Shown here one piece after another: positions 1-64,000 of a DNA stretch of 64,000 nt (positions are counted from its first letter, which is position 1; each line of letters begins with the position of its first letter). The notes under the pieces are model-generated. The model made no database searches. It saw only the letters and a program-made list of their open reading frames with translations, and was not told the DNA's origin. Source of the DNA: Octopus vulgaris (lineage: Eukaryota); assembly GCA_951406725.2 (NCBI GenBank), contig OX597824.1:58156001-58220000 (forward strand), read 5' to 3'. A program made the position numbers and the translations under genes.

Positions 1-216
1 ATATTTATATCGAACGAAGGGTTCCGTCTACCAAATCCACTCAGAAAGATTTGGTCGGCTCAAGCTGGAAGCATGTGTTAGGAAGGAAGCTTTTGACCAA
101 ATATATATAAAGCCCGTCATATATATATATATATATATACATATATGTATATATATATACATGCATACATATATGCATGTATATATACATGTATGTAGTA
201 TATATATTTATATATG

Positions 217-318
<102 letters not shown>

Positions 319-603
319 CATACATACATAAGTTTCTAACCAGTTATTAGAATCTACTAGAAGATTATTGAAGTTAGAATTTAAGGTGATAAATATTAAT
401 AATATGGCCAGTAGTGGAATGTAATTAACTGCGATTCAATGTATATACATAAAAATGAATATTACAGGAAGAAATAACTGGGTGACGGGAATTTACCATT
501 TGCATAGAACATCAGAGAAACAGTCCTCAACCAGAATGCTAATAAATCATACTTATATTTAAAATCTAAATTCAATAACCTTGTATGTTTGTATGAATGT
601 ATG

Positions 604-659
<56 letters not shown>

Positions 660-660
660 T

Positions 661-731
661 AAACTTACTTGGAAATGGATGCGTGGCGTTCAATCAAATA
701 ATAATATAAATTATATATATATATATATAAT

Positions 732-770
<39 letters not shown>

Positions 771-775
771 GAAAT

Positions 776-806
<31 letters not shown>

Positions 807-829
807 GTATGTGTGTGTGTATATATATA

Positions 830-864
<35 letters not shown>

Positions 865-1680
865 GCATATATGGGTACAGGACGTCACCAACAGTAAACA
901 ACATGAAATACGAAAACAAATGAGTTCAATACGCAAACAACGAGAGAAACAAATGGAAAACAGGACAAGTAGCTTAAAGATCGACCCTTCATCAGTTGTC
1001 GACTGTCAACTCCTTTATAGAGGATCAAAGTTGGGAACAAAAACAGGACAGTGGAGACATACAAGGAAATCGAAGGTAAACAAACATCGTGGGTCGTTAG
1101 ACTAGAACGAGTGTAAAATAGCAAAGGCTGGAGAAATATATTCTTTGACAAGAGAAAAGATAGAAGAGAGAGATAGGATACGCCCAGTCCTTAGGACAGC
1201 CCAGAAAGTAAAGAAAGATGATCACTTGCAAAAATAAAGATGGACGATGGTCACGTGTGAGCAGGGAGAGAGAGTAAAGGAGAAAGAGGGAGAGAGAGAG
1301 AGGGAGACATTTAGAAAACGGCGAAGAGGAGGAAAAAAAGGAACTAGAGAAAGGATGAGAGAGGAAGCGTTAGAGGGAAATCATTATAGAGTAGAGTCGC
1401 ATCAAAATTAAGATCAACCTACTTAGAAATGGATGCGTGGCGTTTAATCAAATAATAATGTAAATAATATATGTGTGCATATATATATACACGCATATAT
1501 AGGTACAGGACGTCAGCAACGGTAAACAACAAGAAATACGAAAGAAAATGAGTTCAATACACAAACAACGAAAGAAACAAATGGAAAACAGGACTGGTAA
1601 CATAAAGAACGACCCTTCATCAGTTTCGTCTGTCTATCTACTCCTCATTTCGAGCATACAACACGCATGTATGGATTTTC
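661..1680. repeat. Two direct copies (661-1012, 1416-1680) of an unclassified interspersed repeat; a third at about 25025-25190
   Basis: Shared blocks gaaatggatgcgtggcgtt.aatcaaataataat and ggtacaggacgtca...atgagttcaatac...gacccttcatcag. Confidence 0.75.
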
Positions 1681-1687
1681 TGAAAAA

Positions 1688-1740
<53 letters not shown>

Positions 1741-1749
<9 letters not shown>

Positions 1750-3165
1750 ATCCCTCAAGGTCGAGGATGATGGTCTATGCGCAAATTTACTGGTGAGTCT
1801 GTAGGTGACCGATAAGACCAATTCTTGCTTGAAAAGATCGGTCACAATGCAGACATCTAGTGCCGGAAGGGAGAGTCGCACGTGGTTGTTATTGGCGCTC
1901 CTACGGTCGTCGTCTTTTCTCCTCCAGCTCTGCAGACCTTTTCGACTCGAAAGTCGCCGTTCCCTCATGGATGGTGGTTTTCCAGAGTGGTCTGTTTTTT
2001 GCCGCTTCCTCCCAGTTAGTGAAGTCGATGTCACACTTTTTGAGGTTCGTTTTCAGGGAGTCCTTGTAGCGTTTCTTCTGGCCTCCTTTTGTACGATTGC
2101 CGTCTTTGAGTTGGGAGTAGAAGATCTGTTTGGGAAGTCGTTCGTCAGTCATTCTAACCACGTGGCCGCTTCATCTTAGTTGACCTTTGATGACATAGGC
2201 TTCGATGCTGGTTATTTTTGCTTCTTGTAGCACGCTGACGCTTGTTCTTCTGTCTTCCCAGCTGATGTTAAGGATCTTCCGAAGACAGCGTTGATGAAAT
2301 TTCTCGAGCGTTTTCAGATGGTGACTATACGGGGTCCAGGTTTCGGATGCGTGAAGGGGGGTTGGAATAATGACTGCCCTGTACACCATGATGTCCCGAT
2401 CAGCAAAAACTCTTGTTCGAAGCTTGCCGAAAGCTGTTCCTGCACACTTCAGACGGTGTTGGATTTCATCGCTGAGGTCTACCTTTGCTGACAGATGACT
2501 CCCAAGGTAGCAGAAATGGTTCACATTTTCCAGTGGAATTCCTTCGAGTTGAATCGATGGCGGGTTGTCAACACGAGCATTGGGAGGAGGTTGGTAGAGT
2601 AAGTGAGTCTTCTTGATGTTGATGCTCAGTCCAAGTTTAGTATATGCATGATGAAAATCATTTAGGATCTGTTGGAGATGATCCTCTCTGTAAGTTGCTA
2701 CACTGTTGTCGTCGGCATATTGGAACGCTAGCAAGCTTCGCGCCATTGTCTTTGACGTACTTTTGAGGCGAGCGAGGTTGAAAAGCTTGCCGTCCATTCT
2801 GTATGAGATCTCGATGCCAGGTGGAAGGTCATCTCGTATGATGTGCAACACTGTCGCGATAAAGATGGTAAAGAGAGTTGGCGCTATCACGCAGCCTTGC
2901 TTCACTCCGGAGGTGACTTTAAAGGGCTCAGCACTGCCTCCGTCGGTCTGGACTCTGGCGTGCATATTGTCGTGGAGGAGTTTGAGGATCCGGATGAACT
3001 TATCTGGGCACCCATACTGAGCGAGAATATCCCAGAGGAGCTCTCGTGAGACACGATCAAAGGCTTTGGATAGGTCGATAAAGGCCAAATAGAACGGTTG
3101 GTGTTGCTCACGACATTTTTCTTGTAGCTGTCGCAGCATGAAGATCATGTCGACACAACCGACAT
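1741..3165 (-). mobile_element. 5'-truncated RTE-clade LINE (reverse transcriptase plus C-terminal C2H2-like motif), inactivated by stops
   Basis: One frame: DMIF..LQEKCREQ..AFIDLSKAFD..GVKQGCVIAPTLF..YADD..FCYLGS..QLR*SGHVVRM..RLPKQIFYSQL, ending CLHCDRSFQARIGLIGHLQTHQ* (stop 1787-1789). Premature stops at 2171, 1901 and about 1889. Both ends abut (AT)n. Confidence 0.93.
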
Positions 3166-3350
3166 GATATATATATATATATAGGTACATGTATATCAAA
3201 CTTTTCTTGTGCACAAATTATAAGTATTTCATCATTCCACACGCATACACACAAAGACACATTCTCGGGCACATACATGCACACAAATACCAGGCACACA
3301 ATCACTTGTTTCACATATCTATATATTAATATTGAATTCAAGAATGATTA

Positions 3351-3389
<39 letters not shown>

Positions 3390-3442
3390 GCATTTGTGTG
3401 TGTGTGCGCGTGTGTGTGTGTGTGTGTGCATGTTTACACACA

Positions 3443-3665
3443 CGAGACGGGGACGTTGGAAAGTTCCTGGGTTTGGGTAAAAATACAGGAGGATAAGTTA
3501 ATTATAATTTTATTCAACATATTTTCCTCTGAGATTCACACACCTATTGCAGAGGTCTTTCAGATTTTCCAAGCCCCTGTAAGAGATCTCGGAATGTTGT
3601 ACCTCGAACCAGGCCTTTCACAATTCCCTTAAAGCTTAGAACTTTTAGGGCCCCCCCCCCGAGTA
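3443..3665. mobile_element. Mariner-type MITE, about 220 bp
   Basis: Degenerate TIRs cgag..gggacgttggaaagttcctgggttt and aaagcttagaacttttagggcccccc..g, followed by TA; no coding capacity. Confidence 0.55.
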
Positions 3666-4317
3666 TACAACATTCATTTGTATGTCCTTATATGTATGAC
3701 GAGTTGCTACTCAGATTGATAGATTACTGGCTGTTTAAATTGCAGTTCTGATATAGCTTCCAATGTGGCCCAGTTGTAACCTGGCTTTCACTTCATTGGT
3801 GTCCATCAATGAAGTGAAATTACTGTGTTGGTTAGATTCATTTGGGGAAATCAGCTGTTCGCAAAACATTCTTGACTTTGTCTTGTTGCGAAAACACACA
3901 AGAACCCCACTCCCAGCCACCCACCTACGTCACTACAACACACGCATACACAAACATGCGTGCACCGCCACTATGTGCGTGCCTCTCTGTGTGTATGTAT
4001 GTGTGTGTCTGTGTGTGTTTGTGTGTCTGCGTGTGTGTGTGTGTTTGTGTGTGTGTATGTGTTTGTGTGTGTGTGTGTGTCTGATATAAAGATATAGACA
4101 GAACAATATTGTGTCTGAAAACGCCTTGTGTGGTCTGGGGTAGAATTTTACTAAATATTTGAAATTATCTTGATTATATATATATATATATGTATAAATA
4201 TAACACATACACACATCCTTACGTATGCACACATATATATATATATTTGTGTGTGTATGCATCTATATGGTTACATACATGTATACATATATATATATGT
4301 ATCTAACTCTCTCTCTC

Positions 4318-4369
<52 letters not shown>

Positions 4370-4470
4370 TATCTATATATACATACACATTTACGCACAT
4401 GTATATATGTGTACACATATATACTGACACACATAATGATATACGTACATACATATATATGTATGTTTTT

Positions 4471-4728
4471 CTTTTTTATTCTTTTACTTGTTTCAGTCAT
4501 TTGACTGCGGCCATACTGGAGCACCGCCTTTAGTCGAGCAAATCGACCCCAGGACTTATTCTTTGTAAGCCTAGTTCCTATTCTACACACACACACACAT
4601 ACATATTATACGACGGGCTTCTTTCAGTTTCCGTCTACAAAATCCACTCACAATCTTTGGTCGGCCCAAGGTGCCACGCAGTGGGACTGAACCCGGAACC
4701 ATGTGGTAGGTAAGCAAGCTACTTACTT
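4471..4728 (-). mobile_element. SINE family A copy (tRNA-like head, internal microsatellite, LINE-like 3' tail)
   Basis: Minus strand: head ggttccgggttcagtccc (B-box-like), accttggg core, ...gaagcccgtcgta, short (GT)n, and tail ggcggtgctccagtatggccgcagtcaaatgactgaaacaagtaaaagaa. Recurs elsewhere in the window. Confidence 0.8.
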
Positions 4729-4880
4729 TCGGCCTCGCACGCCCGTGCTCTTTCCAAAACTTACACCATAACACCCGCAAGAGTTTCAGACCGCACTTCT
4801 CTGATTTCTCTATTGATGTTCTCCTTCAGTTGCACTAGGCTCTCCGGTTTGTTGACGCAAACACTCTCTTTCAGGTATCC
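4729..4880 (-). mobile_element. C-terminal part of the same DD41D transposase, inverted
   Basis: Minus strand reads GYLKESVCVNKPESLVQLKENINREIREVRSETLAGVMV*VLERARACEAE, the expected continuation after WGYLK. Confidence 0.75.
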
Positions 4881-5098
4881 TTGATTGAGACCGTTTTATA
4901 CCCGGCCATTCAAAGTAGACCCCACACATGGTACTTGCAAGATGGAGCAACTGCTCATACCGCAAGAGAAACAATGCAGTTGCTATAGCGGTACTTTGGA
5001 GAGAGAATAATCTCCCGCTACGGCAATGTCAGCTGGCCTTCACGTTCCCCAGACTTGACTAGCCCGGATTTTTCCTTGTGGGGATACCTGAAAGAGAG
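4881..5098 (+). mobile_element. DD41D (rosa/Visitor-type) Tc1/mariner transposase fragment, catalytic part
   Basis: WYLQDGATAHTARETMQLL*RYFGERIISRYGNVSWPSRSPDLTSPDFSLWGYLKER; 41 residues separate the second and third catalytic Asp. Confidence 0.82.
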
Positions 5099-5215
5099 AA
5101 TAAGTGCTAGGCTTACAACGAATACGTCCTGGGGTCGATTTGCTCGACTAAAGGCGGTGCTCCAGTATGGCCGCATTCAAATGACTGAAACAAGTAAAAG
5201 AATAAAAAGAATAAA
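5099..5215 (+). mobile_element. SINE family A 3' tail, inverted relative to 4471-4584
   Basis: Near-exact reverse complement of 4471-4584. Confidence 0.8.
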
Positions 5216-6182
5216 TCAAGTACCGGTGAAACATTGGGAGCGCTATAATCGATTAGTTCCCTCCCATAAATTTTAAGGCTTTGTCCTCTTAGTAGAAAGG
5301 ATTATTATTATTACTATTGATCCGTAAACTGCTGTTATTGGTGTGTCCTATTGAGGACAGTGGAATGAAAATGAGGGAGATTCTTGTTGTTGTTTCAGCA
5401 CAAAATATTGAAGGTAACGCACAATGACATTAACTCTTTCATATTATCTCCATCAGAGTATTTTAACAATGTTTTGGTTTGGACATTTAAAGGCTAGATA
5501 CGTGTTTCGCTGTCAAACTGGTATGAGAGGTAGGGTGTAGAGGAACTTAAGGATTTGGAGCTTACAACTGTGTGTACATGAATGTGTGAATGAATGCATT
5601 TTTATGCTGTGCGTTCACGTATGCATATGGGTGTTTCTGAAGAAGCCGCTGCACGACGTGGAAATTCTAGAGTGATAGGCCACTGGATCGGATTGAATAT
5701 ACTACTTCACTCTACGTTCGTACTGAGTACTTCTTCCCAGGAATGCTTACAGACACAAGCATGCACTCATACGTACACTCACACGCTCACGCACATGCAC
5801 GAAACACCTTTGGTTTGCTTAATAAGCTCTAAATTGTGTCTAAAGTTCTACACCACCCCTACATACGCGCGTCCACACATACACAAACGTATGATAGTAG
5901 AAAATTTGCAGTTGAATATAAGTTTTAAACAAATGGTATCTCGAGAGCTATAAAAAAATTGCCATCAGTGTTAATGAGAGTTACACCCAGAAAGATGAAG
6001 GGAGAAAACTCCTGAGGTTTTAGTCGACTGGTGATATAAGGTGGACTGGTAGAGGAGGCTTTATGAGACTGTTGTCTGATAACTATAATAAAATAAGTAC
6101 CACTGGAGAACTGGGGTCGATATAAACGACTTAATCCTTCTATATTATTATTAATGTTGTTATTATTATTATTATTATTATT

Positions 6183-6287
<105 letters not shown>

Positions 6288-6722
6288 ACGTTGAGCTGAC
6301 AGAATCATTAGCATGCCGGACAAAATACTTAACAGTATTTCGTCCGTGTTTACGTTCAGCGTTGAAATTCCGCCAAGGTCGGCTTTGTGGGTTGATGAAT
6401 TAAGTACCATTTGAGCACCAGGATTGATGTAATCGACCAGTCCCCTCTCAGAAACGTTCAGGCCTTGTGCCTATGGTGGAATAGATTATTATTATTTCTA
6501 TTGGGGCGGCGAACTGGCAGAATAATTATCGCACCCGACTTATTCTTAGCAGCATTTCTCACGCTTCTTTACGTTCTGAATTCAAATGCCGCCAATAACG
6601 ACTTTGCATTTCATCGTTTTGAGATCGATGAAATCAGTACCTGTCAAGTTCTGGGTTTGAAGTGATTGATTTAATCCATCCTCCACAAAATTTTTGGTCT
6701 TATTCCAAAATTTGAAGCAATT
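6288..6722 (+). mobile_element. Two tandem SINE family B copies (a 3' fragment also at about 5215-5305)
   Basis: Two heads (gagctgacagaatcattagc at about 6293; ggcggcgaactggcagaat at about 6505), each followed by the family B body. Confidence 0.72.
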
Positions 6723-6744
6723 GTTTTTGTTGTTATAAGAATGT

Positions 6745-7060
6745 CAAAATAATTCCCTGATTAGTCAAATTAAAATAATGACATTAGACAATAAAGGAAA
6801 GAGAGCGGAAGGAGAGAGTGAGTATGTGTGTGTCATATTTTCTCAAAGTTAGTAGAAATAGCCATTATTACAGTAGAGATTAACTTGTAATTATTATGTG
6901 TCGTCAATTATAAGCTGGTTGTGACGTCATCACATGGTATTATATAATTGACCAATCACTAACCACATGTAATCTGTGATAGATATTTTTCGTTATCATT
7001 TACCGTTCAATACGATATTTAGCAGTTCAATTGCTAAGTGGTCTTTCAACCTCTCCGTCC
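6745..7060. promoter_or_regulatory. Candidate cis-regulatory island
   Basis: Non-repetitive stretch with TGACGTCA (6922-6929), CACATG (6931-6936), TATATAA (6941-6947), CCAAT (6952-6956) and many TAAT/ATTA cores. Motif evidence only. Confidence 0.3.
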
Positions 7061-7374
7061 ACACACACACACACACCGACACCACCGCCGCCAAATATAA
7101 CAATGTGTGTACCTTTCCATCAATATTTGAAATAATAATTATTATTAATATTATTGTTATTATTATTATTATTATTGTTTTCTGTGGTTGATATAATCTT
7201 ATCATTATCACCATCATCGTGTGTGTGTGTGTGTGCATACAAGTACATATCTATCATGCTCTTGAGGGGGCCTGTGAAACGTGCATAAGCACAGAACCGA
7301 ATCAAACTTTGAATTAATACATTGAACTCCTACTAATTGTGTTAAATGCCTTTTTCCTTTGTCCATTCACTCGT

Positions 7375-7538
<164 letters not shown>

Positions 7539-7963
7539 GTATATATGTATGTATGCACCTTTTTTTTAACATATAGTGAATATATGTATGTTGCAAGTTG
7601 TAGGCCACTTAGCTGATATTTTAGCTTTGCACATACATCTAAAGTTTCATGGACTTCGTCTTATGTTATGTACCTTTTCATTACATCTCTCTATAATTTG
7701 GCCACAGACACAGGTGAATATTAGTGACTAGAATTATAATTGTCTTACGATAATTATTTAAATTAGTATAGAATAATCATGTAAATTAGTAGGAAATTTG
7801 TAAAGTAATAGTACAGAATTTTAAAAAAAAATTAAGAAAATAACCCCGTTCCAAATTATATAAACAAATATATATACATACATACATACATATGTAAATA
7901 AAAAACATAAAAGATATACATATATATATATATATAATTGCATATATATATGTATATACGTGC

Positions 7964-8020
<57 letters not shown>

Positions 8021-8023
<3 letters not shown>

Positions 8024-8076
8024 GGCCACAGGTCATTAGCTGAAACTGGAAAAATCAAAATCAAAAAAAATCAAAA
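8021..8076 (+). mobile_element. Extreme 3' tail fragment of a CR1-like LINE or partner SINE
   Basis: catggccacaggtcattagctgaaactggaaaaatcaaaa aligns with the LINE 3' end catggccacagctcgtgagctgaaactagataaaa (40172-40206). Confidence 0.6.
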
Positions 8077-8079
8077 TCA

Positions 8080-8134
<55 letters not shown>

Positions 8135-8427
8135 GTATTGTAAGGTTTGGAGATGATGTACATGTATTTTATATTTGAAGAAATGAGGTACTCAGAAAAT
8201 CGGATGGTTTATATTTACAGATATTTATTTGTATATTATATCTTTTATACATCATATAACTTAGATCATGTATTAGCGCTTTCTCCCATTCTAGTGGGGT
8301 TTTCAAATCAAACTAAAGTTCCTGTGTGAAAAGTTTTGACCATTTTATAGTGGTATTGAGTTTGTAGTGGTGGAGAGAAATATAAGACAGTATGTATCTG
8401 TATATATATATGTGTGTATATATATGC

Positions 8428-8483
<56 letters not shown>

Positions 8484-8523
8484 GTATATATATATATGTA
8501 TATATATGTATATGTATCTATAC

Positions 8524-8562
<39 letters not shown>

Positions 8563-8620
8563 TATATATATATATGTATATATATATGTATATATATGTA
8601 TATGTATCTATACGTATATA

Positions 8621-8679
<59 letters not shown>

Positions 8680-8872
8680 TAGTGTGTGTGTGTGTGTGTA
8701 TCCATTTCCAAGTAAATATATATGTGTGTGTGTGTGTGTGTGCATCATGTCTATATACGTATATATATATTTATGCACACATATTTGTACATATGTTTAT
8801 ATCTGCGTATACAGATATATATGTGCGTATATAAATTTATACGTATTCACTCACTCACACATACATGCATAT

Positions 8873-8926
<54 letters not shown>

Positions 8927-9741
8927 GCATGTATGTATATATATATAAACGGAAACCAAAAGAAACCCGTCGTATATATATATATATATATATATATATG
9001 TGGGTGTGTGTGTTAGTCGGCAATTATTATACATATATATATATATATATATTTAATCTTTTATCATTCACTTGTTTTTTCCATTAGATTATAGGCAAGC
9101 TGGAGAATTTTAGTCGAACAGTCCATATTTTGTAAAACATGGAACTGGTTGTAACTGGTAGTAACGATCTCTTTTCCACCCGAGGACGTAAAAATTGCAA
9201 CAGCGATTTTCATGCGGTCGTTGATGGGTAAACACACGCAAACAAATACACAGTGGGACTGAAACCGGAACTATGTATTTAGGAAGCAAAGAACACGTAT
9301 CTGTTTATGTGTGTGTGTGTGTGTATGTATAAATGAGCTATATTATGCGCCTATACAACATTATACATGTATATACAGACTTGTATACACACACATTCCT
9401 ACGGCACGTTCTGTCCAAACTTTGATACTTGGTTCTCATACATTATATTACACAACGCTGCGCTAGCAGAAGTAGCAGCCCTTTAGCCGCGATAAGTAGT
9501 AGTGGTAGTAGTAGTAGTAGTAGTAGTAGTAGCAGCAGTAGTAGCAGTAGTAGCGGCAGCAGCAGCAGTAACAAAGGTGGTGGCAGTAGCAGCAGTCGGT
9601 GTAGCCATCAGTATTATATAGCAGCAGCTCGTTAAGTCAACGGATCCAACACACAGACACAAGTTTATACCAATACCCGCTGTATCATCTGTGCTGTGCG
9701 TGTGTGTACCTATGTAAGCGTCTCTCGCCTTTATTGCACTG

Positions 9742-9823
<82 letters not shown>

Positions 9824-9889
9824 CATATAATATACGTATGCGTTTCATATATATATGAACCGGATCATCCTCGCAATTTCGGCTGATTA

Positions 9890-10025
<136 letters not shown>

Positions 10026-10055
10026 ATCTATATATACATGTAATATACGTATGCG

Positions 10056-10094
<39 letters not shown>

Positions 10095-10264
10095 GTGTGT
10101 GTGTGTTTATATATATAACATATGTGTGTAGATATTTTCTGTATATATAGATATCATATAGATATACATATTTAACGCTATATCATTTGTATGATGTGAG
10201 AAATATTCCAACTGCATTTCCCAAATGATGCTGATAATAACTTTAAAATTCACCCAGGGCTTGA

Positions 10265-10480
10265 ACCCCGTGCCATCCATCTGCTACCGAAACCATGCTC
10301 GCGTCACATCAAAACACTAAGAGAAAATATTTCATCTCTACTTTCTTTCAAGTCATGCAAAGACGCACAATAAAAGAAAAAGAACTTATAACATTCAAAC
10401 GGTTCTTGGATGAATATCTCCAACAAATTCCAGATGAACCACCTACATCCGGATATATCTTTGCAAACATTACTGAAATG
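10265..10480 (+). mobile_element. Old CR1-like LINE C-terminal remnant
   Basis: Translates FKRFLDEYLQQIPDEPPTSGY, matching the C-terminal motif FKIKVDLFLSGVPDEP of the 38-40 kb element. Confidence 0.65.
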
Positions 10481-10509
10481 CGCTATGGTGTCGGAAGAAA
10501 AACTGTATT

Positions 10510-10594
<85 letters not shown>

Positions 10595-10611
10595 ACTGTT
10601 TTGTTTTTTAC

Positions 10612-10822
10612 TTTCTACCTTTTAGTTGTTCCAGTCATAAGTCTGCACCGCAATGAAGAATTTTTTAGTCGAATGAATTGATCCCAGTACTTTTTTCTTA
10701 AGCTTGGTACTTCTATCGGTTGTTTTTGGGAAACATGCTAAGTTACATGAACGTAAACACACCAACATTGGTTGTTAAGCGGTGGTGGGGGACAAACACA
10801 GACACACACATGTATATATAAG

Positions 10823-10879
<57 letters not shown>

Positions 10880-10961
10880 TATGTAGTATATATGTACATA
10901 TGTAGTATATATATGTATGTATGGATATATATGTTTGTATATATGTATGGATTTATATGTA

Positions 10962-11002
<41 letters not shown>

Positions 11003-11140
11003 TTATGTGCATATATATATATATGCATATATGATGGGCTTCTTCTAGTTTCCACCTACCATATCCACACTCACGAAGCTTTGGTCTGCTCGAAGCCACA
11101 GTAGAAGACACTTGCCCAAGTTGTCACACAGTAGGACTGG
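10612..11140 (-). mobile_element. SINE family A copy with an expanded internal (AT)n-rich tract
   Basis: Tail at about 10612-10800, microsatellite at about 10800-11030, head/core at 11030-11140 (agaagacacttgcccaag). Confidence 0.7.
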
Positions 11141-11783
11141 CGAAATATTTCTACTTCGAGTTCAACCCTTAAACACGATTTATTATACGTACACATGCAT
11201 AGAGAGAGAGAGAGAGAGAGAGAGAGTGAGAGAGAGAGAGGGGTACAGATTGAGAGAAAGAATGATACTCACGCACACATATGTATGTATATGAGTATGT
11301 ATATATCACTCTGTATACACACACATACACATATGCAAATGTACATTCATAAATTTATAAATGCATACATGCCTAATTGTGTGTGTGTTTGCGCGCGTGC
11401 GTGTGTGTGTGTTTTAAATAGAAGTGGGTTTCTTTAATATACAATACTCAATAGTTTTGGTCGGCGAATCTTCACAAATATTTACACACATGTTTATATA
11501 GTCGTAGTAAAGTCTGTAATGAGATACTCGGCGTAGAGCCGTCTTAAAGGCATTCAGCCAAAGTAATGCAATACACTGAGGCCTATAGTATTTATTTATT
11601 GACAGCACTACACATGGATTAGCACTGGGTCCTCTAGACGCCAGTGATTCCCAAATTTTAAAACAGTACTGACTCGGAGTATCCGTTTCTGGAGATTCAG
11701 CTTCCAATAAATCATCTCACACAACTTTTAGGATCAGGTATTTCTTCCTTAACGTCACCTACACTTACTTAGTCATACACACG

Positions 11784-11840
<57 letters not shown>

Positions 11841-12542
11841 GCGCGGGCACAAACATGGACACAGAGCATTCCTACTAACTAAATCCTAGGCACACACAAA
11901 CGCACATTCATATCTGTGTACAAATCCCTATAAATATATTGTTTCGTGTACGTGTTTGTGTGTATGTGCATGTATGTCTGAGAATATGTTATTCTATGTA
12001 TAACGGTGAGTGTATACGTTTTTCGGTTTGTATTCGTACATATGCTGCAGTAGGCATGGCGGAATGGTTAAATAGTTTATTTTCCAAACTTCGGGTCTGG
12101 GGTTCGTTTCTGCTTTCTGTTATATATTTCTTTATCCTTACTGTAGTCTACAGTGAACCGAAAACTCGTCAGTGGAATTCTGGAGAATTTCACTCGATGC
12201 GTTTGATAAATCTGACTGAAGGGTGCAATATGGGTATATGAGTATATTTATGTGTCTGTGTCTGTCTGTTGCCGTGTATGTGTGTGTGTGTGCGCGTGTG
12301 TATGTCTATATGCGCGTGTCCTTGAATGCGTCTATCCGCCTGCATGTGTGTACGTGTGTATGCTTGTGTGCGTGTACATGTGTGGCGGGTGCAGGCGTTC
12401 AATACTCCACCACACCCGCAGCATGATGTGCTCATGAATTTGATTATAGCGAAACGCTTTTCACTTCTTATGCAGAAGAGCTGTTTCTACACATATACAC
12501 AAGGGTGGCGGTGCATTTGCTCAGGCCTCTCATGTAACAGAA

Positions 12543-12573
<31 letters not shown>

Positions 12574-12735
12574 TGTATGTATGTATGTATGTATGTATGT
12601 ATGTATGTATGTATGTATGCATGCATGCATGTATATATGTATTTATGCGTGCGTATGTGTGTGTGTATGGATCATAATTTTCTACGTGTGTGTTAGTGTG
12701 TGCGTGCACATGTGAATGTACTAATCATATACAAC

Positions 12736-12784
<49 letters not shown>

Positions 12785-13507
12785 TTGATGCTACATGCGA
12801 TTGAATATATATGTATATACATATGTGTATTGTGTTTGCATATGTGCGTGTGTCTGTGTGCGCGTATATTTGTACTTATATGTATACATGTGTGTATATT
12901 CATATCTACATGTATGCATGTTTGTAGATATACATATATACTTCGTTTTTGTCTTTAGTTTGCAAGATGATACGAAATCGTGTGTTGGTATAATACTGAC
13001 CCCTCCAGACACAAGATATACACACACACATCACTCAAACAGACACACACACAAACACACAAACACACGCATACATGTATCTCTCTATGTATGTGTATAT
13101 GTATGTATGTATCTAATTCACACACACATACATCATAAGCCTACCATAAAGAGAACATCGAATCCTACACTTTTAATGCCGCAAATTTTCTGATATATCC
13201 TTATATGTAATAATCAATTAAAAGCTGTCATCTATAATATCGTATTGAACCTTAGTATAATATGAAGCTGCAGGAGAAACAAGAAATCTAGTCTCGTAGC
13301 AAACCCCTAAATCGCTAATACCTCACAAGTTGTTACAATTATTACAATGACGAACACACACAAGACCGAACCACCAAGGGGATATCATACAAACTCGTTC
13401 ATAATCATCATAATAATCATAAACGGAAGTGACATAGACATCCCATCATCGACTACTCTATTGGTAATCGTTATGGTTTCGACACATAAAAGAACAGGAT
13501 ATGATAT

Positions 13508-13626
<119 letters not shown>

Positions 13627-14031
13627 CATATTTACATATCACATGTGCTGATGATAGACTAGAGCCCACACTACACACAACATGCACCTCTCCTAGCCAT
13701 TAACAGTATATATAAAAGTTGAATTTATACAAGCTGGTTGGAACCCAGATGGATTCTATCAAAAACTCATTACGATTATTGAAATTAAGCATTAGATTAG
13801 TGTTTAATAAACGCAAACATAAAAGAATAAACTTTTGCTTGCTAAGCATACATGTGTGTGTGTGTGTGTGTGAATGTATATTAACACACGTATATATATC
13901 GATTATATGTGTTTGTGTTTGCAATTATTCCTGCTTACAAAATACGTACAGATTGGGTAAGTTTGTGTGTGTGTGTGCATGCGTGTGTGTGTATGTGTGT
14001 GTGTGTGTGTATGCGTGTATGTGTGTGTGTA

Positions 14032-14064
<33 letters not shown>

Positions 14065-14624
14065 AGTGTACATCTGCATATGTATGTGTATAGATGTGAA
14101 AAACTATTTTTTCTTATTGTATAATATGAGATCAATGGCTGTGTATTAAAATCACGCAGAATGCTTTGTATGTGTAACTGTGAGAGTCCCGAAAATAAAC
14201 AAAAAAGAAAAAAACTCTTTGCATATTTTCCAACTCTGTACATTCCGAGTTCAAACCCCATGTGGTCGATACAGAAAAAAGAAAGAACCAGTCTGGTAAT
14301 AAAGTTGACATAACCGACTAAACCTCTCTCCTCAGGTTTACATGCCCTGTACATGTATTAGAATCAAGTGTGTGATTGTAATGAATGCCTATTATGTTAT
14401 AATTCCTTTGGATATTTTACAGTCAATTTAAGCGATACCTCAGACGTTACTGGTACATAAAGAGATAGGAGATAAACGTAAGTCGATTATAGTAGGCCTC
14501 GAGCTCATTGTAATATTATTAGTTACTTATCCTTCGTTATTAAATCCGAGTCTGTGTTACAAGCACACGCTCATGGATAAATGCGAATATGTGTGCATTA
14601 CATATATATACACACACACACATT

Positions 14625-14776
14625 TGGATGTGTCGTAAGAAGCTTTGATCCTAACCACACGATTCCTAGTTCAGTCCCTCTGCATGGCAGCTTGGGCAAG
14701 TGTCTTCTCATATGTTAGCCCCTGGCGACAAAAGCCTTGTGAGTGGATTTTTTAGAAGAAAACTGAAAAACCTGTC

Positions 14777-14780
<4 letters not shown>
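14625..14780 (+). mobile_element. SINE family A, 5' half
   Basis: gttcagtccc..cttgggcaagtgtcttct..aaagccttgtgagtggattt..aaactgaa..gtcgta, then (AT)n. Confidence 0.7.
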
Positions 14781-14823
<43 letters not shown>

Positions 14824-15293
14824 CATACGTACATGTATATGTATGTATGTATGTATGTATGTGAGGAAGTTTTATCATTTTAATTCATTCTTTATTTCCC
14901 TAAACTATAAAGCCTATCATATTTGTCAAACATACTAAAAAAAGGTAAAGAAGCAATACTTTCTAAGACCATTTCAATTATATTTGAAAGTACAGTTTTG
15001 ATTAAATGGCTGGATTACACTGGAAATACCACAGGTCCTGTTAGTAATTATTATCAATACCACTTAATAATGCTGAGCTCAATATCTGATGAAGTTCTTG
15101 TTCTCAATAATATTTAATTAACAATAGCAAAATCAGCAAAAAAACCCCCAAAAACCAAAAGAATGAAGAAAGGTAATGTCTATAGAATTCTTCAAAGGCA
15201 AAGCAACCCTTATTAACAAATATTGAACTAAGTAGCGTATGTTAAAAGGTCACTAAATTCACAGGGCATCAAACACGCACGCGCGCACGCACG

Positions 15294-15407
<114 letters not shown>

Positions 15408-16271
15408 TGGCTCTTCAGATCCCTTTGTTTCTATGACAATGTAGACAGAAATCATTTGACTAACTGCCAAAACTCTTTAAATGGTGGCTTGTCAATTTCT
15501 GGATGGAAGGGAGATCTTATTGTTAGGGACAGACTGCCTTGTACTATTTAATTACATTCTGGCTGGGGTGAACTTGCCTTTCTTCCTTCAAGGTATAGTG
15601 TGGTCGCCTATGCTCTGCGTACAATAGTTTGACCCTTTATCTGTTTCATATTATTTTTAACGTAGAGAGTGTCGTTTTATACTGCATGCATCCTTTTGAT
15701 GGAGTTTCAATCCTGAATGAAACAAAAATCGAGATAAAGGCCCCGGCATCTGGAATGTCATCAGTAATTCACAGTCAGGTAACGTAGTTGCTGGTACGTG
15801 GCATATTAAGCAAGGAAATCGTTCTGTAATGCACTCATTCGTTAGTCCGAGGAGGTCTATGAAGAACATGTAAAGCAACTGTTGGCATGTGTAGGGTAGA
15901 CCTGGTTGTCATATGTAGGGGAAAACCAAGTACATCACAATTATCTTTCAGTTTCCTTTCATTCGTCGGAAAGATAGATTTTGTTTGTATAGCAGCCGAA
16001 GTGAAAGAAATTTTATCGGAGACAAAGTTAAAAGCACTGGAAAGACACCTCCCCTTTGGTCAATCGCGCATAAGTATAACGATGAAGGTTATGGTGGAGT
16101 GGGAGTTGATACGCTCTGGTGAATGTACTGAAAAATGAGTGAGAGTAGCAAGATTGACCGTTGTGAATAGACCTGCTCTGCTTTTCATCTACTGCAGCTG
16201 CATAAAATAAATACCAGAGTTATAATAGTGTCCATTTTAATATTTTACATAATTTTCTTTTAAATTTGCAA

Positions 16272-16371
16272 NNNNNNNNNNNNNNNNNNNNNNNNNNNNN
16301 NNNNNNNNNNNNNNNNNNNNNNNNNNNNNNNNNNNNNNNNNNNNNNNNNNNNNNNNNNNNNNNNNNNNNNN
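16272..16371. other. Assembly gap (100 N)
   Basis: Run of exactly 100 N, a typical placeholder for a gap of unknown size. Confidence 0.99.
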
Positions 16372-17294
16372 TTGTAGTTGTATAGCTAGTAAGTAGTAGT
16401 TATGGGAGCAGTAGTAATACTAGTCTAAAATATGACAACAAATCAACACTAGAGTCTCAACAGATGTTTAGAATATGCTTGACACACATGTACGCACGCA
16501 CACAAACGCACACGCATACACATGTATTCCTTTTTCCCTCTTTGTATGTGCGTATGCATAGATAAAGGCATCTACATGTGTATGTGTATGTGTATGTATA
16601 TAAGTATGTATGTATATATATATGCATATGCAAATATAAAATATATACAAGTGCGATTATATACATTCACGTATCAATGTATCTATGTATGTATGTATCT
16701 ATGTATGTATGTACGAGTGTATGCGTGTGTGTGTATACGGATAGTGAATGACTGGCAATATTATCTAGTCAATTGCTAGAATCTGATTTGAGAAAAATTT
16801 GACTGCTATTTCCAGCATATTGAGCGGGCAAGTAGTGAACGGAAGGAGTAGTCAAAGTAGATGTAGAATGAGAAGGCGGAGTAGTAGCGGGAGTAGTGTG
16901 AGTTGGAACGAGGGTGTGCGTGTGTGACCAAACAGGATGTTGGTGTTGCTGGTGGTGCGGGCGACAAATTTTATAGGTTTCGTAGAATAAATGTATAAGG
17001 GACGATAAAATATTTAGTCGAATAGAAGAATAAAGGATTAGTGGTGTTGAGTGAAACTCGGGAATACATCCGTCCTCTTACTCGCGTAACAAGATGGAGT
17101 CAACACACAAGGATATCTCGCCCTAACACACACATTACACAACAAACTTTTACTACTGCTGCTGCTGTTGCCGCTGATGCCATGTTTCTGCAACTATTAT
17201 TGTAGTTGTTTTTGTTAATGTAAGGTGTACACCGGACTGAGGATATGTATGTAAGCAACGGGTTTTGTTTATTGTATCATCACCACCACTATCG

Positions 17295-17348
<54 letters not shown>

Positions 17349-17945
17349 CCATCACCATCATCGTCGTCGTCATCATTGTCGTAGTCGTTACTGTTATTAT
17401 CATCCCTCCACGGCGCCGTGAGCCTCATTATCGTCTTCATTATTATTATAATTGTCGCCATTAATCACCATCAACATGTTCTTCTTCCTCCTCCTCTTCC
17501 ATCCCCTTCTCCTCCACCTCATCAATATCTTTAACGTCATCATCATCGTCAACATCATCATTCTCGTCACAATCGTCAGCTATATCATTGTGATCATCGT
17601 ACAGTCTATTTTTATTTTCATACTTTTGTGCTACAGTCGCTCGTTGTTAAGAAATCTCAATCATAGAACGAATTCCACATCCATATCATTGGCCAGCATA
17701 CAACACTCTATCATAATAATAATAATGATAATAAGGAGGAAGGTGGGAGGAAAAGAGAGATTATTATTGGAGTCTATATTATTAAAATATTAACCATTGT
17801 TGACATCGATAGCAACAACAACAATAACAACACCAGTAGATACAACTACCAGGTTATAAGAGAACCGTCTTAGTCGTAACATCAACGTAGCAACGTTAAA
17901 ATGTAATGAAACTATAACGCAATAATAAACGCAAAGACACCTGCA

Positions 17946-17998
<53 letters not shown>

Positions 17999-18131
17999 AC
18001 AAACACACATACATACGTACACATGAAATAAGCATGTATACACGCATGTAAATGTATATACATACATATATATATATATATGTGTTTAGCCCCTTGTGGG
18101 CAGTAGTGAAATACATATATATATATATATG

Positions 18132-18177
<46 letters not shown>

Positions 18178-18550
18178 CAGTCTGTATGTGTATATATATA
18201 TGTATACATGCATATATATATAGATACACACATGTATGTCTGTATGTATTTATGTCTGTATATATATATATGTGTGTGTGTGTATATATGCATACATACG
18301 TACATATATATGTATATGAATACGTACGTACGTACATACACGTATGTGTCTATATCTATGCACACACATATACGCATATTCATAATATTATATATCATAT
18401 ATATATGCACGTATATGCTTGCACAGACACACACATATACTTGTTTATAGAAATGTGTGTATACGTTTGTACATATGTATATGAGCATATAATGTATACG
18501 CATTACATACATATATACATATATATATATACACACACACACACACATCC

Positions 18551-18626
<76 letters not shown>

Positions 18627-18746
18627 AATTGCGAAGATGATCCGGTTCTTGATTGAAGACTGAAGGCTTCGAATGTCCCGTCCGTGTTTTTTGTATCGTC
18701 TTCTAAATGTTTTACGTTCTTGTCCCAGTTTGATTTTTTTACATTT

Positions 18747-18782
<36 letters not shown>

Positions 18783-20209
18783 GTATATATAATTAATAAT
18801 ATCAGGGTAATAAAGATTTTAGAACTTTTTACTACCGGTGGCCTAGCGTATAGAGAAATTAGTCAATAGACTATATATTATCCATATAAAATACAGTGTA
18901 CATTTAAACACATTAAGAGATGTCCATTATAGGACTCCCTTACGCTAGAAAGAACAGCTAAAATCCAAACCACTAATTAGAGATGAAATTTCCTGAACCG
19001 GTTTCTGACATCTTTTAGCAAATATATATATTTATACTTTTATATGCATGCATATATATATATTAATACACACACACACACACATATAAATGTATATACA
19101 CGCACACATATATATGTATTTGTTTTGCAAGATTCTTGATGTGAATCCGTGTGTTGAAACGTTGCTATACTTGGTAATGGTCATATTTCGCCAGTTAAAC
19201 ACACGCAATGTATCTATCTATCTGTTTGACTGTCTGTATGTATGCATGAATGAAATTTGCATGGACATTCGCACGTGTGTGTATTTGAGTGCGCTTGTTC
19301 GTTGAAACAATGGGATTTACCATGTGATGAATGTACTTATCATGATCATCAGGATCATCATCATCTTCACCGTCGTTCGTTTTAACTAATTTTACTTCCC
19401 TATTTTTCTTCCTAATTCTTTGTTAAATTGACGTAAACAAATGTTTGTCCTGCGAATTCCCACCTACCCCATTCCTCTTCTATCCACCCCTGTACCACCC
19501 TGCTTAGTTATGTAGTCATATTAATATATGTTGTGTTCGCGAGAGGGTGAGAGATGGAGAGAGAGTTAGAATGAGAGTATGTTTATGTGTGGGAGAGGAG
19601 GAAGGAGTACAGAACGAAATTATATTTTTATGTCGGTATATCAAAATAACAGGCAAAGAACCAATCAAATTTTGAGTTGTTTCTCTACCTACCCATCTAT
19701 CAACCTACCTACCTATATACCCGTAATGAACCAGTGAGAGGGTGGAGCTAATTACTAATTAAATTGTTCATACAAGCGATCTGAAGATCAAAATCAACAA
19801 ACAAATTAAACAGAAAGAACAATGACACAAAGGTGACAAATATTTAGGGGGCAGAAAATATATGGGGCCTAGGAGTTCACTGGTACTGATGTGATTGATC
19901 CTCAAAAGGTGAAAGATAAAGTCAGTGTCAGCAAGACTTCAATTCGGTTACGGCAGAGTTGGAATAATAATTATATCAATATTAATGATGATGGTGATGG
20001 TGATATTTACCATAGGCAGGGATTTTGGGGGAAGTTGTTGTGAATGGGATGGACTCACAGTTCATGGCTGTGATATATTACATCGACCCCGCTGAGAGAG
20101 GGATGAAGTGTACATACCCAGGATTTGAACACAGACCGTAAAAGGGACATAATTAAGTATTGAGTGATATTGTGTTGCTTCATCGATTTTACCATGAAAA
20201 GTATAACAT

Positions 20210-20275
<66 letters not shown>

Positions 20276-20654
20276 AATCAATCATATATATATATATATA
20301 TATAATATACGTTTGAATACAAACAAATGCATATAAATAACGGTGTGTGTACACACACACATGCACACGCACAAACACACACACGCACACAAACACCCTT
20401 CACTCCTTGTTTTGTTTGTTGATGTGTTTTCGTTAATTATTCTGGTTTATTAATTTAATTTTATTGTTGCACTCCACTACACTTTTGTTTGTTTGTTTCT
20501 TTCTTTCTCCCCTCTCTCACTATATCGCCTCTACTTTCCTGAATCTATTATTTCTATCAGTATATATTTATGCGTTTGTATGTGTGAGAGTATGTATGTG
20601 ATAGATATGTTGAATTTGGGCATGTATGTAGCCATATATGTATGTGAGTTTATG

Positions 20655-20715
<61 letters not shown>

Positions 20716-20718
<3 letters not shown>

Positions 20719-20881
20719 GGAGTAAGCACACAAGGTGGAAAAAAGAGTACTCAAATACTAGAGGTGAGAGTAATATGCATTCCTGTTCGTCGGACAGTTT
20801 TGTTAACAAAACTGTCGACGAACGGGAACGTGAAACTCTGAGTAACAGCTTTTGTTATATTTCTGCTGCTTTTAAAATAAA

Positions 20882-20882
<1 letters not shown>
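20716..20882. repeat. Fold-back element carrying the hammerhead; same family as 28912-29040
   Basis: Internal palindrome at 20780-20828. Its ends (taccggagtaa..aaggtggaaaaaagagtactcaaatac and tttctgctgc..aaataaag) match 28912-29040 in reverse. Flanked by (AT)n. Confidence 0.75.
20804..20857 (+). ncRNA. Minimal type I hammerhead ribozyme motif with a 1-nt core deletion, in the intron upstream of the Six1/2 exon
   Basis: taacaaaactgt-C.GACGA-acg(ggaa)cgt-GAAA-ctctgag-TA-acagcttttgtta: 12-bp stem I with one bulge, 3-bp stem II with a GGAA loop, self-complementary stem III actc-t-gagt, GUA triplet. Confidence 0.65.
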
Positions 20883-20916
<34 letters not shown>

Positions 20917-20993
20917 TGTGTGTGTGTGTGCACGCGTGTGTATGCGCGTGTATTTTCATTTCTTAATTATGATGTTGATGATGATGAAGTTGA

Positions 20994-21727
<734 letters not shown>

Positions 21728-21735
21728 GTGTTCAG

Positions 21736-21819
<84 letters not shown>

Positions 21820-22282
21820 ATTGTTGTTATTATTGTGTAGAATAAAATACAAACAAGTTATGCAAAAGTAAAGAAGATATTGGAAAGTTGGGAAAGTAAT
21901 TTTGTCATCTGCTCTGCTTGCTTTCGTAGATTTTATGTTGTTTTTTTTGGTGTGTGTTTATGTATGTAAGTATGTGTGACTCTATGTAAGTATGATATGG
22001 ATTTATATAAATGTATACATTTGAAGAATGTATGGTAGTCAAAATAATATATAACTTGTTTCTGAATTTTTTCTTACATACACATTTACACACATATTTA
22101 TATACACACATATAGATAGACACATATGTATGTGTTCTTATAAAACAATGGCAAATACTAATGGAAAATTTCACACGTGCGCACGCGCTCACACAGATAT
22201 TATACACGTGTTGTGTAAATGGGTATATATATGCATGTGTAGTATAAGTGGGTATGTATGACTGTATATATATTTATACATT

Positions 22283-22333
<51 letters not shown>

Positions 22334-22392
22334 CTAAACTAGTATTAGTAAGGAATTCTATAGTGGCATGTTCTGTAATATCATGCATTGCT

Positions 22393-22449
<57 letters not shown>

Positions 22450-22940
22450 CGAACACTTTTGTGATACTGATGCTTGTACACCGGGGTCCCTACGGGAGCC
22501 ATGCTGGAGCACCATCAAATGGTGTTGACAATGAAATCTAATACAGCATACAATGAATTAACTATATCGTTAATTACTGATAGCAATAATGTATTGTATA
22601 GTTACACAAAAAGGCAAACTACTCACCACGTTTGTGTAAATGTGTTTGCATGTGGTACTCGCACACCCACACCCACAAACACGCACGCACACACATATTG
22701 TGTATGTTAATATATAAAAGTGTATAAATATATATAAATAGACTTATATATTCATATAAATATTTACATATATTCATACACACACGCATACACACAATCA
22801 TAATTTTAAGACATTGATATTGCTACATACACAACAAACGAATATACATACATATGTGTCTTACAGGTACAAGCATGCAAACATTTGGAATATAAATTTG
22901 CTTTGACTGAGAATAATTATTATTCCCCCCATACTCATTC

Positions 22941-23006
<66 letters not shown>

Positions 23007-25233
23007 ATACAGTCCCACGACGGTTGTAAGAACAATACAAGAGAAATAAACTAGATATATTTCATTACTGTACATATTTATGTTTTAAATATATACCTAT
23101 ATTTGACATTTATACATTAGAATATATTATGCACACATACATAAAACTATTTACACACACACACATATATATATATATGCGAAACAAATGCTAATGGTGG
23201 ACGAGTGAGTTAAAATATATTAATTACACACATATAATCACATAACATTCACAGAAACCGCACGTGTTATATAGATCAAACTTTACACCCGTATATATGT
23301 AGAACAAAGCATCATATATATTAACCTGTATATACAATACATCGTATATAAAGATTAAAGTATATAACATTTACATTTTATATTAAAAGCGAATTATAAA
23401 CGATTTATACACTTCGCTCAGTGACTTTTACATTCACATAGTGTGTGCATAATTTTATTTTCTATAGAAAATACTATGTACAACATAGCATGTAAATATT
23501 TCTTTAAAAATTCGCAATTTATATGCACATAAATCAGCATAACATTTTACATAAGCATATCATTGTAGATAATGAGTTTTATATTGTTCAATACCGAACA
23601 GAATTTACTTAAATACTGGCTGATAGGCAGAGAAGGATACACACACACATGCATGCAAAAATATGTATATGCATATGAACATACATATGTGCATAAATAT
23701 ATATACACGCATAAATATACACGCAAACTTACAAACATGCATGTGTACATACACACATACATGCATAATATACATACGGGATTATCTTAGCGGCCATTCC
23801 AAAGAAACGCTGGAACCAGAAAGTATCCACACCTTCAAAAATAAATACTGGTGGAAACTTTCAATTATAACAACTGGTTGTTAAATATGGTTGCATTTCC
23901 TGTTGAAGGGATTAGATCTCCATAGGAGGACTTGTCAAAAATTGGGGGAAAAGGCGCATCTGTTGAGAACTGGCAAGAAAGCTATAACCTTTACATCCGG
24001 TTTTCATTTGCTCCTCCTATCACAGTCGCACTGCATTAAGTAACAACAGATATGCATTTAAAAATAGATGCCACACTGGTGCATTCCAAATACAATCGAT
24101 TTGTGTTAAAATGAAAATAAGCAAAAGCATTGCAGAAATTCGCAGTGTGAGGTACCTGGAATGAACACGGGCACACAATTACATATACATATGGAATACA
24201 GTGACATACACTTCTGTATAAATATGACATATCAATCCACTATAACAATTCGACATTGTCCACACACAAATACGTACATGTACAAAACTATTTCATATCT
24301 TCACGAAATCCAGCAATTGTCTTCATTCAGAACAAAACAACATTGTTACTCTATCAGTGAATGGCCTGAATTCTTCAAGAATGAATACCAAATATATGCA
24401 TTTGGAAGTATGTGTGTGTGCGCGCGTGCATATATATATATATATATATATATACACAAATCTTGGGACAAGATGTGGTTTTACCGACCCTTTGTGCTAC
24501 AACACGTACAGACGATGATTATGATGGTAATAGTGATGAAATTTATGAATGACTTGTGAACCATTCTCTCTCTCTCTCCTTCTCAGTGCATATGTGTGTG
24601 TGTGCATCTCTCTCTGCTTCTCAGTGCGTGTGTGTGTGTGTGCATCTCTCTCTGCTTCTCAGTGCCTAACATGTATGTAGAAAGAGGGAGAGAAAGAAAT
24701 GTGAATAGAAAAGAAAACTGTAAGGTAATTCAATTTAACAGAAACCAGTACAAGTATTAATATTAAATTAGTATTGAATATTTTCTATTTTCTACATATA
24801 CTTACAGCGTATATACATAGAATGCATGTGTGTGTATATGTGTACCTATGTGCGTAAATGTGTGTGTTTGTATGTGTATAGATGTACATATATATATATA
24901 TGTATACAATAATTTATAATATATTATCATAAGATATATATATATATATATATAATAAATATATATACATACATACGTATATGTACATACCACTATACAT
25001 ATATATATGTATACATGCGTATGTGGGCACAGGACATCACGAAACATGTACAACAAAATCTACGAAGTACAAGAACATGGAATATAAACAATTTTTTTGA
25101 ACAACGATAGACAGAAAGTGAAAACAAGACAATTAATACAAAAACGACCCTTCATTAATTGTTGGCTGTTTTTCTACTCTCGTATTTCAATATCTTTATA
25201 TATATATATGCATATACATAAAAATATAATTGC

Positions 25234-25280
<47 letters not shown>

Positions 25281-25400
25281 TGTATGCATAAATATATATA
25301 TATATATTCATATAATATATATATATAAATATATATATATATTTATATAAATATATAGTTATATATAATTATATGTATATATATATATACATATTTATAT

Positions 25401-25445
<45 letters not shown>

Positions 25446-25556
25446 CATATTTCTATATAAGTATATATTAATATATATATATTTATATATATGTATATAT
25501 ATATATATATTTATATATATATTTCTGTATAAATATATATTAATATATAAATATAA

Positions 25557-25602
<46 letters not shown>

Positions 25603-25653
25603 TTATATATATACTTTTAGATATTTATATATGTATATATATCTATATATAAA

Positions 25654-25688
<35 letters not shown>

Positions 25689-25791
25689 AATTATATATAT
25701 ACATTTATATATTTATATATGTATATATATTTATATATAAATATTTATATATAAATATTTATATATTTATATATATATATATATAGTTATA

Positions 25792-25829
<38 letters not shown>

Positions 25830-26233
25830 AATATATATTTATATATATATATTTATACACATTTATATATATATAGACATATATATATATATGCATAAAT
25901 AAATATATACATATATACATATATATATATATATATGAATATACATTTATATATATATTTACACATACACATGCACACACACATATACCTATCTTTTTAC
26001 AAGTGGATAATTGAATGAGTGGGTTTGTATTGAGTAAATGTTAATAGGGAAATGTAAGAAAATGACTCCATCAAGACTGGCTAAGTAAGAAGCTTTGTGT
26101 TAAATCATACACCTTTCAGTTCATGTACTTTGGACGACACTAAGATTGATAGTCCCCCTGGTTACTTTGTAATTACAGCCTGAAATACTGATATATATAT
26201 ATATATATATATACATACTGTTACATACACACT

Positions 26234-26314
<81 letters not shown>

Positions 26315-26856
26315 TATATATATACAAATATATTGTTACACACACACGTAATTGTACATATTATTTTAAAGGGAATAAATATATTTCGCAATTGTGGTCT
26401 TCACTAACAGCTAATGCGTTCAAAAACTGCTGAGTTCGAATTTATCTTCCAATCTGTACTGATCTATAGAATTTGGGGTATAATAACTATGCCATTAAAT
26501 GATAAAATAGGCTTAATATATGTTATTAAAGAGAGAGTATGAATCAATTAACATTGGTTGCGTAGGTAAATACAAAGATTGTCACATAGACCGAGTTACA
26601 ATGATCACTTTCTCGTTAATCCACTTGTTTAGAGAGTAGATGAGAAATGCAATTCGGGTGTATGTATGCGTGCAGGTATGTGTTTGTGTATATATGGTTT
26701 ACAATAATGTAGGGAAATATTTTTATCTTTTATACTCATATCTGTCTTGCATGCTACCATACACACATATACACAAATATGCTCATATCATATACTCCTG
26801 CGTGAGCATGTATATATATGTATATATTTATTAATGCATACGTATATATACATCTA

Positions 26857-26908
<52 letters not shown>

Positions 26909-27110
26909 TATGTATTTGTATATACACACATGTATATATATGTGTATACATACATATGCCTATACATACATGCACATACACACACACATATATATATAGG
27001 TATGTTTATGTATATAGATACGTGTATATATATATATTTATCCATATGTGTAAGCATTTGTATATACATATTTATACACGTATATACGTATGTATATGTA
27101 TATAGATGTT

Positions 27111-27159
<49 letters not shown>

Positions 27160-28125
27160 GCATACATACATACAAACATTCATACATAAACTTAGATAAA
27201 ATAAATATATGTATCGCATATAGTGTATCAATATGACAAGTGTTCTATGACTTTAAATTTCATGGTATATAGTGCATTCTTCAGATGGATGTGTTTCCGT
27301 GACGGTTTATTTTGATAGACGTCTTGTCCCGTTTCATATAAATATGTAAAAATATATACCAATATATAACTGTAGTGTAGTAACGATTTTATCCACAAAC
27401 ACACAGACAGACACTCACGCATTTCTCCTGTCACGTGAATATTGGAAAAAATATTCACTCAAGTCAGTATGTATGTGTGCGTGTGTGTCATTGTGAGTGT
27501 GTTCATGTATGTATGTGCGTTTATAAAATATATATCTATGTACATATTAGCTTGTATGTTTGTATACTTCTATCTGTTTATTCATTTCAAATGATGCTAT
27601 CTGGTTTAAGTACACCTCGAATAAATTTAAAAACAAATAAATGACATATACTTGTGTGTATATGTTTGAGTATGCATTTGTATAATGGATATAGATGACA
27701 TACATATATGTAAGTACGTATGTATGCTTATATGTTTATTTGTATGTATGTATGTATGTATGTATGTATGTATGTATGTATGTATGCATGCATGTATGTA
27801 TGTATGTATGTATGTATGTCTGTATGTATGTATGTATGTATGTATGTATGTATGCATGTATGTATGTATGTATGTATGTATGTATGAGATTAACAACAAC
27901 GATAATGATAGAAAAGTTATTTTCTAACAAAGGATTGGATGTTAATATTCTCAGTATTAAAATTATCTTCGACGGGGATTGTGGCTTTAAGACAAAATCA
28001 TGTACAAAAGGCATAGTTATAAGTTCTATATTAAACAGTTTCATATTAGTAATTGATAAGTCAAAAATCAACGCAGGGTTTCTTACAGGCATGTCTCCAC
28101 ACGTACACATAGGTTCATATATCAT

Positions 28126-28196
<71 letters not shown>

Positions 28197-28486
28197 CACA
28201 CACATATATTTGCAGATATGGGGGAACAATGGAACAGCTTTTCTCTCAAGCATGTTATTAAATTACGTCTATGAAGTATGGAAACACCAGAATAGAATAG
28301 TGGATACATGGATATAGATCTATATTTAACAAAGCATTCGCAATCAGCCGCTAATGCATACGTATAAAGGGACACATATAAGCACATAAAACACACCTTC
28401 ATTTTTCATATTTAGGTAAGTGTATGTGTTGTGTATGTATATACATACATGCATATATTTTGTGTGTATATATATGTGTGTTTGTG

Positions 28487-28536
<50 letters not shown>

Positions 28537-28865
28537 TATGTATATATAACTACATATGTGTGTATATATATGCATATATATACATACATACATACATACA
28601 TACATTCTTACACACACACACACACACACACACGTACATACATGCATATACATGGAGAAAGAGAGAGGGAGAGTGTGTGAAACAAAGATTGATGTATTTA
28701 CCTATTCAAGACAATTAAAATATCTATAAAGCTTAATTTTTTCCCAATTTAATTGCTTTTCTTATTTTACTCTTAGTTGAAAAAGTCTAAAATGACTGAA
28801 ACCGGAACTAAAATGTACATCATGATAAAATTATTTTTGCATTTTCTACCTTGTCTTATTTTCAT

Positions 28866-28911
<46 letters not shown>

Positions 28912-28913
<2 letters not shown>

Positions 28914-29035
28914 TTTATTTAAAGCAGCAGAAAATTCAACTGAATTTTCTGCTGGTTTAAATAAAATATATTACTCTACCACTGGTATTTGAGTACTCTT
29001 TTTTCCACCTTGTTTCACATTTATGTGTTTACTCC

Positions 29036-29040
<5 letters not shown>
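28912..29040. repeat. Fold-back element, centrally deleted relative of 20716-20882
   Basis: Hairpin tttatttaaagcagcagaaaattca-ac-tgaattttctgctggtttaaataaa, then the reverse complement of 20716-20776. Flanked by (AT)n. Confidence 0.75.
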
Positions 29041-29089
<49 letters not shown>

Positions 29090-29113
29090 TATATGTATGT
29101 ACATGTATTTATA

Positions 29114-29190
<77 letters not shown>

Positions 29191-29311
29191 ATATGAATTT
29201 AAATAATAAGGGAAAAAAATTGAATATTAATTTGATTAATATCAATTTAAACCGGTGGCCTAGTATATAGAAAAAATCTGAAGATTCAGAAAATGCATGT
29301 AATATATATAT

Positions 29312-29360
<49 letters not shown>

Positions 29361-32123
29361 TGTGTGTATGTATATGTACGTATATAGTTGTATATGCATA
29401 TATATATGTATGTATGTACTTATGTATGCATATAAGGTGCGTGTGTTTGTATAAGTGTGTATGTGGATTGGGCTTCAGTTTCGGGCAAACTTTTATTTCA
29501 ACTTAATCATTAATTTATTTGTTACTTTCTTTTTCTGTTTTTTTATTCTATATATTTTAAAGAAATTTACTGGATGGCTTCATGTCTAAGAATTCTTAAT
29601 ACATCCTCCTCATTCCTGGAGCAAATAAGGATTGTCAAATCCTTTTAAAATCATTATATTCCAGAATACTGTGAATTCATGTGATTGAAGTCAGTGTAGG
29701 TGGGGCGGTATATGATCGGTAGGACATACACACATACACATATACATGTGTATGTATGTGAGTGTATGTATATATATACGCATACACAGCATATATGTGT
29801 AAGAGCGTAAAATAACTGTGTATTTTCATGTGCATTTACATATGTATGTGTGTATATATATGTGTGTTTATATATAGAGGCACAAATACACGCAGACATT
29901 CAAATGTACATGTATACACAGATATACACATATGCTGAACCGTAACCTATAACCTATTGAAACAAAATATATTCTTGTAGTAATGCTTATTTATTATGCT
30001 GGAACATTTTCTCGATCGTGCCTCCTAGATTTAATGATTAATTTACAATCAGTTATATTTTTATATAATTATAACGTTAATATGCTCTACTATATATCTA
30101 TATTAAGATCCTATTTTTATTATTTCTATATGCAACTCGGCAAGACTGCGTCGTCAAGACTTACATTATTTATTTGGCTAATTCAACAAAAAGTATATAA
30201 TGATCATGCTGTGGGGAGTGAAAAATCCAATGTTTCGGTCTTTGCCTTTCATCCTCTCTGGGCGGAGAAAATATGTACCATCTGAGTACCGGGGTCGATG
30301 TAATCGTTTAGCATTTATCTTCCTCGAAATTTCAAGCCTTGTGTAGAAGGACTATTAATACTTAATATCTAACAATGTAAAATGTATCATAAATATACGT
30401 ATGAAACAGGTTGAATTTGCTTCTCTTAAATGCTTTTCCTTTACTCTTCTTGGATTTAAGCAATTCTAGATGTATACAGGTGACATTCAAAATGTAGGGA
30501 ATAAATTGAAGATTTTTTTCTAATTGTGTGGGCTCCTCGTTCGACCTGATAAAAGATTTCTTTTCCATAATTTGATTGTTTTTTTTTTGTCAGTAATTAT
30601 CAGTGCAATGAGATATGAAAAAATTAATAGAACCCTAGATTGAATAGAACAAGTTAATGTTTATTAATAGAATGAGATTGCAGTGTAGTAGAATACCGGA
30701 TTAAGTGTAACATACAAAGAATGTTTTTCAGTGTAATTAAAATCGCAGAATGCCGGTTTAAAACATTCATAACTGATTCAACTTGTATTCTTCAGTATTT
30801 CGTTAAAATATCTGTAGACCCACCTCTGTAGATCCACCCGCCACTATTTATCGTATTTTTGTACTTATATAACAAATTAACATCATCATCAACAATATTA
30901 TTATTGTTGTTCTTGTTGCTTGCGATGTCTGTAGTAAGGATCTGAGAAGTAATGAATTTCCCTTAGTATATGAAAACACACATAAACGCATGCACACACA
31001 GATACACGCAAACACATTCACACAAACACACAAAAACATACAGACACGCATGCACACCCTCACCTACACATATTTACACATACACACGCATGCACTGACT
31101 CACTCAGATAAATCTTTAAATATTCTACTAAAAAGGCTTATATTTGGTATAGGAAGACATATTGGGAGATGAGTACCACCATGTGAGAAATATCAACGAT
31201 TAGGAAGGAGTACTATCAGTAAGGGGAGAGTAGGTCATTAATTGAAGTACACTGTCAGTTAATTACTGTGATGGATACTTGCTATAGGGACCCGGTGAAG
31301 ATTAAAAACACTGTTGAACGTGGTGGAATTTGAACTCAAAACATAATCATTCACAATAAAAACCATATGAAAGTGTTTCAGCCAGCTATATCCTGCCTCT
31401 CCGATTGCAAATCTCTATTATAATTCGAAACACATCCAGGATGTTTTATAGGTAAATGAATCTACCCCAGTTTTGTGACTGCTACTTTATTGTATCGATC
31501 TCTGAAGAATGAAAAACACAGTCGATCCCAGTGCAGTTTGAATTCGGAATTCTATCTTGAAAAAAAAAAAAGGGTGGGGGAGTTCTGTGACGAATCTCTG
31601 GCAACCCGCTATTAATAGATCAAAACCCACTATTTATCGATGAAACCTATGCCTACGTCTTACAGACAAAGTGTATATGGGACTATATTATTCGCGGGAA
31701 CATGATTTGAAAGAGATTTAGCTGTTATCTCTAGTAAAGAAATTCACTACGTTGAGGTTTCCTAGCTGGTTGGTCCAATGCTAGTATTATTGGTTCGTCT
31801 CTCAGCCTCTAACAGCTAAACAATGGCCACGCCTTCATATCGCTTCACATAATGTGTGATTGTGTTTGTGTGTGTGTATGTATATGTGTGCGTGTGTCAG
31901 TGTATGCATCAGTCAATCACTCAGCCAACAAAGCCATGCAGTCAGGCAGGCAATCAGATAGTCAATACGACATCCAGCTAGCAAACCCACCAACCACTCA
32001 GTGGCATTAACGATTTTCTGTGATATCTCTTGCGTTGGTTGATATTGTAGAGAGTAACACGGTGTATATAGTGTAAGCAGAATAGACAGAGACAAAGACA
32101 CACAAACACACTCCACACACATT

Positions 32124-32165
<42 letters not shown>

Positions 32166-33613
32166 GAGACAGGGGGAGGAGAGACTCGAATAAAGATTAT
32201 ATTGAATAAATTATTCATGCGCATGCGTGATAGTCGGTCAGTTCGTTCTGTGTATTTTGTTACCCCAATATTTATTGCATATGTAACACTGGTTGCTATA
32301 AATATGGAAGACAAATACTCGGAAAGAGAGGGTGATTCTTTCTTTTGATGATCACTCGTATTAGTTTTTGGGTTTTATTATAGATATGTTAACATTTTAA
32401 ATGGTTAATTTCTATTTTCGTTCGGACTGTGTGCACGCGTGAGCGTGCGCGCGCGTGTTATTGTTTCTTTGTAATCGGAGTTGTCGTTATCCTCCTCCTC
32501 TTCCGCCTCCTCGTTGTATTTCTAAATAGTTGTTATATATAGTTGTTGCTGCTGTTTAACCCCTGGTCAGTCGTGATTAAACGTACTGATGATCAAAGGC
32601 GTTTCTAATCGCGATCATTTTGTCATTTAATATATTTAACAAACTAGATGATGCTTGGTTGTTATTTATATTGCATATAAGTTAGTTATTGTTACTAACA
32701 CTGTTGTTGTTATACACTACCTGTCTACGGGACTTTAATTAAATCTTAAGGGGACACCTTTCTCATCTAAAAGGTGGTCATTTAGATGGAGGCTTTTATG
32801 GCCGTCAGCTTCTCAGCATGACATTGATGGAATGATACGGTAAGAGCTCGGGCATAATAAACCCACAACTAACCACTTACCTGTATTACAACAACAACAA
32901 CAACAACAATAACTATAAATATCGAGAGCTCAGTACAGCGACAGAGAAATCTGACGTCATGAATTTAAAAGAAGCAGACGACAGAATATTAGAGACAAAG
33001 AGGCGGCGATGATGGTGGCAACAGAAGCAGAGAGGTCGACAACGACATTGACATGCCCTTTGATGGAAGAAGGCTATCATCTGGACAGTAGCATCTAACA
33101 AACACAGAAGTAATAGTTGAGACACTTTTCACAGATCCTCCTTGGATTGTTGCCTAGCGTGTTTCTAATAGGAAAATCTATTTGTATGTATGTATGTATG
33201 TATGTATGTATGTATGTATGTATGTATGTATGTATGTGTGTGCGCGCGCGCGTTTTCATCTCTGACAGTAATTTTTGAGTTTGGGGTTTGCAGATTCTTC
33301 CTCCTATTTTTTCTCGTCACATTGATGTCAAGTAGACATCTGACTTTCACAACAGAACATTATTTCACTTTGCGGTCCCAGATAAAAATGCCAAGTCGAT
33401 TGTATTTTAATTGGTGTGCTGTTTTTATTCTTAGGTACCACCAATATTGTGTGGATTTAGCGGTCGTTACGGTCATCATTAGTTTCATCAGCTTTATTCT
33501 ATTGCAACTAGCTCTGGCTACTACATCATTTCTTGTGGGGGAGTAACATCTGAAGAATAGTATTTCATATTGAAAGTCATATAGTTACTGCCTTCAGTTT
33601 TGGTTTTTCTTAG

Positions 33614-33682
<69 letters not shown>

Positions 33683-33978
33683 AGCTTAGAGAAGAAGAAG
33701 AAACGAAACGAAACGAATCGAATCGAATCGACGCGAGGGCGCTCAGTCATACAATAGTGTAATAAATAAAATATATGCATACGTACAAACATATATAAAA
33801 TTCCTTTGCAGAGGGGTAAAAACAAGGAAACAAATGTGACAAAAACAGGACGTAAAAACAATACAATTAAAAACAAATACAAAATAAAAATACAATTACA
33901 AAAAATACAGTACAAGAAGGAATAGAAACAGGACTGGAAAACAAATAATGAGGGCCTATAAGCCTAGACGAGGAAAAG

Positions 33979-34064
<86 letters not shown>

Positions 34065-34721
34065 TGTTCGCTGATGAATTCTGTCTTTTTCCTGGGAAAC
34101 AAAGAAGTACATTCAAGGCCAACCGTTGCAAACTAGTTACCATTTTATACCAGGTTATTAGTATGGTTTATTACCTTCGAGGCCAGCGGGTTTTCTTGTC
34201 AAGCATCCATGTTCAACCTTCTTATATTGCTATTTTAATTAGGATTTTCCAATATCCTTTGGAGAGAGATACATGTCAGCTTATATTTCATGTATCTACT
34301 CAAGGTTATTCGCTATCCTAATTAACTACCCTAATAATGTCTTTAGTTATCTTAATGGTCTCTTTAATTTCGTACTTGTAACCTTGAACATAATTGTCGC
34401 TGAGTTATTTTCTCTGCTGGGTATGTTACATAGTGCTATAATCCGGTCTCGTACAATGTTAATACAGGTTTAACACCGTGTCGGCCCTAATTCACAAGGG
34501 GATGTAGTTTACATTCCTGTTGGTGTAGAAATTTCCAATAGCTTACGAGTCATTCCATTTATCTTGTTAAGCTCCTGTAGCGACTAATTCATAGGGCCAA
34601 ATGTATGTCTGCAAAGGAGGAATTGTAAAGGTGTTGTATGCGAAATATACTTGTAGTAGACTGAACATATTTTCTTTACACTCTTGAAGCATTTGTTTTG
34701 TTATCCTTTTCGCATCAATGA

Positions 34722-34846
<125 letters not shown>

Positions 34847-35003
34847 CAGTCGTCTGTGAATGACAGTTATATTTGTCGTAGAACAATATCTTCTTCGATT
34901 TAAGAATTTCAGTATCAAAATAGATGAAGACGAATCAAATATGACCGAATTACGGCGGTAAGATATATGTAATACATATATGTGTATAAATGTAAACATA
35001 TAT

Positions 35004-35084
<81 letters not shown>

Positions 35085-35311
35085 ATGTATGCACCTGTGT
35101 GTGTCTGTGCGTGTGTGATCCGAACCAGGGTTTCTCTCTCATTGGCCCTTTCGCACAGTATTACATTCGCCAGCTGATAATTTTGTTTACTTCATGATTA
35201 CCATATAATCCTACTGTAGTCATTTATAACATAGACCAGTGTATTGAGTACTTTAATATTTTATGAAGCACAAAATAGATAACAAAAAACAACAACACAC
35301 ACACACACATG

Positions 35312-35344
<33 letters not shown>

Positions 35345-38162
35345 ATCTCCCCCATCCCGTATAATTCGATTCAAAGTGATTCCGTCACGAAGGAAACAAT
35401 TATATTGTTTTTATTTTGTTTGTTTCTTTGGTTGTCATTGTTGAGTTTTTTCTATTGTTGATGTCTGACTGTTGAATCCATCGCAGTTTACCAAGGATAT
35501 CATTTTCAACGTGTTCTAGATTTACTTGCTGGGTTTCTATCTCCAACTTTCCTATGTAATGGGTATGGCAAGCCAGTGACATTTATTGCAGGTACCAAAT
35601 TGGGTTTGTTGATAGTGTTGATGAGAGGTTAATATAAACGGAGACGGGTGAGGCTGGGGCAAATTAAAATGTTAGCTGATCTCTTTACAGTTTAAATACT
35701 TGTTAGGGTAATAATGATTTCTTGTAGAGCCACAAAGCTAAAAAAATTCATGGGAGGGGTTGCGTCGATTAAATCCGAACCTCTATACTTGACCGCTCTT
35801 TTATCTTATCGACCTCCACGATGATGAAAAGCAAAATCAACCTCGGTGCCATTTGAAATCAGAATATAAAGAATTTAACTCAATAAATTCTACATTTGAA
35901 TCGGATGCTTTACTTCCGATTCTATCACTCAACAGCCCATGCAATTGCACATAAATATATTTACCACAGTAACTTTCAGGGGAAAACAAAACTAAACAAA
36001 GCATTAATAGTGCCTTGCTGAAAATAAAACAAATTTTACTTAGGACTACTTATAAATTCACAAATTGGTTAAGTCCCCAAATGATGGAACATCAATTCAT
36101 TTCACTTAAATTCAACTGAATGATTATCCCTGTGGAAGAATTAGTTAAAGTTACAATTCTCTGAGTTTCGCATCAGTGAGAGAATATTTTGTTTTCTGTA
36201 TGTGTATAAGCGTTCAACATGTCTTCATTGTATAGAAATGAACGCACTATTCTTCTATTAAATACATATATATAGACATATTTTAATTATCTCTTTGCCA
36301 GTTTATTCATTTAATAACATTGCTTTAAGAGGAATGGTAGATAGATAGGTAGAAGCTAGATAGATAGATCAAAGGCGAGGAGAGATTGTTAGAGATAGAG
36401 ATGGATAGAGGTGAGGGAGAAATACATATAGAGAAAGAGGATGAGAGGAAATGAAAATCATTATACCACAACATGTATTTTTACTACGGGCATATGCGCG
36501 CACACGCACGCACACACACTCGCGCGCGCACACACACACACTCATATATATATAAACACATACATATTTGTGTGTGTATATATGTAAACACACACACACA
36601 CACACAAATAACCACTTATTAATTCTGCTGGTGTATTCTAAGCAACAAAACCTCGCTCTACTCCCTTACATGTCTGCGAGTTTATCCCTGCTAGATTGCT
36701 CTTATTCAATGGTGCTCCTCTGGGAACGTCTGTTCGCTACACAGGAGGCTGGTCTAAATCTCAGGCTTTTATCGCTGCTGGATTGTGAGGAAACAATGGC
36801 GAAATAGTCATGCGGTTTAAAGTCAACACGAAAAGGCTGGTCTAAATATCCACCAATCATAAACCTCTCTAGTAAATCTTTTCACTGACTGGCTGTCTTT
36901 TGTAATTATTACTTGACTTTCTTTATCCTTTAACCGAATTCATTAATTTCATCGTGGTCATGCTGGAGCAAGACTACATCCAATGGTTTTTTAATGATCA
37001 CATCGATCAACAACATATTTCAATCTTGTACATAAAATAGTGAATTTTATTTATCAGATTGTTTAGTCATGTATTTGATACAAATGGGCATAACACCGTT
37101 TTATACCACTAAACTTAGACAAGGATGAAGTCACATATGCACACAAATATTGCACACATACATACATACATACATACATACATACATACATACATACATA
37201 CATACATACATACATACATACATACATACATACATGCATGCGTGCATGCATACATACATGCATACATACATACAAATATACAAACATACATACATACATA
37301 CATACATACATACATGCATACACACATACATACATACATACATACATACATACATGCATGCATAAATGCATGCATCTGTCCATATATACACGCTCAAATA
37401 TAAGCTGAATAATTTTGCTTACTGAACTTCGGTGAGACCAATGTTCCTGTTGTTATGTGCAACGATCAGATATGATATAGTGGCGCAAAATATTTTAAGT
37501 TCAAATCCCGCCACATTTTGCGTCTCCTTTTTATCTTTCTCGAGTCAAGATATCATTTACCATTTATTGTCTGCATTCCTCTTAACTTTCTACATACATC
37601 TTGCACAAAGACCCATCATAGAATTCATGTGTAAGTTTGAGCAGAGAAACTACCGAATCGTTACTCTAAAGGTTGACCAGGTGATTATTTAGAAATTATT
37701 TACAGAATTCTTGTGGTCTTGTTTCAAACAGCATTAGAAATGATGTGACCCAAAGAGGAAGTTGGAATCTGGTATCTGAATGATTCTTTGGACATGAACA
37801 TTGTTTATTCTAGAACGAAAGCGGAACGCTGTGGACTGAATGACTTTCAGTCAGATCGTTTGCATATAATGACGACATCGTTATTTGATGGAATATAAGG
37901 AATGCAAAGAACTGTTAAAACTTTGTGTGTACACAAGGTAGCAAGAGAATAATAAATGGTCTCATTTCAGCCCGTGAGAACCATAGCAGTGTGGCTATGG
38001 ACGATGCACCATCTAAGGTAACATTTCCAAAAGACCATTTTGCTTTAATCAAGGTAAACTTGTTGAACTGTTAACTAGATTCTAAACCCTTAATTGTGTG
38101 TATCTTACTTATTCACCCATGGAATTTAGGTGTAATGCGTATAAGAATTTGATGAAAATAAG

Positions 38163-40234
38163 ATTTGATGAAAATAAGCAGTGAAAAGTCCCGCTTGAAA
38201 ATAAAACTGCTGGAAATTGAAAAATGTCTGCAACTCTCCCATGAAAAAGAAAGAGCAGACAAAGAAGCCTGGGCTATAGACAACATAAAATCTAACCCCA
38301 GAGCTTTCTACAAGTTTGCCAAAGAAACAGCTACGGTGCACTGTAGGATAGGGCCACTCCTTGAAAAAGATGGTACACTCACAGGAAATCCAATGAGGAT
38401 AAGTGAAATACTAAATGAGCAATTCAAGAGTATTTTCACTCCACCCCTAGGGCATTTTCAAGTCAGCAATCCAACTGACTTCTTTACCACTGCAGATATA
38501 AAATCAGAGGCAACGATGATTGATTACATCAATATAAAGGAAGACGATGTAATAAAGGCTATAGATGAAATGAACCCAAACTCAGCTACTGGCCCCGATG
38601 GATTCCCAGCAATCCTTCTAAAAATATGTAAGAGAGTCCTAGCAAGACCACTGCAGTTCCTCTTTCAGAGCTTCCTTGCAACTGGCAAACTTCCAAGAAA
38701 ACTGAAGGCGGGTAAAATATGCCCTATTCATAAAGGAGGTAGCAGAGCGGAGGCCAAGAACTACAGACCTATCTCTCTGACCTCACACATCAGCAAGGTC
38801 ATGGAACGAATAGTCAGAAGGAAACTAATCGCCTTCCTTGAAGAAAATAACTTGCTGCCTGACACCCAACATGGTTTCCGATCAGGAAGAAGCTGCCTAA
38901 CTCAGCTCCTACAACACTATGACTGGGTGCTGAAACAACTGCTCAACCACTCAAATGTGGAAGTGATATATCTTGACTTTGCAAAGGCCTTTGACAAAGT
39001 TGATCATGGAACGATATGTCACAAACTGCGTGATCTTGGCATAATTGGAAAATTGGGAGAATGGCTTAATGACTTTCTGAAGGATAGAAGTCAGGTGGTA
39101 GTAGCCAATGGGGCCACCTCAAATAACACGCAAATAGTGAGCGGTGTTCCGCAAGGCACTGTTTTGGGACCACTACTGTTCATAATGGCTCTCTCAGACA
39201 TGCCCTCAGCCACGCAGAGAGCCGCGATCACAAGTTATGCAGACAATACAAAAGTTTCGCAGGTAATACAGAACCCTGAAGATACTATGCACCTGCAATG
39301 TGAGCTGGACAAAATATACAAGGGGGCTGAAAAGAATAGCATGCAGTTTCAAGCTTTATGCTATCAGCATGCAAAACTAAATGCAATACCCAATGAATAC
39401 ACTGGACCTGGAGGGATTGCAATCCCAGAGGCACAATTAGTGCGAGACCTGGGTATTTACATGAGTAATGATGCAACCTTTCATGTGCATGTTGCTAAAT
39501 TGGCAATGAAATGTAGGCGGCCCACCGCATGGATTCTTACAGCTTTTAGAACAAGAGACCAGGAAACCATGATGGTCCTCTGGAGGACACATGTCCTAGG
39601 CCACTTTGACTATTGCTCTCAGCTATGGTCACCAACCAGTGTCAAATTAATCACAGAACTTGAGGCGATCCAACGAAGCTACACGAAGAAGATATCCTCT
39701 GTGCAGCATATAAGCTATTGGGAAAGACTCAAGAGATTAAGACTCTATTCCTTAGAGCGTTGGCAAGAAAGATATGCCATAATATACATCTGGAAGATCC
39801 TGGAAGGACTTGTCCCAAACTTTGGCATCGAGAGTTACACAAATACTAGAACTAGACGCCACTGCATAGTGCCAAGGACTCCAAATTTGCCATCAAGATG
39901 TAGGACAAGATACTGTGATGGCCTGGGCTTCAGAGGTCCACAGCTCTTCAATATCCCCCCGAAGGACCTGAGAGACCTGCATGGGGTGGGTGCAGATGTC
40001 TTTAAAATAAAAGTGGATCTCTTCCTGTCAGGTGTTCCAGATGAACCAACTTCACAGCAGGAGGTGCAGATGAGGGCAGCTGCATCAAACTCTCTCATGC
40101 ACCAAATGTCAATTGCTAAAAAGCATTCGTGAACTAAAATCATGTAGCAACACCGAATGGCGGTGCCCCAGCATGGCCACAGCTCGTGAGCTGAAACTAG
40201 ATAAAATAAAATATTAAATTAAAATAAAATAAAA
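38163..40234 (+). mobile_element. 5'-truncated CR1/L2-group LINE with a 655-aa open RT frame, 3' UTR and (AAAAT)n-like tail
   Basis: ORF 38165-40132 with SATGPDG, NYRPISLTS, QHGFRSGRSC, YLDFAKAFDKVDH, SGVPQGTVLGP, YADN, RDLGI, DYCSQLWSP and C-terminal DLFLSGVPDEP. No endonuclease domain. A-rich tail at 40201-40234. Confidence 0.93.
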
Positions 40235-41515
40235 GATCAAAACCGTAATTTGGAATTTTGGATCAGTAACCACTAAAATATGAGGACAGTGACCAGAGTT
40301 GAGAATCCTACTGAAGCAAAACAGTAAAACATATTTGCAGTTACAAATGTTGGTTCTTACAGGAGTACACACAAAGAAAAAATATTACATGGTTTAACAT
40401 AATCAAATATTACAATATATGTATTTATATTAATTTAACACAAAAATGGAAATGCTCACTATTATGTAATGGATATATCTGTTTGAATATGTTGTAGAAA
40501 TATGTCCGTTCAGTCAAACTGTGCAAGCTGTCATTGCATATATAATTACAAAATAAATTATTATTTCTTGTTCATGTTGTGTTAATTAAGTAACTTTAAC
40601 GCAACACTTTCGTTTTAGCCAGGAGCCATCAAGTTTGCAAAATAGTTCATATTTACCAGGGAGGTTCAACTTCTATTTATTACTAGCTATACTTGAAAGC
40701 ATCTTGGTGTTTCTGTCTATAAGCTATTTTAATTACTGGCTCAATTGATACACTATAACATAGTAATTACAGTTGAATTATGTCTTCATCTGCACACCGA
40801 TGAATTTATTAATGAAAACAATATTTTTCTCATCACATATACTCTGACTTCACAGCTTCTTATACATGCTACCCCGAGACTAAAACGTTTACGCATCCTT
40901 TATAGCATAGAGTGATTCTCAATGGTATTTGCTGTTAAAACTTTCGGAATAAAAAAATAAATTTTAAAGGTTATAAGATAAAATAATGCTAAAATAATAC
41001 TTTTATATGTATTAAACATGAAACCGTTTTCTATTTTAAAAATATATAACAGTTAACACATAAAATATATTTAATTTTCATGTCAAGAAAGTAGAATATA
41101 CTTGTAAAGCATAAAGTATATTCTGAGTCTGTAAAACGCCTATTTGTAAGATATAAAATGTTTAAAACATAATTTATGATTTAAAATATAGAAATTTTAA
41201 AAGAATATACAATGTTATATGTATGCACAAATATATATAAAAGGTGTAACACATTGTTTTATCTAAAAAAATATGCAACATTTAAAACAAAATATTTTAT
41301 TATTATAAAATATATTTTATCATATAATGATGTAATATAATAATGATGAAAAGAAACAATGCATCAGGTATAATTTTTACACTTGTATATCAAATCATTT
41401 TCAGAGTAAATTTGAATTAGTTCAATAACATATGTATCTCTCTATCTACCTGTTTGTCAAAATAAAATGATTACTTTTCCCAATCGCCACTATACAAAAA
41501 CACAGGGTTCTATCT

Positions 41516-41612
<97 letters not shown>

Positions 41613-41660
41613 CAACAACTCGAATAAGATCTTCGTATATACATACATATACATACATAC

Positions 41661-41740
<80 letters not shown>

Positions 41741-41741
41741 G

Positions 41742-41776
<35 letters not shown>

Positions 41777-42085
41777 CGGGAAGCTTTATGAAAATAAACA
41801 AAAGACGAAGGCAGGTGGAATACAAACAAACAATTGTATTAGTATATATATATCTTCACAGTTGAATATATGTGTAAGTATTACGTATATCGACAAAAGA
41901 TTTAAGAATGTTACAGTAATCCAAAACAACAACAATGACATTAGCCTCAACAATGTATATATATATATTTACACGTGTACATTTATGTACATGCATATAC
42001 AATTGTTTGGGTGTGTATGTGTTTGTGCGTATCTATACACTTACAAGTGTACAGACACTAATATAACATACACGCGCGCCTGCAT

Positions 42086-42149
<64 letters not shown>

Positions 42150-42387
42150 CTGATCATTTAGGCGTACAGCTGGTTTTATAATCATTATCAAAACACACGG
42201 TGCACTGCCAAAGTGTGACTTAAACAAGTGATATAACCTTGTTCTTGCCATAAGATGTTAATTAGCAATATTTTTAGTTGAATAACTACACCAGCAACAA
42301 CGACAACAACAACGTTAACAACAACAACAACAACAACGTTAACAACAACAACAACAACAAACACAATGATAATAATGACAATAATAA

Positions 42388-42856
42388 TCCTTTCTAGGCC
42401 TGACATTTTTGGGGTGGGGGCTAGTCGATTATATTGACCCAGTGTATAACTGGTACTTATCGACCCCGAAAGGATGAAAGGCAAAGTCGACCTCGGCGGA
42501 AATAATAATCCTTTTTACTATAGGCACAAGGCCTGAAATTTGGGTAGGGGGGGGGCAGTCGATTAGATCGACCCCCGTACGCAACTGGTACTTAATTTAT
42601 CGACCCCGAAAGTATGAAAGGCAAAGTCGATCTCGGTGGAATTTGTACTCAGAACGTAATGACAGACGAAATATCGCAGAGTATTTTGCCCGGCGCGCTA
42701 ACGTTTCTGCCAACTCGCCGCCTTAATAATAATAGTAATAGTAATAATAATAATAGTTTTAAATTGTGGCATAAAGAAAACAGGTTTTGGGGTGTGGGAT
42801 AAGTTAATTATATTGACCTTAGTTCTTGACTGATTCTTTATTTATCGAACCCCGGA
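42388..42856 (-). mobile_element. Three tandem SINE family B copies (partial, full 42505-42722, partial)
   Basis: Repeated atcgaccccgaaag.atgaaaggcaaagtcga.ctcgg blocks; the full copy ends in gccaactcgccgcc. Confidence 0.78.
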
Positions 42857-43599
42857 ATTCAAAGAAGAAGAAGAAGAAAAAGTAGAATAATAATAACAAC
42901 TACTTTTATTAGACGCAGGAGCAAAGATGAGGAGGACATCAGAAGGAATGTCAACAATGCTTGTGGCGGGGGTACATAAAAGATGAGAAAGAAACGGAAA
43001 GGACAGTAAAATGCGATAAGAGTATAGGTGGTATACAAAGTATGTGTGAAAACGACTGATGGCAGTCCTCTTGGTAGTGGAGAAACTTCAACTAGGGCCA
43101 ATTAAGGAATTCCACACATCCAGGTTTACCTTGACCGCCAAAATCACTAGGACTCACTCAACTGTTGTTCTCCAATCTACGGCTGCATGGTTAGCGTAGA
43201 GAAATACACCCTAACCATTTTTGCCAGGATTGATTACCTTGGCTACCAAGACAAATGTCGGGTCCTAGCTTTCACGCACTGGCCTATAGAGTCATAATGA
43301 AAGTGGTCGTTGCTCGCCATTTTCACTCATTACCAACAAATTTTGTGGTGGGTAGCACCCACCTCTCTCTCTGTCTCTGTCTTGCTCACTCTTTCTCTGT
43401 CTATCTCTACTCGCAATCTCTCCAACGGAACTTGGAGAGAGAGTTGATGAGGGCTGAAAATGCTAATGCTTGTCCTCAGTCACGCCCGCCGCACAACCCC
43501 TTTTGAAATAGCCAGCTATAGGCGTAGTGCGTGTCATGTATACTAGGGATGTGGGAAATTTTTTATCGCTTATTTCGTTCAGTCAAGCAAATTAAACCT

Positions 43600-43730
43600 A
43601 GTATCTAGTTTTCTTTAAAGTTTGATACTTATTCTGTCAGTCAATTTTGCCGAAACGTTAAGTAACGTTGGTCATAAAACAAATAAGCTCGAGTTGTTTG
43701 GTGGTGATTCTGAGATAAATACAGACGCTA

Positions 43731-43764
<34 letters not shown>

Positions 43765-43935
43765 CTATATGTAGATATAGAAGATAGCCGTTCACACAGT
43801 TTCCATCTACCAAATCCACTACTAAGGCATTGGTCACCACGGGCCTATCTTAGAAGATATTTGCCCAAGGTTCCCTGCAGTGGAACTGAACCCGAAAGCA
43901 CTTGTTTGTTGAGCTGTCTTCTTAAACATAGCCAT
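43600..43935 (-). mobile_element. SINE family A copy with internal (AC)n
   Basis: ttttgccgaa..taagtaacg, (AC)n, cagtttccatctaccaaatccact..gcccaaggtt..gaactgaacccg. Confidence 0.65.
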
Positions 43936-44663
43936 TCTTGTGCCTTGTCGAGTAAGTAAGCTAAAATATTTTATCGATTCTGGAAATGAAAGAAAAAGCT
44001 GCCTAAGGCTAGTATTGAATTCAGAGCCGAATGCAATTTATCTGATGCTCTATTGATTCCACCATTAATATAATAAATAAATAAGTAAATAAATAAACAA
44101 ATAAAATCATTGTTGAAACTGAAGCGTCTACAACAGGTCGCGTATTATTAAGCTTAATATGTTATACATTGTGTATAACATTTACATGTTTTAGTAAACA
44201 TGTTGCTTGTCACCTGTAATACACTACATTTATCTATTATGTTAATGTCTAGCGTGTTACATCATTTATTTACATCTTGTTACATGTAACTAGTTATACA
44301 CTATATATAACATGCTATATTTTATATGCAAAATGCTATATGTTACATATTACATACAAGTTACATGGTACGTTACATGCATGTTATCTCTAATATGATA
44401 TCGAGTAACGATGTGCGCGCAAGCGCCATAAGGTGTTTATGTATGTCTGTGGATGTGTGTCTGTATAGATGTGTATTTATGTATATATGCTTGTATGCAT
44501 ATGTGTATGTTTGAATGTATGTATCAATGTGTCTATATATGTATAACCATGTACACACGTATATTTGTAAGTACGTATGATTATGTTTATATAATTTAAT
44601 TCTGATTTGAGGAAACTCCGAGTAACAACATAGTGAAAGACACACACTCACACTCACACGCAC

Positions 44664-44695
<32 letters not shown>

Positions 44696-44811
44696 TCGTG
44701 AACTCATACACGCGCACACACCGACTAGTGAAATTCCGTGTTCAATAAGTTTGGAGCATTCAAAACGTACATTATCCCCATTAATGTTGCCCGGCTAAAT
44801 CCCTCCCCTTT

Positions 44812-44901
<90 letters not shown>

Positions 44902-45431
44902 GCACTGTGGTGGTGATCGTCCTAATGGTTGTCATGGTGTTGCGAGCGGTTGTGGTGGTGGTAATGGTTGTGATATATGGTGACAGCGGCTGTGGTGGTT
45001 GCGGTGGTTTTGGTGGTTGTGCTGCTGCTGATGATGCTTGTGGTGGTGGATGTTGTGATAGTGGTGTTGTTGGTGTTGGTAGTGTTGATGGCGAAGAAGT
45101 CTCCAAGTGATAAGTTAATGAAGTGTGTGCTAGTTGAAGAGTGTGTGTTAGCAGTAAGCGTCGGCTCTATTAGTGTGTTGTTGAATGTTAGAATAATATT
45201 TTGTCTGGAAACACGAGCCGAGGGCGGTGAAACTAGCATGCTAATACCTGCACATCAAATCAACGAACATATTCCACGTACCACCACCACCACCACCACC
45301 ATCATAACACTATTAGTATTGTTGTAGCAGTAATAGTAGTAGTATGATCATCAGTTGCTCCTCCGTCACCACCGCTAACACAATAACACTGCCCCAACGA
45401 TCATCTACCGTTGACGTCATACCTATTAACG

Positions 45432-45575
<144 letters not shown>

Positions 45576-46056
45576 AGCGCATAGAGTTTAACACTGTCAA
45601 AGAGTCCTAAATAAAGACCAATGTTAGAAACTCCAGATGCAATGACAACCAGATGTATATCTTGGTATCAATGCTACTCGCAGATATCCACAATTACCAT
45701 TCCTCACGGCAGTCCTTTCCCAGTTACCATTGCCTGTTACAGGCATTCTATAGTAACTATTCCCTTTAGTGATTATTCTACATTACCATTCACTGATATT
45801 GTTTGTCCTCTTATTTTTGACTGGTGTAACCATTCTTATTCCATTTACTGTTGGAAATATTCCTCAGTTACAACTCCATTCTGTAATCATTGGCTATTGC
45901 AATTATTCCCAGGTTACCATTTTTGTGGCAGTCATTCTTTGATATTCCTCTTTTCGTAAGCAGTCCCCAGTTACCATTCACTACCGTAACAATTCTTTGC
46001 GAGCGCGCACACACACATCTTACGCTGCCATACTCTCTTACTCTAATGACGCTACA

Positions 46057-46504
46057 ATATCTTTTCTACTCTAGGCACAAAGCTTGAAATTTTGGGGGAT
46101 TGGACCAGTCGATTAGATCGACCCCAGTAGGCAACTGGTACTTAATTTATCGAGCCCCGAGAAGATGAAAAGCAAAGTCGACCTCGGCGGAACTTGAACT
46201 CAGAACATAAAGATAGACGAAATACCGCTAGACATTTCGCCCGTTTCTACCAACTTGCCGCCTTATTGGCATTATAATATTAAGCAGAACAAGGAGACGA
46301 GCTGGTAAAATCGTTAGCATGCCGGGCAAAATGCTTGGCATTTCGTCTGTCTTTATATTCTGAGTTCAAATTCCACCGTAGTTGACATTGCCTCTTACCC
46401 TTGCGGGATCGAGAAAATAAGTACCACTTGAGCATTGGGGTTGATGTAATCCACTTGCCCTTTCGCCAACTTGCTGGCCTTGTGCCAAACTTTGAAGCCA
46501 GTAT
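46057..46504. mobile_element. Head-to-head pair of SINE family B copies (46057-46262 minus; 46293-46504 plus)
   Basis: Both match the 59938-60152 element, in opposite orientations with a spacer of about 30 nt. Confidence 0.78.
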
Positions 46505-47304
46505 TAAACAACGACACATCACAAGTTTTATTATAACGGAACATTTCTGGAATATTCCTCATTTGTGACTTAAAACGTTAATGTCTTTATACTCTTATGT
46601 AATAAGCAATATAATGTGGGTGTTTTTTTTTATTGTGTAAGGAAAAGAGAATTTAGTAGCCATACATTAAGAAGAATATGATTTGTTTATACTTAGTTTC
46701 TTTCTCGAATTTCTCGTCACCAAGTGAAACTAGAATTGTTTAGTCCTACGTCTGTTATTATCAAATGAGTTCCAAGCATAGCCAACCGTCTTTTTTTAAG
46801 GTCCAGAACTACGCTATGTGTCTTTCCATTTAATAAAGACCAAAAGACGGCAGGTGTTGACCCGTATTCTGTTATTTCTTGCAGATTGAGCAATCGCATA
46901 AAATCTTGGTCGCTGGTCTGAAAGAGTGTATTGTGTAACAAGTGTTGTACTGTAGTTGTGATGTAGAACAGCTATAGTGTGTTTGTTGTGTTAGTTATGT
47001 GCTGTAGCATGGAAGTCACATGGTCTGCTTGTTGTAGCGTTCTGTCATGTGGTTATGCTGCTGTTCTTGTGTGTTTGCTTTGTGTTGGGTTATGTTGTTG
47101 TTATAGTTTGATCGTGGTGTAATGTAGTTGAGATGTATTGCCCTCTTAATAAAAAGGAAGAAGTCATGCGCGTAAAACAATATGGAGTGGTCACGGCCAG
47201 AATGCATCCGTTAATAATGGCTAATATTGGGCTAAACTCTTTCAGCAACAAACAGCTAAACAGGTCGTGAGGTGATTGATACATTCGATCTGAATATGGA
47301 TTAA

Positions 47305-47500
47305 GCTTTCATTAGATTACGGTCATACTGGGGCATAGCTTTGAAGAATTTTAGTCGAATGAAGCAACCCAGTACTTATTTTTTTGTAAAACTTGGTACT
47401 TATTCTATCGGCTCTTTTGCCGAACGGCAAGTTACGGGTATGTAAACACACGAACTCCGGTTGTCATGCGGTGGTAGGAGAAACACACACGCACACACAT
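47305..47500 (-). mobile_element. SINE family A, 3' half (a similar degenerate copy lies at about 9055-9290)
   Basis: ttttagtcga..cccagtactt..tctatcggctcttttgccgaacggcaagttacggg..gtaaacac. Confidence 0.6.
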
Positions 47501-47911
47501 GTATCGAGTCGCACTTGGGTTTACTTTATTCATCTTACCGTAAATCAATAAGGAGTAATATTAATCAATTCAATTGGTTGCATTCTTTGCCCCAAATTGT
47601 ATCTGTTAGAATTCAACAAATGGTTCTATAAAATATTCATAATCAGTCGCAGACAAAGGTATTTGAATATTGTAGCCACCTTAGACGTTTTTCTTGTTTT
47701 TTGAAATAAGGAAAAACTAAATAAAACAGTTGTTCTGTTTAAAGGATATTGGTTCAGGGTTGGTGATGATGATAGAGATGGTGGAAGTGGTTATGATGAT
47801 GGTAGTGATGATGGAGAAGAGGATAAAGTAGAGCGATAACGGTACAAACACACACGTACATTATGTACACACACACAGACACACACATATACACAGACAC
47901 ACACACTCACA

Positions 47912-47974
<63 letters not shown>

Positions 47975-48490
47975 CTGTTAGATTTAGAGCGGAGCTAGAC
48001 ACAACAAACTGTGAAGTACTACGAGTGTGTTTTTGTTAATAGACATAACAACAACAACATCAAAACCAAAGAAACCAAGTCAAAAGTGCAGATAGGTTGT
48101 GTTGATGGTGCTGGTGATGCTGGTGGTGTTGGTGGTGGTTGGGTCTGATTGTAATAGAAATGCTGCTTGTATAAACGGATTTAATGGAAAGGAAAAAACA
48201 AAGTTAAAATGATGAATACTCGCATACACACGCATAGTCGCACTTGTGCAAAAGAAACCTTTACGTGGTAGCTTGACCTGCTAGATCCCCATCATTTCAT
48301 GTTGTACTGTCTTGAAGAATGTAGTTCTGTGTTTGCTAGATTAGAAAAAGTAGAAATAGCCATAAGATGGACATGGTTGTAAGGATCACAGATGTGCTAA
48401 ATCATGGCTGACCTAGGGTTAAAATACAAAACTTAACACACACAAATATCTGTATGTATGACTACACACACACACACACAAACACACACG

Positions 48491-49518
48491 TGTTGGAATG
48501 AAAGCAATTTCGTTTTTTTAGTGTGAAATAAAAGTCATTTCTTTTTCATACAGTGAATGAGCTTTAATCAATTATATTTTCCATTTTGTTTGACGACCTT
48601 TTGACATCTTCATAATCCCATGCTCATAGAACTTCTGGTCCTTATCAGCCAAAAACTGAAGCAAGTGCGATTTCAGGTCATCATCATTATTGAAAGTTTT
48701 ATGATTCAAAGAATTTTGCACACTTCGAAATAAATGGTAATCTGGTGGTGCAAGGTTAGGGCTATATGGGGGATGTGATATTATTTCACAATCAAGTTCC
48801 AATAATTTTACACGAGTGGTCTAAGGTTGTCATAGTGGAACACTATTCCTTTACGTTTTGCCAATTCTAGCCGTTTTTCTTTGATTACTTCCCCCAGTTT
48901 CATTAATTATTGATAGCAAACATCTGAATTGATCGCTTGGTTCCTTGAAAGCAGCTCAAAATACACAACACCTTTTTTATGCAATTCAGCTTTCGATGTG
49001 GTCTGTGCTGGTTCATTACGCTTCTTAACGTGTTCAAGGCATTTTAATTGATTTTCACTTGTTGTGTATGATAAATTTAATCTCTTTGTTATTTCTCGCA
49101 TAATTATATGGCAGTCGGATTCAATTATGACTTTGATTCAGTCATCATCAAATCCAGTAGGTCGACCAGAACCTTAGTCATCTTTAAGTGAAAAATCTCC
49201 AGAACGGAATTTTTAAAACCATTTCTGACATGGGCTTTCTGTTAAGCAATCAACCCCAGAAACTTCACATATCTTTTTGTGAGCCTCAGCAGTTTTCTTG
49301 CCTTTACGGAAATAAAAAATGAAAAATATGGCGATAAAAATGTTCGTTTCGGCACTCCATGTTAAAATTGACACTGAACCAGCTGTAAACAAAATTACGC
49401 GCAATTTGCTTCTAAAGAAGCTGAAAGTAACGGCAATCAGCTGTCAAAAGGTAAAAGAATCATAGTATTGACAAAAGTCATTAAAAAAAATCGTAACTTC
49501 TTTCTTGCCAACCCAATA
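48491..49518 (-). mobile_element. Decayed mariner DNA transposon with both TIRs and an internal deletion
   Basis: Frameshifted transposase pieces: FYFRKGKKTAEAHKKICEV..CQKWF; KKGVVYFELL..INSDV; HPPYSPNLAPPDYHLFRS (YSPDL motif). Degenerate TIRs at about 48491-48519 and 49484-49516, with TA after the right one. The WVPHEL region was not seen. Confidence 0.88.
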
Positions 49519-50014
49519 TATTCAAATATGAATTAGAAGCCGCGCTAGTGTAGTAAACGTTATCGACTACACGTACTCAATGTATTCCCTCTGTTTATTC
49601 GCTAGTAGGCTGCAATATCGCGTGGTAGCAATGACTCTTTCAAAGAGCCCGGTGTTAAAACATCTGAGCTAGTAGGAATGATCCACTAGCAAGGACCAGA
49701 GTTTCGTTAAATGTTTTAGAAGGCCCCCTTTCGTACGTGTATCCAACGCACAGGCACACAGATTTAATACACACACACACACTGCAAATTTGGCATCATT
49801 CGCGTATGTATTTATTCCCATGTATATAGTATTGTATGTATGTATACATGGGCATGTGGATTTGTTGTATGTACATATATATATATATTCGTGTATCAAT
49901 GAACTTATTTTCTTGTATGTATGCATGCTTGAATGTACCTATGTACTCATAACTGCAATAATTGTATGTATGTATGTATGTATGTATTGGTGTATATATG
50001 TATTTATGATACAG

Positions 50015-50060
<46 letters not shown>

Positions 50061-50223
50061 TATATATATATGTTTCTGTGTGTGTCCATATATATATGTA
50101 TATGTGTGTGTATATGTATATATACATATATATGTGTACATATATGTATATATACATATATTTATTCATATATATCTTTAAAATGTGTGTGTGCGTATAA
50201 GTACATATATATATGTAGATGTA

Positions 50224-50298
<75 letters not shown>

Positions 50299-50916
50299 AT
50301 ATATATATATATGTATATATATTTATTTATTTATATATATATACGTATATATATATGAATATATATATGTACACACATACATACATATATGTATCTCACG
50401 CACAGACACACAACTACATCACATGTATAGTTATGTAAACCGATGCATGCTCACCTATAATTTATACCCACAACTGCAAACCTGTAATAATATCCACTCT
50501 CATTTACATCATTTACACTCTTCAGTCGATGCGATGATGGTTCGGCCGGACAGCTGTGCGCCAGCCCTGGTTACTTAGAGTAAGTTCCTCTTATTAATAC
50601 CATTTTATTACCCATCACCACCACCACCACCACTACTGCCATCTACACTACCCCCTTCGCTCTGACATCTATATTTCTATCTATCTATTTCAATTATTCT
50701 GTGTTCCTTCTCTTTCTGCTCTCCTCTCTTTCTGCTCTCCTCTTTTTCTGCTCTCCTCTCTTTCTCTCCCTCTCTTACACAAACAAATACAGCAAATATC
50801 GGTCCTAATTACACATCTATAGTACCTATATCATATTAAATAATTCCAGGCCCATCCATATTGTTGGTTCATTTTTCCCAATTTCAAATATATTATTTTG
50901 TTCTCTTACTTATTTA

Positions 50917-51409
<493 letters not shown>

Positions 51410-51410
<1 letters not shown>

Positions 51411-51612
51411 TGAGCAAGCAGAAGCGTTGGCACATCGAGAAATAATGCTTAGTGTCTATTCTTCTGGATTCACGTTTTGAGTTCGAATTCTGCCAAGGTC
51501 GAATTTTTATCCTTGCGGTATCGATAAATTAGTACCAGTTGAGTACTGGAGGTCGATGTAATCGACTATCCCACTCCCCCAAATTTCTGGTCTTGTGCTT
51601 ATACCAGAGAGA

Positions 51613-51615
<3 letters not shown>
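51410..51615 (+). mobile_element. SINE family B copy (further degenerate copies at about 19845-19960, 30230-30350, 31430-31550 and 35725-35870)
   Basis: gcagaagcgttggc..gagttcgaattctgccaaggtcga..gataaattagtaccag..cccccaaattt..ttgtgc, followed by (ATT)n. Confidence 0.7.
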
Positions 51616-51663
<48 letters not shown>

Positions 51664-52253
51664 GTTATTATTATTATTACATCATCATCATCATCATTAC
51701 CATTATCATTATTATTATAGACATGTCCTTTTAAAATTACCCCTAATTCTCTCATTCATATCAATCAATGAGACCTTACCTTATAAAATTTTTTAATTCC
51801 ACATGTCGCTCGACCCTTTTACCCCTGTATTTCTTTTCCTATTGCTATTTTATCTATCTTCATGTCTGCATGTCCTCTCTGCCTGCCCGTGTATCTATGA
51901 AAAACACTCACATAGTTTCTCACCTTAAGCAAGTGCAATGTGCACACACATATAAAGAAATAGAAACATTATAATCTCAAATCTCTCAAAGAGAGATATT
52001 CAGTAACAGTTCTTAAAGTAAAGACTATTTGCCAACGCAATGTGGCTGTCATGAAAGGGACGATTGTTACTGTTGTGTAACCCCAGAAAACATCGTTTCC
52101 AGCTGGTTATACGGCACAATATCTGTGTCCATATATATATCTTTGGTTTGCAAGATTCTTTATGTGAATTCATGTATTGAAGCATATTTTGTTGTGTTTG
52201 GGGAGAGACATTCTGTTTTATTGCTTTATTAATTAAAACACACACCGGTTCGA

Positions 52254-52399
52254 TTTTCATTCATTTACTTATTTATTTTACTTCTCAAATTTTCATTGCT
52301 TCTTGCAATCTCTTCAATAGTTGTTGACTCTTCAACTATTGAAGAGGTTGCAAGAAGCAGCGAAATTTTTTTAAAAAGAATAAGTAAATGAGTGGAAAT
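52254..52399. repeat. Imperfect palindrome of about 145 bp with degenerate hammerhead-like cores in both arms
   Basis: Arms ..gcttcttgcaatctcttcaatagttg / caactattgaagaggttgcaagaagc.. around a 9-nt spacer (52324-52332). Confidence 0.7.
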
Positions 52400-52652
52400 G
52401 ACTGGAAACTGGAATGACTCTCCCTAGACACAACAGTATATATATCAGAAGTATATCAAGAATGCATTTTACATAATGCAAAGAATGTGTGGTATAGAAC
52501 TCTATACGTTGGGTAGAGTGGATATCTATGATAGGGATATACTTATTATATCATTTGTGATGGATATATATTTATTATACAGACAGTTGTGAACAGCTCA
52601 GTTAAGATGAATCTCAGAGTAGACTGTCAACTTTGATATAACACACACACAC

Positions 52653-52699
<47 letters not shown>

Positions 52700-53045
52700 G
52701 TATGTAGAAATTTCGTTCAGGCAATCGTAACAAAACGCAATATGAAATTACTCAGTATTACAAATAGTGTACTGACTTCCTATATCATGGCCGGATGTTA
52801 CGACTATCGTCTCTTCAGAAGAAATGCGTGCGCATGTGCGCCTGTATGAAATGTAAAAAAAACCAAAACAAAAAACGTTGGAGTAAAGATTGTTTGCCAA
52901 GATAACTTTGCATACCTGGTTTAGGACGAATTTTGCTGTAATTTAGCCCCAGGAGACATCGTCTCCAGCTGGCTATACGACACGAGTTGTGTCCTTATAT
53001 TTTTGAACAAGGGAATCTAGCACCTCCACTCAGCTCAAAACAATA

Positions 53046-53090
53046 TCTGTGTATTGCGATTTCCGGGTTATTTCTCTTCATCAGCACAGA
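53046..53090 (-). ncRNA. Minimal type I hammerhead ribozyme motif with intact core
   Basis: Minus strand: tctgtg-CTGATGA-agagaaataacccg-GAAA-tcgcaa-TA-cacaga. Stem I tctgtg/cacaga is perfect; stem II has one mismatch relative to the sister copy (ggg/ccc); stem III is near-palindromic; predicted cleavage triplet AUA. Confidence 0.7.
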
Positions 53091-53259
53091 ATAATTGTTC
53101 GGCTAGAGGTGGCGCTGCCAAATTCCTTTTCAAATATATAGAGATTTCAAAGTGACAACTAGTTACTGATCTATAAATTAGAAAATTATTAATTTTAAAT
53201 CTCACAACGTGAGTTATTCAGCAACAGTAATTTAGAGTAAAGATTGTTTGCCAACATAT

Positions 53260-53304
53260 TCAGTGTTGTTGAAGGGAAATAACCCGGAAATCGCGATACA
53301 CAGA
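53260..53304 (+). ncRNA. Hammerhead ribozyme motif, sister copy with mutated core
   Basis: tcagtg-TTGTTGA-agggaaataacccg-GAAA-tcgcga-TA-cacaga. Stem II ggg/ccc and palindromic stem III ATCGCGAT are intact; the core has two substitutions. Confidence 0.55.
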
Positions 53305-54362
53305 TATTGTTTTGAGCTGAGTGGGTATGCTAGATTTCTTTGTTCGAAAATATAAAGACACAGATCGTGTCGTATAGCCAGCTGGAGACGATGTCTCCCG
53401 GGGCTGAATTACAGCAACATTCGTCCTTCTGCGTATTAGTGCCTTTAATTCATTTAAGAGCAATCCAAACGAAGGATATTTATCAAAAAGAGCGGAAGAA
53501 TTCAAATATACATTGTGATATGATTTTATTATGTATTCGTTTTGTCATTGTTGTTGTTGTTGTTATCATTATGAATAATAATTTAGTTATTATTATCATC
53601 ATTATTTCAATAATAGATTGGTGGTTGACTTAACATGTACTAAATCAATTATTTCCGCCTTAATAACAAGCAACCGGCATGCACCGGCGCCCATCGACTT
53701 ATACACACTTATACAAAAACACGCACACACACACACACACACGCCTGCGCGCGCGCATTTGGTACGGAGAGAAAGAGAGAGAGCAGCAGGTGAAACGTAG
53801 ATTCAGAGAAACACCTGAATACTTTTACAGGTAATTCTGTCATGTGTCACTGTTCTAGCCATTAACTTGTACATCTTATCTCTAACTTTTGGTGTCTTTA
53901 AATATTGACATTATATACGGAGAAAAGGAGAAACCGGGTTTTTGTTTCTGCACGTTATATATGCGTGTGCGTATGTATGTATGTGTGTAAATATATGTAC
54001 ATTTATGTGCATATATACTTGTTCATGTGTTTACATGCACCTATATCGGTATATGTGTCTGTCTGTGTTGTGTGTGTCCAGCATCTATGTCCATAGGCTT
54101 ACATAAGCATAAATGGAGCCTGTATACAAACACACTCACACCCACACGCACCTATATACACCTACCTCCGCGCACAAACGCATGTACACTCACACATAAA
54201 TTTGTTGCAACACCCACACAGAATGTAACATTCATCATCCCACGTTATTTCCTCTTGTTTTTCTCCACTCGGTAGCGGTAGTAATATACAAATATAGATA
54301 TATATATATATACACACACATATATACATATATGTATGTATATATACATATTCATATATATG

Positions 54363-54479
<117 letters not shown>

Positions 54480-54643
54480 GTATACATATATATGTGTGTG
54501 TGGTTAGCAATGGGGTAATTGTCCAATTGTGTGTGTATGTGAGAGAGAGAGAGAGAGAGAGAGAGTGTGTGTGTGTGTGTGTGTGTGTGTATACACACAC
54601 ATATATATACATGTGTGTGTAGATATATATGTATATGCACGCG

Positions 54644-54693
<50 letters not shown>

Positions 54694-56289
54694 CACACGT
54701 CTGCACATAACTATACTATTGTGTGCATGCACACACTCACTCACACCCCCACCCGCGTATATGTGTGTGTGTGTATATCGTAGATATTTTGTTGTTGACA
54801 AGGACTACTTTAATCCTTTAAACGTGTGTGTGTAATACTTGTTTTTTTTTTTTATATGTATGCTGTTTATTTATGTGTGTATAGGTCTGTATGTTAGTGC
54901 GTACTTGGTCGGTTGATGTTGCATGTTGCGATTGGTAAACACGCGTTCGTATGGGCGCAGTGTTCCACTACTAAATGCTATCGAGCTGCTGCCGTCCCAC
55001 CCCCACAACAACAACGATAACAATGATAATAATAATGGGGTGAAGAAGCAGAAAAATTAATCAGCTGCCAAACCTTGCCGCTATAATTGCGCGAAAGTGT
55101 ATGGTACGGCTGTGTACGTTTATGTCACGTTATATGTGTCTGGACGGGTGTGAGCATTGTCATACATACATACATACATACATACATACATACATACATA
55201 CATACATACATACATACATACATACATACATACATACATACATACATACATACATGTGTGTGTGTGCATTTCTCCGTTGGTGAATGAGTGTGCATATATG
55301 TGCGCACGTGTTTCTCATATATTTATGTGGATATGTAATGTGTGCCACTAAATGCGTGAGTACGTGCATGAGGGAATGTTTGTGTATGTGTGTGTGTGTA
55401 TGTATTTCTATATTTCTGTGTAGGGGTGGGTAGTAGGGAGCTTGTGACGAAGTCTTAAGCGGCTTTAAATCAAGGTGACTTGACCAACCCACTGTCTACA
55501 AAATAAAAAGAGAAAATAAAGATGGAATAAAAAAAAAATCAGTGACACACGCGCGCATACATACACCCACCCACATAGAAATAAACAAACACACACATGC
55601 ACATATACACACATATACACAAAGGGTAGCTCTCGGTTGTCGGTTGGCTGGTTCTGGATTTTGTTGTTTTTTGATTGATGGAGCGTCTGAATCTTTGGTC
55701 ATGTTATAGCAAGCTTAAAGGTAATTAGCACAGACAAGCTGGTGCATAGCTTCTGTTGGCTATTTATTGAACAACGTGTACTTCTCACCTCTACCACTCC
55801 TTTAATTTACACCCCCACCACTTTAAACTTGTGAACTATAATAGTCTCCTTGTTCCCATCTCTTTTTTATTTCCTCTTTTCTCCGAATCCAAGCCAAGTC
55901 CACCGCCAGTTTTTTGCTATGTGACTTATTGTTCACAAAGAGAATGTCTTGTGTCTAGAAAGATCTTAAATACACAACTTAAACTGAACATATTTTTTTT
56001 TTATTGGACAACGATTATAAAGATAACATGATATCAAAGAACTGTTTTTATTGTAGTTGTAGGTCAGCATTGAAGAAGACCAATGGTCAAAGATATTATA
56101 ACGGGGTCATCCTGCTTTTTCAGGGGTTTTGTCTAGAATTACATTATCTAGTAGTCCCTTTTCTTATTTCAGACTTTAGTGTTTCGTTTGAGAAAGGCTT
56201 GGTTGGTATTTCTAGTAGACCACGTTGACTCGTGTATTTCATTGCAATCGTTTAGTCCTAAATCAGCCCTGATCAACCTGATCTCCACT

Positions 56290-56531
56290 CAGGGCCATTT
56301 TAAGGCAAAGAGATACTGGGCAATTGCCCGGGCCCTCACGAGTATAGGGTCTTAATTCAGATCTATGTATGTTGGGGACCCTGTGCATTGATTTGATCGG
56401 GGGGGGGGGGGGCTTATGGGTCAAGGAAACCAATTCTAACCTATGAATGTTGTGACTCGCTTTCAATAAATAATGTAGGGTCCAGTGCAGTGATTTGCCC
56501 AGGGATCTATTATGCTACTAAAACGGCTCTA
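56290..56531. mobile_element. Non-autonomous DNA transposon (MITE) with CAGGGCCGTYTTAA-like ends; related end at about 11534
   Basis: Left end cagggccattttaa; right end ctaaaacggctcta (reverse complement tagagccgttttag); tagagccgtcttaa also occurs at 11534. Confidence 0.45.
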
Positions 56532-57166
56532 TCTTCACCCATCGGACATATTTCAGTCGTAACTATCATGTTTATATTTTCATATATCTCGTGTTTCAGT
56601 TTACACTTCATTTTTATTGAAAGATGACATTGCAGTTTGTCAACTGAATAAATTTGATGAGTGATTAAAAGAAGAGGTTTCTAGGTTTCGTCAGCTGAGA
56701 TTGAACGGTGATAACATTTATCTTTCTACAAAATTTGGGCACTGTCTGCTATGGAGTTTTGATATCTGCTAGAATGTAGCAGACTTCCTAAAAATATATA
56801 TCTTAATAGAGCTGGGTGAAACAGAGAGAAGAAAGAGCGAGGTTCTTGTTAAAAAGTCACCCGAGGAGACGCACACTGCACCCGTAATGCAAAACTATTG
56901 GTTTGATAGAATCTCACCAGTGAGGTAGAGGTACAGGATGAGTCGAAACGCTTGTAGTGGGTTTGAATAGAAAATCTCGTGAATCTGTATCTGATCTGCT
57001 TATATAAACTCTATGGGTATTAAGTAATTTCTGAAATAAATCCAGTAGAATATGTATCGCCATCACTGCTGCTGTTAACATCAAGTAGCCAATATTTGTG
57101 GCCGCGCTTAACACGTACTACAATGTTTATATAAACTCCGTGGAATTCAAGTACCTGCGTACGTGT

Positions 57167-57225
<59 letters not shown>

Positions 57226-58571
57226 GAAAACTCTCATACATACATACGCATAATTTAAGCAAGGTCATGTATACGTGTGTATGTACAGTTGTTGGTATGT
57301 AACCAGTGGTAACCTGTGACTCAGTAGCATGGCATTTTTCGGATGATCCCTTTTGGACTATAAGATATTTGATCAATAAGTATCCGGACTGCTGCCATGG
57401 TAACGAAGCTAAAGCAAGTGCCATGCTACTGAGTCAATGGCTAACACACGCCACACACGTTACTTCCAAGCAATGCTGTAAACAGCAAAAGTAAGTTAGG
57501 AAGCTAAAACTTAATGCGCATGCACAGCAGAAATCAAGGTCAATGTGTGCCAAGCAGCTTTACTCTACGTGCTTTATATTCGTTACTATAGCAACAATCC
57601 GGATGCTTATTCATCAAACCGCGTATTACCCAGCATAGCCTTCTTGTTTTGAAAGCTTTAGGGTGTGACCTGAGGGAAATGTAACTGCTTTTTTCCAGCG
57701 GTTTGTGTAACTATGCGTCAGCGTTCACGTTGGAACGTATATGTATGGTTGTCCAGCAGTATATGCACTCTGGTGTTTTAAGGTAGCACGAAAATAGCAA
57801 ACGTCATGGATTGTTCAAGGCATTGTAAGGAGGTGGTATAATGGGTTTTAGCGTGGGATATGGTTTTGTGAGACGTAGTGTAAGATAGTTTTGTACAGAT
57901 TGGTGTTGTATAGTCTTGTGTGGTGTGCGATCGTAGTGTAGTGATATGTGTCAACAATAATCACGGTTAACAGGTGAGCAATAGGAACAGGAGTGGTGAA
58001 GATTGGCGAGGAGTTGTATAGATTAGGCTGAGGCAATCCCGCACCTCTGGCACCTGTAACTTTGATCATGACATGTATCACAGAACATTCTTCAATATAC
58101 ATTCATGTATATGTATATATGTGTATATATACATATATGTGTATGCATATATGTATATGCATATGTGTATATATAAAATGTGGTGTGTGTTGCATTCGCA
58201 ACCATTTTCCTAAATCTTGACGCAGTAGGTGGGCGTATTTTCATTGTATATTTATGCAATATCTGGTTTAGCCGTTGGGTCGGTTCGGGTGTAAATCTGT
58301 GTGTAGGCCAGTGGATAGATAATGTTTCGCATCGTTTTATATCATTCATGTTTCCGTGTATTAGGTTGAAAATTCTCTCTCACTCCACCTTTCTTTCTCT
58401 CTCTCTCTCGTTCTGTTTAAGCATCCCAAATCTCTGGCGCTTTCTTTTTCTTTTTTTTTTCATGCAACTGTTTTATACCCACCTGTGGGTAAAGGTAACA
58501 AATCATTACGGTGCGGTCGTAAATGACATAGGTGAGGTCATTTTTACCTGACTCCATCGACTGAAATTATA

Positions 58572-58613
<42 letters not shown>

Positions 58614-58846
58614 GTTGCAAATGCGTGTATGTGCTTGTGTTACGAGTATAATATGTTTAGGTATCTTCCTCCTTTGGTGTATCAATTGTACTACACCTGT
58701 GGATCTCCCAAACACCTGTATATTATAGGAGATAACGCTTGCTTGATTCTGATATGACCCTGTCTCATTTTCCTTTAAGAGTTGGGTAGCTAGCTAGGCT
58801 AGGTATGTAGGTAAGTAGGTAAGAAAGGAGATAGGTAGGTAGGGCG

Positions 58847-58897
<51 letters not shown>

Positions 58898-59122
58898 TGC
58901 GCATGTGTGTGTGTTTAGATGTTTTAGTCCCGGTAATTATACCAAAACAATACTGGTAGGGGATGTTTGACTGACATCATCCCTGAAAACAGTGGAAGAG
59001 GGCCGGGTGGGGGTATGGAAAGGCTCGTAGGTAAAAAGACTTATCTTTATCACAATGCCATCTCAGCTTACACTGGCTTTTTTATGACTTTGTATTTTCT
59101 CACACGCCGTTACCACGAATTG

Positions 59123-59158
<36 letters not shown>

Positions 59159-59937
59159 CATCGTCGCCGTCTCTTGGCGCGCTCTTTTGTATATTTGTGT
59201 GTGTGTGTGAGATTATGTGTCACTATTTGTAGTTTCTTTTTTATAAACAATCATACTTATTAATTCTTTTATTGTGCCCCATTCAGGGAAAGACACCGCC
59301 TTCAAAAGTATTTTAGTCGATCAAGTCAGCCCCAATAATATACTTCCTGTATTATTTAATCATACATATGCTCCATTGGATATTGATAAATACTGTCGCA
59401 ACAAAAGAACAGAAAAGATTCGAAAGAGAATCTTTAATCATAGCTATTTAAATAGTTATAGTTAGTATAGAAAAGTAGTAATATTTAACAACTGTTCTGA
59501 AATATCCCATTTGTCTAAGACACGAATATCTGGGTCTACATTATCTCATATGGCTTTCATTTTTAAAGATTAGCGAACGTAATTTGCTTACTGTTTCCAG
59601 CAAGTCGAGCGGCCCTATAAATGTTCCGTCTTTGCTGTTGCTGTTGCTGTTACTGTTCTAATCCCAGTTAAATGTACTTTGAGATGCATCAGATACATTT
59701 GTGTTCAGTTACGTCAGTTACATGCACTCCCAGTTAAATAAACTTACGTCATTTACTTGTACTTCGAGCTATATCATTCTGATAAACTTCACTTTTTGTT
59801 TAATGCATCGCAGGTTTACTGCAAAATATTTTCAGCTAAACTTAAACTACAATTCACCAGAATTTAGGGCTTCAGTTACAACGATACTCTAACTTATCGA
59901 TTGTTGTCAATTTTACTGCATTTGAATTACCAGATAT

Positions 59938-60152
59938 ATTCTTTTCTACTGTAAGCACAAAGCCCGAAATTTTGGGGGAGGGGGGCTAGTCGATTAGACG
60001 CCCCCAGTACGCAGCTGGTACTTAATTTATTGACCCCGAAAGGGTGAAAGGCAAAGTCGACTCGGCGGAATTTGAACTCAGAACGTAAAGACAGACGAAA
60101 TACCGCTAAGCATTTTCGCCCACTGCGCTAACGCTTCTGCCAGCTCGCCGCC
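59938..60152 (-). mobile_element. SINE family B, well-preserved full copy (tRNA-derived head)
   Basis: Minus strand ggcggcgagctggcagaagcgttagc (A-box-like)..gagttcaaattcc (B-box)..gactttgcctttcaccctttcggggtcaataaattaagtaccag..cccccaaaattt..ttgtgc. About ten related copies in the window. Confidence 0.82.
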
Positions 60153-60288
60153 TTAATTACAAGATATATTGTGATAGGTAGGGAGTGTAAGGTCAATGTC
60201 TGGATCTATGGAAGCGAGTTTGTAGAGATCATATTTTAGATGTTTTCCACGACGATTTGAAACTTCTGGCCTATCATGTGCACACGTG

Positions 60289-60380
<92 letters not shown>

Positions 60381-61117
60381 GTTTTGGTATTAGAAGCCTG
60401 ACACTGAAAACTGTACAGGAAATTATACCTTACAAATAAATAACCTTGGGCTCTGTATTGAGTCCTATTCCCTTTTGATTGAATACGCACCCCCCACCCC
60501 CTAACTGACTCAGAGAATCGATAGCACACTATTTCTGCTAAAAGGTGACTACTGAAATAGTCAAGATTAATTATGGATAGTCTTTTCAGAAAAGTAGCAT
60601 TCCGTTCACTCCGCCACCTCCCAGTAATGAATGTAATAGTATGTTCAATGGAATGTTCATGTACGATGAATAGTTGAGTGTTTGGTATACACCCTTTACG
60701 TTATTCTATGATATATGCATAGTGATAAGCATAGCTATAGCCAACAGCCCTCCCTATTACACGTAATTGTGTGTCTGGGTGGGCCCTAACTTTATACTTG
60801 AATCCATACCAGATTTTCCTAGTATCCGAGTAGGTATTGGTGATTTTTAGTGCATGTGAAGTATGTGAATGCGCGTGCGTGCACACAGTGTGGGTCAGAA
60901 GTTAGAAAGAATAAAAATGCAGTTCGTGCAGTAGCTGAAGTCAGATCGTAATATGCAGTCAGACTTCGTGTCTATTTTCCCACTCTGCATATACAGACAT
61001 GCATGCATGCATACATACATACATACATACATACATACATACATACATACATACATGCATGCATACATACATACATACATACACACACATACATGTATGT
61101 GTGTGTGTATATATATA

Positions 61118-61158
<41 letters not shown>

Positions 61159-61800
61159 CTGTCTATATCTATCTAACTATACCTGTCTATATCTATATCT
61201 GTCTAACTATGTGTATGTTCGTATTCGTACAAGAAGTGCTCATTGTTGCGTTACGTTCCTTTACCACAAAAACCAGCTAAGATATTAGAAGAGGCAGATA
61301 TCGGCAAAAACAATAAAAAACAAACATTCCAGGCATATGTTATGATATGTCTTATGCAACTATGTTTTAAAATGATTTTGAAATTGGTACAAAAATTTAC
61401 TTTGCACCATTCCAGTTATATTAACGTTTCACAATCATGCTGCATCATCATCAGTTTATACTGCATATATTGGGTGTATTTCTATCATGTGTGTTGAAAA
61501 ACACACACATACACACACACATACACACACACATACGCGCGCGCGCACATGGAATGGAAGAGAATGACATGTACAATTACATACTTAAATGTTTGAGTCG
61601 TAGCCTTTTCCACCCACACGTTCCAAACATCACTAGTAATAGCAGATACACACATGCTCATAAGGAGACGAGCACAGACACATGTACACATATCCACATA
61701 CAAACACACACATATGGAGAGAGAGGGGAGGGAGAGAGAGGGAATAGAGAGAGAGAGTGGTATCACAAATGGAAGAAAGGAAGTGTTAATGTAAGTACTT

Positions 61801-61843
<43 letters not shown>

Positions 61844-62228
61844 CATACATACATACATACATACATACATACATGCACACACAAACACACATACATACAT
61901 ACATGCACACACAAACACACATATAAATATGTAGTCGTGAACTCATGTTTGCAATACACATAAATAAGCCATTTTGAATCATATCAATGTTATTTGAACT
62001 TGGTGGCCTACACTAGATAAGATTGTCTTTATACTTCTTTTCTTTGTCTTCTATATCTCCCTCTTACCACTCTGTATTTCACCCATTCCTTATAGTTTCA
62101 CTTCTTGTCGCTTTTTCTTCATATTTCTTCCGTTTCTGTTTTCATGTTCTTTTTTCTAGTTACTTAATTTTCGTTATTGGTTATTGTTGTTTTTCTTTCA
62201 TATTTGCTTTACACATATACATGTGTTT

Positions 62229-62273
<45 letters not shown>

Positions 62274-62901
62274 TACATGTATATACACGCATATGGGTGT
62301 ATGTGCGTGTGATCCGTCGTTGATTTTTTTCTTCCATTTTTCTATAATTGTTTTATACACCTTAGTACATATACTAATGTGTGATGATGTTTACTCAGTT
62401 TTGACATCTGAAAGAGGCCTCCTTGCTATTGTTATTTAACGAAGAACCATTTACTTATATCTACACGCACATACATATACATCTAAATAGCTACATACGG
62501 CACTAAATACATATAAATATATGCTTGCATATGTCAATGTGCGTGAAGGTGAGTGTCTGTGTAAGCGATAGAAGCACAACCTAGGCAGAACAAACACAGT
62601 TCATTTAAGCGATATATTAAATCACTGAGGTAACGCAACGATTCAGCCGGTGGTCGGTGCTATGAATTTATGTAGATGTGAATTAAAAAAGGTGCAAGCA
62701 TGAATCTCAAATATACTATATAAAATATAAGGAATATTTGTTAGATTCTTGGTTACTCATTCACTTTGTCAGCTGCTGTTGAATCAAACATAGTTGCTTG
62801 TGCGTGTGCATGTCTTTGTTTCTCTCTCCTCCACCCCTCGCGCTCTCTCAATCTATTTCCATCATTCCCTTGCCATTACAGCGTTTGATATATATGTATA
62901 T

Positions 62902-63740
62902 ACGTTTAATCCGGCACTTTATTTAGACCTCCCCCTCTTCCACGGTCTACGTTTAATCTGGCACTTTGGCTACACCAACCTCTCCTCCACGGACTAGGTT
63001 ATATACATACGGACAGATACCGAGAATCTACAGTACATTGGGCCAGGAAACTATGCTACTCCTCTGCAGGACATTTGTCACACTACACCTTTGCATAAAT
63101 AGCAGAATTTGAGGTAAATCAGAGATAGTACACGAGGAACATTGCTGAGTTACTAGGAGAAAGTAAAGTAGCTACGACTCTACTCACTGGAGCGAAGACC
63201 AGAGCGGTACACAGTGCTATATCAATGGAGGATACTAAACGGGCTGGCACCTTCGTCTGCAATTCTGTTATACCATACTTTCAAATGAAGGTCACGTCTC
63301 CGTTCCAACAGTCCCAGCTGCCTCGTCTGGGGAAGGAATATGTACTGCAATAGCTTGGGATTTATACGTTACTTAGTCTAGACTGGGCCCTTGCGCGGAC
63401 AACATTTAATCCACCACTTTGTCTAGACCCCCACTCGTGCAGGGATGGCGTTTAGTGCGGCACTTTCACTAGAATCCACCTTCTCCACGGACTACGTTTA
63501 ATCCGGCCCTTTGGCTAGACTCCCCCTCCTCCATAGAGTATGTTTTATTCTACACTTTAGCTAGACTTGCCACTCCTCCACGGATAACGTTATAAATATG
63601 GCCAAATTCCGACAACCTTCAGTGCAAGTCACTAGGAAACTATACTAGTCCTCTGTAGGACATTTGTCCTTAGCCGTCTAGAATAATGCTCTCAACACGT
63701 TTAATCCTGCACTTTGGTAGACCGTCCCCTCATCCACGAT
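62902..63740. repeat. Degenerate minisatellite of about 47 bp, 7-8 units in three clusters
   Basis: Unit acgtttaatccggcactttggctagacYccccctcctccacggact at 62902, 62949, about 63402-63590 (about four units) and about 63698. Confidence 0.75.
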
Positions 63741-64000
63741 GTATATACATATACACATATATTTATCTATATATGAATGTGTCTATACACAGTATCTATC
63801 ATTGTGGTCGCTGGTGCAGTCTGGTTAGGGGTCACTGTGAACTGATTTAGTGTGTTTACGCTTATCTGCCTACAGCGAGAAATTCTCTGCAGTACAAAAT
63901 ACAGTGAATGGCTTTCTTACGGGTTCGAATATGCCTCAAGCATAGTTGAAAAGGTAACAAGTTTGTATTCACACAAATCACTGCTTAGCACTTTCATTCT

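Follow-up and report, generated by a model that had tools for sequence, protein, structure and literature searches.

Organization of the Six1/2 locus

The stretch of Octopus vulgaris DNA analysed here (the window, 64 kb) carries on its forward strand an exon of Six1/2 that encodes a SIX domain and a homeodomain (Table 1). The exon contains an ETSY tetrapeptide, which we take to be a mark of Six1/2, and its 3' end probably lies at 21721, judging from a GTAAGT at 21722. In the intron upstream of this exon, we found a 167-bp element at 20716-20882 placed between two (TA)n tracts, and a second insertion of the same lineage is located further downstream in the window.

Table 1. Coordinates of features in the window (strand relative to the forward sequence)
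Feature	Position	Strand	Basis
Left (TA)n tract, insertion target	20659..20716	.	Sequence; (TA)n preference of Hydra PLEs (PMC8557442)
Tail	20717..20777	-	Alignment to natural copies; on the inverted arm
Inverted (mirror) arm: 5' half of hammerhead, CCGACGA core	20778..20804	-	Sequence comparison
Type I hammerhead remnant	20804..20857	+	Sequence, folding; stem I and stem III letters as in Hydra-2_aMil
Sense arm, 3'-terminal 78 nt of pLTR	20805..20882	+	Alignment to natural copies
Right (TA)n tract	20883..20913	.	Sequence
Branch site, pyrimidine tract, acceptor AG	21037..21066	+	Motif scan; RNA-like contigs from 21067
Six1/2 exon, SIX domain and homeodomain (probable 3' end)	21067..21721	+	Pfam SIX1_SD (E=3.9e-50), Homeodomain; ORF
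Second insertion, same lineage	28913..29038	.	Inverted, one-sided tail, in (TA)n; alignment

The position of the acceptor was examined with two runs classified automatically as RNA-like (X13 and X16) and two DNA runs. The contigs started at 21067 with loose ends of about 255 nt in both RNA-like runs, and they continued through the end of the intron, to 20945, in both DNA runs, which supports an acceptor at 21066/21067. The AG of the acceptor has its G at 21066, 209 nt beyond the last base of the hammerhead motif (20857), in agreement with the distance of about 210 nt given in an earlier note on this DNA. The best match to a branch site predicted the branch A at 21040, and no AG was present between 20989 and 21064. 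The distance from this predicted branch A is 158 nt to the end of the element and 195 nt to the notional cut, so the description of the motif as lying near the branch point was not upheld.

No contig bridged the element and the exon; the contigs of runs X2 and X5 broke at the flanking repeats, where other copies swamp them, and the RNA depth was zero at 20932-20958 and 21013-21039, which is not evidence of absence. We also observed that the acceptor at 21067 was joined to at least two different upstream sequences in the RNA-like contigs; judged by reading frame, one of them would contribute an acidic peptide in frame, and the other would generate an ATG at the junction. These junctions suggest more than one upstream exon. 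A search of the window with the loose ends revealed no upstream exon, the one match with three mismatches being at chance level, and no credible match was found in 148 loci (200 kb upstream included) or genome-wide. A 100-N stretch (a gap or withheld sequence) at 16272-16371, which begins 4.7 kb before the Six1/2 exon, may hide an upstream exon.

Overall structure of the element

The RNA of the element folded back on itself above chance, with a z-score of -4.9 on the sense strand (0/200 shuffles) and of -6.1 against shuffles on the antisense strand. In the genome, a pattern that fixed both flanks of the hammerhead core matched 670 sites, and the reversed-pattern control matched none. The fold-back element that the earlier note had counted as the second in the window is thus real; what had been missed is its identity as the end of a Penelope-like element (PLE).

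The two arms of the element meet at a palindrome centre between 20804 and 20805. The sense arm stops at the family terminus without a tail, and its alignment with the natural copy L076 revealed 0 substitutions and 2 indels over 77 columns. The mirror arm, which had been correctly read as CCGACGA on the minus strand, is joined to the tail by an internal deletion of approximately 51 nt, and since it lacks both GAAA and stem III, it holds no antisense ribozyme. The tail corresponds to the first ~71 nt of the element 5' UTR, although the version in the window has 61 nt owing to an 11-nt deletion and a 1-nt insertion. No tandem repeat of the element was found in the 64-kb window, which contains a single sense copy. 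The insertion at 28913-29038 is truncated so far that the hammerhead is gone; its letters are nearer to a young sister family than to the old family of the window copy, both of which are described below.

Parent element and its probable placement in the Hydra clade

Several copies of the old family extend upstream into a shared AT-rich body. We found C-terminal ORF fragments upstream of the old-family pLTR in seven loci (L091, L093, L095, L110, L119, L127 and L128), and the longer copies were colinear with reverse transcriptase (RT) and C-terminal endonuclease fragments, in which the motifs YRDD, SNH, WFN, CxCx5C, a GIY-YIG-like VY..YTG and CxxC..CxH were read by eye; CxCx5C and CxxC...CxH were both present in the L091 and L093 fragments. 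A protein search, in which the best 150 of 10,315 candidates were scored, revealed older copies (64-81% identity) together with a young family of very large size (about 66% identity), in which the open frames reach 727-757 codons.

The organization of an intact unit was evident from the young locus L122, in which a pLTR at 1617 is followed by a 727-aa ORF (1782-3962), a 1-kb 3' UTR and a second pLTR at 4978; the two pLTR repeats are 99.8% identical, and the unit is approximately 3.36 kb long. The L122 pLTR showed 86% identity with the sense arm of the window copy, and the identity over the tail was 92%. The same ribozyme occurs in each pLTR of the intact L122 and L123 elements, where the tail sequence directly follows the upstream pLTR and runs into the 5' UTR and the ORF; therefore, the tail represents the beginning of the unit. 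The 727-aa protein of L122 contains RWK, DKT, YRDD, CxCx5C, CxxC and CxH, and its homologues are proteins of about 700 aa (43-58% identity among the 120 listed), of which P0002 carries PF01541. Neither the 727-aa ORF nor any of four fragments from the old family matched a Pfam family, so the RT and GIY-YIG assignments are based on the motifs read by eye together with the homologues.

The marks of the Hydra clade given in section 11 of PMC8557442 are RWK, DKT, CxCx5C, CxxC and CxH, and the same source describes insertion into (TA)n by Hydra PLEs, with inverted 5'-truncated copies and one-sided tails as features of PLEs. RWK, DKT, CxCx5C and CxxC/CxH around E and N were all found here, as were (TA)n tracts on both flanks, a pLTR tied to an RT and GIY-YIG ORF, partial tandems, inverted 5'-truncated copies and a one-sided tail. 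From this sequence evidence, the family likely belongs to the Hydra clade. The 167-bp element is very probably the 5'-truncated and inverted-duplicated 3' end of a PLE, likely of the Hydra type, inserted in a (TA)n tract of the Six1/2 intron with a hammerhead predicted to be inactive. We also observed more distant Hydra-like ORF fragments at L096:5536-5992 and in a second tblastn match of L127 (~35%). The genome, as far as these sequences indicate, contains further PLE families.

Hammerhead remnant in the window copy

The hammerhead motif reported for the sense strand was confirmed from the sequence in its stems, GAAA and cut site. Stem I is formed by 20804-20815 and 20845-20857 and has the 12 pairs previously claimed, but it is not uninterrupted, as C20849 is bulged. 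Stem II is ACG-GGAA-CGT at 20822-20831 with a GNRA loop, the adjoining GAAA (G12-A13-A14-A15.1) is intact at 20832-20835, and the 10.1-11.1 pair is A10.1-U11.1. U16.1 (20843) and A17 (20844) agree with the U16.1-H17 consensus, and the notional cut falls between 20844 and 20845. In a constrained fold of 20804-20857, the three helices were able to pair and their ends met in stem I, with a free energy of -8.1 kcal/mol. The core at 20816-20821, however, is CGACGA, which has 6 nt in place of the seven of C3-U4-G5-A6-N7-G8-A9. The core had rightly been read as one base short, so the fold cannot be called complete, as the earlier note had it; moreover, the element as a whole is predicted to fold into a hairpin with the inverted arm.

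The palindromic stem III spans 20835-20843 with CTC-T-GAG at 20836-20842. A stem of four base pairs closed by a 1-nt loop is impossible in an RNA monomer, so the letters actc-t-gagt stand, whereas the 4-bp monomeric stem III drawn from them does not. Stem III would be either a 3-bp helix with a triloop or an 8-bp intermolecular helix. The Rfam hammerhead models gave no match at the gathering score across the window, and no hammerhead was among the 36 matches at E<=10 in 20600-21000. Weak matches to Rfam miRNA models, far under their gathering scores, were rejected as hairpin or microsatellite artefacts.

Predicted folding and accessibility

All folding values given here describe equilibrium secondary structure only. 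The predicted structure of the whole element was not a hammerhead but a hairpin of 20780-20804 with 20805-20828, and the predicted pair probabilities of stem III in the monomer were 0.01-0.02. The predicted cost of forming all hammerhead helices was +3.0 kcal/mol for the motif alone, +26.6 kcal/mol in the element and +23.6 kcal/mol in 471 nt of intron context, and the hammerhead had predicted probabilities of 1.7e-19 in the element and 2.5e-17 in the intron context, so the motif is predicted to be inaccessible in both. Sequestration by the inverted arm was predicted to amount to approximately 24-27 kcal/mol, independent of the missing base.

Co-folding of two window motifs resulted in a predicted double hammerhead with an 8-bp intermolecular stem III, and a natural CCGACGA copy and a young copy likewise gave an 8-bp intermolecular stem III in their predicted co-folds. 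Where helix III is small and palindromic, PLE hammerheads are considered to work as dimers supplied by tandem pLTRs (PMC4209133, PMC6765202); for a Schistosoma PLE, no detectable cleavage by the single minimal hammerhead and weak cleavage by dimers have been described (PMC4209133). In the 64-kb window, no second sense copy was found that could serve as a dimer partner. The hammerhead in the window is thus faced with three independent obstacles, namely, the missing core base, the predicted sequestration by the mirror arm and the lack of a dimer partner in the window, and it is predicted to be inactive.

Genomic copies and the state of the core

A DNA search of the 2.8-Gb genome returned 1,509 first-look candidates, and among the best 40, which were scored, the best non-self matches were 78-96% identical. 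The earlier note had suspected a U4C core variant in the family and had left the choice between CUGACGA and CCGACGA to a consensus. In a hand tally of 100 listed sites of the 670, CCGACGA was present in 65, and position 4 was C in 87 and T in 9; CCGACGA is accordingly the majority core among the listed sites, and the U4C variant is borne out. CCA, the change of the same CpG on the other strand, was found in 7 of these 100 sites and is about as frequent as T, in keeping with a CCGACGA master that decayed neutrally at the CpG and not with selection for U4. None of the 100 listed sites has a 6-nt core, and the 6-nt core of the window occurs at only two sites genome-wide, the window and L164, which is an older, different subfamily. 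This points to decay, and the loss of one base noted for the window copy either took place after insertion or reflects an error in a single assembly.

The architecture of the copies was compared in a sample of 30 loci taken by genome position, which represent 28 insertions. An inverted arm was located within 16 nt of stem I in 18 of the 28; by script call, 16 of these 18 had the tail on exactly one arm, two had it on neither and none had it on both, and the L026/L027 locus shows part of the tail on both arms. As most sampled insertions combine an inverted arm with a one-sided tail, the window copy has the commonest form of the family. The spacers at the palindrome centre vary from copy to copy (0-16 nt), the arms are asymmetric, and the 5' ends form a ladder from the base of stem I to the ORF. 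TA runs were found downstream in 26 of the 30 loci by a loose script test, a count that is given without a background rate for a TA-rich genome.

It could be argued that the family is a self-propagating non-autonomous element, either a MITE-like palindrome or a non-LTR retrozyme, as most sampled copies are short, palindromic and TA-flanked and as animal retrozymes have been proposed to stem from PLE pLTRs (bioRxiv 10.64898/2026.07.22.740005). However, the variable centres and the ladder of 5' ends reaching the ORF fit independent truncation events and not the amplification of one unit, the arms being asymmetric as well, and the window copy lies outside any tandem array and so falls outside the definition of a retrozyme as tandem short hammerhead units. 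We consider self-propagation very improbable and retain the truncated PLE end.

In both families (L031-L060 and the young-family sites), the inversion centres were clustered a short way 5' of stem I, in many cases on a short self-complementary 4-mer. Inverted pairs at fixed spacings were also present among the 100 listed young-family sites, with five pairs 8 nt apart and three pairs 15 nt apart. The clustering and the recurrent spacings suggest that copies are joined there by fold-back or microhomology, a possible clue to the origin of PLE inverted repeats.

Comparison with the young sister family

In the young family, for which 3,444 sites were matched, 99 of the 100 listed have the core CTGATGA, in the same frame as the old-family core, and the hammerhead has a GCAA loop, an A at the centre of stem III and an A-A mismatch at 10.1-11.1. 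The young copies are 97-99.8% identical, and the 727-aa ORF is intact (L122:1617-5057, G000:C3:18123000-18130500). Judging from these sequences, this Hydra-type PLE family is possibly still active. Most of the differences between the two families concern the bulge of stem I, the GNRA loop, N7 and the stem III centre, and the CCGACGA and CTGATGA cores are two CpG-type transitions apart.

These data bear directly on whether the likeness to a hammerhead is coincidental and the family motif was never a ribozyme. Such a view could draw on the absence of an Rfam match to the window motif, on a family core off consensus at U4 and on the covariation count, which had no usable signal (8/500 shuffles in a 10-row alignment, three rows of which are not full hammerheads). 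The view is nevertheless at odds with the sister family, which has CTGATGA in the same frame, with the confinement of most family differences to the positions named above and with a stem III palindrome common to the published coral and sea cucumber Hydra hammerheads (PMC8557442, File S2), and we regard its probability as practically negligible. The window motif is accordingly treated here as the remnant of a PLE hammerhead.

We also compared the ORFs in a tree of 21 ingroup rows and five outgroups taken from the homologues; L123 and L124 (near-duplicates) and L093, L094 and L096 (<100 residues) were omitted. ORF lineages with a CC core were separated with 97-100% support (L128; L119 + L127; L091 + L095). 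The root fell among the young copies with 43% support, and thus neither a derived U4C nor a reversion to U4 is supported. We tentatively propose, at somewhat less than even probability, that several diverged lineages of this octopus Hydra-type retrotransposon had the U4C core in their working master copies and multiplied, to hundreds of copies or more, with a weakened hammerhead acting as a dimer, beside a young sister family with canonical CUGAUGA and thousands of copies.

The 53-kb hammerhead family and other features of the window

The window contains a further hammerhead family near 53 kb, and the claims that its sequence differs from that of the element and that at least two ribozyme families are present both proved correct: the best shared match was 13 nt (E = 0.08), and the 53-kb family is separate and multi-copy (2,371 candidates in the genome search, of which the best 40 were scored). 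Its hammerhead (window ~52850-53450) combines a CTGATGA core with a palindromic stem III of its own, and a direct repeat of approximately 350 bp is present in locus L161. No tblastn match to the Hydra ORF was found within 1.5 kb in any of 15 loci examined. The 53-kb family may be a non-LTR retrozyme. Counting the young sister, hammerheads of three or more sequence types, belonging to two unrelated families, are present in the genome. LINE-type RT ORFs were also recognized by eye in the window at 38165-40132 (+, 655 aa) and 2171-3214 (-, 347 aa).

Comparison with known systems

The family resembles the Hydra-clade PLEs described by Craig et al. 2021 (PMC8557442; Hydra-2_Amil, Hydra-1/2_Ajap and Hydra-1_Obim) in its single ORF with RWK, DKT and a CxCx5C linker, its C-terminal endonuclease with CxxC and CxH, its (TA)n targets, the sense hammerhead near the 3' end, and the inverted 5'-truncated copies with a one-sided tail. 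Both the ctgt/acag stem I and the actc-N-gagt stem III recur in the Hydra-2_aMil hammerhead of File S2 of that paper. In contrast, the Hydra-1_Obim hammerhead from Octopus bimaculoides in the same file is unlike that of the window family, which is thus another family, and all six Hydra rows compared from it begin with ctga, whereas the window family has CCGA. The source describes PLE tails of 30-40 nt and Hydra units as "generally <3 kb", compared with a tail of ~71 nt and a unit of ~3.4 kb here; unlike the published elements, the window copy is a non-coding remnant.

With the PLE hammerheads of PMC4209133, which have a small palindromic helix III, the window motif shares the type I topology and the predicted dimer fold, and the copies described there are likewise mostly solitary or on opposite strands, from truncated elements. 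The window motif differs in its 3-bp stem II, GNRA loop, long stem I and A10.1-U11.1 in place of G10.1-C11.1, in the U4C of its family and in the core base missing from the window copy itself. The same core substitution is found in a viroid hammerhead (Perreault et al. 2011, PMC3088659), for which considerably lower activity in vitro with retained infectivity was reported; in the viroid U4C is a variant, but here the majority of a genomic retrotransposon family carries it.

Hydra PLE hammerheads, one from Octopus included, have already been published (PMC8557442). In the literature searched, which covered PLE hammerhead variants and Repbase Hydra hammerheads incompletely, we found no report of the window family or its U4C majority core and none of U4C in a retrotransposon. 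U4C may already be among the PLE hammerhead variants of Lunse et al.

Consequences for Six1/2

A self-cleaving motif in this intron had been suggested to affect Six1/2 splicing or transcript stability, in which case the element, or an allele with a full core, would act from the intron as an active ribozyme and adjust the splicing or the mRNA level of Six1/2. The element does lie on the sense strand of a supported Six1/2 intron, 209 nt from the acceptor, and its predicted motif shares the intronic sense-strand position with the HDV-like CPEB3 ribozyme and the human RECK and C10orf118 hammerheads. The CPEB3 ribozyme tunes its host gene (PMC10274809), the weaker U4C viroid hammerhead still supports infectivity (PMC3088659), and alleles of other individuals could differ from the window copy. 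The CPEB3, RECK and C10orf118 ribozymes, however, are conserved and active as monomers, whereas the window holds one decayed end of a multi-copy transposon, whose core is broken and whose arms carry unselected indels. The predicted sequestration of 24-27 kcal/mol would persist with the missing base restored, the window offers no second sense copy for a dimer, and A10.1-U11.1 replaces the usual G-C pair. In addition, hammerhead cleavage in an intron left splicing intact in a published test, unlike the fast HDV ribozyme (PMC2995048). All five RNA-like contigs over the core (three in X13 and two in X16) carry an extra C and thus stem from other copies or alleles. Thousands of intact canonical sister copies are present genome-wide, so closeness to one gene needs no special explanation. 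A working ribozyme at this site has, in our estimate, only a very slight chance of being real; with the predicted branch A 195 nt away, a regulatory role on Six1/2 is unlikely, and the suggested effect is not sustained. The window locus is a decayed transposon end and is ordinary in itself.

In the proposed mechanism, two tandem pLTR hammerheads of the parent element would pair through the palindromic stem III, cleave as a dimer and process the precursor RNA. Reverse transcription would run beyond the 3' end into the 5' UTR and so produce the tail, and many copies would end a short way 5' of stem I and acquire an inverted arm. In the window copy, insertion would have been followed by the loss of one base from the core and of a piece of the mirror arm. 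During transcription of the pre-mRNA, the mirror arm would emerge before the ribozyme and base-pair with its 5' half, such that the intron would be spliced carrying an inert hairpin.

Implications

The role of the hammerhead in PLEs is still described as unclear (PMC8557442). If the tentative reading of U4C as a working master state is true, the U4C and CUGAUGA families would be a natural pair for testing ribozyme speed in Penelope retrotransposition. With a near-identical, ORF-intact canonical family beside older relatives that amplified with a U4C core, this genome allows cleavage rate and transposition success to be compared directly. For genome scans, the result is a caution, as hammerheads near developmental genes are to be expected by the thousand in this genome.
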